From Gammaproteobacteria bacterium (GTDB lineage Bacteria > Pseudomonadota > Gammaproteobacteria > CBDBNL01 > JAAOII01), in contig OZ242372.1 in NCBI GenBank assembly GCA_965209035.1, positions 2,114,279 through 2,178,278 of the forward strand: 64,000 nt of DNA. The letters run 5' to 3'. Position numbers and translations under genes: made by a program. This document shows, piece by piece, positions 1 through 64,000 of this stretch (positions are counted from its first letter, which is position 1; each line of letters opens with the position of its first letter). The notes under the pieces were generated by a model that saw only the letters and a list, made by a program, of their open reading frames with translations, had not been told where the DNA came from and made no database searches.

Positions 1-388
1 GACCGCTCACGAAGGCGATGATTTCGTCGATGTGTTCGGTCGCCCGCGGCTCGCTATCCGGTGACAACAGGCGCAAACGGGCATAGTCCGCGTGCATCTT
101 TTTGATATATTTTTCGCTGATTTGCCGGGCGGATGCTTTTTCTGCCAACGCCCGTCGGATAATCTTGTCGTCTATGTCCGTGATGTTGCGGACATAAAAC
201 ACCTTGTAGTGTTTGAAGCGCAGATAGCGGACAATCAGATCAAAGTTGACGGCCGTGCGGGCATGTCCGAGATGACAGACATCATAACTGGTGACACCGC
301 AAACATACATGCGCACTTTGGGCGGATCCTGCGGGATAAACTCTTCCAAGGCACCGCTTTGGGTATTGTAAATACGGAGAACACTCAT
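1..388 (-). CDS. cysS: cysteine--tRNA ligase, 5' part (runs off window start)
   Basis: Manual translation of the minus strand from ATG at 388: MSVLRIYNTQSGALEEFIPQDPPKVRMYVCGVTSYDVCHLGHARTAVNFD...VRNITDIDDKII (HIGH-like HLGH and NITDIDDKII motifs). Not in the ORF track because it is truncated. Overlaps the folD stop by 1 bp. Confidence 0.95.
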   Translation of the reverse strand, partial: MSVLRIYNTQSGALEEFIPQDPPKVRMYVCGVTSYDVCHLGHARTAVNFDLIVRYLRFKHYKVFYVRNITDIDDKIIRRALAEKASARQISEKYIKKMHADYARLRLLSPDSEPRATEHIDEIIAFVSG

Positions 389-1263
389 TATTTATTTTGC
401 TTATTGTGTTGCAGTTTGAATGCCCGAATACAGTTTTGCATGAGACTGGCGACGGTCATAGGGCCCACGCCGCCGGGCACCGGTGTGATTGCTCCGGCAA
501 TCTCGCGAACGGCCGGGTAATCCGCATCGCCGCAAATTGCGGCCGGATTGCGAGGGTCTCTATTAATGCCGACATCTATGATAGTGGCACCGGGTTTGAT
601 CCATGCGGCGGTGACCAGCCCGGGCACGCCGACCGCACTGATCAGAATGTCGGCACGAGATGCCAGGGCGGCGGGTTCCTTGCTGTGCGAATGCAACAAG
701 GTCACCGAGCAGTTTTCGGCCAAGAGAATGTGTGCCATGGGTTTGCCAACCAAGAGCGAGCGACCGATGATCACCGCATGCAAGCCGCTTAAATTGGAAT
801 GAACTTGCTTCAAGAGGAACAAACACCCTTTGGGGGTGCAGGGGATGAAGTTTTTTGGTGTGCCCGAATAAAGTGCGCAAATATTTTTTGGATGAAACCC
901 GTCCACATCTTTATCCGCATTGACAGAGGAGAACACGGTTTCTTTACAAATATGCGGCGGCATCGGCAGCTGCACAAGAATTCCGTTTGTCCGCGGATCT
1001 TTGTTTAACTTGGCAATATTTTCCATCAACTCGGCTTGGGTAATGTTGGCGGGGAATTCTCGCAGTTCGGAACGCATGCCAATCTTTTGGCAAGTTCGTA
1101 TTTTATTGCGCACATAAATGCGGCTTGCGGCATCATCGCCGATCAGAACCGCGGCCAGGCCGGGAACCATGCCGTCTGTTTTTTTGAGTTGCGCGACAGT
1201 ATTCCGGCATTCTTCCAGAATGGTTGCCGCTATCTGTTTGCCGTTAATGACCCGGGCTGTCAT
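388..1263 (-). CDS. folD: bifunctional methylenetetrahydrofolate dehydrogenase/cyclohydrolase
   Basis: Motifs YVRNK, GILVQLP, KDVDGFHP, PCTPKG, GRSLLVGKP, TPVPGGVGPMTVA. Confidence 0.97.
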   Translation of the reverse strand: MTARVINGKQIAATILEECRNTVAQLKKTDGMVPGLAAVLIGDDAASRIYVRNKIRTCQKIGMRSELREFPANITQAELMENIAKLNKDPRTNGILVQLPMPPHICKETVFSSVNADKDVDGFHPKNICALYSGTPKNFIPCTPKGCLFLLKQVHSNLSGLHAVIIGRSLLVGKPMAHILLAENCSVTLLHSHSKEPAALASRADILISAVGVPGLVTAAWIKPGATIIDVGINRDPRNPAAICGDADYPAVREIAGAITPVPGGVGPMTVASLMQNCIRAFKLQHNKQNK

Positions 1264-1343
1264 TGATTAAGCATACTTACCGGCCTTACCGACCTTGCCG
1301 GCGGCAATGGGAAATCAAAGAGAATCAACAAAAGCATTCTTCT

Positions 1344-2075
1344 TTATGCGTTAGTCAACCAAACCAGGTTGAAAATTTTTTGCCACGGTTTACCATAGCC
1401 GCTGTCGCGGCGATAAGAAGGAAACAGGTTTGCCTGTTCGTAGGTGCACCAATCCGGAATCTTGCCGACAAGGATATTCTGTGCGACCAATCTTGCCGAA
1501 GCGATGGCGTAAAGGTTCGCATACCAGCGTGCCGGAACAGACGATGCTTTTAGATGATGGCGATCTTCTTTTTTCATTTTGCGGTACACATCCTCGCCGA
1601 CCTCAAAGTGCTTTTGAGAAATAGCGGCTCCAAAAGCCGCATGAATCCGATTGGGACTGTCCTCAGGCTGTCCAAACACTCTCTGTGCCAAGTTATCCAA
1701 AATCCCGGCAACCAGGCCGCGCCAGCCCGCATGAATGACCGCCACCTTTTTGGCTGCGGCATCGCAGAGAAACACGGGCAAACAATCGGCTGTCCGTACC
1801 GCACAGGCAACAAACGGCACCTTGGTATGGCAGCCGTCTGCATGTGGGACATGTGGGGCATGTGGGGTCGCACAGTGGGGTGCCGCGATAATGCGTGTGC
1901 CGTGTTCTTGTTGCAAACACTGAACATATTTGACGCCGAATAAACAAGGCGAAGGCGGGCAAAACCTTTGAGGCAAAATACACGCGCGCAGTCTTTGTCG
2001 CATCTGCGGACTGGGTGCGTGCCAATCGGGGTGCAGAACACCTCCGGCCGGAGTTAGCATGGAAAACCGGGACAA
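1344..2075 (-). CDS. pgeF: peptidoglycan editing factor PgeF / YfiH laccase-domain protein
   Basis: TADCLPV, HAGWRG and CT..F.SYRR motifs; directly downstream of rluD as usual. Confidence 0.85.
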   Translation of the reverse strand: MSRFSMLTPAGGVLHPDWHAPSPQMRQRLRACILPQRFCPPSPCLFGVKYVQCLQQEHGTRIIAAPHCATPHAPHVPHADGCHTKVPFVACAVRTADCLPVFLCDAAAKKVAVIHAGWRGLVAGILDNLAQRVFGQPEDSPNRIHAAFGAAISQKHFEVGEDVYRKMKKEDRHHLKASSVPARWYANLYAIASARLVAQNILVGKIPDWCTYEQANLFPSYRRDSGYGKPWQKIFNLVWLTNA

Positions 2076-2079
2076 ATGC

Positions 2080-3171
2080 TTATGAAGAAACTTGATGCTG
2101 TCTCAGAAACGCCAAAAGATTGCTCATATCCTTTGGCAGTTCGACGGTTACCCGGATCGTTTTTTTTGTTTGAGGATGCGGGAAACTCAAAGAACAGGCA
2201 TGCAGCATTTGGCGGTCAATCTTGTTGAGTGTGTTTTGTAATAACCGGTTATCCGCGCCGCCAAAACAAGGACGGCGTCCGTAAAGCGGGTCGCCGCAAA
2301 TTCTAAATCCTATGGCGGAAAGATGACAGCGAATTTGATGTGTTCGGCCGGTTTCCAAGGAGACATGCAGCAGAGTATGGCGGGCAAAACGCTCTTTGAC
2401 CCGATAATGTGTGATTGCGGTTCGGGCACTCGCGGGCGCGTTTTCGACGGGATAGGCGTGCATCTTTTTTCTGTGATGTTTGTCCCGCCCGATCGGCATG
2501 TTAACAGAGCCGCCGCTGATGACCCGGCCTTCCGCCAAGGCAAGATATTCCCGGGCAATCAGATGTTTTGTCAGGTTCCTTTGCAGTTTTAGATGTGTCC
2601 GATGATCTTTGGCAACCATCAGCAGCCCGCCTGTCCCCTTGTCCAATCGGTGAACTAAGCCGGCTCTGGGCAAGAATTTCTGTTCCTCGCGATAAGCGAG
2701 CAGCCCATTGAGCAGTGTCCGGTTGGGGTTGCCGGCACCCGGATGGGTTACCAGTTCGGGCGGTTTGTTGACAATCAAAAGAATATCGTCTTCATACCGA
2801 ACATCCAACTGCATACTTTCCGGCAGATCTTCGGGTGTCTTTTCGGGGAGTGATGCCCTGATTTGAATTTCCTCTCCCTTTTTTACTTTTGTGGCGGGCT
2901 TCGGCAACCCGGTTCTGTCTTTTAAGTTAACTTGCCCTTGGCAGATCCAATCGCCGATACGGCCGCGCGACAGATCCGGAAACAGGCGGTGGAGAAATAC
3001 ATCCAAACGCATCTCGTTGCTCTGATAAACGCTCAGGCTCACTTCAAAAACAGGTGCCAGTTGTTGGGTTTTCTTGTTTGAAACCTGTGCCGGCGGGATA
3101 CGGTAATCCGGGGGAAAGGTCGCCGTGGGCTCTCTTGCTATGCTTTCGGCTTTTATTGTTGATGCGTTCAT
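2080..3171 (-). CDS. rluD: 23S rRNA pseudouridine synthase RluD (RluA family)
   Basis: S4-like RLDVFL..LSRGRI, VNKP, GLVHRLDKGT, LETGRTHQIR, GDPLYG, QMLHA; start may lie further downstream. Confidence 0.92.
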   Translation of the reverse strand: MNASTIKAESIAREPTATFPPDYRIPPAQVSNKKTQQLAPVFEVSLSVYQSNEMRLDVFLHRLFPDLSRGRIGDWICQGQVNLKDRTGLPKPATKVKKGEEIQIRASLPEKTPEDLPESMQLDVRYEDDILLIVNKPPELVTHPGAGNPNRTLLNGLLAYREEQKFLPRAGLVHRLDKGTGGLLMVAKDHRTHLKLQRNLTKHLIAREYLALAEGRVISGGSVNMPIGRDKHHRKKMHAYPVENAPASARTAITHYRVKERFARHTLLHVSLETGRTHQIRCHLSAIGFRICGDPLYGRRPCFGGADNRLLQNTLNKIDRQMLHACSLSFPHPQTKKTIRVTVELPKDMSNLLAFLRQHQVSS

Positions 3172-4313
3172 TCGCGGCGATGTTTATTAATGTCATCATG
3201 CCAGGCGTCCTCTTCGGCATGCATATATCTTTGTGTGGTGGTGATACTGGCATGGCGGGCGGTTGCTTTGAGGTGGCGGATGTCCACGCCCTTATCCGCT
3301 TGATGTGTGATGGAAGTGTGCCGCATCCAATGGGTGGAGGCGTTGCGTAATTTTTCCGCCTTGCTTGGCGAAAGGCTTTGTACCGCATCCGCCGCATCCG
3401 CCATGGTCTTTTTGACGATCAGGTAAATGGATTTTGAAGTGATGCCGCGCATTCCTTTAAGATCCGCTATTAAAGGTGTTTCGTCTTTGGGACCGGGCAG
3501 AGAAGAGAGACCCAGAAAACCCCTATAGCGTTTTAGTGCCGTCAGCATGTCTTCCGGGACGGGAATTCTTGCCGTCTTATTGCCTTTGCCGGTGACCTGC
3601 CACCACCATTTGCCGCGTTCCTCTTGAAAACTGTTCATCTTATGCATTGCAACTTCATTCAAGCGAGGGGCAAGCAAGTAGAGAATACTGAACAAAAAAA
3701 GCCTGCGCTCATACTCGGCAATTTCTTGTTCTGTTTTGTGCGGCAGATTGTTGATGAATTCCCACAAGAACTTCCAAAGATCCTGCTCCAAATACCGTTG
3801 GATTTTACCGGTCTTATTAATCTGCTGGCGCAGATCGCGCTTGAATAACAATTGCAACGGGTTGTATTGCAAGTAGCCCATTTGTGTCATGAAACCAAAG
3901 GCGGTACTTAAGATGGTCAGCGACTGATTTTGACTGGCCGGACTCAGGGGCCCCACAAAAGGCTTCCATGAAGCCTTGTCTCGCGGGACCGCAGGTCCGC
4001 ACCATTCGCCCGCAGGTTGCGGGTCTTTGATGAACAATTTGTATTCTTCCATATCTTCCAAAGTCAAGTCGGACAAAGCCATGCCGCGATTGACAGACCA
4101 TAAGTAAAGACGCTCTATTTCTTTGCGATAATTTTGTTGTGTGTGCGGCGAAGCGGAGAATCTTTCCAGCCAGACATTCACGGCATCGTAATCCTTGGCG
4201 GCGGTTGTCCGTCCCGGCTGTGGTTGGCGGTTTTTGCCGACGGAGCCGTCCGTTTCTTCGTCCAAGTAACGGGGCAGGGCGTCCAAAGGTACAATTAAGA
4301 AATCTCCGCTCAT
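3168..4313 (-). CDS. tyrosine recombinase / phage integrase family protein
   Basis: Catalytic R (APRLNE), K (GKGNK), HxxR (STHWMRHT) and H/Y (RHASITTTQRY); SAM-like N-terminus (SPHTQQNYRKEIERL); ATGA overlap with the rluD ORF. Confidence 0.9.
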   Translation of the reverse strand: MSGDFLIVPLDALPRYLDEETDGSVGKNRQPQPGRTTAAKDYDAVNVWLERFSASPHTQQNYRKEIERLYLWSVNRGMALSDLTLEDMEEYKLFIKDPQPAGEWCGPAVPRDKASWKPFVGPLSPASQNQSLTILSTAFGFMTQMGYLQYNPLQLLFKRDLRQQINKTGKIQRYLEQDLWKFLWEFINNLPHKTEQEIAEYERRLFLFSILYLLAPRLNEVAMHKMNSFQEERGKWWWQVTGKGNKTARIPVPEDMLTALKRYRGFLGLSSLPGPKDETPLIADLKGMRGITSKSIYLIVKKTMADAADAVQSLSPSKAEKLRNASTHWMRHTSITHQADKGVDIRHLKATARHASITTTQRYMHAEEDAWHDDINKHRRE

Positions 4314-4429
4314 AAAAAAACCGGACTCATTTTGGCAAAAAATTGCGATACCTTGCGGACGATTGCATCAAGGATCATTATAAAGATACGCGCCGACATA
4401 CGAAAGCAAAATGTGTTCCGGGATCCGTG

Positions 4430-5317
4430 TTATTGAATAGAGACGCGTTTGGCAAAATACAGAAAGGTTAAAGTAACACACATACCCAATATTTGCAGTG
4501 TGCCGAGGCTTTCGGCAAACAGCCACCAGCCCATCACGGCGGCAATAATAGGCTGGATCAAAAGCGTCAGGGAAACCAGACTGGGTGGCAGATACCCCAA
4601 TGAGTAAGAAATTAATCCTTGACCGACACCCTGGCATAGGAGGCTCAAAGTAAGAAGAACCGTCAGAGCGAACAGAGTCGGTATTCGCAGGTCTTCGCCC
4701 ATCAAAAAGACAGAGGGAATTAAGAATAAGGATGTGAATATTCCGGTCCACATCATCACTTCGGCCGCGGTGAATTTGAGCCGCAGGCGATTGATGAGTA
4801 GTTGATAGCAAGCATAGCAGAATGCGGCTACAAGGGCAAGAAGATTGCCAAACAAATGCGCCGAGGCATTTTCTTGGGTGCCGAAAAGCAGAGCAACTCC
4901 GGTAAAACCGCCAATCGCACAAACGATAAAGAGTTTCCGCACTTTTAAGCCGAACAGCAGCCAGCCGAGCGGTATGATAAAAATTGCCGCCAGATTGGCG
5001 AACAGAGTGGAGTAAGCGACGGATGTGTAAAAAAGGGAAATATTCCAGGTGGTCAGGTTGACGGCAAAAACCGCTCCCAAAGCGACGAACAGCAGATAAT
5101 CGCGAGAATCCTTTGGTGCGGTGATTGCGGATTGACGCGGTGATCTTTCCGCCATCATCAATAAAAGAAAAAAGGGGATGACAAAAAAGACCCGGTAAAA
5201 ACCGGTTGCTACCGGACCTGTCTCGCTAAATCGGACCAGAACGGGTGAAAAGCCGGTTAGAACGGCACCGATGACGGCGGCAATGTAACCAAAGCGGATA
5301 CCAAAGGATGACGGCAT
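4430..5317 (-). CDS. DMT/EamA family transporter
   Basis: About 10 hydrophobic helices in two repeats; GNLLALVAA and LIQPIIAAVMGWWLFAE patterns. Confidence 0.88.
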   Translation of the reverse strand: MPSSFGIRFGYIAAVIGAVLTGFSPVLVRFSETGPVATGFYRVFFVIPFFLLLMMAERSPRQSAITAPKDSRDYLLFVALGAVFAVNLTTWNISLFYTSVAYSTLFANLAAIFIIPLGWLLFGLKVRKLFIVCAIGGFTGVALLFGTQENASAHLFGNLLALVAAFCYACYQLLINRLRLKFTAAEVMMWTGIFTSLFLIPSVFLMGEDLRIPTLFALTVLLTLSLLCQGVGQGLISYSLGYLPPSLVSLTLLIQPIIAAVMGWWLFAESLGTLQILGMCVTLTFLYFAKRVSIQ

Positions 5318-5405
5318 AAATTGGATAAAAGAGTTCTCTTATTTTATACTCAGTAGAACCCGGTTTACGTTTTTGATATGACAATAAAAGAGGGCCGTTA
5401 AGAGT

Positions 5406-6974
5406 ATGATTAATGATGAACATAAAATAGGAAAAACAATAACTATGATCGAGAATCACCCACAGGTATCAGCGAGCACCAAAAAAAGAGAACAGGTTGG
5501 TGCCGGCAAGCGGCGCAAGTTTCGTCTGTTGCGGTATTTCTCTCTTTTTCTTGTATGCATTATTCTGTTACCCTTGTTACTGATTGGAGGGACCCTGGCA
5601 TATTTTTTACAACAACAACCGAACGAACTGACCCAAAAACCGCCGCACAATGTTACGCAACAGGTGGCGGTGCGTGTACGTAAATCTTACTTGACTGTGC
5701 CGGTTCGGATTCGGACCGATCCTTTGGCGGATAAGTTGCGTCAGGAACTGCCGGACGAATTGGAGATAAAGGAAAGAATTACTGTCAAGCATTTGGGGAA
5801 TCTGTATATAGATTGTGATCTATACAACAGGGGTTTTGATCTGACCGCCGACAATGATTTTTTGATGACGGAATTGTCCGTCCGGTTTAACTGTAAACTT
5901 GTCCCGGCGCGACTGCGTCAGTTATCTACCCGAGTTAAGGGGCAGTTGCGTTTATTCGTGCAAGGGCGAGCCATTCTTAACGAGGATTGGAAAGTGGAAA
6001 CCATCGTAAAGACTAGTTTTAAGTGGGATAAAAAACCGACGGTTAATATTCTGAATCGTCCTGTGCGGATTGCCGATAAAATCACCAAGCCCTTGACAAA
6101 AGAATTATTGCAAATTGCGAAGACTTCCATGGAAGAGTTCTTGGAAGAGCAATTTAATTTGCGCGACGAATTGGCGGCATTTTGGGATGAGATTCAAAAA
6201 CCCGTTCGGGTTGTGCCGGATCCTGCGGTTTGGTTATGGGCGGCGCCGAGAAAGATTTACTTTCCGCCCTGGCGCACCGATAATAATACTTTTTTTATGC
6301 AGCCCGCACTGGAGACAGAGATTGTTGTTCGTTTGGGCGGCAGGCCGATATTGCGACATCGGCAGCTACCCAATTTAAATACGGACCCGGCACCGTCCGA
6401 TTTTTTTCATTTCAGTGTGCCGCTTATTTTGGATTATGAGGAGTTGGAGAAAACGGCGATGCGCTATTTGCGGGATGACAAAATTGTTCTTCCCGAAAAC
6501 CCGCTTTATAGCCATATTACAGTCAATAATGTATCCGTGTATCCGTCAGCCGACAGACTGGTACTCGGAGTTAATATTAACCTCAAAGGGACCCTGCCAT
6601 TTTTGGATACCCGGGGAGATGTTTATGCATTCGCCAACATCACATATGACCCGGTTTCAACCAATTTGACGATTAGTCGGGTTGATTATGCGCGTTCGTT
6701 GGATCACCCCATGTGGTCTTATGTTACCTGGTTAATTCACAAACCCTTGCAAGATTCTTTAACGGCCGGGACACGTATGCAATTGCGTTCCCAATTGGAT
6801 GAGGCGATTGCCTCGGTCAATGCGGTGCTAAACAAAGAGTTGGATGAAAATCTTTACATCCGCGGCCGCCTGACGGATATTAACTTTAGTGATGTTTATC
6901 TGCGACAAACGGGCATGCTCATATCGGTTTATGTTTCCGGTCATGCCGCTTTGGATTACGGCGGCAATTTTTAA
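5406..6974 (+). CDS. membrane-anchored protein, DUF4403-like
   Basis: 522-aa ORF with a basic N-terminus, one TM helix and a two-repeat beta-rich body; family assignment is by recollection only; start may be ATG 5445. Confidence 0.6.
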   Translation: MINDEHKIGKTITMIENHPQVSASTKKREQVGAGKRRKFRLLRYFSLFLVCIILLPLLLIGGTLAYFLQQQPNELTQKPPHNVTQQVAVRVRKSYLTVPVRIRTDPLADKLRQELPDELEIKERITVKHLGNLYIDCDLYNRGFDLTADNDFLMTELSVRFNCKLVPARLRQLSTRVKGQLRLFVQGRAILNEDWKVETIVKTSFKWDKKPTVNILNRPVRIADKITKPLTKELLQIAKTSMEEFLEEQFNLRDELAAFWDEIQKPVRVVPDPAVWLWAAPRKIYFPPWRTDNNTFFMQPALETEIVVRLGGRPILRHRQLPNLNTDPAPSDFFHFSVPLILDYEELEKTAMRYLRDDKIVLPENPLYSHITVNNVSVYPSADRLVLGVNINLKGTLPFLDTRGDVYAFANITYDPVSTNLTISRVDYARSLDHPMWSYVTWLIHKPLQDSLTAGTRMQLRSQLDEAIASVNAVLNKELDENLYIRGRLTDINFSDVYLRQTGMLISVYVSGHAALDYGGNF

Positions 6975-6996
6975 GTTTTCACCTGTGCTGCTTGTC

Positions 6997-8352
6997 CTAC
7001 TTATCCCATGCGGGCGAGATAAACTTCGTTAAGTTTGGGTCATCCGGAATAGTGTACTCGCCAATTCCATCCGTCTCCGGCATAACGGATGTTTCCGGTG
7101 CCCCCGTAGCCGCACACCAGGAAACTTCCAAACTAGGGGAATTGAGTGTTTCTGAATTCGGCACCTCGGCAAACAGGGACGAGAAGTCGTGCCGGGGCAA
7201 GACCTTTTCCGCAACAAAACGGGCACGATCGCGTACCGTGGGTGCGGCGAAGCGATTCTTCTCGCCCCATTGCACCATAAAGTGCACCATAAAGTTTTCA
7301 CAAGTGGAATTGGTTTGCGGGACGAATTGGGTAAACGCAATATATCGGTCCAGTTCAAAAAACTCTTTCATCATCACTTCTTCAAACAACATCGCCATAT
7401 CTTCTTCCGCCTTGTATGATCCGTAAAAACTTGAGGCACCGTCATGCTCAAAGTTTGTCATTATTTCTTCGGCAGTCATGCGAGGAACGGAGATGTTACG
7501 GTGCGGCGGATAATAGTATTCCTGTGCCGCTTGGCGGAGCGGAAGACTGATGGGATATATTGCGGCCAGTTCTTTGGAAATACGCGCATAATCGGTATTA
7601 ATGACAAACGCATCGTAAAAAGTGCTTAAGGGGTCCGGCAGGTTTTCTGTTTCGGGCGGGACAAAATCATTGGCATGCGCCAACTCATGTGCCATCATGA
7701 TGGCGAAGGGGGGAAGCGTTTGCTCCAAAGTCCGATTATGCGGATACAACATATTGTGATAGAAAAACGGATCGCTGCCGTTGGCATCCAGATATCGCCA
7801 CTTTACCGTAAAGGGAGTACTCTCCGGATCCGAGATGCGCGGATCTTGCGGTATGTTTAGAGAATCCCGTTCTTCCAAAGTTTTCCAAAGAAATGAGGGT
7901 GGAATATAAATGGCTCCGTTCAACGAACGATAGTAGGGGTGCGGGATACTGTCTGTGACGGCAATGGCTGTCAGGGGGCCGAATAACGGTATATAAGCAT
8001 CCGGCAGAGCATTCACCAGTTCGCGCATCCGTTCCAACATCCATGGCTGGCTTGTGCGAACCCGTTGCATAATACGCTCGCGCGTCAGGTTGGAATAAGA
8101 ATGTCGCAAAATGGGAAGTTCTTCCAGCAAACAGATGTCTTCAAACAGGCAGTATGACAGTAAATCCGTTTCCGCATCGCCGGTTAAAAAGCCTGTTAAA
8201 AATCGCTGTTGGTTAAAAATAGAGAGTCCGCCGGTCTCTTGATTGGGAGCAAAAGTAAGAGACGCCTTTTTCTCCGCACCCGGTTTTTCTGTGCAAGAAG
8301 TCAAAAAAAGAGCACCGCACACCAGGGTGACTGTGAACAAAAGTTTATTCAT
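6997..8352 (-). CDS. putative lipoprotein with HExxH zinc-metallopeptidase motif
   Basis: Signal peptide with lipobox LFLTS-C; MAHELAHAND motif; downstream AEEDMAMLFEE. Confidence 0.65.
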   Translation of the reverse strand: MNKLLFTVTLVCGALFLTSCTEKPGAEKKASLTFAPNQETGGLSIFNQQRFLTGFLTGDAETDLLSYCLFEDICLLEELPILRHSYSNLTRERIMQRVRTSQPWMLERMRELVNALPDAYIPLFGPLTAIAVTDSIPHPYYRSLNGAIYIPPSFLWKTLEERDSLNIPQDPRISDPESTPFTVKWRYLDANGSDPFFYHNMLYPHNRTLEQTLPPFAIMMAHELAHANDFVPPETENLPDPLSTFYDAFVINTDYARISKELAAIYPISLPLRQAAQEYYYPPHRNISVPRMTAEEIMTNFEHDGASSFYGSYKAEEDMAMLFEEVMMKEFFELDRYIAFTQFVPQTNSTCENFMVHFMVQWGEKNRFAAPTVRDRARFVAEKVLPRHDFSSLFAEVPNSETLNSPSLEVSWCAATGAPETSVMPETDGIGEYTIPDDPNLTKFISPAWDK

Positions 8353-8503
8353 AGATTATGGCTCATACTTACAAACAACATTAAATATTTTAAGGGATAC
8401 TAATACTAAAGCATATTATAAGTATAATTTCACCCAGTTTCGGACTTTTGTATGATCCTGTATGATCCCACCCGGTTTGACATTTTTGATGTTTGCATAA
8501 ACA

Positions 8504-9982
8504 GTGCCGAACCTTGCTGAGATTATGCATCATAATAATATTGATTTGATTATTTTAGCAACGACATCCAATTCCTTCCTCATGCGAATCCGGTTTCTTA
8601 TAGAATGTACATTAATGTTATTGTATTCTGTCTCTTTTCTAAGAAACCTCTTTCGCTTAAAAATGAAAGGTGCTATTCAAATCGGTGCTCATACGGGCGG
8701 TGAGATACAACAATTAAATCATGCGGGAGTTAAAGATCTTTTATTGATTGAGCCATTGAATAAAACATTCAAAAAATTGCATGCCCACGCATTTTTACAC
8801 GAACAAAAGTTTAATAGTTTATTATTGGAAAAGGTGGCACTGGGTAATAAAACGGGCAAGGTGACTATGCATGTGGAAACTGCAAATCAAGGTATGAGTT
8901 CTTCTGTTCTGGAACCCCAAAAACACTTGGAGATGCATCCGCATATTGAATTTAATAAAAAAGAAGAAGTGGAAATGATGACATTGGACAATTTGATTGC
9001 CAAGAAAAAATTGCCCGCTGATCGCTATAACACATTGTTGATAGATGTCCAGGGTTATGAATTGAATGTCTTGAAAGGTGCGACAAAAACACTAAATGGC
9101 GTAGATTATATTGTCTCAGAAATTAATGGCACAGAAATGTATAAAGGGGGAGCACTCGTGGAAGAATTGGATGATTATCTTGCCTTATTTGGTTTTCGCC
9201 GAGTGGCAACTGTTTGGGTAAACAGAAGAAAAAAAACTTGGGGCGATGCTTTATATATTAAGAATCCTACTTTTTTGCAGCAATCTATATCCGGCAGTAT
9301 TTTTTGGATGCTATCAAGAGAGAAGTATTGGCGACTGGAAAAATTTAAGAAAAAATGTCGAAAATGGTATACTTTTTATCGGTCTGTTTCAAAAAAGAGC
9401 AGAAGAAAAAGAAAAAAAGAACAAAAAATTATTCAACAATGGGAGCAGCAATCCTGTCCTCTGCCACCGCCATCCATATACAAATATTCTGTTTTACGAG
9501 AATATGCCCGCAATGCCAAGATTAACATCTTAGTGGAAACCGGAACATATAAGGGAGGGGCTGTTACTCATCTGCTGCATGATTTTGCAAGCATTTACAC
9601 CATAGAATTGGATGATGACTTATATCGCCGCGCCCACATTTACTTTGCCGATATGAACAATGTCTTTTGTTTTCATGGCGACAGTAGTATAGAACTGGAA
9701 AAAATAACCGCCGGTATCCATCAAGAAGCGATATTTTGGTTAGACGGACATTATTCCGGTGGAATCACTGCGAAGGGTAAGAAAGAAACCCCCATATTAG
9801 AAGAACTAAAATTTATATTGTCAAGAAAGAAACGAGACATTATTCTTATTGATGATGTGCGACTTTTCGGACATGAGCAAGACTATCCGACATTGGAAAA
9901 ACTCCTAAAATTTGTGTTATCAGCAAGAAAAGCACATATAGAAAATAAACACGATATCTTAAGAATCATCTTAGATAATTAA
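8504..9982 (+). CDS. FkbM-family methyltransferase fused to a second SAM-methyltransferase-like domain
   Basis: Domain 1: IGAHTGGE, IEP, VALGN, IDVQGYELNVLKGA, WGDALY. Domain 2: VETGTYKGG, TIELD, HGDS, FWLDGHYSGG, ILIDDVRLF. True start probably at a downstream ATG. Confidence 0.8.
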   Translation: MPNLAEIMHHNNIDLIILATTSNSFLMRIRFLIECTLMLLYSVSFLRNLFRLKMKGAIQIGAHTGGEIQQLNHAGVKDLLLIEPLNKTFKKLHAHAFLHEQKFNSLLLEKVALGNKTGKVTMHVETANQGMSSSVLEPQKHLEMHPHIEFNKKEEVEMMTLDNLIAKKKLPADRYNTLLIDVQGYELNVLKGATKTLNGVDYIVSEINGTEMYKGGALVEELDDYLALFGFRRVATVWVNRRKKTWGDALYIKNPTFLQQSISGSIFWMLSREKYWRLEKFKKKCRKWYTFYRSVSKKSRRKRKKEQKIIQQWEQQSCPLPPPSIYKYSVLREYARNAKINILVETGTYKGGAVTHLLHDFASIYTIELDDDLYRRAHIYFADMNNVFCFHGDSSIELEKITAGIHQEAIFWLDGHYSGGITAKGKKETPILEELKFILSRKKRDIILIDDVRLFGHEQDYPTLEKLLKFVLSARKAHIENKHDILRIILDN

Positions 9983-10010
9983 AGTGTATATTTTCAGCAT
10001 AGTATAAAAA

Positions 10011-10256
10011 ATGAATATGAAAGCAAACAGATATCTTTGCTATGTTTTTCGTCCTCCTCGCTATAAAAAAAGTATCTCCGAACTTTTCAAAGGAAACCCA
10101 AGACATCTCATCGAGAATTTTCGTTTAAGAAAATTATATTTTCTCGGTTTTAGATATCCCGAGAGATACTCATCTTTTATTATTTTATTAATGAGGACTT
10201 TCTTAAAATTATTAATGAAGGTTTTCTCAAACGCTTCAAAACTCAATGAGCAATAA
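10011..10256 (+). pseudogene. internally deleted copy of the family-X gene at 11537
   Basis: First ~55 codons nearly identical to 11537 (MKANRYLCYV.RPPRYKKSI.ELFKGNPRHLIENFRLRKLYF). They are joined to a segment (~10200-10256) resembling that gene's 3' end; about 0.9 kb is missing. Confidence 0.88.
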
Positions 10257-10351
10257 AAAGGAGATGTCTTTTATTAATATGCTTTGGAGGGAACATGCTT
10301 GTAGGCAAATAAAATTTCCCCCCGGGGGCATTTTTTGATGACACGATTACT

Positions 10352-11278
10352 GTGAAAGTGGTTCATATCCGGGGCGGACTTGGTAATCAATTGTTTCAGT
10401 ACGCGTTTGCTTGTTATGTGCGACAAAGAATATCCAAACGAGTGAGGCTATATTGGACGGAGTCTCCCGCCTGTCCGCGAAACCTTTGGATGAATAATCT
10501 TCCCATCACCCTGCAATTTTTGTCCGGTGCCCAGAAAAGATTTTTTTATAGAAAAAGTGTCGGGAAAAGTAAATGGTATTATCCGCTCCTTCGCCGTCAA
10601 GAATACGAAGAGGTAATAGAAGATCCGTCATTGCCTCTGGAACAGCAAGTTTATCTTAACGGGAAAAACATTTTTTATAAAGGTTATTGGCAAAGTGCGG
10701 GCATAGTAAATAGTGTGCGTGATGTTTTGCTAAGAGAATTGCAACCGTTTCCCAAACTCAGTGCGGAAAGCCAAAAACTTGCCGCTAAGATTAGTGCTTG
10801 CGGTGTGACGACGGCTGTTCATTTGCGAACCGCTTGGAAAGATGGCATGGATATTACCGATAGTAAAAAAAAAATATACTTCCAACATTCCCAAACTTCT
10901 TTGTCACGCAATTATTATGTCAATGCCATTAATCATATCAAAGATTTCTGTGGTTCAAGCACATTTTTTGTATTTGCGGATGATCCGGCTGCGGCAAAGT
11001 CGGTACTATCCGGCATAGACTTTCCGGGTGATGTGTTCTATTTGTCACATCATCAGCGTTCGGATTGGGAAGATCTGTTTCTCATGCAATTATGCCAAAA
11101 CTTTATCCTTTCTAACTCCAGTTTTTCTTGGTGGGGGCATTGGTTTTCATATGCACTAAATCCTTATCGGAAATCTTTGGTGATCATGCCGGAAAATTGG
11201 ATGGGATATGGCACGGACAGAAGTCGCAGTTTGCGATTGCAGACACATGATCAAGTACTATTAATATCCGATAGTTAA
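10352..11278 (+). CDS. alpha-1,2-fucosyltransferase, GT11 family
   Basis: GGLGNQLFQYAF, GYWQS, AVHLR, FFVFADD, DLFLMQLC, SNSSFSWWG. Confidence 0.9.
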   Translation: MKVVHIRGGLGNQLFQYAFACYVRQRISKRVRLYWTESPACPRNLWMNNLPITLQFLSGAQKRFFYRKSVGKSKWYYPLLRRQEYEEVIEDPSLPLEQQVYLNGKNIFYKGYWQSAGIVNSVRDVLLRELQPFPKLSAESQKLAAKISACGVTTAVHLRTAWKDGMDITDSKKKIYFQHSQTSLSRNYYVNAINHIKDFCGSSTFFVFADDPAAAKSVLSGIDFPGDVFYLSHHQRSDWEDLFLMQLCQNFILSNSSFSWWGHWFSYALNPYRKSLVIMPENWMGYGTDRSRSLRLQTHDQVLLISDS

Positions 11279-11288
11279 TTAAATAAAA

Positions 11289-11350
11289 ATGCAAGTTCCC
11301 CAAAGTCAGTGTTGTTATGGCGACCTATAATCGTTTTGATATTGTCTCAA
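11289..11350 (+). pseudogene. 5' remnant of the GT2 gene at 12884
   Basis: atgcaag..ccaaagtcagtgttgttatggcgacctataatcg...gatattgtctcaa versus 12884 atgcaag...ccaagatcagtgttgtgatggcgacttataaccg...gatactgtcccaa. Confidence 0.85.
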
Positions 11351-11367
11351 AAGTTTCCGAAGTCAAG
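11351..11367 (-). mobile_element. relic terminal inverted repeat of the IS1634-family element
   Basis: aagtttccgaagtcaag is the exact reverse complement of 61329-61345 (cttgacttcggaaactt), the end of the intact IS. Confidence 0.85.
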
Positions 11368-11500
11368 ATAGAAATATTCTATTTTGTGAGAAGATGCCCG
11401 TAATGCCGAGATTAACCTCTTTGATGAAAACCGGGATATACCCGGGAAAAGCGCGTATAGAAAATAAAAATGATATCTTAAGAATCAGCCTATAACGATT
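11368..11500 (+). pseudogene. internally deleted remnant of the FkbM-fusion gene 3' end
   Basis: 11368-11440 resembles 9478-9550; 11446-11530 resembles 9927-10010 (gaaaagc.c.tatagaaaataaa.a.gatatcttaagaatca). Confidence 0.82.
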
Positions 11501-11536
11501 AAAATGTATATTTTCAGATTAATATAAAAAACGAAT

Positions 11537-12661
11537 ATGAAAGCAAACAGATATCTTTGCTATGTTTCTCGTCCTCCTCGCTATAAAAAAAGTATCGCCG
11601 AACTTTTCAAGGGCAACCCAAGGCATCTTATTGAAAACTTCCGCTTAAGAAAGTTGTATTTTTTTGGCTTTAGATATCCCGGGAGATACTCATCTTTATT
11701 GATGAAATATGTAACTTTTGATGCCGGTATAGATCACCTTACATACAATTTAAAGGGCTTGTTGTTAGAGGCTTTTTATTTAAATGCGACTGCAATGATT
11801 TTTCCCATTAGGATATCGCCGGCTCATAACTTTGGTAAAACTATAAACAATTCCGTGGAAGAATACTATAACCTGTCAAAGTCTTATATCACAATAACAA
11901 GAGGAAAAAGAAAAAAATTAAGCTACATTAGTCTAAAGAACCTATCACAAATACGAGGGCGTTACCGTGTTCGTGTGTTTGATATAAAAAAGGGGGCAGT
12001 CCCAAAAGAAATTAATGAAAACACGATAATTATTCGATATTTGGATCCGGCTTATCTTACTGTGAGAGTCACTCACAGATTACAAAAGGATTATCCGGCC
12101 AAAGTTTTATATCGAAAATCCTCGGTATACCGCAAAGCGTCAGTGAACCTAAAATTTTCCGATCAGGTGGTTAGTGACGCTTGGAAAGTGTCTGCCAACC
12201 TTGGAAAATATTATTGTCTGATGTGTCGTTTTCCTTGGGATGAATACGGACCTTTTAGCATGTCCAGGTTGAAAAAATATGTCAATGATTACTATTTAAG
12301 ATACCCTCGTTATCGGCCAATGTGTGATATGATACGGCATTTTTTATCCGCGGAAGATCTTAGGCAACGGTTGTTAGAGATATTTCCGCAAGGCAGTAAG
12401 TTATACATAGCCTCCAATCTTTGGCAGCCCTACGAAGAAGAACATTTTCGTCCGTTGGCTTCTTCATTCAAGATTTACTTTAGTTATGATTTTCCTGAAA
12501 TTGCATCGATGGGTTTGCGAGAAAACCCCGATACATCAAAACTAAAACTTATTGAGAAACTTTTAGTAAAAGATAGTATTGATCATTTGGCGATAACCTA
12601 TTTACACATTAAGTTTTTTGACAAAGATTTATTTAATCGTTTTAAACTCAACGCGAACTAA
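11537..12661 (+). CDS. uncharacterised family-X protein, probable GT-B / O-fucosyltransferase-like glycosyltransferase
   Basis: 374-aa ORF homologous to 58928 and 60140 (AGIDH, HNFG, YYNLS.SY, LG.YY, PWD, IFP.GS..YI.SNLW.P, YDFPE, LKLIE); function inferred from motif order and context. Confidence 0.6.
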   Translation: MKANRYLCYVSRPPRYKKSIAELFKGNPRHLIENFRLRKLYFFGFRYPGRYSSLLMKYVTFDAGIDHLTYNLKGLLLEAFYLNATAMIFPIRISPAHNFGKTINNSVEEYYNLSKSYITITRGKRKKLSYISLKNLSQIRGRYRVRVFDIKKGAVPKEINENTIIIRYLDPAYLTVRVTHRLQKDYPAKVLYRKSSVYRKASVNLKFSDQVVSDAWKVSANLGKYYCLMCRFPWDEYGPFSMSRLKKYVNDYYLRYPRYRPMCDMIRHFLSAEDLRQRLLEIFPQGSKLYIASNLWQPYEEEHFRPLASSFKIYFSYDFPEIASMGLRENPDTSKLKLIEKLLVKDSIDHLAITYLHIKFFDKDLFNRFKLNAN

Positions 12662-12689
12662 AGAATATAAGTATTTTTGTTTAAATCAG

Positions 12690-12858
12690 TATCTCAACCC
12701 GGGCAGGTAACATGTTTATTATGATGGTTATTGGCAACACGCAAGCATAGTCAATAGTGTGCGGGTTCATAGTGATCATGCTTGAGTATTGGAATACATG
12801 GTGCGAACAGAATAATCTGCCCGCAATTGCGGATACATGATAAAGTACTACTAATATC
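12690..12858 (+). pseudogene. deleted remnant of the GT11 gene
   Basis: ggttattggcaa...gcatagtcaatagtgtgcg matches 10682-10719; gtgatcatgc...catgataaagtactactaatatc matches 11180-11268. Confidence 0.85.
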
Positions 12859-12883
12859 TCATAAATAATCGATCAAATAAAAG

Positions 12884-14005
12884 ATGCAAGAAAACCTTCC
12901 CAAGATCAGTGTTGTGATGGCGACTTATAACCGCGCGGATACTGTCCCAAGAGCAATTGAAAGTATTCTCAATCAAACTTTTAAAGATTTTGAATTCATT
13001 ATTGTCAATGATGGTTCCGCGGACGAGACACAAACTATTTTGGAGTCTTATACTCAAAGAGACCGCCGCGTTAAAATTGTTGTTCAAAAAAACGAAGGAC
13101 CGGCAAGAGCGCGAAATCACGGGGTGCAACATGCCAAAGGAAAATACATCGCCTTCATGGACGATGACGATTTGTCTTTGCCGGCGAGATTGGACGAACA
13201 ATATAAGTTATTGGAAGAACACGCCGGAATAATAGATGCCTGTGTTTGTTACTATAAAGCGGTTATTAAAGATAAAAAGAATTCGAGAGGTGATGAGACG
13301 GTCAAAAAAGAGAGGAGGCCCAATCCCGAGAAGATGAAATACTCCCAAGGGTCCTTAAAAAAATTGCCGGTTCAATTATTTTCTTTATCGCCTATGACGA
13401 TGCTCACCAGGTCTGTTTTTGTTAAGAGTGGCGGGTATAGGCCGTTTTTTGAATATGGGGAAGATTTGGATTTCACCTTGCGCTTCCGAGAAAGGTATCG
13501 TGCCGGTGTTGTTCGCGAGTGTTTGTATGAGTATACATCGCCTTTTTACAATTTTGCTAATAACATGACGACCTCATCTCGCCGCCCCCCCCTTAGAGGA
13601 ATAAAATATATTATGGCTGCCTATGTCAGTGCCTGGTATCGTAGCAACCGGGGGACAGATCCGATTAATGAAGCAAGTACTCTTGAAGATGTTATCGGTA
13701 TGAATACAATTGGTAGTATCCCCGCTGATATTCGGCGTCATATTTTTCTTAAATGCATAAAACTTGAGATGAGAGTTTTTTTCTCCGACCCACATCTTTC
13801 GTATGCATCGGTCATTACTCTTATTCGTTTTCTTCAACGCTGGGATAGAAAAAGGGCCTTACAAATTTTGTATAAAAAAAAACTAATGGTTTTTCGCAGC
13901 CTTTTGAAAAGAGGAAAAATTTTTGATGCATTCCGCTTATGTGGTTTTGGTTTGATGGAATTATTTTTACCACAGGGTGAAAAAAAACACAGTGATGCGA
14001 TATGA
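12884..14005 (+). CDS. glycosyltransferase family 2
   Basis: ISVVMATYNR, IIVNDGSAD, GPARARNHG, YIAFMDDDD, GEDLDF. Confidence 0.92.
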   Translation: MQENLPKISVVMATYNRADTVPRAIESILNQTFKDFEFIIVNDGSADETQTILESYTQRDRRVKIVVQKNEGPARARNHGVQHAKGKYIAFMDDDDLSLPARLDEQYKLLEEHAGIIDACVCYYKAVIKDKKNSRGDETVKKERRPNPEKMKYSQGSLKKLPVQLFSLSPMTMLTRSVFVKSGGYRPFFEYGEDLDFTLRFRERYRAGVVRECLYEYTSPFYNFANNMTTSSRRPPLRGIKYIMAAYVSAWYRSNRGTDPINEASTLEDVIGMNTIGSIPADIRRHIFLKCIKLEMRVFFSDPHLSYASVITLIRFLQRWDRKRALQILYKKKLMVFRSLLKRGKIFDAFRLCGFGLMELFLPQGEKKHSDAI

Positions 14006-14040
14006 ACAAGGTTTGTTATAAAAAATAGCAGTTAATCTGA

Positions 14041-15147
14041 TTGATGATGACAAAGCAAGCTGCTTCTCCACAAATTAGTGTGGTGATGCCGACTTATAAT
14101 CGTGCCGATACCGTTTCGCGAGCAATTGACAGCATACTTAATCAAACCTGCAAAGATTTTGAGTTGATTGTTGTTAATGACGGTTCCACGGACGGAACAC
14201 AAACTATTTTGGAGTCCTATGCTCAAAAAGACCCGCGTATCAAAATTGTTGTTCAAAAAAATGGAGGGTCGGCAAGAGCCCGTAATCATGGGGTGCAACA
14301 TGCCAAAGGCGAATATATTGCTTTTATGGATGATGATGACATTTCCACTCCCGAGCGTTTGGAAAAACAACTGGCTTGTCTTATGCAAGCACCTTGTTAT
14401 AAAGCATGTGTTTGTGTGACAACAAAACGAGGGGTGGTCGCACAAAGAGAAAAGAACAGAGTTCAGGGGCCGTGGCCGGTCCAAAAAGATAAGTTAAATT
14501 TCCCGCTGTTTATTTTGGACGCAACCATGTTAATAGAAAAAAAAGCATTTGAAACTTGCGGAGGATATAATCCACATTTTGTGGTGAAAGAAGATACGGA
14601 GTTTACATTGCAGTTTTTAAAAAAATATTCTGCGATTGCGCTAAAAGATAGTTTTTATATCGTCACGGATAGGGGTGATGGTAAAGATAGCAGATATTCT
14701 TTTTTGAGTTGTGTTTATCGAGTATCGGCCTATATTCATATCGATTCTACTTATAAAAGTTCGTATGCAAAAGAGGATGTATTTTCTTGGGGCACGATTT
14801 TAACAGAACTACCCAATATGTCATGCCAAAAAAGAAAACAATTATTTAAAAAATGTGTTTCCGGTAGAAAAATTAGGAATAAAATATATGAAGTATCTCC
14901 GGAAATATTGCCCGCAAGTTATATTTTTTTCTTATTTTTTCTTCGTCAATTTAGAATTTATAAAGCATTTTGGATGTTTAATAAATTGAAGTTTCTTTGT
15001 TTATTGTATTTTTGGAGGCAAAAAGATTTTAGAACATTGTCCTTGATATGGTCCTTACATTATTTTAGTGATTTTCGATGGAGTCCCCCCAATTTTATTA
15101 ATGGACCGTTCAACGAACCAATTTTTGATAAAAAGAATAAGCGTTAG
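14041..15147 (+). CDS. glycosyltransferase family 2 (tandem paralogue)
   Basis: ISVVMPTYNR, VVNDGSTD, YIAFMDDDD, KEDTEF; first ~110 aa very similar to 12884. Confidence 0.92.
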   Translation: MMMTKQAASPQISVVMPTYNRADTVSRAIDSILNQTCKDFELIVVNDGSTDGTQTILESYAQKDPRIKIVVQKNGGSARARNHGVQHAKGEYIAFMDDDDISTPERLEKQLACLMQAPCYKACVCVTTKRGVVAQREKNRVQGPWPVQKDKLNFPLFILDATMLIEKKAFETCGGYNPHFVVKEDTEFTLQFLKKYSAIALKDSFYIVTDRGDGKDSRYSFLSCVYRVSAYIHIDSTYKSSYAKEDVFSWGTILTELPNMSCQKRKQLFKKCVSGRKIRNKIYEVSPEILPASYIFFLFFLRQFRIYKAFWMFNKLKFLCLLYFWRQKDFRTLSLIWSLHYFSDFRWSPPNFINGPFNEPIFDKKNKR

Positions 15148-15189
15148 CTCTCAAATGTGACAACAAAATGTATACTGAAATTGTACCGT

Positions 15190-15550
15190 ATTGTTTCAAA
15201 CATCTGCCATATCCAAAGAGATGCAAATTTCACTTCAATTACAGAAATGAAAGATTTTTATCAAAGAGTGTCAGAATTATTGAGGGAAGGGCATCTTAAC
15301 TTGTTTTGACCTTTGAATAATTTAGTCGTCCGGAAAATCAATTTGCGCCCAATCGAAATTTTTGTATTTGGTGTGGAGAATTATTATTGCATTCCCGGAA
15401 GACCCGTTGTTTCAAAAAATAAATTGAGAGTTGGATTGCAAGGGCAGATAAAAATAAGGCCTTATTTGAGTGAGAAATATCTGCCGGCAGTGGATAAGTG
15501 CTTGCAAAATACCATGGAGCGTGTTCCCGGGTGTACCGCCTATTTAAAGA
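15190..15550 (+). pseudogene. decayed copy of the KpsS-like gene at 15743
   Basis: VENYYCIPGRPVVSKNKLRVGLQGQIKIRPYLSEK matches the C-terminus of 15743, VESCYCIPEAPIVPKNKFSFGLKKQIKIKSYPSEK; boundaries approximate. Confidence 0.8.
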
Positions 15551-15742
15551 TAAGATTTTCTTACTTTGAAATTTTTTGCCAAAACCTTTGTAAAATGAGG
15601 ATATTTGGATAGTTTTAATACAAATTAATTGCAGCTCTTCAGTGTTGTTCCATTCTACAAGTAAGCTTGTCGAGAGTTAATAAATGTATATTCTTATTAA
15701 GTCTGACACTTTTGACGGTTGCATAGAAAAATCCGGTAAAAG

Positions 15743-16990
15743 ATGAACTTCGGTCACCGCAAACTCCGCAGTGATTATGATATCTTGCTTTTTACCGGTG
15801 GTCGCTCCAATAGAATTTATCCTTATTTTCAAAAATTGGCTTCTCATAGTCGCCACAAGATAAGAGTGCTCGCTTTATGGGATTTGCCTTGGTTTTATGT
15901 TCCCAATTGGAAAAGTATTCCTTGCGGTGAACTGAGTCATCTCGTTAAACTACGCATGATTGCCACATCCGTAAAACATGGAACTTTTTATGGGAAATGG
16001 TTTATTTTGCAGAGACTAAGATTTGCGGAGGGCTGCCTCTTGTGGATTCTCTATGATAATTATCTTAGAAGACATCCTTCCAATCTCATTGGCGTATGGA
16101 ATGGGGTTGGTTTTCGTTCCAAAATTCTTGTGATGGTGGCGCATCGTCTTAAGAGACGAGTTATTTACTTTGAAAACGGTATCTTGCCAAACAGCACAAC
16201 CCTGGACGACTCAGGAGTGAATGCCCGTTGCTGTCTGCCCCAAGATGCTAATTTCTATATGAGTAGAAAAACGAGCCGGAGTTTAGTTGCCCAAAATATA
16301 ACAAATAGGCATGCGGATGTTACGCCAGATCTTCCCAAACGCTATGTGTTTATCCCGTTTCAAGGAGAGGCGGACTTTCAGTTACTTTTGCATTCCAAAT
16401 GGATCAGGACAATGAAAGAATTTTTGGCAGTGCTCCGACAAACTGTTCCTTTGCTTAAGGATGACAAGATGCAATTTGTAATTAAACGCCACCCGAAAGC
16501 CGTTATAACCAAGCATCTTGTCGATTTTTATGATCAACAAAAAAACTTAAAGAATATTTGCTTCCGTAATTCTTGCTCGACAGAAACTTTAATTCGTCAG
16601 TCTTTGGCTGTGATAACGATTAATTCTATGGTTGGCATGCAGGCAATTGCTATGGGCAAACCTGTAATTACTTTGGAAGCAGCATGCTATTCTATCCAAG
16701 GACTTGCAAGTCATGCCGGTAGCATTAAAGAACTGGCGGATATGTTGAATGCTATGCCTGATCGCAAGGACAACACGCGGCTAAGAGAGAGATTTTTGTC
16801 TTATGTGGAGAGTTGTTATTGCATCCCGGAAGCCCCGATTGTTCCAAAAAATAAGTTTTCGTTTGGATTAAAAAAACAAATAAAAATAAAATCTTATCCG
16901 AGCGAAAAACATTGGCAAGCGGTTGATGAACGCTTGGGCAAGATGATTAATGGGGCTTCTTGGTTACCGGGTGTTCCGTCTGCTTATTAG
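15743..16990 (+). CDS. capsular polysaccharide biosynthesis protein, KpsS-like (beta-Kdo transferase family)
   Basis: VWNG, FENGILP..TTLD..GVNA, YVFIPFQ, KRHP, TINSMVGMQA..GKPVITL. Confidence 0.82.
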   Translation: MNFGHRKLRSDYDILLFTGGRSNRIYPYFQKLASHSRHKIRVLALWDLPWFYVPNWKSIPCGELSHLVKLRMIATSVKHGTFYGKWFILQRLRFAEGCLLWILYDNYLRRHPSNLIGVWNGVGFRSKILVMVAHRLKRRVIYFENGILPNSTTLDDSGVNARCCLPQDANFYMSRKTSRSLVAQNITNRHADVTPDLPKRYVFIPFQGEADFQLLLHSKWIRTMKEFLAVLRQTVPLLKDDKMQFVIKRHPKAVITKHLVDFYDQQKNLKNICFRNSCSTETLIRQSLAVITINSMVGMQAIAMGKPVITLEAACYSIQGLASHAGSIKELADMLNAMPDRKDNTRLRERFLSYVESCYCIPEAPIVPKNKFSFGLKKQIKIKSYPSEKHWQAVDERLGKMINGASWLPGVPSAY

Positions 16991-17911
16991 ATGCTACTTT
17001 TTTCCTCTTTGGCATACATCCGCGGCAGGCTGGCTCCCCCGCCTAAAAAACCTTCTTTGGTGATGACAATTCTGGTGCGCAACGAAGCGGATATCATCGC
17101 GGATAATATTCTTTTTCATAGTAAGCAAGGCGTAGATGCTTTTATAGTGGGAGATAATGCATCCAATGATGGAACGCGCGAGAAGGTCGCCACATTGGCC
17201 AAAAACTTGCCAATTCAAATTGTAGATTTACCTGATGGTCAGTATCGACAAACACTTTGGCGAACACAAATGGCACATCTGGCCTACCGCCGGTTTAATG
17301 CTTGGTGGGTAATTAGTAATGATGCGGATGAGTTTTACTTTGCTCGCAGCGGAAATATTAAGCAAGAATTGAATTGGAAACTGCCGGCAATCCGCATTAA
17401 GCGTTTTAATATGCTGCGGGGTAAGGACGACGCATCTTATTATCTTAGTCGGTGGCGCGTATCTGAAACAATTCCTTATATCAATGATGTTCAAAAAGGA
17501 ACCGGCAAAATATCGTTAGTCTTGGTAAAAATAGGTCCTAAGATTATTGTGAATCCGCGCGGGTTAATTGCAGTCCGCGGTGGTAATCACAGAGCGCATC
17601 ATCTATTTTCTCGTAAAATTCCTCCAGTTGCCGAAAACATACATATATATCACTTTCCACAGCGCAGTTACGAAGAGTTTTTACGCAATGCGGAGCAAAG
17701 AGCCAAACTTCTTGCTTCTGATCCGAAGACAAGTATGGGTATGCATAATATTCGCTGGGTAAAATTACTGAAAGAAGGAAGATTAAAAGAGGAATATCAA
17801 AATCTTATTTATAGCGATGTCGAAGCCCGCATATTGGAAAGACTCGGTTTTGTAGTTGAGGATAATCGTTTTGCCGAACGCTTTGTATCTCTTGGCCTTA
17901 ATGCTTCTTAG
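16991..17911 (+). CDS. glycosyltransferase family 2-like protein
   Basis: LVRNEADII, DNASNDGTRE, WVISNDADEF, GGNH, IYHFP.RSYEEF. Confidence 0.85.
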   Translation: MLLFSSLAYIRGRLAPPPKKPSLVMTILVRNEADIIADNILFHSKQGVDAFIVGDNASNDGTREKVATLAKNLPIQIVDLPDGQYRQTLWRTQMAHLAYRRFNAWWVISNDADEFYFARSGNIKQELNWKLPAIRIKRFNMLRGKDDASYYLSRWRVSETIPYINDVQKGTGKISLVLVKIGPKIIVNPRGLIAVRGGNHRAHHLFSRKIPPVAENIHIYHFPQRSYEEFLRNAEQRAKLLASDPKTSMGMHNIRWVKLLKEGRLKEEYQNLIYSDVEARILERLGFVVEDNRFAERFVSLGLNAS

Positions 17912-17914
17912 TCT

Positions 17915-19135
17915 GTGACTAATCCCGGCCCCGTAGATTTTTTCAATACCAAACGGCCGGCTATTTTAATCTTTACACACGGCCGCTCATTGGAAATTAT
18001 TTCTTATTTGCGGGCATTAGCTGCGAATAGTCAACTTAATGTGACTGTGGCAAATTTTAACCCACTGACAACGCTTGTATCCCGGCAATTTATAGGCACA
18101 CTTATACGCACATGGAAAAAAATTCCGAAAGAGGAATTGGTCTGCCTTGTCAAGAAAAGAATTGGGGATCTTGATAGAAGGCGGAATATAAACCACCCAA
18201 TCTTGCTAAAAAAATATTATTTTCTAACCCAAATATTAAGATCCTTTATTTTGTGGATGTCGTATTTTCATTATTTACGTGTTCATCCTTATGCGATGCT
18301 TGGCGTATGGAATGGAACCAAGTTTGAAGATATTATTTTGCGTATGGTAGCAAACTACATCGGCTTGCGAATGGTCTGTTTTGAACACGGGATTTTACCC
18401 AATACAACCACTTTGGATGACCGGGGGATTAATGATTCCAATAGTTTGCCGCAAAACCCTCGATATTACCTCAAACACTCCGCCGCATCTGTGCGGCTTC
18501 CTACCGGTCTGCAGACTCGCACGGGCGGAAAAAGAGAAATAACTTCTTTCCCCTTGCCTTCGAATTATATTTTTGTCCCTTTTCAAATTAACGGGGACTC
18601 ACAAATTTTGGACCATTCGCCTTGGATTAAAAACATGCAACACTTCTTTTTTGTACTTCGCTCGGTCATGCGACAAGCTGACGATAAGAATCTGTACTGC
18701 ATCATTAAACAACATCCGCAATGCTCGCGTAATTATTCCAAACTGCATACTATCGCGAAACAGGAAAAACAGATACTGTTTTCCGATCATTCCACGGAGG
18801 AATTAATAAAGAAGGCAAAAGTGGTTGTTACGATTAATTCCACTGTGGGTATGGAGGCTCTTTTGTTTGTCCAAAAGGTCATTACACTCGGTCATACTTA
18901 CTATAATTTACCCGATTTGGTGAGGCACGCGGATACGCGAAATGAATTATTGATTGCTATCAATAACATCGCCAAATGGAGGCCAAACGAGAGATTACGA
19001 AAGGCTTTTTTGGATTACGTGTACAGGTATTATTGTATCCCGGAAGACTGGCATCATCCTTCCGCCAAACACTTTCGGGCAATCGACAGAAGGCTTGAGA
19101 AGATGCTTAAGCGGGAAACATGGTTACCCCTATAA
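17915..19135 (+). CDS. capsular polysaccharide biosynthesis protein, KpsS-like (second paralogue)
   Basis: VWNG, FEHGILPNTTTLDDRGIN, YIFVPFQ..DSQI..HSPW, KQHP, TINSTVGMEAL. Confidence 0.85.
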   Translation: MTNPGPVDFFNTKRPAILIFTHGRSLEIISYLRALAANSQLNVTVANFNPLTTLVSRQFIGTLIRTWKKIPKEELVCLVKKRIGDLDRRRNINHPILLKKYYFLTQILRSFILWMSYFHYLRVHPYAMLGVWNGTKFEDIILRMVANYIGLRMVCFEHGILPNTTTLDDRGINDSNSLPQNPRYYLKHSAASVRLPTGLQTRTGGKREITSFPLPSNYIFVPFQINGDSQILDHSPWIKNMQHFFFVLRSVMRQADDKNLYCIIKQHPQCSRNYSKLHTIAKQEKQILFSDHSTEELIKKAKVVVTINSTVGMEALLFVQKVITLGHTYYNLPDLVRHADTRNELLIAINNIAKWRPNERLRKAFLDYVYRYYCIPEDWHHPSAKHFRAIDRRLEKMLKRETWLPL

Positions 19136-19336
19136 GAGAATATGATCGTTTGTTACCCGAATATCCGGTTCGGAAGCTTATATCCGCGGGGGCATTCTCG
19201 GAAAGATTTAAAATTTAAGAACAGGGGAGGGAATATGTGGAACGAGGTCCTTGTAAAATTGTTGTAAAATATTTGTGAACCGGTTGGAAAAAACCGGATA
19301 GAGAGCACAAGCGAGGACAATAAAAAATAAGAACAA

Positions 19337-20287
19337 ATGATTCACCAAAGAACTCTGCGACAAAGCATTAAAGCAGCCGGCATCGGCTTGCACACGGGGA
19401 AGCATATCAATATGGAAATTCATCCCGCACCGGAAGATACGGGAATTGTGTTTCGCCGAACGGACATGGACCCCGTGATAGAAATCAAAGCAAGCGCCCT
19501 TAATGTGAACCGAACGGTTCTTTCCACCGAAATCAGTCACTCCGGTGTATCGGTTTGTACCATAGAGCATTTGGTATCCGCCTTTGCGGGAATGAGCATA
19601 GATAATGCGTATATTGATGTGGATCAGCAAGAGGTTCCGGTAATGGACGGCAGTGCTTCCAGTTATGTTTTTCTTCTGCAGTCAGCGGGAACTCGCGAAC
19701 AAAACAAACCCAAAAAGTACATCCGTATTTTGAAACGAACCGTATATCAACAGGATGACAAGATGGGCGAATTTTTACCTTACGAAGGCTATCGGATCCA
19801 TTGTGCGATTCATTTTTCGCATCCGTATTTCAAGGACAAAGATTACGAGATCAGTTTGGACTTTTCCGGGACTTCTTTTGTTAAGGAGATTAGTCGGGCG
19901 CGCACCTTTGGTTTTCTAAAAGACATCCACGAATTACAAAAAAATAATTTGGCTTTGGGTGGCAATATGAACAACGCGGTTGTTTTGGGCGACACCGATA
20001 TTCTCAATGCGGAGGGACTTCGTCATCCCAAGGAACTTGTGCTTCATAAGGCGTTGGATGCGATAGGGGATCTTTACTTGATAGGATACAACATCATTGG
20101 TGAATTTCGCGGTTATAAGTCCGGCCATCACATTAACAATCAATTGATTCGCAAACTCCTTGAAAATCAGGACAATTTCCGTATAGAAGAATTCCAAGAC
20201 ATCCAAGAATTGCCGCCGAATTATCGTCGGTTACAATCGGATTTGGATCATGTCGACAAGCAATCGCATGTCGCGAGTCCCGGTTAA
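19337..20287 (+). CDS. lpxC: UDP-3-O-acyl-N-acetylglucosamine deacetylase
   Basis: QRTL, GIGLHTG, TIEHL, PVMDGSA, ISRARTFGF, HKALDAIGDL, KSGH. Confidence 0.97.
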   Translation: MIHQRTLRQSIKAAGIGLHTGKHINMEIHPAPEDTGIVFRRTDMDPVIEIKASALNVNRTVLSTEISHSGVSVCTIEHLVSAFAGMSIDNAYIDVDQQEVPVMDGSASSYVFLLQSAGTREQNKPKKYIRILKRTVYQQDDKMGEFLPYEGYRIHCAIHFSHPYFKDKDYEISLDFSGTSFVKEISRARTFGFLKDIHELQKNNLALGGNMNNAVVLGDTDILNAEGLRHPKELVLHKALDAIGDLYLIGYNIIGEFRGYKSGHHINNQLIRKLLENQDNFRIEEFQDIQELPPNYRRLQSDLDHVDKQSHVASPG

Positions 20288-20314
20288 AATTCTTGCAAGG
20301 GGGAAAGATCTAAA

Positions 20315-20740
20315 ATGTTGTATTTATATCTAAAGGTCCTGCATATGATTGCGATCGTGATTTGGTTTGCCTCTTTATTTTACTTGCCGCGCCTCTTTGT
20401 GTATCATGCCAAGGCCGAAGAGGCGAATGTTCGCGCAACACTGGCGCAAATGGCCAACCGCCTTTATCGGATCATTATGAATACGGGGGTGGCTGCGGTT
20501 TTTATCACCGGGTTTGCCGTGTTGTGGACTCACCCGGCAGTTTTTTCGCAAGGCTGGTTTCAGGTCAAGTTTGTGTTGGTGTTAGGTCTCTTGGCATACC
20601 ATGTTGTTTGCGGCAGAATTGTCCGCGGTCTTTCCGCCGAAAAGAGTACCCGGACAGAGTTGTTTTATCGTTGGTTTAACGAGATCCCGTCCGTGTTTCT
20701 TATTCTCATAGTTTTTCTTGCTGTCGTAAAACCCTTCTGA
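20315..20740 (+). CDS. hemJ: protoporphyrinogen oxidase HemJ
   Basis: KVLH..WFASLFYLPRLFVYH, RWFNEIP, VVKPF. Confidence 0.93.
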   Translation: MLYLYLKVLHMIAIVIWFASLFYLPRLFVYHAKAEEANVRATLAQMANRLYRIIMNTGVAAVFITGFAVLWTHPAVFSQGWFQVKFVLVLGLLAYHVVCGRIVRGLSAEKSTRTELFYRWFNEIPSVFLILIVFLAVVKPF

Positions 20741-23193
20741 TGAGTATCCGAGTGTTGGCACGCAAATGGCGTCCCAAAACATTTGCGGACCTTGTCGGAC
20801 AAGAACCTGTGGCACGAACTCTTGTTAATGGCTTAAATGCCGGGCGTTTGCATCACGCTTATCTTTTTTCCGGCACACGCGGGGTTGGCAAAACCACCTT
20901 GGCGCGCATTTTGGCAAAAAGTTTTTCTTGTGAGGCTCGGAAAACAGCGGAGCCCTGTAACGAATGTCCCGCCTGTTTGGCAATTGACAACGGAAACTAC
21001 CCGGATTTTACCGAAGTGGACGCCGCCTCCCATACGGGCGTGGAAAATACCCGAGATCTCCTCACGGATACGCAGTTCGCACCGCACACCGGGAAATACA
21101 AAATTTACCTCATTGATGAGGTGCATATGCTCTCCAATCACAGTTTTAATGCGTTGCTTAAAACACTTGAAGAACCGCCGCCGCATATTTTATTTTTGTT
21201 CGCCACCACAGATCCCCGCAAGTTACCTGGCACTGTCCTGTCCCGATGTTTGAAGTTCCATCTTAAGCCGATTTCCCGGGAAGACATTACCGCCCAACTT
21301 GGCAAGATCTTACAAACTGAAAAAGTGAAGTCCGACGCAGCGTCCTTGCGGCATTTGGCAGCTCAGGCACAGGGGAGCATGCGGGATGCTTTGAGTCTGA
21401 CAGACCAGGCGATTTCTTATTGCCAAGACGGACTGAACGAAAAAGAAGTGACCGAGATGCTCGGAATTGCGGGTATTCCCTCCGCGGAAATTTTGTTGCG
21501 GTATCTGGCAAACAATAATCCCAAGGAGTTATTGGCAACTACCGAGCACATAGAAAACACCGGCGGAAACTTTGAAGACCTTGCCAACCGTTTGTTGGAA
21601 GCGCTTCAATCAGTGGCAGTTTTTCAGACCGATGCGGTTAAACCAACCGAAGACGAAAAAGAACTGGCGGATCTTGCCGGTGTGATCACGCCCGAAGAAC
21701 TGCAAGTTTACTATCAGATCCTTTTGTTGACAAAAAAAGAATTGCCCTGGGCTCTTTCGGAGCGACGTGCCCTTGAGATGGGATTCTTACGGATGCTGAG
21801 TCTGCAGCCCATCCTAAATGAAAAGACAAAACAAGTTCCCAAAAAAGTTACCTCGGAATCTCGGCAGCATTTGCAACCCGCAGCGAAAGAGAAAGAATCC
21901 CCGGAAAACAAAAAAGACGAGGAACCGGCAGCAGTCCAAAAAGACGGCCGGGAAAAGGAGCATTCAAGTCACCCGGCGGAACAGAAGGAAGAAAGTAACC
22001 CGGAAGAGTTAAAAGAACCCGTTCCGGCTGGGCGAAAAGAATACAGTTCGGAAGCACTCCCGACAGACCACCCGACGGAACAAAAAGAAGCGGGTGAACC
22101 TGCGGAACAGAAAGAAGAGAGTAACCTTCAAGATGACCGGGGAGGGTTAGGAGGGTTAAAAGAATCCGTTCCGGCTGGGCGAAAAGAAGGCGACCCGGAA
22201 GCGCATCCGACAGAACACCCCGCGGGGCGGAACGAAGCGGGTGAACCTGCGGAACGGACGGAACCTTCGGCGGGCAGTGCGGACGGCCGCCAAAATAGTT
22301 CGGGCAATGCAACCCAATCGGACATGCCTGCGGAAGACGGATTCTTACCGCTTGCGAATACGGATGCGGTAAAAGGTGATTTCACACCGACCCCGACCGA
22401 TTCAGGTTCCCCCGAGACTTTGGATGCCCCCAAGATTTCCGAGACCGCAGACACGGACAGCAAGGCGCAGGATAAAGCCGCATCCGAGGTGACGGAGGAT
22501 CCTGCCGCGGAACAAGAGGTGCATCAAATGGAAACAGAAACAGAAACAACAACGACAACTAAAACGGACAACCCGCAGATGTTCTCTTCGCCTGCGGATA
22601 CGGCTGCGGTAAAAGGTGATTCCATCCCCGCCCCGACCGACTCAAGTTCCCCCGATGCTTCCGAAACTTTGGATGCCACCAAAATTTCCGGAACTGCGGA
22701 TGCGGACAGCAAGGCACCGGATAAAACCACGACCGAGCTGCCCGCAGAAACAACGGGAATTACCGGAAAAAAAATCAGCGAAGACTACATCAGCCCGCAA
22801 GGTTGGGACGGTTTGGTGCGCGATTTGGATTCGGATTTGGTTAAAGGCAGGCTTCAAAACGCCCTTTATCATACCCGACTACTTTCTATGCAACATGGGC
22901 TATGGATAATCGGTTGTGGTGCAAACGATCAAAAAGTGATCCTGTCGGGGAAAGAGGATCTTGCGGAAGCAATTTCCCGAAAAATTAAACAAAGCATTCT
23001 TTTGGAGACAGAGATTTGCCATGTGGATGAAACACCTTTTTTACTCAAAAGCGAAAGACAAAAACAGTTGGTGCAAGACACCCGGCAAGACCCTCTGGTA
23101 AAAACTCTGGTCAAGGATTTCGGCGGAGAGTTGGATGAACAGTCCGTTCGCCCCTTGGAATCTTCGGCGTCCTCAAACGAAGTTTCCAAATAA
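20740..23193 (+). CDS. dnaX: DNA polymerase III subunit gamma/tau with expanded linker
   Basis: LARKWRP, GTRGVGKTT, IDEVHML, LLKTLEEPP, GSMRDALSL; ~320-aa acidic low-complexity linker; C-terminal QDPLVKTLVKDFGG. Confidence 0.96.
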   Translation: MSIRVLARKWRPKTFADLVGQEPVARTLVNGLNAGRLHHAYLFSGTRGVGKTTLARILAKSFSCEARKTAEPCNECPACLAIDNGNYPDFTEVDAASHTGVENTRDLLTDTQFAPHTGKYKIYLIDEVHMLSNHSFNALLKTLEEPPPHILFLFATTDPRKLPGTVLSRCLKFHLKPISREDITAQLGKILQTEKVKSDAASLRHLAAQAQGSMRDALSLTDQAISYCQDGLNEKEVTEMLGIAGIPSAEILLRYLANNNPKELLATTEHIENTGGNFEDLANRLLEALQSVAVFQTDAVKPTEDEKELADLAGVITPEELQVYYQILLLTKKELPWALSERRALEMGFLRMLSLQPILNEKTKQVPKKVTSESRQHLQPAAKEKESPENKKDEEPAAVQKDGREKEHSSHPAEQKEESNPEELKEPVPAGRKEYSSEALPTDHPTEQKEAGEPAEQKEESNLQDDRGGLGGLKESVPAGRKEGDPEAHPTEHPAGRNEAGEPAERTEPSAGSADGRQNSSGNATQSDMPAEDGFLPLANTDAVKGDFTPTPTDSGSPETLDAPKISETADTDSKAQDKAASEVTEDPAAEQEVHQMETETETTTTTKTDNPQMFSSPADTAAVKGDSIPAPTDSSSPDASETLDATKISGTADADSKAPDKTTTELPAETTGITGKKISEDYISPQGWDGLVRDLDSDLVKGRLQNALYHTRLLSMQHGLWIIGCGANDQKVILSGKEDLAEAISRKIKQSILLETEICHVDETPFLLKSERQKQLVQDTRQDPLVKTLVKDFGGELDEQSVRPLESSASSNEVSK
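21976..22738 (+). repeat. two pairs of in-frame imperfect direct repeats in the dnaX linker
   Basis: Unit A at ~21976 and ~22102 (gcggaacagaa.gaaga.agtaacc...gttaaaagaa.ccgttccggctgggcgaaaagaa). Unit B at ~22353 and ~22593 (tgcg.atacgg.tgcggtaaaaggtgatt...ccccgaccga.tca.gttcccccga). Confidence 0.85.
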
Positions 23194-23261
23194 CGGGCGC
23201 GGTATTCCTTATAATTTTTGAAAGCGGTTCAATAAAAATAATTACTATTAAAAGATAAATC

Positions 23262-23582
23262 ATGGATATATCATCTTTAATGAAAAAGGCGAACGAACTT
23301 CGTAAAAAAATGAACGAAGTTGAGGAAACTCTTGCCAAACAGATTGTGACCTCCGAAACGGGCGGCGGCATGGTTCGGGTTACCGCAAACTGCAAACCGC
23401 ACATTCTGGAAGTTAAGATTTCAGAGCAGGGGATGCGCGAGGATGCGGAAATCATCAACGAATTAACCACAGCCGCGGTCAATGATGTTCTAAAAAGGGC
23501 GCGTAAAACGAGTAAAAAAATAAACGCCGACATCCTCGGACAAGCAGCCGGCGGTATTGATTTGCCTTTTCCTCTTAAATAA
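23262..23582 (+). CDS. ybaB: YbaB/EbfC nucleoid-associated protein
   Basis: GGGMVRVT and AAVND motifs; position between dnaX and recR. Confidence 0.92.
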   Translation: MDISSLMKKANELRKKMNEVEETLAKQIVTSETGGGMVRVTANCKPHILEVKISEQGMREDAEIINELTTAAVNDVLKRARKTSKKINADILGQAAGGIDLPFPLK

Positions 23583-23746
23583 CAAACCGCCCGGCAAGTC
23601 GGACGAGAGGATATATAAGCACTCTCCAATAACCCGATAATCCCATAATCCCATAAATCCCATAATTAAAGAGACACCACAACCGCACAACCACAAAGCG
23701 TTAAGCCGTCCGGAACAAGCACAAACCTTACTTTAAAAGAAAAGAA

Positions 23747-24538
23747 ATGACGGATGACCCCAAGAAACCAATAGAAGAACTGATTACCGCTCTGACCGGT
23801 TTACCCGGCATAGGGCCTCGTTCCGCACAGCGGTTGGTATTTCACCTCCTTGGTGGCAATCGCGAACTGGGACACAGAATTCGGGACGCCATGACGGATG
23901 TTTTGCGCGATGTTCGCGAATGTTCTGTTTGTCGTAACTATGCCACACAGAATATTTGCCCGGTATGTGACGATGCTGAACGGGACAAAGAAATATGTAT
24001 TGTGGAATCACCCGCGGATTTAAATGCCGTTGAGCAAAGCGGCGGCTACCGCGGCTACTACTTTGTGTTGCACGGCAAGCTATCGCCTATGGAAGGGATG
24101 GGACCGGATAACTTGCGGCTGGACAAACTCGGTGAGGCGATTCGCAGGGCAAAATCTCGGGAGGTGATTTTGGCAACCAACCTCACGGTGGAAGGAGAGA
24201 TCACCGCGCAGTATATAAAAGAATTCTTAACTTCTTTTAATTTGCGTCTGACTCGTATCGCACACGGCGTTCCAACCGGCGGTGAATTGGAGTATGTGGA
24301 TGCGGGTACTCTGGCAAGGGCTCTTTCCGGGCGCGGCGGTTTTGACGAAAGAAAGACACTCAAAGAGTCCGTTAATGTTAATAGTGCGGCCAAGAAACCC
24401 GACGGTGAATTCGCGTCAAACAAAATACCGGACGAGGAACAGTCCGCATCAAATGACCTTTCCGTGCAGGACTCCGCCGTGCAAAAGCATAACCCAAAGT
24501 TTGGCCCAAAACTTGGCCCAAGGTTTGAAAATGAGTAA
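23747..24538 (+). CDS. recR: recombination mediator RecR with C-terminal extension
   Basis: LPGIGPRSAQRL, C4 zinc finger, ICIVE, VILATNLTVEGEITA, RIAHGVPTGGELEYVD. Confidence 0.95.
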   Translation: MTDDPKKPIEELITALTGLPGIGPRSAQRLVFHLLGGNRELGHRIRDAMTDVLRDVRECSVCRNYATQNICPVCDDAERDKEICIVESPADLNAVEQSGGYRGYYFVLHGKLSPMEGMGPDNLRLDKLGEAIRRAKSREVILATNLTVEGEITAQYIKEFLTSFNLRLTRIAHGVPTGGELEYVDAGTLARALSGRGGFDERKTLKESVNVNSAAKKPDGEFASNKIPDEEQSASNDLSVQDSAVQKHNPKFGPKLGPRFENE

Positions 24539-25310
24539 TGCGATTAGTTTCATCAAAACACCGGAAGATCTTGCGGGGATGCGTGCCGCCGCTCGGGCAA
24601 CCGTGCAAACTCTTGATTACATTGCCCCTTATGTTCGTCCGGGAGTGACAACCGAGTCCCTGGACAACCTGTGCCATGCACATATGACCGACCACTTAAA
24701 TGTTCGCTCCGCCTCACTTGGTTATAAGGGGTTCCCCAAGTCGGTTTGCACTTCCGTGAATAATGAGGTTTGTCACGGCATACCGAGCCCGAAGGTGAAA
24801 CTAATGAAAGGAGATATTGTTAATGTGGATGTGGCGGTTATCCGCGACGGCTACTATGGTGATTGCAGCCGTACCTTTTGTGTTGGCAAGGCGGAACCTT
24901 TTGCCAAAAGATTATCGGAGGTCACCCGCGAATCTCTTTATCGCGGTATTCGGGCAACGCGTGCCGGCGCCCGCTTGGGCGACATAGGCGCCGCCATTCA
25001 AGGGTTTGTTGAAAGCAAGGGCTTTTCTGTCGTGCGCGATTATTGCGGTCACGGACTCGGCAAAGAATTTCATTGCGGCCCCCAGGTGCTGCATTACGGT
25101 ACACCCGGCACGGGGATACAACTGGAGGAGGGGATGTGTTTCACCATTGAGCCGATGATTAATGCGGGCGGCCCCGAGACGCGCACCCTTGCGGACGGCT
25201 GGACTGTTGTCACTTGCGATCGCAAACTTTCCGCACAGTGGGAGCATACGGTGCTGGTTACCAAAACCGGCTGCGAAGTGTTGACAGTTGCCCGGGATGA
25301 ATTGATCTAA
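24531..25310 (+). CDS. map: type I methionyl aminopeptidase
   Basis: FPKSVCTSVN..VCHGIP, GDIVNVDV, GD.SRTF, YCGHG.G, FTIEPMIN, SAQWEHT; start placed at ATG 24531. Confidence 0.96.
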   Translation: MSNAISFIKTPEDLAGMRAAARATVQTLDYIAPYVRPGVTTESLDNLCHAHMTDHLNVRSASLGYKGFPKSVCTSVNNEVCHGIPSPKVKLMKGDIVNVDVAVIRDGYYGDCSRTFCVGKAEPFAKRLSEVTRESLYRGIRATRAGARLGDIGAAIQGFVESKGFSVVRDYCGHGLGKEFHCGPQVLHYGTPGTGIQLEEGMCFTIEPMINAGGPETRTLADGWTVVTCDRKLSAQWEHTVLVTKTGCEVLTVARDELI

Positions 25311-25437
25311 TATGCATCATCCCGGCAAGATTTTGGACTCTGAGTTTGGCATTGAGCGTCATCTAGATCAAAGAGCCGGTTGTTTACAAAACACGCCGAT
25401 TTCGAAACCGGGTGGGATGATACAGTTAACAGTTAAC

Positions 25438-25502
25438 ATTTAAAGGAAGATCCGGTGAAATATGGTATATTTAAAGGAAGATCCGGTGAAATATGGTATA
25501 TT
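25438..25502. repeat. perfect 31-bp tandem duplication
   Basis: atttaaaggaagatccggtgaaatatggtat twice (25438-25468, 25469-25499) plus att. Confidence 0.92.
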
Positions 25503-25556
25503 ATGACTATTCCTTATTTAGGGAACTTTATTAATTCACAATTACAAAAATAAATT

Positions 25557-27164
25557 ATGAACATATTTGATATACAAACTATCAGTAGCAACTGCATTGC
25601 ATGTATTGCCGCGGCCGGGCAAACGGCACGCGGCGGCACAAAGTTATTCATTCCATTATTGACAATCGCCTTGTCGGTTGTCTTACTCGCCGCCTGTGGC
25701 GGCGGTGGAGGCGGCGGTTCCGGCGGCGGGATAGCGGACGCCGATGGGGATGGAATTGCGAATGCGACGGATGCCTGTCCGGCCGGCGATACGGACTGGA
25801 CTTCCAATCCGTCTACGGACAATGACCGTGACGGTTGCCGCGATGCCGGTGAGGATCTGGACGACAATAATAATCGCCTCATAGAAATCCACACTTTGGA
25901 TGACTTGGCGCGGCTGCGCGATGATCTAAATGGCGATGGGATAGATGATGGGGATATTGACGCGATTGACGCTGTGGGAGATGTGGGCTGTCCCGACAGT
26001 GGTTGTGCCGGCTATGAATTGACTCGCTCGCTGAATTTTAGCGATCCGAAGTCCTATGCCGATGACAGCGGTAACAGCGATAATATGGATGCATGGACAG
26101 ATCGCAGCGGCAGCGGCTGGCAGTCGATCGGTTCTTGCAGTGCTGCATTTATTTGCACCTCTTATTCGGTTATGTTTGATGGTGGAAATTATACTCTCGC
26201 CGATCTGTTTATCAATGCAAGTGATGATAGCAATAGTGTGGGGTTGTTTGCTGCGTTCAATGGCAGTCTTCAAAATCTGCATATGTTGAATGCGGCTGTC
26301 CGTGGCGGTGACAATAATGTGGGATCACTGGTAGGCTTTGGCAATCATGCCCGGTATGAGAATCTGTCGGTTACGGCGGTCAGTGTGACGAGTCCGGCAG
26401 GTGGCTCAGTGGGCGGACTGATTGGGCGCATGAATCATGCTGAACTTCGTTATGCTTATGCATCCGGCGTCAATGTGTCCGGGCAGTCAAATGTTGGCGG
26501 CCTGGTTGGGGCTGTGGTGGGTAGCGTTCGCTATGCGTATGTGTCCGGCGGAAGTGTTACCGGAACTTCTGTAAATGGCTTTTCTGGCGGATTAGCCGGG
26601 CCTGTGACGGGGAGCGTCCGCTATGCTTATGTATCCGGTGTAGATGTTTCCTCAGCAGGAGATGTTCTCGGCGGATTGCTTGGGTACGGGCTAAATGCTG
26701 ATATTCGGTATGCGTATGTGTCCGGCGGAAGTGTTGTCGGGGATCAGCAGGTTGGCGGACTGATTGGACAAATAGAGACCGCCGGTCAAATTCATTTTTC
26801 CTATGCCGCCGGTGGGCTTGTTTCAGGTTCCGGTAGTTCTGTTGGCGGACTGATTGGGCAAGCCACTAACACTATCGTCAATGCTTCCTATTGGGATAAT
26901 GAGACTACTGGGCAGCCTGCCAGTGCCAAGGGTCTCGGCATGGGTCTGCCCACCGCCGAATTGAAAGCCCCCGAAAACCCCGACTTCACGGGGATCTATG
27001 ATCTCTGGGGCAACTTTTGGTGCGACCCGAATACGGGTGAGGAGAGGGAAAGTGCCACCGAGTTGGATGCTCCTTTTGTTCGTGTCTGGGATCTCGGGAC
27101 GGCTGATCAATATCCCGCGCTTAGATGTGTCCCCGGCGGTCTGGCAAGGCAGAGACAGAGATAA
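25557..27164 (+). CDS. lipoprotein with Asp-rich thrombospondin-3-like stalk and GLUG-type repeats
   Basis: Lipobox LLAA-C, poly-Gly, DADGDG/DNDRDG motifs, VGLF, repeated NVGGLVG/VGGLIG + YAYVSGGSV, SYWD.ETTGQ. Confidence 0.8.
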   Translation: MNIFDIQTISSNCIACIAAAGQTARGGTKLFIPLLTIALSVVLLAACGGGGGGGSGGGIADADGDGIANATDACPAGDTDWTSNPSTDNDRDGCRDAGEDLDDNNNRLIEIHTLDDLARLRDDLNGDGIDDGDIDAIDAVGDVGCPDSGCAGYELTRSLNFSDPKSYADDSGNSDNMDAWTDRSGSGWQSIGSCSAAFICTSYSVMFDGGNYTLADLFINASDDSNSVGLFAAFNGSLQNLHMLNAAVRGGDNNVGSLVGFGNHARYENLSVTAVSVTSPAGGSVGGLIGRMNHAELRYAYASGVNVSGQSNVGGLVGAVVGSVRYAYVSGGSVTGTSVNGFSGGLAGPVTGSVRYAYVSGVDVSSAGDVLGGLLGYGLNADIRYAYVSGGSVVGDQQVGGLIGQIETAGQIHFSYAAGGLVSGSGSSVGGLIGQATNTIVNASYWDNETTGQPASAKGLGMGLPTAELKAPENPDFTGIYDLWGNFWCDPNTGEERESATELDAPFVRVWDLGTADQYPALRCVPGGLARQRQR

Positions 27165-27345
27165 TAACGCAATTAACGAAGAACGAATGCCGGCTTTTCG
27201 TTAGAGCAAAGCAATCCGGGCGGGCGGTCAAGTAGAGCCGCCCCGGCATGTTCACCAAGAACTCTCGTCTCTCGTCTTTCACCGACCCGGTTCTTGCAAA
27301 AACACCAAAAATTCGGAACCGGGTAGAATAATACATACATATAAT

Positions 27346-27370
27346 AATTGATAATCAATTTCCGTATAAT
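27346..27370 (+). promoter_or_regulatory. palindromic operator-like site next to a -10 box upstream of the sugar ABC permease
   Basis: AATTGAT-A-ATCAATT perfect 7-1-7 palindrome (27346-27360) followed by TATAAT (27365-27370). Confidence 0.4.
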
Positions 27371-27408
27371 CAAATGACATACAATATAAAAAATTAGAGA
27401 TTACAAAT

Positions 27409-28272
27409 ATGAAGAATCAAAATCCTGTCGCGCCCTGGCTGTTCTTACTGCCGGCTTTTGTGCTGTTTGGCGTTTATGTGATCTACCCGATCTTTCAAAG
27501 TATTTTTCTGAGTTTTTATGAATGGGACGGTATCGGTGAAAAAGAGTTTATCGGTTTGGGAAACTACATTGAGTTGTTTTATGATCCGCAGTTTATTGTT
27601 TCCATCAAAAACAATGTCCTGTGGTTACTTTTTTTGATGTTGGCGCCGGTCTTTGGTTTAAGTTTGGCGTTGTTTCTCAATCAAAAGACATTTGGTATTC
27701 GTCTGATCAAATCACTCTATTTCTTTCCCTTTGTCATCTCTCTGGTGATCGTGGGGGTCATATTCAGTTGGTTCTATGATCCGCACTTGGGTCTGCTCAA
27801 TAAACTCTTGGGGTTTATGGGTATTAAGGGACCGGCCATTCTGGCGGACGAAAAACTGGTGACCTATGGCATTATTTTTGCCGCTCTCTGGCCGCAAACG
27901 GCATATTGCATGATTCTTTATCTGACGGGGCTTACCGCCATCAGCAGCGAACAGGTGGAAGCGGCACGCATTGACGGTGCCAAAGGCTGGTACATGCTTT
28001 GGTATGTGATCATCCCGCAGTTACGCCCGGCCACATTCATCGCCATTGTGGTGACAGTGATCGGCGCGTTACGCAGTTTTGATTTGGTGGCGATCATGAC
28101 AGCCGGCGGTCCTTACAATAGTTCCAGTGTCCTCGCTTATTTCATGTATGAACAGAGTGTATTTTCTTATCGGGTCGGTTACGGGGCGGCGATTGCCACA
28201 GTCCTCTTTTTCGTTACTCTCGCTTACATTGCTTATTTTTTGTGGCGGATGATCAGGCAAGAAATTCGCTAA
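27409..28272 (+). CDS. carbohydrate ABC transporter permease
   Basis: FLLPA, GLGNY, EAA loop EAARIDGA, LRSFDLV..MT.GGP, GYGAAIA. Confidence 0.93.
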   Translation: MKNQNPVAPWLFLLPAFVLFGVYVIYPIFQSIFLSFYEWDGIGEKEFIGLGNYIELFYDPQFIVSIKNNVLWLLFLMLAPVFGLSLALFLNQKTFGIRLIKSLYFFPFVISLVIVGVIFSWFYDPHLGLLNKLLGFMGIKGPAILADEKLVTYGIIFAALWPQTAYCMILYLTGLTAISSEQVEAARIDGAKGWYMLWYVIIPQLRPATFIAIVVTVIGALRSFDLVAIMTAGGPYNSSSVLAYFMYEQSVFSYRVGYGAAIATVLFFVTLAYIAYFLWRMIRQEIR

Positions 28273-28298
28273 TCATTTAATAAAAGAAGAAGTTTCAG

Positions 28299-29147
28299 AT
28301 GTTCCCCACCCCGATTGACAAAAGACCGCTCTGGCGCAGACGACAATATCATATCTTGCTTTGGTTGTCCATCGTTTTATGGTTGATCCCGTTGGCTGCG
28401 ATTATCCTCACTTCCTTCCGCTCCTTGGAAGATATTAATTCCGGCAACTACTGGGGCTGGCCAAGCGAATGGTATTACGAAAATTACATCACAGTGTTTG
28501 CGGAGACCCCTATGGCCAAGTACATGATCAACAGTTTGTTTATTTCTCTGGTCGCCACTTTCGCCGCTGTGGCTCTTTCCACTATGTCCGGCTATGCTTT
28601 GGCGAAATATAAGTTTCGCTTGAATGTTTGGTTATTCGCCTTGTTTGTCGGCGGTAACTTTGTGCCGTTTCAAATCCTGATGATCCCGGTGCGCGATCTG
28701 ACCATCGGCACAGGCCTTTATGACACCTACTGGGCACTCATTATTTTTCATGCGGCATTTCAATCCGGTTTCTGCACTTTGTTTATGCGGAACTTCATCA
28801 TCGAGTTACCCCACGAACTGTTTGAATCCGCCCGCTCCGAAGGCGTTTCGGAATGGAAAATCTTTTGGCATATTGCGATCCCTCTGGTTCGCCCGGCTCT
28901 GGCCGCACTCTCGGTTCTTATTTTTACTTTCGTATGGAATGATTTCTTTTGGGGGCTGGTGCTGGTGCAGAGCGATGCGGTGCGCCCGGTAACCGCCGCA
29001 CTCAGTGCCTTAAAAGGGCAGTGGATATTTTCCTGGCAGTTACTTTCCGCCGGAGCAATCGTTGCCGCCTTGCCGCCGGTGTTACTCTTCTTTTTGATGC
29101 AAAAGCAATTTATAGCCGGCTTGACCTTGGGTGCCACAAAAGGCTAA
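28299..29147 (+). CDS. carbohydrate ABC transporter permease
   Basis: NSL, GYALAKY.F, ELFESARSEG, FVWNDFFW, QKQFIAGLT.GATKG. Confidence 0.93.
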   Translation: MFPTPIDKRPLWRRRQYHILLWLSIVLWLIPLAAIILTSFRSLEDINSGNYWGWPSEWYYENYITVFAETPMAKYMINSLFISLVATFAAVALSTMSGYALAKYKFRLNVWLFALFVGGNFVPFQILMIPVRDLTIGTGLYDTYWALIIFHAAFQSGFCTLFMRNFIIELPHELFESARSEGVSEWKIFWHIAIPLVRPALAALSVLIFTFVWNDFFWGLVLVQSDAVRPVTAALSALKGQWIFSWQLLSAGAIVAALPPVLLFFLMQKQFIAGLTLGATKG

Positions 29148-29163
29148 GTCCCCGGCATCCGGC

Positions 29164-31167
29164 ATGACCGCCGTGCGAAAACCATTAAAACTCGGGGTCT
29201 GCTATTATCCCGAGCATTGGGATAAAACCCTGTGGAAAGAGGATCTGGCGCGCATGCGGCAGATCGGTATTGAGTATGTTCGCCTTGCCGAGTTTGCCTG
29301 GACTTTGATGGAACCGAGTCCGAACCGCTACGATTTTTCTTGGCTGGATGAGGTTTTGGACCTGATCGAAAAGGCGGGTTTGAAAGCAATTCTCTGCACG
29401 CCTACAGCCACTCCGCCTGTCTGGCTGACAAAAAAAGAACCCGGAATTCTGCCCTATGACGAAGAGGGACGCAGACGCAATTTTGGTTCGCGTCGCCACT
29501 ATACTTTTTCCTCGCCGGCATACTTGGACCATTCCCGTGAAATCGCCGGCGAGATGGCAAGGCGTTACGGCAAGCACCCGGTTGTGGCGGCATGGCAAAC
29601 GGATAACGAACATGGTTGTCATGAAAGCGTCCGCAGTTACGGTCCCGAAGATCTAAGGGCTTTTCGCGGGTTCCTTGCCGCCAAATACGGCGATATTCAA
29701 ACTCTTAATCGTGCCTGGGGGAATGTGTTTTGGAATCAGACTTACGACAATTTTGAGCAGATACTTCTTCCAAACAGAACAGTCACTCAAGCCAACCCAA
29801 GCCATTGGTTGGATTTTTATCGTTTTTCTTCTTCGCAGGTGGTGGCATTCAACACCGCCCAAGTACGGATTCTGCGCGAGCACATCGAAGATGTCCCGAT
29901 TACCCATAACATGATGGGCTTTTCCAACGAGTTTGATCATTATTCTGTTGGCGAGGACCTGGACATCGCTTCCTGGGACAACTATCCTCTCGGCTATTTG
30001 GAAGACATGTATTGGGATGATGAAGATAAGCACCGTTACTCTTGTACGGGGCATCCGGACATTTCGGCATTCTTTCACGATCTCTATCGTTTTGTGGGAA
30101 GGGGTAATCTGTGGGTGATGGAACAGCAACCCGGACCGGTGAATTGGGCGGCGCACAACCCGGCGCCTCTTGCCGGCATGGTTCGCTTTTGGACCTGGCA
30201 AGCATTTGCCCATGGTGCCGACATGGTGAGTTACTTTCGTTGGCGTCAGGTTCCCTTTGGTTCGGAACAAATGCACACGGCATTGCTACTGCCAAACTCG
30301 GAACCGGCTCCCGCCTATGCCGAAGTGGCGCGCATAGCCGAGGAAAAGAAAAGATTACCGAGTTTGCAGCCCAGCCCCGCTAAGGTGGCTTTGCTGTTTG
30401 ATTATGAGGCAGCCTGGATCACCGAGTTGGAAGCACAGTCCGCCAATTACCGATATTTGGAGCAGGTTCTCAACTGGTATGGCGCTGTTCGCCGCTATGG
30501 TCTTAATGCGGATGTGGTATCACCGACGGCTCCTTTGGAGTCCTATGCTCTGGTTCTTGTCCCGTGCCTGCCGGTCATTCCGGCAACACTAACGGATAAG
30601 TTGCAAAGGAGTGAGGCGTATTTTTTGTGGGGCCCGCGCTCCGGCGGGAAAACCGAGAACTTTCACATTCCGACTGAGTTGCCACCGGGCAATTTACAGA
30701 AGTTGGTGCCTTTGAAAGTGGAAACTGTTTCCACATTACGCGGCCGGTTGACAACTCCCGCTGCCGCAGATGCCATGTACTGTTTGAGCGGCGATGGTGT
30801 TTTCGGCCCTTGGACAGGAGGCATCTGGCACGAACGCGTGCGGACCGACTTAAAACCCTTGGCACAAACCGGTGCCGGTGCCGGTATTCTCTATGCAAAC
30901 CGCAAGCATCATTATCTGTGTTCCTGCTTGGACGCGGCGAGTATCCGCAAACTGATTGGTTACCTGCTAAACAAGGCGGGGGTTCCGGTCACCGAATTGC
31001 CGCCGGGAGTGCGTCTTTGCCGGACACAAGAGGCGGATTTTTATTTTAACTTTGGGCGGGATGATTATTCGCTGCCAAAGAACGGCGAGCATCTCTTGGC
31101 GGAAACCGGAAAACCGGGGCGGGAAAAAATTGCCGGCGGCGAATATGCGGCTTTAAAAAGAGACTAA
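29164..31167 (+). CDS. beta-galactosidase, GH42 family
   Basis: LGVCYYPEHW, AEFAW..MEP, TPTATPP.W, WQTDNE, SWDNYP, VMEQQPG.VNW, YFRWR..EQMH; start placed at ATG 29164. Confidence 0.95.
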   Translation: MTAVRKPLKLGVCYYPEHWDKTLWKEDLARMRQIGIEYVRLAEFAWTLMEPSPNRYDFSWLDEVLDLIEKAGLKAILCTPTATPPVWLTKKEPGILPYDEEGRRRNFGSRRHYTFSSPAYLDHSREIAGEMARRYGKHPVVAAWQTDNEHGCHESVRSYGPEDLRAFRGFLAAKYGDIQTLNRAWGNVFWNQTYDNFEQILLPNRTVTQANPSHWLDFYRFSSSQVVAFNTAQVRILREHIEDVPITHNMMGFSNEFDHYSVGEDLDIASWDNYPLGYLEDMYWDDEDKHRYSCTGHPDISAFFHDLYRFVGRGNLWVMEQQPGPVNWAAHNPAPLAGMVRFWTWQAFAHGADMVSYFRWRQVPFGSEQMHTALLLPNSEPAPAYAEVARIAEEKKRLPSLQPSPAKVALLFDYEAAWITELEAQSANYRYLEQVLNWYGAVRRYGLNADVVSPTAPLESYALVLVPCLPVIPATLTDKLQRSEAYFLWGPRSGGKTENFHIPTELPPGNLQKLVPLKVETVSTLRGRLTTPAAADAMYCLSGDGVFGPWTGGIWHERVRTDLKPLAQTGAGAGILYANRKHHYLCSCLDAASIRKLIGYLLNKAGVPVTELPPGVRLCRTQEADFYFNFGRDDYSLPKNGEHLLAETGKPGREKIAGGEYAALKRD

Positions 31168-31334
31168 AACGAGACTAGAACGAGGCTAGAACTGACCCGG
31201 AATTCGGACATCCGTGATTCGTGTCACCCCGACCCCGGACTTTTCGGTTTCTTATCCTTTAATTTTTTATATTTTTTAGATGCCTCTGCGGGTTCTTTTC
31301 ATTTATTCCAATACCCTTAATTCTCTTAATCCCC

Positions 31335-32372
31335 TTAATGCCCCCTAATGCGCTCCGCCGCAAGTTCCGGAGTGAGATCGCGTTGGGCTTCGGCAAGCAT
31401 CTCGAATCCGGCACGATGCTTGCGAACTTCCGCAGACCTCAATAGGGGCGGGTAAAAATGCGCATGCAGCCGACGATGCCCGGTTGCCGGCGGCGTCCCC
31501 GATACTTCGCCGTGCCATCCCATCACATACGGAAAATTCGTATCAAACAACCTGTCGTACTTCGTGCACAAGGTCTTGAGCACCTCGGCAAGAGCGGCAC
31601 GTTCGGCCGCATCCGTTTGGACTAAGCTGCCAATGTTTCTCTTGGGTAACACCAAAGTTTCAAACGGCCAGTACGCCCAATAAGGAACCACAACCGTCCA
31701 ATGTGCGTTGGACAACACAAATCGGTTGTCGCCTCTTCGTTTTGCCGCTTCCTCGCTTGCCAGATAATCGCCGAGCAGGTCCGAACCGTGTTTCTTAAAG
31801 TACCGATCCTGTTGCAAATGCTCGCGGGCAATCTCACTCGGGATATAATCGCAAGCCCATATCTGTCCGTGCGGATGCGGGTTGGAACAGCCGACCATGT
31901 CGCCTCTGTTTTCAAAAATTTGCACATATCGGTACTTTTCTCCCAATTCAGCAACCTGTTCCGCCCAAGTGTTGATGATTGTTTGAATGGCCGGCAAAGA
32001 CATGCGGGCAAGTGTCAAATCATGCCGCGGACTATAACAAAGTACCTTGCAAACACCCGCAACATCTTCTTGTCTTAGCAATTCGCTTGCACTCTCATTG
32101 TTCCCCGTCCTCTCCCGACGATGCGGAACAATTGCCGGAAAATCATTTACAAACAGATAAACGGATTGATATTTCGGATTGACCCGATCACCCGCCCGGC
32201 GATTGCCGGGGCAGAGGTAGCATTCGCGGCTGTATTCCGGGATAGCGTTATTTTTTGCGGGCACCTGTTCTCCCAGCCAAGGACGGAGCAACCTATGCGC
32301 GGAAACAACCACCCATTCTCCTGTCAGAGGGTTATATCGTCTGTGCGGCAAGCTATCGGCTGCCTTGTTCAC
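31335..32372 (-). CDS. galT: UDP-glucose--hexose-1-phosphate uridylyltransferase
   Basis: HRRYNPLTGEW, RPW, CYLCPGN, FENRG..GCSNPHPHGQIW, HAHFYPPLLRS, QRDLTPE. Confidence 0.97.
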   Translation of the reverse strand: MNKAADSLPHRRYNPLTGEWVVVSAHRLLRPWLGEQVPAKNNAIPEYSRECYLCPGNRRAGDRVNPKYQSVYLFVNDFPAIVPHRRERTGNNESASELLRQEDVAGVCKVLCYSPRHDLTLARMSLPAIQTIINTWAEQVAELGEKYRYVQIFENRGDMVGCSNPHPHGQIWACDYIPSEIAREHLQQDRYFKKHGSDLLGDYLASEEAAKRRGDNRFVLSNAHWTVVVPYWAYWPFETLVLPKRNIGSLVQTDAAERAALAEVLKTLCTKYDRLFDTNFPYVMGWHGEVSGTPPATGHRRLHAHFYPPLLRSAEVRKHRAGFEMLAEAQRDLTPELAAERIRGH

Positions 32373-33685
32373 AGCAGTTCTCGCGCCCCCGCGGAGAATT
32401 CGGCAACGAAGCAGGAAACATCCGTCCCCGTCTTTTTTTTGTACACCCCGGCAATGTAATTGCGGTAGTCTTCCAAGGCATTCTTCTCAACCAGACACAA
32501 AGCACAGCCGGAAAAACCCGCCCCGGTCATGCGCGCACCCAACACACCGGGATGTTTCAGGCTGTCATATGCCAAGATGTTTAAAATTTCTCCGCTGACC
32601 TCGTAATCTTTGTCCAACGAAATATGGCTTTCGGTTAATATTTTGCCGATCTGCGCGGTATCTCCCGTTACCAAGGCATCCCGGAAGTCACGCACCCGCA
32701 AGTTTTCCGAGATGATATGTCGCGCCCGCCGTTTGAGGACACTCTTACTCCATTTTGTTTCCGCCTCACTTTCTTCTATGCATTGCAGAGCATCGTCTAG
32801 TTCTTCTTTTGTAATTTCACAAAGATGGTTTAAGCCCGGCCTGTTTGTTTGCAGAATATTCAAAATCGCATCCGCCTGTGCTTTGCGCTCGTTGTACTTG
32901 GAATCTTTAAGGCTGCGCGGTTTGCCGCTATCCGGTATTAAGAACACGCAATCTCCGGTGTTCGGATTCACATACTCGCATGCGAGATTCGTACAATTTA
33001 AATGTAACACCTTTCCTTCTCGCCCCATCATAATAGTGGCTTGATCCATGATGCCGCATTGTAGACCGTTAAAATCGGACTCCGCCCGTTGGCACAGAAG
33101 AGCAATTTCGGCCGGACTCAATAAGGTTTTCAAAGAGTCATTTATTTTTTTGGAGTTTTTTGAGGGGTCTTTGGGTTTTTGGGGGAGGATTAAGGACAGG
33201 GTTGCTATGGCGGTGCCAACCAAAAAGGAAGCGGAACTGGACAGTGCCGAACCTATGGGAAGGTCACCGACACACAGGATATCCGCTCCCGGAATCCGAA
33301 GTGACAACTTGTGATACTCGCTCAAAATCCCCTTCGGGTAGTTTAGCCAGCCATCCGCTTCGTTGTATTGAATGTTCTTGAGTGAAAACTCTCTTGTTTC
33401 GCCAAAGTTGATGGAATGGATGCGCATTTTGTCAGTGTGGTTGGCGCGAATGGCAAAGTAGGTCCCCTGTTTGATCGCTGCGGGCAAAACCATTCCGCCG
33501 CAATAATCAATATGATCTCCCATCAAGTTAATGCGTCCCGGAGCAAAGAAAAATCGCAGGTCGCCTGTGTCTCGCACGGAAAAAATGCGGCAAAAGTCTT
33601 GTGCCAGTTGTTCTTTTTTTCCGGTCATCCGGTTGTCAATATCGGCGGTTTGTTGTTTCGCAGTTTGCTGTTTCATAGCTGACAA
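32369..33685 (-). CDS. galK: galactokinase
   Basis: APGRINLMGDHIDY, LSSSAS, CGIMDQ, YNERK, GARMTGAGFSGC. Confidence 0.93.
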   Translation of the reverse strand: MSAMKQQTAKQQTADIDNRMTGKKEQLAQDFCRIFSVRDTGDLRFFFAPGRINLMGDHIDYCGGMVLPAAIKQGTYFAIRANHTDKMRIHSINFGETREFSLKNIQYNEADGWLNYPKGILSEYHKLSLRIPGADILCVGDLPIGSALSSSASFLVGTAIATLSLILPQKPKDPSKNSKKINDSLKTLLSPAEIALLCQRAESDFNGLQCGIMDQATIMMGREGKVLHLNCTNLACEYVNPNTGDCVFLIPDSGKPRSLKDSKYNERKAQADAILNILQTNRPGLNHLCEITKEELDDALQCIEESEAETKWSKSVLKRRARHIISENLRVRDFRDALVTGDTAQIGKILTESHISLDKDYEVSGEILNILAYDSLKHPGVLGARMTGAGFSGCALCLVEKNALEDYRNYIAGVYKKKTGTDVSCFVAEFSAGARELL

Positions 33686-33894
33686 AATGATGATTTATTT
33701 TTCATTTATTTTTAAGGAGAGTAAGGTTTTTTGTATTAATATTATGAGTTTTATAATAACACAGAACCGATTTAAATATGGAAGGAATGTGGGAAGTAAT
33801 GAAACGAAATGTTGAATTGTAAACGGGTAATCGGTAGGCTAAAACTTCTCTTATATGTTTACAAATATCGGGTAACCCTTGTAAAATATCAATT

Positions 33895-36567
33895 GTGAGT
33901 AATGCAGATATACGTCATCACGCCGGAATTGGAATTTGGAGTGGGATGATACGAGTTATGTGCCGTGCTGCCGAAAGCAGAAGTATGGTTCTATTATCGG
34001 CAATCGCCCTGTCGGCCGTCCTACTCGCCGCCTGTGGTGGTAACGGCAATGGTAACGGCACTCCGGCGGGGGACGCGGATAGGGATGGGATTGCGGATGC
34101 GGTGGATAACTGCCGCTTGGTTGCCAATGCGGGCCAAACCAATACGGACAATGCCACTGATGGTGGCGATGCCTGTGACCCGGACGATGACAATGATGGC
34201 TTTCCTGACATAGCAAATGCAACCACAGCCGCGGATAACTGCCGCTTGGTTGCCAATGCGGACCAAATCAATACGGACAATGCTCCTGACGGTGGCGATG
34301 CCTGTGACCCGGACGATGACAATGATGGCTTTCCTGACATAGCAAATGCAACCACAGCCGCGGATAACTGCCGCTTGGTTGCCAATGCGGACCAAATCAA
34401 TACGGACAATGCTCCTGACGGTGGCGATGCCTGTGACCCGGATGATGACAATGACGGCAAAGAGGACACGGATGTAACAGAGACCTGTGCGCGCGGCGAT
34501 ACCGACTGGATATCCAATCGGACGACAGACAATGATGATGACGGCTGTCGCGATGACGGTGAGGATATCGACGATGATAACGACGATGTGCCGGATTTTT
34601 CAGACAATTGTTTGTATTTTGAAAATCCGGAGCAAGATGACAAGGATGCGGACGGTGTCGGTGATGCCTGTGATCTGCGGCGATTTAACATTAACACAAC
34701 AACCTTTTTGCCGGAGGAAGGGTTCATCATCAATGGCAGTAAGGTTGAACTACATCCGTTTGCTGTCTCGCTTGGAGAAACCATTACTCCCGGCGAGGAT
34801 TTGGGAAGTAGCATCGCCTCGCTGGGCGATGTCAACGGCGATGGGCGGAACGACTTTGCCATAGGCGCGCCCGCTTCCCAACAAGGACTCGGTGTTGCCA
34901 TCGCGCAAGACAGAGGCGAGGTATCTGTTTTGTTCGGGCGAGATGACGATGCATACGGCACGCCGGATCCTCAAACAGGGGTGCGGGTGATCAACAGCAA
35001 CAGCCTTGCGCCGGATGCGGGGGTGGTCTTTTTGGGGGTCGCTAATGGTGATCAGCTGGGCGGTCCGGTTGGGCGGTCCATTGCCGGGGTCGGTGATATT
35101 AACGGTGACAATGTCAGTGATTTTGTCATGGGTGCTCGGCAAGCCGATACAAATGGAGATAAAGCCGGTGATGCCTATGTCGTTTACGGAAATAGCGATG
35201 GAGATTTCGGCGGCACGGACACGGACAGTGCCGGTGGCCGTCACGAGGTGCCCTTGGCAGACCTGAATCAATCGCGGGGGTTCACAATCCATGGCGGTTT
35301 CTCATCGAGCACCGGCGACCGGTTTGGGGATGCATCGGCGGGCATTGGCGATATCAACGGCGACGGTGTCCCGGATTTTGCGATCTCCGCACCGACAGGC
35401 GCGAATGATCATCTTGTTGATCCGAACGCAGCCCAGCCCAGTACGGGTGAATTGTATGTGATCTACGGGCGTAAGGACGGCAACTATGGCCCCTTGAACG
35501 GAAATCGTCGCGATTGGCAAGCGGCCGATTTTAATCGCTCGCACGGGTTTATTGTTCAAGGGGATCTATACAACCAAGCAAGTTTGCCGGTGGGAGAACG
35601 CTTGGGAGTATTTGTCTCCGGTCTGGGCGATATCAACGGCGATGGCGTTGCCGATTTTGCCGTAAGTGCCGGCACTGATGATGTGACCAATGATGTTAGA
35701 CCTACCCGGGTATATGTGATTTACGGACGCAAGGACAACAATTACGGTATCTTGGTGAATAACACGGCAACGGGCAAAGAGGTCCGCGTTTTGCGGACAA
35801 GTATATTTCCCGAGTCCGCAGGGTTCGTCATTCATTCAGCCGAAGACGGCAGTGAACTGGGGGAAGCCATCACAGACCTCGGCGACATTAACGGCGACGG
35901 TATGGACGACTTTGCCGTATCGGCCGACTTTGCCCGTTACGACACAAGCGCAGTGAATGTCTCGGGCGAAGGCCTGTTGTATGTGATCTATGGCAAGCGC
36001 AAACACGGCAGCCGAACGCAACGAAAAGGCGTCAATCGTTCGGTCCTGGAATTGACAAGATTTGAGCCGACAGCCGGTTTTATTGTGCGCGGAGAAGAAG
36101 GGGGTGATCTCTTGTCTACCAAAGTCGATGAGAGAGCAGGTGATCGCTTGGGTATCTCGGTTGCCAATCTCGGCGATATTAATGGCGATGGCATAAACGA
36201 TTTTGCCACGGGCGCGCACCGATACGGGAACAAACAAGGCCGTTTGTATGTGATTTACGGTCGGCGGGATACGCAATATGGTGTGTTGGATACGCGGACC
36301 AACCGACGGCTGTTGGATCTGCGACATTTTAATGCGGACCAAGGGTTTTTCATGTCAACTCCGACCAGTTTTGTGTTCTCAGGGCATAGGAGGGAAACAG
36401 TAACGGTGCCAAATTTCCTTGGGTATGCGGTTGCGGGTCTCGGCGATATCAACGGCGACGGGGTTCGGGATCTTGCCGTGGGTGCTCCGGAGAATGGCAG
36501 CAACAAGGTGTATGTGATTTACGGTCGTCGCGACACAGCCGGCAAACGACTGCGACCGCGGCGATAA
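33895..36567 (+). CDS. lipoprotein with thrombospondin type-3 repeats and FG-GAP (integrin-alpha-like) beta-propeller
   Basis: Lipobox LLAA-C; DNC...NADQ..TD...[12 protein letters not shown] repeats; seven GD(I/V)NGD..D motifs with (V/L)YV(I/V)YG; start may be a downstream ATG. Confidence 0.88.
34104..34458 (+). repeat. 129-bp (43-codon) near-perfect tandem repeat, about 2.7 copies
   Basis: ggataactgccgcttggttgccaatgcgg starts at 34104, 34233 and 34362. Confidence 0.95.
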
Positions 36568-36687
36568 AAGACAGATAGCCAAATACTTGAATTTCGTCCG
36601 TTTTGCCTTATAGTATTTTAGATATACCATAAAAACAGAAAACAGGGTATTGGATATTATATTAATTAAAGAGCTAAGTTTACATTT

Positions 36688-37551
36688 ATGAGACGCGTTG
36701 CATTATTTGTTTTGACGAACCTGGCAGTTATGTTTGTCTTGTTCGCCGTGATCCGCATTCTGGGTGCGGACAATTATTTAACCCAAAACCAAACCGGCAT
36801 CGGCATTGATTATCGGGCACTTTTAATCTTTTGCGGGATTTTTGGCATGGGCGGGGCTTTTATTTCCCTGTTGTTGTCCAAGGTGATGGCGAAGACCCTG
36901 ATGAGAGTGCAAATGGTCAAAGATGGCGAGTTGCACAATATGGTGAGGGACCTTGCCAAACAAGCGGGACTGGGCATGCCCGATGTGGGTGTTTTCCCTT
37001 CCGTGCAACCGAATGCTTTTGCCACGGGCTGGAATCGCAATCGTGCGCTTGTGGCGGTTAGCCAAGGGATGCTGCAAAAATTTTCCAAGCGCGAACTGCG
37101 CGCTGTTTTGGCGCACGAGATCGGGCATATCGCCAACGGCGATATGGTCACTCTGACCCTAATACAGGGTGTGTTGAATGTGTTTGTAATGTTTGCCGCC
37201 CGAGTTGTGGGGTTAGTGATTGACCGGGTTGTTTTTCGCCGGGACAGTATCGGCATCGGTTATTTCTTTACGGTGATTGTTTGTGAAATATTCTTTGCCA
37301 TCCTGGCTTCGGTGATCGTGTTTTGGTTTTCACGGCTGCGCGAATACAAGGCGGATGCCTATGCGGCGCGCCACACCAGCAAGGAGGATATGATCGCCGC
37401 TTTGGAACGGTTGCGTGTGATCAGCGGCAAAAGCGAACTGCATGACAGTCTTCTGGCTTTTGGAATTCGCGGCAATTTCTCCCGTTTTGGCGCTCTGTTT
37501 GCCAGCCACCCGCCGTTGGAAAAGCGTATCCGAGCCCTGCGGGAATTGTAA
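36688..37551 (+). CDS. htpX: protease HtpX
   Basis: LFVLTNLAV, PNAFATG, VLAHEIGH.ANGDMVT, FSRLREY.AD, SHPPLEKRI. Confidence 0.96.
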   Translation: MRRVALFVLTNLAVMFVLFAVIRILGADNYLTQNQTGIGIDYRALLIFCGIFGMGGAFISLLLSKVMAKTLMRVQMVKDGELHNMVRDLAKQAGLGMPDVGVFPSVQPNAFATGWNRNRALVAVSQGMLQKFSKRELRAVLAHEIGHIANGDMVTLTLIQGVLNVFVMFAARVVGLVIDRVVFRRDSIGIGYFFTVIVCEIFFAILASVIVFWFSRLREYKADAYAARHTSKEDMIAALERLRVISGKSELHDSLLAFGIRGNFSRFGALFASHPPLEKRIRALREL

Positions 37552-37613
37552 ATCCCCGACAGGTATTTTTGACCCGTAACCCGGCGGACGGGGTCTCCCG
37601 TTACCGATAAAAA

Positions 37614-38441
37614 TTGAACCAACACGAACCGCCCGCGGGTCTGTGCGCATCTTTGCGGGATACAAAAATCATATTAGTGCGTCCTCTTTACGGCGGGAAC
37701 ATCGGCTCGGCTGTCAGAGCGCTTGCCACTATGGGATTTCGCAGGTTGTGTTTGGTGGACCCCAAAAATTATCCTTCCCGGGAATCGCATATGTTTTCCG
37801 CGGGGGCAAGAGATTTGTTGGAAAAAACAGAAGTATATGCTACTTTGGATCAGGCGCTTGCGGATTGCGATTTGGCGGTGGGGACCAGCGCGCGCAGCCG
37901 CAGATTGTCGCCCGGAACCTATGGCTTGCCGGAAGGAGCAAAGAAGATCGCCGATTATGCGGGCGAAAGCAAGATACGCCTTGCGATTCTGTTCGGCAGC
38001 GAAGACCGGGGGCTGGAAAACAGCGTGCTGGACAGATGCCGTATGCACTTGGTCATTGATACGGATTCGGAGTACCAGACACTTAATCTTGCCGCCGCGG
38101 TTCAGATTGTTTGTTATGAATTGCGTAGAATTGCCCAGGCAGAGACCGCACTGCCGAGACGATACGGCAATCCGAAGCGGGACCGACCGGCGGCCGATGA
38201 TGCAAGAATGGAGGGATTTTACAAGCATTTGGAAGAGCATCTGCGCCGGATTCGTTTTTTTAATCCGCAACAACCGGCTACCGTGATGCGCAAAATGCGC
38301 TTGATCTTTGGCAGGGCGGAATTGCGTGTCAATGAGGTGGAAATGCTGCGCGGTATGTTTACAAACAGTATGCGTTTTGCGGGAAGAGAGAAACAAGAGC
38401 CGGCTGCTGTTGAAGATACGCCGATGCCTGTTCGGAAGTAA
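37614..38441 (+). CDS. trmJ: tRNA (cytidine/uridine-2'-O)-methyltransferase TrmJ
   Basis: [42 protein letters not shown]...LRG. Confidence 0.9.
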
Positions 38442-38451
38442 GAGAAGAACT

Positions 38452-38991
38452 GTGTCCCTGCTTGAAGATATAAAAACCTATCGCCGCAATGACCCGGCAT
38501 CTCGTCACTGGTTTGAAATTGTTACCTGTTATGCCGGTTTGCATGCCTTGTGGCTTCACAGATTAAGTCATTTTTTGTGGAATGCGCGGCTGAGATGGTT
38601 GGCGCGCTTCTTGTCACAGGTTTCCCGATTTTTAACGCAAATAGAGATTCATCCGGCGGTCCGAATCGGTAAACGGTTTTTTATAGATCACGGTTGCGGT
38701 ATTGTGATTGGCGAAACCGCCGAGATCGGAGATGATTGTATCCTTTACCAACAGGTGACGCTTGGTGGCAGTTCGCTGCGCAGAGGCACTAAGCGGCATC
38801 CCACCCTGGAAGATGGCGTGATGGTTGGGGCAGGGGCGAAGGTGCTGGGGCCTGTAACTTTGGGTGCCGGTTCTATGATTGGGGCAAATGCGGTGATCTT
38901 AAAAGATGTGCCGCCGGATTGCACCGCGGTGGGTGTGCCGGGCAGAATTGTCCGCAAAAAGGGAAAACGCGTGCGGAGGAAGCCGGGCTAA
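38452..38991 (+). CDS. cysE: serine O-acetyltransferase
   Basis: DPA, Y.GLHALW.HR, IEIHPA..IG.RFFIDHG.G.VIGETA, KRHPTL, VGVPGR; start placed at GTG 38452. Confidence 0.93.
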
Positions 38992-39037
38992 TTCTGCGAG
39001 GATGTGCGGGCAGATTCGCATCTTCCCGGTTCTCTTT

Positions 39038-40195
39038 TTACCTGCGATAGGCAATCACCAAATCCATTAAGTTGGTCCCCGTAGGGCCGGTTTCCAGGAT
39101 AGCATCGATTTTTTCCAATAATGCGGCACTGTTGGCATCTCGGATCGTTTTGGCGTAATCCAAACCCATTTTTTTAATGTTATCCATGGTTTTGTTAGTC
39201 ACAATCGCACCCGCATAGTTGGTATTGCCATCGGTTCCGTCGGTTCCGAGCGACGAGAAGACGGCCATGGAACTGTCCGCCAGTTCCTTTGCCATGAGAA
39301 GTGCCAGATGTTGATTTCGGCCGCCGCGTCCTTCTATCGGCGGCAGTTTGACGGTGGGTTCGCCCCCCCAAATATGCAGAAACCCGGGTGTTTCTTTTAT
39401 TTCTTTGGCAATATGTTGGGCTGTTTTTTCGACGCTTTGGTTTAAGAAAAAGTCGTGACAGCGAACCGAGTAGTTTTTTTCGGCCGCGGCCGCTGCGGCA
39501 AACAGGCATCCCGTGTAGTTGTCGGCAAGGATTTTTTCTTGCAGGTCGGGATGCGGAATGGTACTGTCTGTCAGCATCCCGGATCCTATGATGGCCGTAT
39601 CGTTTCCTTCCACATCCGACAAGTATAATGCCAACACTTTTTTGTTGTTCAAGAGACGGGCAAGACCGCCGCCTTTAATTTTTGAATACTTTTTGCGCTG
39701 CCTATTGAGGGCTGCGACGGATTTCCCGCTTCCAATCAGTTGTCTATTAATAAGACGAATGGTCTCGTAATCGTATCCTTCCGCGGGAACTTCCGCCAGG
39801 CTGGAAGAACCGCCCGAAATCAGACACAGGATGGAATCTTCTTCGGTGTGATTACAAAATTTCAGTATTTCCAACCCCGCTTGTATGGAATATTCGTCCG
39901 GAATGGGGTGGCCGGCTTCCAGCACTCGCATATTGGAATGCTGATGCCGGAACTTGGCGGGAACATGGCCGTGTTTGGTAATGACCAAGCATTTTTCCGG
40001 TTTGTTGTGAAGGATAGCCCCCGCTGTCATAGCACAAGAAGCCTTGCCTATGGCAAGAACGGAGTAGGGCTGTTGCATTGGATTGAGAGACAAATAGGAT
40101 AGCGTCAATTCTTTGCCGTTGCTCTTAAACAAGCAATGACGCCATATGTCCTTGATGTCCTCAAGGAGTTCCGGCAGTGTTATTTTTTTACGCAT
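39038..40195 (-). CDS. glycerate kinase (DUF4147/MOFRL family)
   Basis: AIGKAS..M, EAGHPIPD, LISGGSSSL, IKGGGL, LSDV.G, GGEPTV, GRGGRNQ, GTDGTDG, TGTNLMD. Confidence 0.9.
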   Translation of the reverse strand: MRKKITLPELLEDIKDIWRHCLFKSNGKELTLSYLSLNPMQQPYSVLAIGKASCAMTAGAILHNKPEKCLVITKHGHVPAKFRHQHSNMRVLEAGHPIPDEYSIQAGLEILKFCNHTEEDSILCLISGGSSSLAEVPAEGYDYETIRLINRQLIGSGKSVAALNRQRKKYSKIKGGGLARLLNNKKVLALYLSDVEGNDTAIIGSGMLTDSTIPHPDLQEKILADNYTGCLFAAAAAAEKNYSVRCHDFFLNQSVEKTAQHIAKEIKETPGFLHIWGGEPTVKLPPIEGRGGRNQHLALLMAKELADSSMAVFSSLGTDGTDGNTNYAGAIVTNKTMDNIKKMGLDYAKTIRDANSAALLEKIDAILETGPTGTNLMDLVIAYRR

Positions 40196-40395
40196 TTATT
40201 TCTCGTGATTAATTCTTTATTCCCGTTGCTATTAGTTGTTATTATGGGTTATTTTAAGCCTCTATTTTTGTAGATTGTCTTATAATTATTGAATATGGTG
40301 TCTGTTTGCCCTGTTTTATGGCATAAAATAACGCTATTATTATTGAGTTTAAACTGAAATTAAATAACGAACATAAGCAATCTATTAATTAATTA

Positions 40396-40818
40396 ATGAA
40401 AACAAGTTTTTTGCCAACAGAAAAGGCGCAGTGGTATCTGGCGGATGCAACCGACAGATCACCGGGGCGTTTGGCAACGGAAGTGGCTATTCGCCTGAGA
40501 GGCAAGCACAGACCCGACTATGCGCCGGGCGTAGACCTGGGAGACAGCGTCATCGTAATCAACGCGGCAAAGGTAAAGATTACCGGAAATAAAAAAGAAG
40601 GTAAGATTTACTATCGCCATTCGGGATATCCGGGAGCCCTGAAAGAAGAAAAATTGGGCGAAGTTTTGCAAAAGAAACCGGAAAATGTGATTTTACGCGC
40701 AGTGAAAGGAATGTTGCCAAAAGGCCCTTTGGGGAGGCAGATGATGCGGCGTTTGAGAGTGTATGCCAACGCCGAGCATCCGCATTCCGGACAATCGCCG
40801 ATCGACTTAAAGATTTAA
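40396..40818 (+). CDS. rplM: 50S ribosomal protein L13
   Basis: GRLAT, LRGKH, GDSVIVINA, YYRHSGYPG, AVKGMLPK. Confidence 0.97.
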   Translation: MKTSFLPTEKAQWYLADATDRSPGRLATEVAIRLRGKHRPDYAPGVDLGDSVIVINAAKVKITGNKKEGKIYYRHSGYPGALKEEKLGEVLQKKPENVILRAVKGMLPKGPLGRQMMRRLRVYANAEHPHSGQSPIDLKI

Positions 40819-40837
40819 CAAATTGGGCATATAAACG

Positions 40838-41737
40838 ATGAACGACAAGGATTCAGAAAGCATGGGCATGGGCAAGGACGTGAACGAGGATCACTCCGAA
40901 AAGGCGACAGCCGCAACAACTGCCGCAAGTGCCACAATCGACGAGGCACCTTCGGGGGAAGTTAAAGCTAAAGGGGAAGTTAAAACTAAAGTGGAAGATA
41001 AATCCAAGTCCAAACCCGCGGCACCGGAACCTGTGAAAACAACCCCGAACAGTTCCGGGACCGCAGGCGTATCCGGTGATGCGGGTGCAAAGCAAGCAAA
41101 AGCAACGGGGGCAGGCGAAGGAGAACGAACGCAACAAACACAACGCAGAGAAACCGGCGAAGCAACGAGTGCTTCCGGACGCTTTGCGGAAAAAAGAGGG
41201 ACACGTCCGGACTCGGAGAGACAACCGCATCTTTCTTATGTGGCGAGACGCGATGCTATGGAACTTGCGGATCTGGAAGCCAAGCAAAAAGTCCGGGCCG
41301 AGAGAGACCTGTTAGGAAGAAAGAAGTTTTCCGAAGCAATTGCGGAAATCACGCCCGATCGGGTGTTGTATGCAACCGGCAGACGCAAGACTTCCAGTGC
41401 CAGGGTGTATATGAAAATCGGCAGCGGAAAGATTACGATTAATAACAGAAGTCCGGAAGATTATTTTGCCCGTAAGAACCTGGTTGTTTTAATAAAACAG
41501 CCCCTGGTAAAAATGGGAGCGGACAAAATGTTTGATCTCTCCGTTCGAGTGCAAAGCGGCGGAATTAGCGGTCAGGCGGGTGCGGTCCGACACGGTATTG
41601 CACGCGCTTTGGTAAAATACGACGAAGAAAAAAATCTGCGCCGGGCCGGTTTGATAACGCGCGATCCGCGATCCGTGGAACGCAAAAAGGTGGGATTACA
41701 TAAGGCACGCAAACGCCCGCAATATTCCAAGCGATAG
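40838..41737 (+). CDS. rpsI: 30S ribosomal protein S9 with long N-terminal extension
   Basis: C-terminal ~125 aa: [56 protein letters not shown]. Confidence 0.95.
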
Positions 41738-42051
41738 TCGAAAAGCCCGCATCGTCTTTAATTGCCCGTCCGCAGCATTGCTCGCCGGACAACAAAATAA
41801 CGGGAACATCAAGTCCGGGAGCATGCCGTATCGTGTTCAAGGATCAGCGGGTAGTTGCAAGCCAAAGTCTTCCGGGATTCCCTTTTTTTGCTCTCTAAAA
41901 CCTCTCTAATCAATCATTGACTAAACGAACGGAATGCATTAAAGGCTTGCGTCGTGCAATCTAAGCCGCGAGGAGCATCGGGAGCATCTTAAACTGTGCC
42001 GGCAGAATCTAATCTGCAAGGCTAATTTGTGGGGGTAATCTTACGAAAGTG

Positions 42052-43377
<1,326 letters not shown>

Positions 43378-44238
43378 TTAATGGTTGCCGCCGAGGATAT
43401 TTTTTATCAGAGTATCCAGTCGGTGCATATCGGTTAGAAATCGGTTAAGTTGTTCCAGGGGAAGGGCACAGGGGCCGTCGCATTTTGCCTTTGCCGGTTC
43501 CGGGTGTGTTTCCAGGAATAGTCCCGCCAATCCCTGGGAAATACCCGCCCGGGCAAGGTCGGCAACCGCGTCTCCTCTGCCGCCGGCCGCAATTCCCTTG
43601 CCACCGGGCAGTTGCAACGCATGGGTGACATCAAAGATGACGGGGTAGTTGGTTTTTTTCATAGTCCTAAAGCCGAGCATATCCACCACCAGGTTGTTGT
43701 AGCCAAAGGAGGTTCCCCGCTCGCAAAGCATCAGGCGGTCGTTGTTCGCGGCGTTCATCTTTTTAACGATGTTAACCATTTCCGCCGGGCTGAGAAACTG
43801 CGCTTTTTTGATATTGACCGGCTTACCGCAAGAGGCAATGGCAAGAACCAGGTCGGTTTGGCGCACCAAAAAAGCGGGTATCTGCAAAACATCACAAACT
43901 TCCGAGACGGGTTTTGCCTGGTGCGATTCGTGAACATCCGTCAGAACCGGAACCCGGAACTCGGTTTTGATGTCCTGTAAGATGCGTAATCCCTCTTCCA
44001 GTCCGGGACCGCGAAAGGAGTCCAAGGAAGAGCGGTTTGCCTTATCAAAGGATCCTTTGAATATGTAAGGTATTTTTAACCGTTCCGTTATCTCGCAAAA
44101 TGTTTCGGCGACTTGCCTTGCCAGATCGCGACTCTCGAGGACATTGACGCCGCCAATAATCACCAAAGGCAGGTGATTGCCAATCCGAACGGGATGGCTG
44201 TCGCCGATTTGAATGATTTTTTCCGGCATGCTGATCAT
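43378..44238 (-). CDS. kdsA: 3-deoxy-8-phosphooctulonate synthase
   Basis: [51 protein letters not shown]. Confidence 0.97.
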
Positions 44239-45899
44239 TAAGACGACACGGATTTCCAGTTTTGCTGCGCCTTTTTTAAATCACGGGCCGTCAGCAAAAA
44301 ACTTTTGAAAAGAGGGTGGCAGTCGGTCGGCGATGAGGTGAATTCGGGATGAAATTGACAGCCGATGAACCAGGGATGGTCTTTCAGTTCAATGGCTTCA
44401 ACCAAATCATCGCGCGATCTGCCGACCACGTGCATCCCTTTTTCTTCCAGTAAGGGGACGAACTTGGGATTAATCTCGTATCTGTGGCGATGGCGTTCGT
44501 AAATTTTTGCCTTGCCGTAGATCTTTCTGAGCAGGCTGTTGTCTCCAATGAGACACTCTTGCTCGCCGAGGCGCATGGTGCCGCCCATGTCCCGGGATGC
44601 CCGCTTAACCTTGCCCGCGTTGTCTTCCCATTCATTGACCAGACTCACAACCGGCGCATCCGTATCCGGGTCTATTTCCGTGCTATTGGCTTTTTTTAGG
44701 TTCAGTTGATTGCGGGCAAACTCCGCGACCGCCATTTGCATGCCGAAGCAGATCCCCAAATAGGGCGTCCCGGTTCGGCGTGCGTATTCTATGGCGATGA
44801 GTTTGCCCTCCGAACCGCGATGCCCAAAAGCACCCGGGATCAAGATGGCATCTACCGAATTCAACAGTTCTTCGGCCTGTCCGGTCTCCAGTAACTCGGC
44901 ATCCACATACTTGACGGACGGCTCAATGTGGGTGTGGATGCCGGCATGATCTATGGCCTCATTGAGTGACTTGTAGGCGTCTATTAATTCGGTATACTTT
45001 CCGATCATCGCAATGTTAACTCGGTGCGACTTTGGCACACCTCTTATTTTTTGCCATTTCTCCAGATTGGGTTTTTTGTCTTTGAGTCCCAGTTTGCGAA
45101 TGATATTTTGATCGACGCCTCTTTCGTGCAGCAAAAACGGCAAATTGTAAATATCCTTAAGATTTTCCATGGAAATAACCGATTCCTGTTCCACATTGGT
45201 AAACAGAGATATTTTTTTTAATGCCTGTTCTTGGACTCTCCTTTCGCTGCGACAGATCAGAATATCCGGTTGCAGGCCGATGGAACGCATTTCCTTGACC
45301 GAATGTTGGGTCGGCTTGGTTTTGATTTCGCCGGCGTTATGCAGGTAGGGGATCCAGGTGATATGGATGAACAGGGTGTTGCCGCTCCCCAATTCCAACC
45401 GTATTTGCCGAATGGCTTCCAAAAAGGGGAGCGATTCAATATCGCCGACAGTGCCGCCAATTTCCACCAAAGTAATATCCGTATCCCGCCCCACCTTACG
45501 GATCACGCGTTTAATCTCATCCGTGATGTGCGGTATCACCTGAACGGTCTCTCCCAGAAATTCTCCCTTGCGCTCTCTTGCGATGATATTGGCGTAGATG
45601 CGGCCGCTGGTGTAGTTATTCTCCCGTGTCATACGGGTGCCGGTGAAGCGTTCATAATGCCCGAGATCCAAATCGGTTTCCGCGCCATCGTAGGTGACAA
45701 AGACCTCGCCGTGCTGGAAGGGGTTCATTGTGCCGGGATCCACATTGATGTAGGGGTCCAACTTTAGAAGGGAGACTTTCATTTCGCGCGCAGTCAACAG
45801 AGTCCCTATGACCGAAGTGGCGATTCCCTTGCCGAGGCCGGAGACCACGCCGCCCGTAATAAAGATATACTTTTTATTGTTGGGTTTGTTTGGTGTCAT
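44238..45899 (-). CDS. pyrG: CTP synthase
   Basis: [51 protein letters not shown]. Confidence 0.98.
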
Positions 45900-45962
45900 G
45901 GCAATAGAAACTAAAACGGAAACGGAAACAAGAACAAACTGAGACGGAAGCCCAAGAGATTA

Positions 45963-46033
45963 AGCGGATGAAGGGAATCGAACCCTCACTAAAAGCTTGG
46001 GAAGCTTTCGTTCTACCATTGAACTACATCCGC
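45963..46033 (-). tRNA. tRNA-Gly(CCC), 3' CCA not encoded
   Basis: Minus strand GCGGATGTAGTTCAATGGTAGAACGAAAGCTTCCCAAGCTTTTAGTGAGGGTTCGATTCCCTTCATCCGCT: acceptor GCGGATG/CATCCGC, anticodon stem AAAGC/GCTTT around CCC, T-loop TTCGATT. Confidence 0.96.
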
Positions 46034-46188
46034 CTCGCGGGTCCATTGTGTTGCAAAATAAATGATTGTATCCTCCTTTTGGTTTTCTTATTCTTATTTT
46101 ATATCCGAATGGCTTATATATTTGCGAAGTTTTCATAATATCGGGGGTTGCGACATCTCTTAAATGGCGTCTTTTTAAATAGCGCCTT

Positions 46189-48291
46189 TTAAATGGCCCC
46201 ATATTGTTTTTTCCGCTTTAGCCAGCGGTTAATGAGAGCGGCTTGATTTCCCGAGGAATCTTGCAGCATTTTTTCGCTAAGTGTCACCACCGTGGAACTC
46301 AGCGAGTGATGAATGGCGGGATTTGCTATTTTGAATTCCGGCATGCCGCTTTGTTTGGTCCCCAGTATTTCACCCGTGCCGCGCCATTTCATATCGGCTT
46401 CGGCAATCTCAAAGCCGGAAGAACATTTGCACATTAATTGTAATCGTTGTTTTGCTTGCGGGGAAAGCGGTTCCTGATAACAGAGAACACAATAACTTTC
46501 CAGATTGCCCCTGCCGACCCGGCCGCGCAACTGGTGTAATTGGGAGAGACCGAGCCGTTCGGCATTTTCTATGACCATGAAATTGGCATTCGGCACATCC
46601 ACACCGACTTCTATGACGGTGGTTGCCACCAACAATTCCGTTTTACCGGAATGAAAGTCCGCCATGGCCATTCGCTTGGTGTCGGCGTGGCATCTGCCAT
46701 GCACCAGATCGATATTCACTTCCGGCATAGCATTGTGCAGATGTACCGCCATCTTTTCCGCCGCTTCGGCATTGAGAATTTCGGATTCTTCAATGAGAGG
46801 GCAAACCCAATAGACTTGAACCCCCTTTGCGATCTGTTTGCGTATGCGTTCTATGAGTTGCGGGCGTTTTTCCGAACTCAGCGGAACTGTGGAACAGGGC
46901 AGGCGCCCGGGCGGCAAGTCTTTAATGGACGATACATCCATGTTGGCAAAAAGAGTCTGGGCGAGGGTGCGCGGAATGGGTGTGGCGGTCATGAGTAATT
47001 GATGCGGATGGAGTGCTTCGCCTTTCTTGTGCAGCAGGAAGCGTTGTTCCACGCCAAACCTGTGTTGTTCGTCTATGATGCACAAACCAAGTTTGGCGAA
47101 TTGGACGGATTCTTGAAACAACGCATGGGTTCCTATGATCATCTGTGCGGTTCCGTCCGCAATTTCCAAGCCGTTAACTTGCTTGGCTTTGGCTGTCATT
47201 CTGCCAAGCAGAGGAACAACCCGAATATTTAATGCCCCAAACCATTCGTCAAACCGGGCAAGGTGCTGTTGTGCGAGTATTTCGGTGGGCGCCATGAGTG
47301 CCACCTGATAGCCGGATGCGATGGCTTGCAAGGCGGCAAAAGCCGCCACCAATGTCTTGCCGCAGCCGACATCTCCCTGAACGAGGCGTGTCATGGGATG
47401 CGGCTGTTCCAGGTCCGCCCGGATTTCCGTCAAACTTTTCTGTTGTCCGGCTGTCAGTTCAAAAGGCAGCGAGTTTTGCAGTTTTTGCCAAAGTTCTTCG
47501 GGAGATACCAGGGGCGGGGCGGTGAGTTTGACGCGACTGTTCTTTTCTTTTAGCAATGCAAGACGGTAGGCGGTCAGTTCTTCCAATGCCAGTCTGCACT
47601 GTGCCGGATGCAGTCTGTCCAACAAAACGGAAATATCAATCTGAGGCGGCGGATAATGCATGATGTGCAGGGCTTCGGTCAGATCTGTTTGGCATATTTT
47701 CATTAGATCATCGGACAGAGAAGGTTCCGTATATTCGGGCAGAAGGTTGGGTAATCGTTGCTTGCCGAGTTCGTCCAGGGCGGTGCGAATCAAGCCGCGT
47801 ATTTGCCGCTGGCTAACACCGGCGGTTAGCGGGTACACGGGTGTTAAGGAGGCTTCCAACGGCAGTGGGCTGTCTTTGGAAACAAAAGTGCATTCCGGAT
47901 GAGCCATTTCCGCTTCTCCTCTCGCATTCATCCGCACCTTGCCAAAGCATCTCAGCCGAGTTCCCACCGAAAAGGTGGCTTTCATTTTTGAACTGAAATG
48001 AAAGTAGGTCATATGCAAACGATGCCCGTTGTCTTCGCCTTCTTGCAGAGTGAGACGCATCCTGCGGAATCTTCCCCAAAGAGTTTTGTTGTCAATGATC
48101 ACCCCTTGCACCAGGGCAAAATGGCCGTGGCGGAGATTGCGTATGGGGGTGAGGCGCGTCCGATCTTGGTAATCGCAGGGAAGATGGAACAAAAGATCAG
48201 CCAGTGTGTGAATATCCAACCCGGACAATTTTTTTGCAACCTGTTCGCCAACCCCCTTGAGGATGGTAACCGGACGGTTCATCCCCTCCAT
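46189..48291 (-). CDS. recG: ATP-dependent DNA helicase RecG
   Basis: LVQGDVGCGKT, MAPTEILAQQH, IIDEQHRFGV, MTATPIPRTL, QLHQLRGRVGRG. Confidence 0.97.
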   Translation of the reverse strand: MEGMNRPVTILKGVGEQVAKKLSGLDIHTLADLLFHLPCDYQDRTRLTPIRNLRHGHFALVQGVIIDNKTLWGRFRRMRLTLQEGEDNGHRLHMTYFHFSSKMKATFSVGTRLRCFGKVRMNARGEAEMAHPECTFVSKDSPLPLEASLTPVYPLTAGVSQRQIRGLIRTALDELGKQRLPNLLPEYTEPSLSDDLMKICQTDLTEALHIMHYPPPQIDISVLLDRLHPAQCRLALEELTAYRLALLKEKNSRVKLTAPPLVSPEELWQKLQNSLPFELTAGQQKSLTEIRADLEQPHPMTRLVQGDVGCGKTLVAAFAALQAIASGYQVALMAPTEILAQQHLARFDEWFGALNIRVVPLLGRMTAKAKQVNGLEIADGTAQMIIGTHALFQESVQFAKLGLCIIDEQHRFGVEQRFLLHKKGEALHPHQLLMTATPIPRTLAQTLFANMDVSSIKDLPPGRLPCSTVPLSSEKRPQLIERIRKQIAKGVQVYWVCPLIEESEILNAEAAEKMAVHLHNAMPEVNIDLVHGRCHADTKRMAMADFHSGKTELLVATTVIEVGVDVPNANFMVIENAERLGLSQLHQLRGRVGRGNLESYCVLCYQEPLSPQAKQRLQLMCKCSSGFEIAEADMKWRGTGEILGTKQSGMPEFKIANPAIHHSLSSTVVTLSEKMLQDSSGNQAALINRWLKRKKQYGAI

Positions 48292-48357
48292 ACTATTCGG
48301 GATGCCCGGGATGTTTGGGATATTTGAGGTGTGTAATTGTAATGCGGTGTAATGTTG

Positions 48358-48918
48358 TTAAGCGGTTTTTGGGGAAGCCCCCAAAAGAGGATAAAGGAAA
48401 CGATAAAAAGGCAAGAATAAAACAGACATCAGTAGTTTTACGACCAGATCGCCCGCGGCGAATTGAACCCAAGGAGTTTGCGTGCCCGCAAATGCAAGCG
48501 AAAAGAACATCGCCGAATCCAACGCCGAAGATAATGCCGTGGAAATCAGAGGGACTTGCCACCATTGCATGTGCCGCAGGCGGTGAAAAATAAGAACATT
48601 GCAAAGACCGCTCACCAGAAAGGCGCTGCCGGATGCGACGGCAATGCGAACCGGAGCAGTGGCAAAAGAAAGAATCACGCCGACAATAAAACCGAAAAAC
48701 ACAATTCGCTTGGCAAATGCGATGCCTCTTGTTCGGTTGGCAATATCCTCTATCAGAAAAGCAATCGGATAGGAGAAGGCGCTAAAAGTGAGCCAGTTCC
48801 CAATTTGGTCGTGTGGTAAGGGAAATTGCACCAAATAGTTTGAAAGGGCAATGACAGCCGCCATGCTGATGCAGAAAAAAACGAAGCCTTTGCCGCCACT
48901 CAGATTGACCGATTGCAT
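48358..48918 (-). CDS. queuosine precursor transporter (VUT/YhhQ family)
   Basis: SNYLVQ, YPIAFL..D, RIAVAS..AFLVS, LDS..FF.LAF, D...K. Confidence 0.82.
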   Translation of the reverse strand: MQSVNLSGGKGFVFFCISMAAVIALSNYLVQFPLPHDQIGNWLTFSAFSYPIAFLIEDIANRTRGIAFAKRIVFFGFIVGVILSFATAPVRIAVASGSAFLVSGLCNVLIFHRLRHMQWWQVPLISTALSSALDSAMFFSLAFAGTQTPWVQFAAGDLVVKLLMSVLFLPFYRFLYPLLGASPKTA

Positions 48919-49049
48919 GTTGTTATGAAACTTCCAACTTCCCGCCGCCGCTTATGCTGCCGCTTATAAGGTGGCGATTAAGGTGACGGGGCGACCGGCG
49001 CGACTATGCGGGAGAACAGGAACGGAAGGGGGACAGGACTTTCACACTT

Positions 49050-50225
49050 TCATCCCAACAGGGATTTTAGCCGTTTGAGAGCCTCAAGCAGATGCGCGTC
49101 CGAGGTTGCATAGGAGACGCGCACATGACCGGGCGCGCCGAACGCACTTCCCGGAACCAGTGCGACGTGTCCCTGTTCCAAAACATAGGAGCAGAACGCA
49201 ACATCGTCTTTAATATTGGGCATACGGTCCATCACTTGTTTAACCGAAGGAAACAGATAAAAAGCTCCGTCCGCGGGCAAACAAGCAATGCCGTCAATAG
49301 AATTTAAGCCATCCAGCATGATTTGATGCCTTCTTTGAAAACTTCGCAGCATTTCGTGCGTGTGTGCCAGCCCGCCGCGCAGCGCGCCCAGTGCCGCATA
49401 CTGGGCCACGGTAGTCGGGTTGGAGGTGCTTTGTGATTGTGCTTTTTTCATTGCGCGGATGATGTCGGCATTGCCGGCCGTCCAACCAATCCGCCAGCCG
49501 GTCATCGCATGACTCTTGGATACGCCGTTGATGATGAGAGTTCTTTCGGCCAGTTGCGGGCAAACATTTAAGATATTACAAAATTCTCCGTTCCAAAGAA
49601 TATGCCGATAGATGTCATCGCTGGCAATGACAATGTTGGGGTATCCCATAAGAAAATCTGCCAAGGCGCGCAGTTCTTCCTTAGTGTAGCACTTGCCGGT
49701 CGGGTTGGACGGGCTGTTAAGAAAGAGAAGGCGTGTCTTTTGTGTGACCGCGGATTCCAGCATCCCGGGGGTGATCTTAAAATTGTTCTCCGGCCCGGCG
49801 AGTAGCGGCACCGGTGTTGCACCACAAAAGGCAACGATATCCGGATAGGATACCCAGTAGGGTGCCGGGATAACCGCTTCGTCTCCCTCTTCCAAAAGCA
49901 CCAATGCCAGGTTAAACAAACTCTGCTTGGCGCCGACACTGACAATGATTTCTGCCGGTTTGTATTCCAGTTTTTCATCTGCGGCAATAGTGCGGATAAT
50001 CTGTTGTTTTAATTCGGGAATGCCGTCTACGGCGGTATAGTGCGATTGATCCTTATTAATTGCCGCAATCCCGGCTTCCTTGGCCGCCGGCGAACTTGGG
50101 AAATCCGGTTCGCCCGCACCCAGGCCAATCACATCCTTTCCCTGTGCGCGTAATTCCGCAGCCTTGGCGGTGACCGCCAGGGTGGGGGACAGCCGAATGG
50201 CGGAAATTCGTTTTGTGAGTTTCAT
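49050..50225 (-). CDS. PLP-dependent class I/II aminotransferase (aspartate aminotransferase-like)
   Basis: GEPDF, GAKQSL, PYWVSY, NSPSNPTG, SDDIY, NGVSKSHAMTGWRIG. Confidence 0.93.
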   Translation of the reverse strand: MKLTKRISAIRLSPTLAVTAKAAELRAQGKDVIGLGAGEPDFPSSPAAKEAGIAAINKDQSHYTAVDGIPELKQQIIRTIAADEKLEYKPAEIIVSVGAKQSLFNLALVLLEEGDEAVIPAPYWVSYPDIVAFCGATPVPLLAGPENNFKITPGMLESAVTQKTRLLFLNSPSNPTGKCYTKEELRALADFLMGYPNIVIASDDIYRHILWNGEFCNILNVCPQLAERTLIINGVSKSHAMTGWRIGWTAGNADIIRAMKKAQSQSTSNPTTVAQYAALGALRGGLAHTHEMLRSFQRRHQIMLDGLNSIDGIACLPADGAFYLFPSVKQVMDRMPNIKDDVAFCSYVLEQGHVALVPGSAFGAPGHVRVSYATSDAHLLEALKRLKSLLG

Positions 50226-50341
50226 TACTTTTATTATATACTTTCCGTGTTCTTATATGTATTTTGGCGTATAATAATTAGCGTTAAAGTATTAATCTTT
50301 GACAAATAAAATTTGTAAAAATCAATTAATTATCATTCATT

Positions 50342-51604
50342 ATGTATAAATCAATATTAAAATTTTTATCGGTTGCCATGATTTGCGGCAGTGTCGGGTT
50401 TGGAACTTCGGCATCCGCAGCCGGTGACTCGGTGGAAGTTCTTCACTGGTGGACCTCCGGCGGTGAAGCTGCGGCACTCCAAGTGCTTAAAAAAGATATG
50501 GCAAAAAAAGGCTATAAATGGGTTGATTCTCCCATCGCCGGCGGCGGCGGAGAACAGGCCATGACGGCACTTAAGGCGCGTGTAAATGCGGGTAAACCGC
50601 CTACTGCGGGCCAGTTTCTTGGCTTTGATATCACCGACTGGGCAAAACAAGACGCTTTGGCCAATTTAAATTCGGTGGCGGACAAGGAAGGTTGGAACAC
50701 GGTGGTTCCGGAAGCGTTACAAAAGTTTTCCAAGTATGACGGGAAATGGGTTGCGGCGCCGGTTAATGTGCATTCAACCAACTGGGTATGGGCGAACAAA
50801 AAAATTCTGGACGAAGTCGGAGCGGGTATTCCCTCCACTTGGAATGAGTTTATTGCGACCCTTAAGAAGATAGAAAAAGCCGGTTATATCGGGCTTGCCC
50901 ATGGCGGTCAGGCCTGGCAAGATGCCACTGTTTTTGACGGTGTTATTTTGTCCACGGGTGGCACGGACTTTTATCGCAAGTCCATGGTGGCATTGGATCC
51001 AAAAAGCTTGAACTCCGCTACCATGCGCAAAACCTTCGCAAGAATGAAGCAACTGCGCGATCTAGTTGACGAGAACTTCTCCGGCCGCGACTGGAATCTG
51101 GCAACGGCAATGGTCATAGAAGGCAAGGCCGGTATGCAGATCATGGGTGACTGGGCAAAAGGTGAGTTTCTAAATGCCGGTAAGAAACCCGGCGTAGACT
51201 TTGTCTGTTTTAGAGTTCCCGGCACACAGGGTGCGGTTACTTTTAATTCGGATCAGTTCGCTATGTTTAAAGTAGGGAAAGATTCGAAGAAAGCCCAAGA
51301 TGCTTTGGCAAGTTCCGTAATGTCGCCGGACTTTCAAATCGCGTTTAATGTGGTTAAAGGGTCTGTTCCGGCACGCACGGATGTTTCGGACAGTGAGTTT
51401 GACGACTGTGGCAAGAAGGGAATGAAAGACCTCGCCGAAGCCAACAGCAAGGGAACTCTCCTTGGCTCCATGGCACACGGTCATGCGGCTCCGGCAAGCG
51501 TTAAGAACGCTTTGTATGATGTGGTCACTGCTCACTTCAACGGGGAATATAACGCCCGTGCCGCTGCGAAAGAACTTGCGGCTGCGATCGCCGACGCACA
51601 ATAG
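50342..51604 (+). CDS. sugar ABC transporter substrate-binding protein (glucose/mannose type)
   Basis: Signal peptide, [44 protein letters not shown]. Confidence 0.92.
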
Positions 51605-51641
51605 GCACAATTCATTAATTGCTGCCGCCTTCATTAAGGCG

Positions 51642-51669
51642 AAAAGGCACCCTTTGGGTGCCTTTTTTT
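51642..51669 (+). terminator. intrinsic terminator, probably bidirectional
   Basis: aaaaggcaccc-ttt-gggtgccttttttt hairpin between convergent genes. Confidence 0.88.
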
Positions 51670-51789
51670 GTGCCAAAGTTGGATGGATTAAATGCAATTA
51701 AGGCACAAGTTAGGACGCAGTTAAGGCACAGTTAAGGCGTCATTAAGAAGGCACCATTTACGTAAATCAACTTTTACTTTTCTTTTCTT

Positions 51790-54741
51790 TTAATGAGTTT
51801 CTTTTTGGTTGTTTTCGTTGTCTTTGTTATGGTTGCTGCCGCTGCCGGGTTCGGCAATAAAAACATAGGAATTTTGTGGGCGTAAAAAATCCCGATGAAA
51901 CTCCGTAAGTTCGCTTTTGGTGAGAGGTTTTAATGTTGCGATCACTCTTTGCGGTTCGTCAAACGCGAGTTTCCCGCGGCTAAGATGATCAAAAAATAGC
52001 CCGCCGGCTTCACTCGGCGATTGCGGCGGTTCGCTCAGGCGATTAATCAGACCGGCCTTAAAGTTTTCAAACTCGGATGATGGTATGTGATTGAGAAACT
52101 TCAAGCTTTCCGTGAAAAAAGCATCCATCCGACCAACCAGCCCGCTTGCCGCCAGACGATTGGACTGCACAACAAACGAGATACCCGGAACTCCCATCAT
52201 ACGTTGATAGTATGCCGATACGATATACCCGAGTTCTTGCTCTGTGCGCAATTTTTGAAAGAATAGCGGTTGCAAAATAGTTGTAAGAAGAGCAATCTTG
52301 GCTCGTTCTTCGTAAGAATCGCCTTTGCCCTGATAGTGGGCATGTACCGCAAAATCGGAATGAGTGGTGTCGGTCCTTGAGGTCTTTCTGCCTTGATTGT
52401 AAATTCGGATCAGTTTTTCCGGTGTTTCCGACGAGGGAAGAGGACGAGTGCTACCAAACAAACCAAAAGAGTTGACAAGAATCTCTGTCGCATCCCGACG
52501 CGGAATGTTACCATATGCCAGTGCCATCAGACTCGGGCGGGCAAAATAGTTGCGGGCAAACTCATTTAATGATTCCGGCGTGATTTGTCCGAGTGCCTTG
52601 AGAAGTGTATCCGTATCGTGTCTGTAAGTGAGGAGCGTAATCCGCATGAGTCTGCCGGTCATCCCGGACGGTGAGTCCAGTTTGCGGTTTTCCAATTCCA
52701 GACGAATATCTTCTTGGATGCGTGTGAACAGATCCGGTTCAAAATCAACATTCAGGATTTCTCGCAAAGCATTCTCCGCCCAGACCCTGAGCCCCGCGGA
52801 GTATCCGCTAATACGAAGCGACAGACCAAACGGTCGGAGCGACAAAGAATAGCCATAGCCGCCCAGTCCGGCCGCATGAGACAATGGCACGAGTTTTTTG
52901 CGGATTAATTTGAGCATCAGATATTCGTGCATCCGGTAAGCGGGGCTGTCGCTCTGCGGCAGATCCGGCCGAATATGCATTCTGATTTCCGCACGCGGCG
53001 TGCCGAAAGAATCGTCAAACTTGAACCAAGCGTTTGCATTGTTGATCGGCAACTTTTCCGGCAAGGCAGCGGGTTCTTCTCCCGCTTCTTTGGCGGTGAT
53101 CCGTTTGATATTTGCGTGCTCCGCCAAAAAAGGATTGGGAGGTTCCGGGTCAAGGTTCACTGCGTTTTCGGCGGCGTATTCCGCCAGTTCCGTTGCGTTG
53201 AGTTTGCGGAGATGATATTTTGCAAGATAGTATTGTTCGGTTTTGCTTTGCTTCTGTTCGGCCAGGGGTGAAACATAAACAAGAAGCATGTTGTTTATGT
53301 TGATCGCATCCAATATGTCCGCTATTTGTTGCGGGTTATACTCGCGCGGAACATCGAGAGACAGAATATCCGCGGTCGGAAAAAGTTGCAGTCTGCGGCT
53401 GAGGCTGCGGACATAGGGCAGTGCTTCTTCCGGTGTTTTGTATTGAAAATCCAGTTGGTCGGCTTTTTGTAATTCGTCAAACCGCCATTTTGCAATGCCG
53501 TGGCTGCGCAGATTGCGGGCTGTTGCCAGAACCATCGCGGTGATTTCCTGGATATGCTTTTCTCCGGCTTCGGTCAGTTCCGTCCGAATATTGAACAGCG
53601 AACCTTCCGGCAAAGAAATATCCGTACTACCGTCCAGGTCTTTTATCCAGCCTCGCTTGTCCAGCATATCATACAAACTATTTGGGTTGCGTGCGTCAAA
53701 CAAACGGGAAACATAATAATCCGGCTGAGAACGATAATAGGGGCGTTGGGCGGAGATCGGAAAGTAGTAATCCAAAAACCTTCGCTCCTTAACGGGACGA
53801 AATTGTAACAAGGCGGGCAGACTGCCGTTGGTGAAGAAGGGTGCCTGTTTCAAGGGAGAAGTATGCTCTGTTGCCGGCAGAACGGCAAAAAGGTTGTCCG
53901 CCCATTCTTTCATTCTTTCTATGCTTGCCGGTGAATAGAGTGTCAGTTTCATTGTTTTGGCAAGGTAATGACGGTTAAAAAACTCTCGCAGATCGCTTCT
54001 TAACTCGGTGGCATTGCCGGCCAGAGTATCTTTGTTACCGACGGAAAACCCCGTTAGAGGGTGCTCCGGATTGAGAGCTTCTTTAAAAATTGCATAGTAG
54101 ATGCGTCCGTCTTGTTTGAGCCCCATGTCAAACTCCGAATCCACAACATTGCGTTCGCGCTCGGCAAACTCTTCGTTGAAAAGCGGTGCCACAAAAAAAT
54201 CGGCAAACCGAGCCAATGCCGGTTCAAAATGGTCGTTTTTGATGTCAAAAAAGTAATTCGTATGGTCATAGGCCGTATAGGCGTTGTAATCGCCGCCGTG
54301 CTCGCGAATAAAGGATTGAAATTGGTCCGCCAGCGGGTAGTTTTTCGTGCCGAGAAACAGCATATGTTCCAGATAATGTGCCAGGCCCTGTTTGTTCGGC
54401 GGATTGGAGCCGCTGCCGACATTAACCGCTATGCTTGCCGCGGATTTAAGGGTTTTGTTGTCCGAGACCAACATCACCTGTAAGCCGTTGGCAAGAAAAA
54501 ACGAATGGTGAGTACGGCGTTCATTCGGACTCTTGTCAAAATCACCGTTGGCGAACTCTCCGGCGGGCTGGGCGATCGAGAGGGGTGCCGGTATGTTTTT
54601 CGCGGTTGTATCGATTGTATCGGTTCTGTTTTGTTTCATAATACCAAAAACTATAAGCAGAACGGTAAGTGCGATGAACGCCGCCGGCAACAAGTAAAAA
54701 CGAACCGCTTCACGAGCGGATATATTCAACGATACGGACAA
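51790..54741 (-). CDS. M16A insulinase/pitrilysin-family metallopeptidase
   Basis: GLAHYLEHMLFLGT (HxxEH), NAYT, FFVAPLF, ERE..VDSE, LRTEQELGYIV; N-terminal TM anchor. Confidence 0.93.
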   Translation of the reverse strand: MSVSLNISAREAVRFYLLPAAFIALTVLLIVFGIMKQNRTDTIDTTAKNIPAPLSIAQPAGEFANGDFDKSPNERRTHHSFFLANGLQVMLVSDNKTLKSAASIAVNVGSGSNPPNKQGLAHYLEHMLFLGTKNYPLADQFQSFIREHGGDYNAYTAYDHTNYFFDIKNDHFEPALARFADFFVAPLFNEEFAERERNVVDSEFDMGLKQDGRIYYAIFKEALNPEHPLTGFSVGNKDTLAGNATELRSDLREFFNRHYLAKTMKLTLYSPASIERMKEWADNLFAVLPATEHTSPLKQAPFFTNGSLPALLQFRPVKERRFLDYYFPISAQRPYYRSQPDYYVSRLFDARNPNSLYDMLDKRGWIKDLDGSTDISLPEGSLFNIRTELTEAGEKHIQEITAMVLATARNLRSHGIAKWRFDELQKADQLDFQYKTPEEALPYVRSLSRRLQLFPTADILSLDVPREYNPQQIADILDAININNMLLVYVSPLAEQKQSKTEQYYLAKYHLRKLNATELAEYAAENAVNLDPEPPNPFLAEHANIKRITAKEAGEEPAALPEKLPINNANAWFKFDDSFGTPRAEIRMHIRPDLPQSDSPAYRMHEYLMLKLIRKKLVPLSHAAGLGGYGYSLSLRPFGLSLRISGYSAGLRVWAENALREILNVDFEPDLFTRIQEDIRLELENRKLDSPSGMTGRLMRITLLTYRHDTDTLLKALGQITPESLNEFARNYFARPSLMALAYGNIPRRDATEILVNSFGLFGSTRPLPSSETPEKLIRIYNQGRKTSRTDTTHSDFAVHAHYQGKGDSYEERAKIALLTTILQPLFFQKLRTEQELGYIVSAYYQRMMGVPGISFVVQSNRLAASGLVGRMDAFFTESLKFLNHIPSSEFENFKAGLINRLSEPPQSPSEAGGLFFDHLSRGKLAFDEPQRVIATLKPLTKSELTEFHRDFLRPQNSYVFIAEPGSGSNHNKDNENNQKETH

Positions 54742-54937
54742 AGAGGTAAGGCAACTTAACGGGTGTTTTCAGTAATTTTAGCACCATTTGATGTAAATTA
54801 GAGTTTCCGTTATGGAAACCGCAAGACATCTAAAAATTTTAGGCAAGGTTTTGGTACTTTTGGGTACTTGGGGCGTGGCTTTCTATGGAATGCAGGCGGC
54901 AAAAAATTAAGAGTATAATATTTTTCAATATCTTTAT

Positions 54938-56140
54938 TTGGAAAAACAAAAGAACAGAATCACAGTGTCAGTTCAAAACACGAGCATACCGGATAAACCG
55001 CGTCAAATCCGCTATTGTTTTTTATACGGAAATACCGCCCGATCTTTTTCTTCTTTGGCAAATACAAAAGATCTCTATATAACAAAAGGAGATGATTTTT
55101 TTGCTTACAACCGCATTACAAGTCTTTTGGCGGGGCGATACGAGTTTGTTTATGAAGAAAAAGAACCGGATGTTGTTATTTTGTGGGTAGCCTCTGCTGT
55201 CAGGATTCACCCCCCGGTTTTACCCTATATGTTTTATAAATTGGCAACCGCCGCCAGGCGAATCTGGGGCTGGCGACCCCTATTAATTTCTTCTTGTTAT
55301 GAAGCGATTCCATTAGATCTGCGTAATTTTGATGCGATGTATAGCAGTGAGTCACCACAGCCAACCAATATCACTTGCAGTTCGGCGGCGGATGTGCTGT
55401 TCGCCGAGAATTCCGTTTGGAAAACATACCGCAGGCAACCAAAATCCAAGTTTTGTAATTTTTTGTATTCAGATCCCGGTTTTCCTAAAACGGCAACCCG
55501 CATAGGATTTTGTAAACTCTTGATGCGCTATAAACACATAGATGCCCCCGGCAAACTGTTGAATAATATGCGGTCTATCGATACAATGCCCAAGATTTAT
55601 GCCACTCAAAAAACCTGGGAAGCAAAATTATCTTTTCTCAAGGATTACAAGTTTACGATTGCTTTTGAAAACAGGACATCTTCGGTTTATGTTTCAGAAA
55701 AAATAGAGCACGCGTTTGCGGTAGGCAGTATTCCTATTTACTGGGGTAATCCGAATATCACGGATTACTACAATCCGGCCGCCTTTATCAATTGTCGCGA
55801 TTATGCAAACTTTGACGAAGTGATTGAAAGGATCATAGAGACAGATAATAACCCAAAACTATATGAAGAATATATGAATGCCCCCCGGACGCTGCCGGGC
55901 GGGCATTATCATAATCTTCAAGATAAGATTTTGGGGCATTGGGGAAAGATGGATGCCAAAATCCAAATGCGACGTCGGACCCAAGACAACGGAAATTCTT
56001 TGAGCAGAATAAGCCGTTTGGGCTGGATGTTGCTGCGGAACTTGGATTATGAAGGCGATTGTTTGTCCTATCTTTATATTAGAAAGATTTGGCGGGAGAT
56101 CAAGGGGAAGATAAAACACCATATAAAACATTTCTTGTAG
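54938..56140 (+). CDS. alpha-1,3/4-fucosyltransferase, GT10 family
   Basis: KFCNFLYS, K..FLKDYKFTIAFEN...YVSEKI..AF..GSIPIYWG, NP.AFIN. Confidence 0.9.
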   Translation: MEKQKNRITVSVQNTSIPDKPRQIRYCFLYGNTARSFSSLANTKDLYITKGDDFFAYNRITSLLAGRYEFVYEEKEPDVVILWVASAVRIHPPVLPYMFYKLATAARRIWGWRPLLISSCYEAIPLDLRNFDAMYSSESPQPTNITCSSAADVLFAENSVWKTYRRQPKSKFCNFLYSDPGFPKTATRIGFCKLLMRYKHIDAPGKLLNNMRSIDTMPKIYATQKTWEAKLSFLKDYKFTIAFENRTSSVYVSEKIEHAFAVGSIPIYWGNPNITDYYNPAAFINCRDYANFDEVIERIIETDNNPKLYEEYMNAPRTLPGGHYHNLQDKILGHWGKMDAKIQMRRRTQDNGNSLSRISRLGWMLLRNLDYEGDCLSYLYIRKIWREIKGKIKHHIKHFL

Positions 56141-56311
56141 AAATTATTGTCTCTTACACTTCCCTCTCATTTATAGGCCGGTTATTGATGCATATTCGTA
56201 TGTTTAGAGGGGTATGTTTGTTCGCTAAAAAACGGAAGACGAAAAATATGGAAGTACCGGGGAGCGGGCGTTGAAATTTTTGTTTTCTTGCATTCTATAA
56301 AATATCCGTAT

Positions 56312-56878
56312 ATGAATTATGAAGATCATTATTTTGAACTGTTCGGCATGGCTTTGGATTTCAATATTGCCGAAGAAGATTTACGGAAAAAATACATTCA
56401 ATTGCAGCGACAAGTCCATCCGGATCGCTTTGTCGCGGCCGATGATCTGCGGCGAGAACTTGCGGCCAAGCAGTCCGCCCGGATCAACAGAGGTTACGAT
56501 GTCTTAAAAAACCCAACGAAGCGCGCGCATTACCTCTTGTTGCAGAGCAGCGGAACGGATGCTTTGGGAGAGCGGACCATTAATAACAGTGATTTTTTAA
56601 TGGAGCAGATGAGGTGGCGCGAGGCATTGGAAGAAATTTCTAACAGGCAACAGGCGTCGGCAATGGAGGAAGATATCCGGCGGGCGCATCTTGCCGGTTG
56701 CGAACAGTTTGCCGAGATTTGGAATAACTTACCGCAGAAAGAAGGGCAAGACTTTCCCAAACCAAATGACGAGGAAATTCAACAACTGAGCGAATTGGTT
56801 CAAAGATTACAATACCTGGATAAACTGGTTAAAGAATTGGCGGGTATGCAACTTCCGGCGACAGACTCTTTATCTTAG
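56312..56878 (+). CDS. hscB: Fe-S assembly co-chaperone HscB
   Basis: YFELFG, LQRQVHPDRF (J-domain HPD), RAHYLL, FLMEQM.WRE; upstream of hscA. Confidence 0.93.
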   Translation: MNYEDHYFELFGMALDFNIAEEDLRKKYIQLQRQVHPDRFVAADDLRRELAAKQSARINRGYDVLKNPTKRAHYLLLQSSGTDALGERTINNSDFLMEQMRWREALEEISNRQQASAMEEDIRRAHLAGCEQFAEIWNNLPQKEGQDFPKPNDEEIQQLSELVQRLQYLDKLVKELAGMQLPATDSLS

Positions 56879-56923
56879 TCTTAGAAACCCGGTAATTCGT
56901 ATTCCGTTCAATATTTCTTGAAA

Positions 56924-58822
56924 ATGACACTTTTACAAATTTCCGAGCCCCGGCAACCCTCGGCGGACCGGGATGTCCGCAAGCCTGCGGCTCGGGTACA
57001 TGCGGCGGGTATTGATCTCGGCACCACACATTCTCTGATTGCTCTGACGCTGGAAAGAAAGAACGAGCAAGAGCAATCGGTATTAAGAGCGCGAACTCTT
57101 ACCGATAAAAACGGCGAAGACATTATCCCTTCGGTTGTTTACTATGCCCCTAATGGCGACAGATGGATCGGCAAGGCTGCGCTTGAGCGCGGATATGCCG
57201 ATCCATCCAACAGTATTGCTTCGGTTAAGCGTTTGATGGGCAGATCTTGTGCGGATGTGAAAGACGACAAGTTTTCTTCTATTTATCGGATGGAACCGGG
57301 TGAATCCGACTTGCCGCTGTTAGTCACATCTCAGGGGGAAAAGAATGCGGTGGAAGTATCCGCCGACATCCTGGCTTATCTGCGCTGTTTGGCGGAGAAG
57401 GAAATAGGTGGCACACTTGCGGGGGTGGTCATTACGGTTCCGGCATATTTTGACGATGCCCAACGCCAAGCAGTCAAGGATGCGGCGAATCTGGCAAACT
57501 TAAATGTTTATAGACTGCTCAACGAACCCACCGCAGCCGCGGTTGCCTACGGGCTTGACAAGGAGATGACAGGAACGATTGCCGTGTATGATCTGGGCGG
57601 CGGGACTTTTGATTTATCTGTTTTGCGTCTGGAGAAGGGGGTGTTTCATGTTCTGGCAACAGGCGGTGACAGTAAACTTGGAGGCGATGACTTTGACAGG
57701 GTTTTGGCGGAATTATTGCTGAGACATATGAAACAAAATCAAACGGTTGAAAGCCTTTCGGTAAAGGGAAAAAATCAATTGCTGCGCAAAGCGCGAGAAA
57801 TTAAAGAAAGTTTGACTTCTCGCGAAGTTTGGAAGGGCGAATTGGAAACGGACAACCGCAAAGCGACAGTTCAAGTCACTCGTGCGGATCTGGAAAATAT
57901 CATAAGACCCTTTATAGAAAAAACAATAGTTCTTTGCAAAAATGTTCTGAAAGATGCCGAAGTGTCTGCGGCGGAAATGACTTCCGTGGTTCTTGTCGGC
58001 GGATCTACCAGACTGCCGATTGTCAGAAGAGAACTTGCAAGTTTCTTCGGCTGGCAGCCGCTTACCGACATAGACCCGGACCGAGTGGTGGCATATGGTG
58101 CGGCCTTGCAAGCGGATCTTTTGGCGGGCAACCGGCAAGACAGTTTGTTATTATTGGATGTGATTCCCTTGTCACTGGGGCTGGAAACCATGGGCGGCTT
58201 GAACGAGAGATTGATCCCGCGCAATGCGTCTATTCCGGTATCCTGCGAACATGATTTTACGACCTATAAGGACGGACAAACAGCGATGTCTTTTCATGTG
58301 GTGCAAGGGGAACAGGAATTGATAAAGGATTGCCGCTCACTTGCACACTTTGTATTACGTGGCATACCGCCTCAGCCGGCCGGTCTGGCCAAGGTGCGTG
58401 TGACCTTGCGCGTGGATGCGGACGGTTTGCTGAGTGTTTCCGCTCAAGAACTGAGCGGCGGAGCCAGGACCGGCGTGGAAGTCAAACCCACGTACGGTCT
58501 TTCCCCGGACACCATAAAAAAAATGCTGGCACGCGCGCAGGTACACGCACAAAGCGATGTTAAGGAACGGGAACTAAAAGAATCTGTGTTGGAAGGGCGG
58601 AAGCTGCTGGATATTGTCACCAAATCTGTGCGAGAAGATAAAAGTATTCTTGATGCCGCCGAACGGCAGGATATTCTAACAAAATCTGATCATTTGAAAC
58701 GAGCATTGGCCAGCAAAGAGGTGACTAAAATTCGCGGCGGTATCGGTGAGTTGAGCAAGGCAGCCGAGGATTTCATGCAACGCAGAATGCGTCTGGCATT
58801 GAAAGAAGCGGTTAAAAAATAA
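56924..58822 (+). CDS. hscA: Fe-S assembly chaperone HscA
   Basis: MTLLQISEP, GIDLGTTHS, TVPAYFDDAQRQ, DLGGGTFD, FTTYKDGQTAM, VKPTYGL. Confidence 0.95.
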   Translation: MTLLQISEPRQPSADRDVRKPAARVHAAGIDLGTTHSLIALTLERKNEQEQSVLRARTLTDKNGEDIIPSVVYYAPNGDRWIGKAALERGYADPSNSIASVKRLMGRSCADVKDDKFSSIYRMEPGESDLPLLVTSQGEKNAVEVSADILAYLRCLAEKEIGGTLAGVVITVPAYFDDAQRQAVKDAANLANLNVYRLLNEPTAAAVAYGLDKEMTGTIAVYDLGGGTFDLSVLRLEKGVFHVLATGGDSKLGGDDFDRVLAELLLRHMKQNQTVESLSVKGKNQLLRKAREIKESLTSREVWKGELETDNRKATVQVTRADLENIIRPFIEKTIVLCKNVLKDAEVSAAEMTSVVLVGGSTRLPIVRRELASFFGWQPLTDIDPDRVVAYGAALQADLLAGNRQDSLLLLDVIPLSLGLETMGGLNERLIPRNASIPVSCEHDFTTYKDGQTAMSFHVVQGEQELIKDCRSLAHFVLRGIPPQPAGLAKVRVTLRVDADGLLSVSAQELSGGARTGVEVKPTYGLSPDTIKKMLARAQVHAQSDVKERELKESVLEGRKLLDIVTKSVREDKSILDAAERQDILTKSDHLKRALASKEVTKIRGGIGELSKAAEDFMQRRMRLALKEAVKK

Positions 58823-58927
58823 TCCGTAGTTCTCAACTACACCCGGCTTGCAATTTTTGATTGTTACAAAAATTTGGCAGGGCATGCCTTATTTAACTTT
58901 AATTCACACACACAAATGAATAATGAA

Positions 58928-60046
58928 ATGACTAAAAAACATACCTTTACTATATTTATTTTGCATAGATTAAGTCCTTCTCCTTACAGAGAGAGTTGGC
59001 GTCAACTGAAAAAAGGCAAGCCGGGACATTTGATCAAGAATACCATAATAAGAATGGTAAATGAGATGCGATTATTAAAAATCATCTTGCGGTATCCGCC
59101 AATATTCAGACACCACTTGATAAAGTTGATGGGCAGTGACTCAGCAGGCATAGATCATATCACGCTCGATCTGGTTGATCTGATTAAAGAATCTATTGAT
59201 CTAAACTCCACTGCAATTATTTTTCCGTTCAAAATAAACCCACAGCATAATTTTGGCAGAGAAGCCGATTCCACACCGGATATCTATTACAATCTGTCAG
59301 ATTCTTACTATGTAACTCCGACGGGAGAGAAAAAGAAGATAAGGGTTATTCACGCCAAAGACTTTCTTAAGATGTGGAGCTATTATCGGGTGCGATTTTT
59401 TTGCCAAGGCAAAACAATTCCCCCGACAAAAGAAAACCGGAAAAATATGATTAATGTCTGCCATCGTTATAGTTATGTTAAGCATTTTAAAAGACTACCG
59501 GGAAATGTTAATGGAGAACTTTATGAATATCCTGACGGAACACAGATACACTTGCGTCTTGCGAATGTCCTTATAAAGAAAGCCGAATCGGTTTTGCAAA
59601 CCCTTGGAGAATATTATTTGCTACGCGTTCGAATGCCATGGGATGGACATATCCCATACAGCCATGAGAGGTTAAAAACAGAGATGATTTCGTGGGGGAA
59701 TCAACAGTCTTACGATACTTTGCGAGAGTGGGCCTACGGCGAAGGTCTGCATGAACAATTGCTGAAAATCTTTCCCCGGGGAAGTAATGTATATATCATG
59801 TCCAATCTTTGGAGGCCGTTTGATGAAGATTACTTCGGTCCTTTGCGTCGTTCATTCAAGGTGTATCGTTACTATGATTTTCCGGAACTTGTCCAATTAG
59901 CGGAGGGTGAGAAATGCAACACCGGACAGTTAAAATTAATTGAGAGGGAATTTCAAAAACAGAGCACAGACAGTCTGACTTTGGATTATCGCAGGCCGAT
60001 TACGACCGGTCAAAATATACAATCTCGTTTTAATTATTTTAATTAA
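58928..60046 (+). CDS. family-X protein (probable GT-B/O-fucosyltransferase-like), array copy 1
   Basis: Homologous to 11537 and 60140; start chosen by alignment with MTNKTYL of 60140. Confidence 0.65.
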   Translation: MTKKHTFTIFILHRLSPSPYRESWRQLKKGKPGHLIKNTIIRMVNEMRLLKIILRYPPIFRHHLIKLMGSDSAGIDHITLDLVDLIKESIDLNSTAIIFPFKINPQHNFGREADSTPDIYYNLSDSYYVTPTGEKKKIRVIHAKDFLKMWSYYRVRFFCQGKTIPPTKENRKNMINVCHRYSYVKHFKRLPGNVNGELYEYPDGTQIHLRLANVLIKKAESVLQTLGEYYLLRVRMPWDGHIPYSHERLKTEMISWGNQQSYDTLREWAYGEGLHEQLLKIFPRGSNVYIMSNLWRPFDEDYFGPLRRSFKVYRYYDFPELVQLAEGEKCNTGQLKLIEREFQKQSTDSLTLDYRRPITTGQNIQSRFNYFN

Positions 60047-60139
60047 CTGCGGAGTATGTCCGAGATATAGAATCAGGTCTGTTTTATTTTTACGCGAGCA
60101 TCATCAAACTTATCCTGCTTCAATAAAATAGACAGCGAA

Positions 60140-61300
60140 ATGACTAACAAAACATACCTTTGTCATATTTTTATATTTCTACCTTTTCTTTCTTACAAGG
60201 ATAGTTTGGATGCACTAAAAAAAGGAAACCTAAGGCATTTGATTGGGAATATCAGGAGAATAATATTGCGTTATTTTCTCTATTTTCTCTTTAAGTATCC
60301 GTCAATATTTAGACATCGGTTGGTAAAGTCAATGGGCAGTCACAAAGCAGGTATATCTCATATTACGCGCGATATGATTGATCTGATTAAAGAATCTATT
60401 GATCTAAATTCCACTGCGGTTATTTTGCCATTCCAATTAGCCTCAGTTCATAATTTGGGGAAAGAATATTACTCCACATCGGATATCTATTACAATCTGT
60501 CGGATTCTTATTATGTAACTCCGGCGGGAGAGAAGAAGAACATAAGGGTTATTCAGGCCAAAGACTTTCTTAAGATGCGGAACTGGTATCGGGTGCGTTT
60601 TTTCTGTCAATATGAAACAATGCACCCGGCAAAAGAAACCGGGAATACTATTAATGTCCGCTGGCGTGATGATGTTGAGCATTTGGAAAAACGACCGGAA
60701 AACCCTAATATCCTATTCTTTGAATATAATGACGGAACACAGATACACTTGTGCCTTGCGGATGACCTTATAAACAAAGTTGAATCGGTTTCGTCAACCC
60801 TTGGAGAATATTACTTGCTCCGTGTTCGCATGCCATGGGATGGACATACTCCTTATAACAAAGAATTGTTGAAGAAAAAAATAATGGATTGGGAAATGGT
60901 GCATAGAAATAGGGCTGCTCAGGGCATAGGGAGAGGGCAGAAAGAAGCTATTGCGTTCGGGAATCAACAGTCTTACGATACTTTGCAAGATTGGACCTAT
61001 GGCGAAGGTCTGCGTGAACAATTGCTAAAAATCTTTCCCCGGGGAAGTAATGTATATATCATGTCCAATCTTTGGAAGCCGTTTGATGAAGATTACTTCG
61101 GTCCCTTGCGTCGTTCGTTCAAAGTGTATCGCTACTATGATTTCCCGGAACTTGTCCAATTAGCGGAGGGTGAGAAATGCAATACAGCACAGTTAAAATT
61201 AATTGAGATGCAACTTCAAGAACAGAGCATAGACAGTTTGACTTTGGATTATCTCAGACCGATTACGACCTGTCTAAATATGCAATCTCGTTTTAATTAA
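60140..61300 (+). CDS. family-X protein (probable GT-B/O-fucosyltransferase-like), array copy 2
   Basis: 386 aa with long near-identical blocks shared with 58928 (DLIKESIDLNSTA, DIYYNLSDSYYVTP, LGEYYLLRVRMPWDGH, IFPRGSNVYIMSNLW). Confidence 0.7.
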   Translation: MTNKTYLCHIFIFLPFLSYKDSLDALKKGNLRHLIGNIRRIILRYFLYFLFKYPSIFRHRLVKSMGSHKAGISHITRDMIDLIKESIDLNSTAVILPFQLASVHNLGKEYYSTSDIYYNLSDSYYVTPAGEKKNIRVIQAKDFLKMRNWYRVRFFCQYETMHPAKETGNTINVRWRDDVEHLEKRPENPNILFFEYNDGTQIHLCLADDLINKVESVSSTLGEYYLLRVRMPWDGHTPYNKELLKKKIMDWEMVHRNRAAQGIGRGQKEAIAFGNQQSYDTLQDWTYGEGLREQLLKIFPRGSNVYIMSNLWKPFDEDYFGPLRRSFKVYRYYDFPELVQLAEGEKCNTAQLKLIEMQLQEQSIDSLTLDYLRPITTCLNMQSRFN

Positions 61301-61328
61301 CGGCGGGGTATATCCCGGGTTCGGGTCT
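60768..61328 (+). repeat. 561-bp direct repeat, left copy (putative target-site duplication)
   Basis: ttataaacaaagttgaatcgg...cccgggttcgggtct; no mismatch seen against 63315-63875; ends exactly at the IS terminus. Confidence 0.95.
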
Positions 61329-63314
61329 CTTGACTTCGGAAACTTCTTAAAAAACCCTGTTTTTATAAGGGTTTGCGGGCCGTTTTTATACACTATGAGC
61401 CCTTGCGACTTTGCTTCTTGCGCTTAGTGTTTGTGATCCAACAGAGCAGGTTGTTTGGGTTTTAGTTGAACGGCTTGTAAAATGCGTTGCTGTCCCGGGG
61501 TGAGTTGGTGTGGGCTGCTGTAATAGTTGCCAACGGGATTGCGTTGGATAGTTGCTTTGAAGTTGCGCAGTTCTTTGAGGATCTTCTTGGTGGTGACGAT
61601 TTCCTCGGTCTTGTTTTTTTGCGGCGGCTGCGGTCGGGCATCTAGATCGGTGAACGGCAGCATTTCGGTGGTCCACACGGTGGTGGGTGCGGGCTTTTGT
61701 TGGCGGAGGACATACCGCAAGCGGCGGATGGCGGCAAACGCCAGATAGCAGAGGGCGAAATGGGCGCGGATGCGCTCGGGTTTCCAATGGAAGGTCGGGC
61801 GGATTTGCAGATCACTTTTAAGATCCCGGAAGCCGTGTTCAATGGCATACAGTTGTTTGTAGTAAGTGTAGGCGGTTTGGTAGTCAATATTGGGCGAGGC
61901 CTGCACGCCATAGAGACCGATTTCTTGCATCGCCCGGTTGATGGCTGTGGGGTTCAGTGTGGTGATGCCGTTGTTGGATAAGAACTTACGGATATCGGGA
62001 CAGGCAATCCCCCGCAGAGCTTGGTGGTTGCGGCCGGTACTGTTTTTGGCCCGCTTCAAGGCCAGATGCAGCTGATGGAGATCGCGGCGGGCGCGCTTGG
62101 AGGAGAAGTTGGCATAATAATTGCGTGCCACCAGAGGGCGGTCGTTGTCGGCAAGTTGGGTGCGCGCGGGTGGTAGCAAGCCGATCTCAAAGATGCGGGC
62201 CCCGCCTTCAAAATCATAGTTGTAGACCGCCGTGCGGATCTCTTTGGGTAACTTGCGTGGCGAACAGGCCATGACAAACGCATGCCCGGCCGCCGTAATC
62301 GCCGCCAAGTTGTCTTCACTGAGGAGGCCGTTGTCAGCAATCACCACCGTCTTTTGGGCCCCCAGCCGCCGCTGCATCTCGTCCAAAGCCGGCAACAAGG
62401 TCGACACATCCGCGGTCTTACCGGTAAATAGTTTGTAGCCCAACGGCAAGCCACAAGGCGTCATCCACATCCCAAAGACCACCTGCGTCCGATGGGCTTT
62501 GCCGTCTTTGGACCAACCTCTGCAGCGGAAGTCATCCGCCTGCACCGATTCAAAATAAAAGGTCGTCGTGTCATACAGCAACAGCTGCACCGTCTTTTGG
62601 TTAAGTAATGCCAAATTGGAACGTGCCACCCGCATCTGAATGCGCTCAATCTCGGCATCATCCAAATGATCCATCGCTTTGTACATGCTGTCCTCAGACC
62701 AGTGGATCCCATATTCTTCTTCCAACAGCTGCGACAATTGCCGTTTACTAATCCGCTCGGCCGTCAGCCGCCCCCAACTGAGCACCCGCAAACAGGCATT
62801 CAGCCGTTGGCGCCGCGGTGCCACCAACGTATCCAAGCCCATGGACGCAAATAATTTCTCCATGACATAGGGCAGACCGTAACTGCGCGCACCTAAAGTT
62901 CTTAAGGCCGAAAGTGCCCCCGGTCCATCGTCATCCACCCGGTCGTTGCGCCGGATAGCATGGCCACGACCACAGCCCACCACCTTTTGATGTTTTGTTA
63001 AAAACGCATTCAGTGAGGTGCTTTGTCTTAATTCCTTCTCCAAGCGGCGGCAGCGTTGCTCCATCTCGGCCCGCACCACCGCATATTCCGCACTGTCGGC
63101 TTCCACCGGTTGGCTGGTATACAGAGTCATATTGTTCGGCTGCTTGTGCTTGGACCGATAAAAAGAAAAAACCACGGACAGAACCTGCCCGTTTTTTCGA
63201 GTGAATTCGCGAATATACATATTATGCTTTTAATTATACACTATTAAAGATCCTAAAAAAACCTTGAAAATACAAGGTTTTTTAAAAATATAATAATTTC
63301 TTTCCGAAGTCAAG
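61329..63314 (-). mobile_element. IS1634-family insertion sequence, 1986 bp
   Basis: Perfect 14-bp terminal inverted repeats CTTGACTTCGGAAA (61329-61342) / TTTCCGAAGTCAAG (63301-63314); single transposase; visibly more GC-rich than the flanks. Confidence 0.93.
61424..63220 (-). CDS. IS1634-family DDE transposase
   Basis: YKAMD.L, LYDTTTFYFES, GWSKDGK...QVV.G, VIADNGL, IEHGFRDLKSDLQIRPTFHWKPERIRAHFALCYLAF. Confidence 0.93.
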   Translation of the reverse strand: MYIREFTRKNGQVLSVVFSFYRSKHKQPNNMTLYTSQPVEADSAEYAVVRAEMEQRCRRLEKELRQSTSLNAFLTKHQKVVGCGRGHAIRRNDRVDDDGPGALSALRTLGARSYGLPYVMEKLFASMGLDTLVAPRRQRLNACLRVLSWGRLTAERISKRQLSQLLEEEYGIHWSEDSMYKAMDHLDDAEIERIQMRVARSNLALLNQKTVQLLLYDTTTFYFESVQADDFRCRGWSKDGKAHRTQVVFGMWMTPCGLPLGYKLFTGKTADVSTLLPALDEMQRRLGAQKTVVIADNGLLSEDNLAAITAAGHAFVMACSPRKLPKEIRTAVYNYDFEGGARIFEIGLLPPARTQLADNDRPLVARNYYANFSSKRARRDLHQLHLALKRAKNSTGRNHQALRGIACPDIRKFLSNNGITTLNPTAINRAMQEIGLYGVQASPNIDYQTAYTYYKQLYAIEHGFRDLKSDLQIRPTFHWKPERIRAHFALCYLAFAAIRRLRYVLRQQKPAPTTVWTTEMLPFTDLDARPQPPQKNKTEEIVTTKKILKELRNFKATIQRNPVGNYYSSPHQLTPGQQRILQAVQLKPKQPALLDHKH

Positions 63315-63847
63315 TTATAAACAAAGTTGAATCGGTTTCGTCAACCCTTGGAGAATATTACTTGCTCCGTGTTCGCATGCCATGGGATGGACATACTCCT
63401 TATAACAAAGAATTGTTGAAGAAAAAAATAATGGATTGGGAAATGGTGCATAGAAATAGGGCTGCTCAGGGCATAGGGAGAGGGCAGAAAGAAGCTATTG
63501 CGTTCGGGAATCAACAGTCTTACGATACTTTGCAAGATTGGACCTATGGCGAAGGTCTGCGTGAACAATTGCTAAAAATCTTTCCCCGGGGAAGTAATGT
63601 ATATATCATGTCCAATCTTTGGAAGCCGTTTGATGAAGATTACTTCGGTCCCTTGCGTCGTTCGTTCAAAGTGTATCGCTACTATGATTTCCCGGAACTT
63701 GTCCAATTAGCGGAGGGTGAGAAATGCAATACAGCACAGTTAAAATTAATTGAGATGCAACTTCAAGAACAGAGCATAGACAGTTTGACTTTGGATTATC
63801 TCAGACCGATTACGACCTGTCTAAATATGCAATCTCGTTTTAATTAA
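63315..63847 (+). pseudogene. duplicated 3' half of the 60140 gene (5'-truncated)
   Basis: ORF 63362-63847 matches the C-terminal ~160 aa of 60140; produced by the duplication. Confidence 0.9.
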
Positions 63848-63875
63848 CGGCGGGGTATATCCCGGGTTCGGGTCT
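63315..63875 (+). repeat. 561-bp direct repeat, right copy (putative target-site duplication)
   Basis: Starts at the base after the IS end; offset 2547 from the left copy; flanking bases differ on both sides. Confidence 0.95.
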
Positions 63876-63934
63876 GTTTTATTGTTACCGGAGTTTCATT
63901 AAACTTATCCTGCTCCAATAAACTAGACATCGAA

Positions 63935-64000
63935 ATGACTAACAAAACATACCTTTGTTATATCTTTAACAATTATCGTTTGCTTTTTCCTCCTTACGGA
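63935..64000 (+). CDS. family-X protein, array copy 3, 5' end (runs off window)
   Basis: ATG 63935 reads MTNKTYLCYIFNNYRLLFPPYG versus MTNKTYLCHIF at 60140; upstream spacer homologous to 60047-60139. Confidence 0.8.
   Translation, partial: MTNKTYLCYIFNNYRLLFPPYG

Follow-up and report, generated by a model that had tools for sequence, protein, structure and literature searches.

The closest described systems are two insertion sequences (IS), IS1634 of Mycoplasma mycoides subsp. mycoides SC, reportedly characterised by Vilei et al. in 1999, and IS1549 of Mycobacterium smegmatis, which Plikaytis et al. are said to have characterised in 1998. How a DDE transposase makes duplications of hundreds of bp has been a question since 1998-99. 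According to the description of the IS1634 family, which was first named after IS1549, the usual target duplication is 5-6 bp long and AT-rich, with IS1634 and IS1549 as exceptions at 8-514 bp; the same source stated in 2008 that there was 'no mechanistic model' for these long duplications (De Palmenaer 2008). No later mechanistic account was found in the literature on IS1634, IS1549 and long target site duplications. Reports on individual insertions include a 13-bp duplication at a fresh IS1549 insertion (PMC10066036), which implies that IS1549 lengths vary widely, as well as duplications of 6 bp for ISGka5 (PMC8024623) and, in the account given for ISTth3, of 5-6 bp (PMC6352166). The IS described here is a further case of the known long-repeat behaviour of IS1634 and IS1549, the mechanism of which is still unexplained. 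All coordinates refer to the window, the whole 64,000-nucleotide stretch of DNA that was analysed, unless a contig position (C1) is given.

Anatomy of the insertion and its target

Two copies of a 561-bp sequence (60768..61328 and 63315..63875) are identical, with 0 mismatches and a match that extends by 0 bases on both sides. Between them lies an IS1634-family insertion sequence of 1986 bp on the minus strand (61329..63314), of which the genome has four identical copies in all; it is bounded by perfect 14-bp terminal inverted repeats (CTTGACTTCGGAAA), at 61329..61342 on the plus strand (transposase 3′ side) and at 63301..63314 on the minus strand (transposase 5′ side), forming a 14-nt pair that is 100% complementary. 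The left 561-bp copy starts with TTATAA (60768-60773) within the target gene, here called gene B, and ends 28 bp past its stop codon. Both copies adjoin the terminal inverted repeats to the base, exactly as the preliminary description had reported from the sequence, and its view of a recent event agrees with the 0 mismatches over 561 bp and with the 100% identity of the four IS copies. In the whole genome there are exactly two occurrences of the 561-bp sequence, the remaining matches being paralogs at 78-93% identity. As a control for chance, pairs of positions were drawn at random from this genome at a spacing of 1986 bp; an abutting exact direct repeat of at least 20 bp was present in 13 of 20,000 pairs, and the longest was 130 bp.

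The transposase gene (61424..63220, minus strand) is intact and encodes 598 aa. Its product matches the NCBIfam profile NF033559, 'IS1634 family transposase', with 301.9 bits (cut-off 100, E 9.8e-90, profile positions 33-482 of 483), and the Pfam profile PF01609, DDE_Tnp_1, a DDE catalytic domain of the IS4 superfamily type, with 40.2 bits (cut-off 23, E 4.1e-10); all six full IS copies in the genome exceed the NF033559 cut-off. The DDE residues are D217, D296 and E461; of these, D217 is shared by 14 of 15 aligned relatives, and the other two show no variation among them. The YREK motif lacks its arginine (Y454-x2-L457-x3-E461-x6-K468), which is replaced by leucine in 15/15 aligned sequences; the IS1634-family variant of the motif is described as usually having no arginine (De Palmenaer 2008). 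The family table of the same work gives a length of 1500-2000 bp, one reading frame and ends of the form C-----YT (De Palmenaer 2008), and the IS has 1986 bp, one 598-aa frame and the end CTTGACTT (C at position 1, TT at 7-8). The usual 5-6-bp AT-rich duplication is absent, the full copies having 159-561 bp, but this mismatch is no bar to membership because IS1634 and IS1549 are named as exceptions in the family description itself. The profile match and the intact DDE transposase bear out the original assignment as an intact IS1634-family element. Inside the inverted repeat on the transposase 5′ side, a -35-like TTGACT points inward to the transposase gene, and a promoter-like match (by consensus only) spans 63313..63285 on the minus strand.

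Gene B (60140..61300, plus strand, 386 aa) is intact and is a member of a family of at least 10 paralogs. It follows paralog A (58874..60046, plus strand) in a tandem array, and paralog C starts at 63935..64000 (plus strand) and continues into C1:1-1041 across the point at which the circular contig was linearised; when the contig end is joined to its start, the result is one open frame of 398 codons that is 67.5% identical to full-length gene B. Gene B is predicted to be a fucosyltransferase-like paralog with a GT-B fold, based on the Atlas label O-FucT (score 0.92) and on a predicted structure (pLDDT 86.4) that matches POFUT1/2, FUT8 and NodZ (E 4e-4, TM about 0.4). Searches of Pfam and NCBIfam gave no match for gene B, nor for 27 distant relatives.

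The left cut lies in codon 210 of gene B and the right cut 28 bp after its stop codon; in the second 561-bp copy, a spare 3′ part of gene B (residues about 210-386, open frame 63362-63847) is left without a promoter. A terminator at the right cut site was unsupported by a scan. These positions confirm the first reading of the locus, in which one cut fell inside the gene and the other downstream, leaving the gene intact and creating a spare 3′ part. That reading also called the insertion non-destructive, which holds for gene B but not as a general rule, since in 2 of the 7 insertions examined in this genome both cuts lie inside long reading frames. Whatever is cut only once stays whole on one side, here gene B as well as the 561 bp that precede gene C.

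Flanking repeats of other copies and relatives

Exact flanking repeats occur at 6/6 full copies in this genome, and each is different (561, 212, 190, 169, 247 and 159 bp). Moreover, a 429-bp miniature derivative has a 295-bp repeat with 1 mismatch, repeats being present in 1 of 2 miniature derivatives, and a decayed copy has an 80-bp repeat (72/80 identical); one of the eight elements having both ends has no repeat. The preliminary description had linked the long, variable repeats to the element itself, and had suggested tabulating the repeats at the other copies and checking whether the 561 bp travels with them. The tabulated lengths support the former, and the 561 bp does not travel, each copy having its own repeat. 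The 561-bp repeat was very probably produced by the insertion.

The two ends of the duplicated segments differ. One end begins with TTATA[A/C] in 7/8 elements (binomial P about 4e-18 for the first seven), and the base beside the other IS end is T in 8/8. The orientation of the IS relative to the TTATA end is 2 vs 5, so that no fixed IS end lies at TTATA. GC skew places the origin near 1.14 Mb and the terminus near 0.05 Mb, and replication direction was uninformative, the TTATA end being origin-proximal in 5/7 and distal in 2/7 of the orientation-scored insertions. Further, repeat lengths show no helical phasing in a period scan of 9-12 bp using a Rayleigh statistic against jittered lengths (own copies, n=7, P=0.42; relatives, n=22, P=0.59; all, n=29, P=0.58).

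Flanking repeats were surveyed in 80 of the 576 relatives returned by the alignment query. Among the 31 evaluable loci, 22 have exact repeats of 23-487 bp, four have inexact repeats of 96-964 bp, one has 8 bp and four have none; overall, repeats of 23-964 bp flank 26/31 evaluable relatives, across about ten phyla. Within multi-copy genomes, long repeats accompany 10/13, 4/4 and 6/7 copies. Exact repeats in such genomes reach 611, 627 and 695 bp. The first estimate that 561 bp lies at or beyond the upper range is thus right with respect to the quoted 8-514 bp and wrong with respect to these relatives. Both ends prefer T in the relatives (44/52 junctions), and TTATA was not seen among them. A query with the transposase of this IS detected no homolog in relatives of the same family and order (5 and 6 genomes, counting this one).

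Two of the multi-copy genomes also contain other IS1634-family types, which have exact 4-6-bp duplications in 22/26 copies and long repeats in 0/26, and the target of the short-duplication types examined is N-YTAR-N. In a tree without an outgroup root, this IS falls in a clade with 99% SH-aLRT support that contains 27 members with long repeats, four with none and one with a short repeat (8 bp). Long flanking repeats are a habit of the whole clade. One further type with long repeats, type B of genome G006, lies outside the clade on a long branch; its repeats rest on cruder multi-copy boundaries, and the CCTGACTTC-type motif gave no correct end pairs for it (six copies none, L128 weak).

Alternative origins of the repeat

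The empty site was reconstructed from paralog collinearity alone. The segment C1:694-1072 followed by C1:1073-1165 matches the repeat and then the right flank, unbroken; gene B is collinear with its paralogs across 60768; and the A-to-B junction is collinear with the junction between the right repeat copy and the right flank. Collinearity with the paralogs thereby indicates that both outer junctions of the 561-bp repeat are native sequence, which speaks against an IS-free allele that already had both copies, an outcome that the preliminary description had named as a refutation. An IS-free allele was not found in an independent run from another sample (X4), in which 22 reads at 95-99% identity all lay on the IS and 0 on gene B; an exact 40-mer over the junction between the right repeat copy and its flank had 0 matches in metagenome contigs. 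Such an allele is undetectable by short reads, since no junction sequence is unique to it.

The best surviving alternative, which we consider unlikely, is that the long repeats are real and arose by a host process after a short-stagger or one-ended insertion, for example at a replication fork, on gapped DNA or by template switching in repair. Repeat lengths that are variable and unphased are compatible with this origin, and one sequence-specific end together with one loose end would suit two steps. However, the coexisting short-duplication family members in the same host genomes have long repeats in 0/26 cases, which implies that the trait goes with the element rather than with the host. Moreover, the preference for T beside the IS end at both junctions suggests that the transposase makes both joints, and the position of the TTATA end has no clear tie to fork direction.

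A second alternative has very little probability: part of the paralog array would have been duplicated in tandem beforehand, and the IS would then have entered the junction, making a short duplication of the usual kind. Tandem paralogs with repeats that are 77-93% identical do make up the locus, but the two copies are 100% identical while the paralogs reach at most 93%, the inner ends of the copies are the IS termini to the base with no short duplication, and the same architecture recurs at six other unrelated loci. In addition, if the IS and one of the two copies are taken out, what remains of the locus corresponds to the gene junctions A-to-B and C-to-D.

Read evidence consisted of Logan unitigs from the sample probably used for the assembly. 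Unitig depth in the repeat versus the flank was 55 vs 27 (X1), 26.4 vs about 15.7 (X2) and 40-46 vs 15 (X3), with ratios that vary by run (1.7, 2.05 and 2.7-3.0), partly due to words common to paralogs. A unitig ends at 60797, 30 bases beyond the left boundary, and the circular contig runs through the region without interruption. It is therefore scarcely credible that the assembler doubled the flank of a single real 561-bp copy while threading a multi-copy IS: the feature does lie 125 bp from the contig end, four IS copies are identical and the read evidence is limited to unitigs, without spanning reads, but the contig end is the linearisation point of a circle across which a paralog reads seamlessly, a depth of about 2x the flank and a unitig break just past the boundary are expected of a true two-context repeat, a different long repeat is present at every other copy, and the relatives' independent assemblies are alike, one of them being a cultured strain's complete genome (L092, 487 bp; G008, 611 bp).

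Proposed mechanism and relation to known systems

Very probably, an active IS inserted recently into the fucosyltransferase-like tandem array with its ends joined 561 bp apart, and gap repair then gave the duplication. The two IS ends would be joined to opposite target strands, one at the 5′ edge of TTATAA in gene B and the other after ...TCT, 28 bp beyond the stop codon, and repair synthesis would fill two 561-nt single-stranded gaps, creating a perfect 561-bp target-site duplication. We infer a 5′-staggered double strand transfer at this insertion.

A broader reading is tentative, and we give it somewhat less than an even chance. Long variable duplications (tens to ~700 bp) may be the normal mode of a large, ancient IS1634-family clade with CCTGACTTC-type termini in about ten bacterial phyla, a clade that shares two of the surveyed genomes with sister types whose duplications are of the canonical 4-6-bp N-YTAR-N kind; here, one transfer at a TTATAA-type hexamer and the other at a distant site would imply a DDE transposase with spatially uncoupled end joining. 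Slightly more doubtful still is our proposal for how this could work, in which the clade carries out two single-end strand transfers that are spatially uncoupled, and in this lineage one end picks a canonical-type AT-rich hexamer while the second, always beside a T, attacks the opposite strand at a distance that varies. The lack of helical phasing, the absence of TTATA in the relatives and the position of type B of G006 outside the clade count against it. To our knowledge, a spatially uncoupled end-joining geometry has not been described before; if true, natural long/short pairs are ready for domain swaps.

The element in this genome is young, looks active and has a clear sequence anchor, and the survey supplies relatives with long and with short duplications that can be compared directly within one host. 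Software for IS annotation or insertion mapping that assumes duplications below about 15 bp will mis-call such elements, and would take the duplicated gene pieces for pseudogenes or paralogs. Such insertions can spare genes and upstream regions and make spare fragments in multigene families, and it is plausible that RecA-type recombination between the long direct repeats left behind would allow precise loss or amplification of the IS.

IS1634, which is present in 60 copies in M. mycoides PG1, has the same transposase family as this IS and long direct repeats that vary from copy to copy, within the range given jointly for IS1634 and IS1549 (8-514 bp; De Palmenaer 2008). Its host is a mollicute, whereas the host here is a deep-branching gammaproteobacterium; compared by description only, the present element differs in that its young copies all have at least 159 bp, with one cut at TTATA[A/C]. 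IS1549, likewise compared by description only, shares the family and the long variable repeats and has an actinobacterial host. The canonical IS1634-family elements, such as ISGka5 and ISTth3, resemble this IS in family, size class, single frame and a YREK motif without arginine, and their AT-rich hexamer target (N-YTAR-N in the short types examined) resembles its TTATAA anchor. In contrast, the canonical types have a fixed stagger of 4-6 bp (22/26 exact) where this IS has 159-561 bp, and the short-duplication types have unlike termini (CGGAACTTCAC and CTCATCTT) and lie outside the long-repeat clade in the tree. IS4/Tn5-type DDE transposition proceeds by concerted double strand transfer with a fixed stagger of 9-12 bp. 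It shares with this IS the DDE_Tnp_1 catalytic domain and a duplication that is explained by a 5′ stagger and gap repair, but the stagger of this IS is 20 to 60 times longer and variable, which does not sit easily with two active sites kept a fixed distance apart in one synaptic complex.

The repeat and its insertion sequence

The two copies of the flanking repeat (window 60768-61328 and 63315-63875) agree at every one of their 561 bp (0 mismatches), the match extends 0 bases past either edge, and the preliminary description of identical segments abutting 14-bp inverted repeats is accurate to the base. The insertion sequence (IS) between them (61329-63314; 1986 bp) carries a perfect 14-bp inverted repeat at both ends, CTTGACTTCGGAAA; G+C is 52.7% in the IS segment, 42.1% in the repeat and 47.3% in the window. 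As a chance control, 20,000 random pairs of positions were drawn from this genome at a spacing of 1986 bp; 13 of them had an abutting exact repeat of at least 20 bp, the longest being 130 bp. Elsewhere in the genome, matches to the 561-bp sequence are paralogs only (78-93%); the sequence is confined to this locus and does not travel with other IS copies, whose repeats differ.

The transposase gene (61424-63220, - strand) is a single intact reading frame of 598 aa, whose product matches Pfam DDE_Tnp_1 (E 4.1e-10) and the NCBIfam equivalog NF033559 'IS1634 family transposase' (301.9 bits; cut-off 100). In an alignment with 14 relatives, the catalytic residues D217, D296 and E461 are conserved and Y454-x2-L457-x3-E461-x6-K468 is invariant, which is the YREK motif minus its arginine. 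In the passages of De Palmenaer et al. (2008, PMC2266710) on this family, YREK without arginine marks IS1634 members, and the family table gives lengths of 1500-2000 bp and the end pattern C-----YT, matched here by 1986 bp and the end CTTGACTT. The NF033559 score, YREK variant, length and ends uphold the initial family assignment. Among 5.8 billion clustered proteins, the nearest non-self transposase is 86% identical and equal in size to the 90% DNA variant of this genome; identity drops to 44% for the next and to at most 38% for the others. The IS is thus a rather isolated family member.

The insertion site, its reads and its host

The left cut falls in codon 210 of gene B (60140-61300, + strand) and the right cut 28 bp after its stop, leaving gene B whole; the second repeat copy holds a promoterless 3′ part of the gene with an open frame (63362-63847), and gene C (ATG at 63935, + strand) still has 561 bp of the sequence originally upstream of it. 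Gene B reads in frame through the left boundary, collinear with its paralogs, and the right boundary (63875/63876) is matched unbroken by a paralogous junction (C1:1072/1073 on contig C1) and by the junction between upstream paralog A (58874-60046, + strand) and gene B. Both outer junctions are therefore native, so that deleting the IS and one repeat copy restores a unit of gene B, an 87-bp spacer and gene C. Recombination between the 561-bp repeats could reasonably be expected to remove the IS precisely or to amplify it. Of the seven insertions examined across the genome, five spare all reading frames of at least 100 codons or fall between genes; the other two, which belong to the 90% variant, were each cut twice within a frame (775 and 667 codons) and disrupt it. 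The suggestion that insertion spares genes thus holds at gene B and fails as a general rule.

Three sequencing runs (X1-X3) from one sample, probably the assembly's source, were read as Logan unitigs. In all three, the unitig 60379-60797 ends 30 bases past the left boundary, as a k=31 graph does where a sequence gains a second left context. Compared with the unique 5′ stretch of gene B, unitig depth on the repeat is 55 versus 26.5-27.2 (X1), 26.4 versus 15.3-16.1 (X2) and 40-46 versus 15 (X3), ratios that all exceed 1.6 and are uneven in part because paralogs share words; IS unitigs in X1 have about 3.5-5.3 times the flank depth. Among the pieces listed for these runs, no unitig spans the whole repeat-IS-repeat. 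An IS-free allele has no junction that is absent from the filled allele, and is therefore undetectable in principle by short reads or word indexes. A run from another sample (X4) contributed no more than 22 reads (95-99% identity), every one of them on the IS, with gene B uncovered; that sample, which bears the same species label, has an IS variant over 61396-63314 with consistent base differences at low depth.

The window is the final 64 kb of C1 in a 2.24 Mb genome of two contigs. The contig end, 125 bp beyond the repeat, is the linearisation point of a circle, opened inside a gene; joined to the contig start, it forms a single open frame (398 codons) that matches gene B at 67.5% identity from end to end. 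The cumulative GC skew of C1 has its minimum near 1.14 Mb and maximum near 0.05 Mb, so that the window lies no more than about 100 kb from the predicted terminus. No named homolog (e.g. that of Marinobacterium) exceeds 53% identity to the neighbouring HscA, there are 5 species genomes in the family and 6 in the order, including this one, and the host is a deep gammaproteobacterial lineage.

Gene B has no match in Pfam or NCBIfam, and among 1.84 billion cluster representatives just 44 reach E 0.001 or better against it. Of the 27 representatives tested, none has a relevant Pfam family, one having two sub-threshold, unrelated matches. Its language-model features fall in O-FucT clusters (score 0.92, 174 shared features), and its AlphaFold model (pLDDT 86.4) retrieves POFUT1, POFUT2, FUT8 and NodZ in Foldseek (E from 4e-4, probability about 1, TM about 0.4). 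These predictions tentatively suggest a GT-B fucosyltransferase-like fold, an assignment of fold and not of function. The genome has at least 10 paralogs, three of which adjoin another IS copy. The family (~386 aa) occupies window 58874-64000 and 11537-12604, and C1:1-1923, 13943-15106, 93638-97058 and 602495-603373, partly as tandem arrays flanking the predicted terminus on either side; its members adjoin two of the six full IS copies.

Flanking repeats across copies and relatives

The genome contains four IS copies at 100% identity and two at 90%, and exact direct repeats abut both termini in all six (561, 212, 190, 169, 247 and 159 bp). These are six different sequences, each copy having its own, so that tabulating them bears out long, variable repeats as the element's habit. 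Three of the four identical copies cluster near the predicted terminus (2.175, 0.097 and 0.139 Mb). One of two miniature derivatives (~430 bp) has a repeat: the 429-bp copy at C1:1620742-1621170, inside an older IS-end remnant, is flanked by 295 bp with one mismatch, and the 431-bp copy at C1:1142381-1142811 by none; both are reduced to the ends of a related IS (about 75% identity). A decayed copy (C1:1878104-1884824), with ends 6.7 kb apart, has an 80-bp repeat (72/80 identical) and an interior of highly repetitive DNA with many internal direct repeats (73-96% identity). Solo terminal inverted repeats lie at window 11354-11367 and 4055-4068, one perfect, about 170 bp upstream of a distant gene B paralog, and one with 2 mismatches. 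At C1:562751-563072, an IS end is followed head-to-tail, after a spacer of 118 bp, by an IS start, possibly what is left of two neighbouring copies or of a repeat-mediated tandem.

Searching one-genome-per-species contigs with a profile built from the transposase and its nearest relatives yielded 576 related stretches, and among the best 80 of these, 31 loci were evaluable (both termini, CCTGACTTC-like, with at least 13/16 terminal bases inverted-repeated, and flanks of at least 1000 bp on both sides); the remaining 49 had too short a contig, ends not found or a weaker inverted repeat. Exact abutting repeats of 23-487 bp occur in 22 of the 31 and inexact ones in four (479 bp at 99.8%, 104 bp at 92%, 96 bp at 92%, and 964 bp at 98.4% with one gap), while one has 8 bp and four have none; five left-out loci with weaker inverted repeats also have repeats, of 37-447 bp. 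Hosts, by record title, include Chlamydiota, Alpha-, Beta- and Gammaproteobacteria, Rhodothermales, Bacteroidota, Bdellovibrionota, Balneolaceae, Verrucomicrobia, Acidobacteriota, Chlorobiaceae and Thermodesulfobacteriota.

All copies were surveyed in five of the relatives' genomes (G006-G010). Type A of a Bdellovibrionales chromosome (G006) has 13 copies, with exact repeats of 550, 695, 627, 457, 265, 227, 122, 129 and 284 bp, one of 443 bp at 99.8%, and three without; Limibacterium fermenti (G008, complete genome) has seven loci, with exact repeats of 94, 611, 77, 487 and 245 bp, one of 325 bp at 99.7%, and one locus without a clear call. Type 1 of G009 has four copies (169, 37, 52 and 91 bp), G007 has two (250 bp; none), G010 has one (124 bp), and G006 type B, with cruder boundaries, has seven (87, 156 and 147 bp; 719 bp at 96%; three of at most 3 bp). 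The 561 bp, first placed at or beyond the upper range, is long, yet below the relatives' exact 611, 627 and 695 bp.

Further, G009 and G010 carry other IS1634-family types with different termini. The 598-aa type of G009 (ends CGGAACTTCAC) has an exact 6-bp N-YTAR-N duplication in six of ten copies and imperfect ones in four, its 614-aa type has 4-5-bp duplications in 11/11, and two G010 types have 6-bp duplications in 5/5; no long repeat occurs in these 26 copies. The long repeat thus goes with the element, and neither the host nor the assembly method accounts for it. Several 614-aa-type copies in G009 (loci L133-L140) share one repeated context, ...ccggtctgact before the IS and agtctgaagaccgg... 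after it, a pattern suggesting that the target, TCTGA/TCAGA, lies in a palindromic element that is itself repeated. In a quick maximum-likelihood search (IQ-TREE, 40 transposases, midpoint root), one clade (99% SH-aLRT), to which the IS under study belongs, holds 27 long-repeat rows with four no-repeat rows and the single 8-bp row; the other side has seven short-duplication rows and G006 type B on a long branch (1.67), its placement unsure. Related rows share labels, so the tree describes clustering of the trait and is not proof of a single origin.

Target choice and the origin of long duplications

Target sites were reconstructed for seven young insertions and one old (the decayed copy). At one end, the duplicated segment starts 5′-TTATA[A/C] in seven of eight sites and TTAGAT in the eighth, so that TAA adjoins the IS end in 8/8; at the opposite end, T adjoins the IS in 8/8, with AT in 6/7 young sites. 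TTATA[A/C] has a frequency of about one in 2200 positions on each strand, making the chance of 6/7 about 4e-18. The TTATAA at 60768 is native to gene B, because paralog A carries it at the equivalent place. Either IS end can adjoin TTATA (2 versus 5), and by GC skew the TTATA end is origin-proximal in 5/7 and origin-distal in 2/7 of the insertions scored for orientation, which is uninformative. In the relatives, T adjoins the IS end at 44 of 52 junctions (26 elements), preceded by a pyrimidine at 39; the TTATA anchor is not seen at these 52 junctions.

In DDE transposition, the element's two 3′-OH ends are joined to opposite strands of the target at 5′-staggered positions, and gap filling yields the target duplication. 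Here the stagger would have to be 159-561 bp, and the polarity is always duplication, never deletion. Base preference at both joints, copy-to-copy variation in length and the lack of detectable 10.5-bp phasing of repeat lengths suggest that the transposase makes both joints, though not via two active sites fixed a few bp apart. In this lineage one joint lies at the edge of the AT-rich hexamer TTATAA. One end may insert canonically and the second end be free to attack the opposite strand far away, a tentative reading that we hold somewhat more doubtful than not. A host-driven second step is a weakened alternative, as short-duplication elements share the same cells with long-repeat types.

Overall, the finding is real and its first interpretation correct, and the clade-wide survey with same-genome short-duplication controls, together with the TTATA anchor, lifts it above a routine IS call. 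No later model for long duplications was found in the open-access literature, and the relevant passages of De Palmenaer et al. (PMC2266710) indicate that none existed in 2008. The IS is a further case of a known but rare, mechanistically unexplained long-duplication insertion; its short-duplication relatives duplicate N-YTAR-N hexamers whole, and its own TTATAA resembles these.
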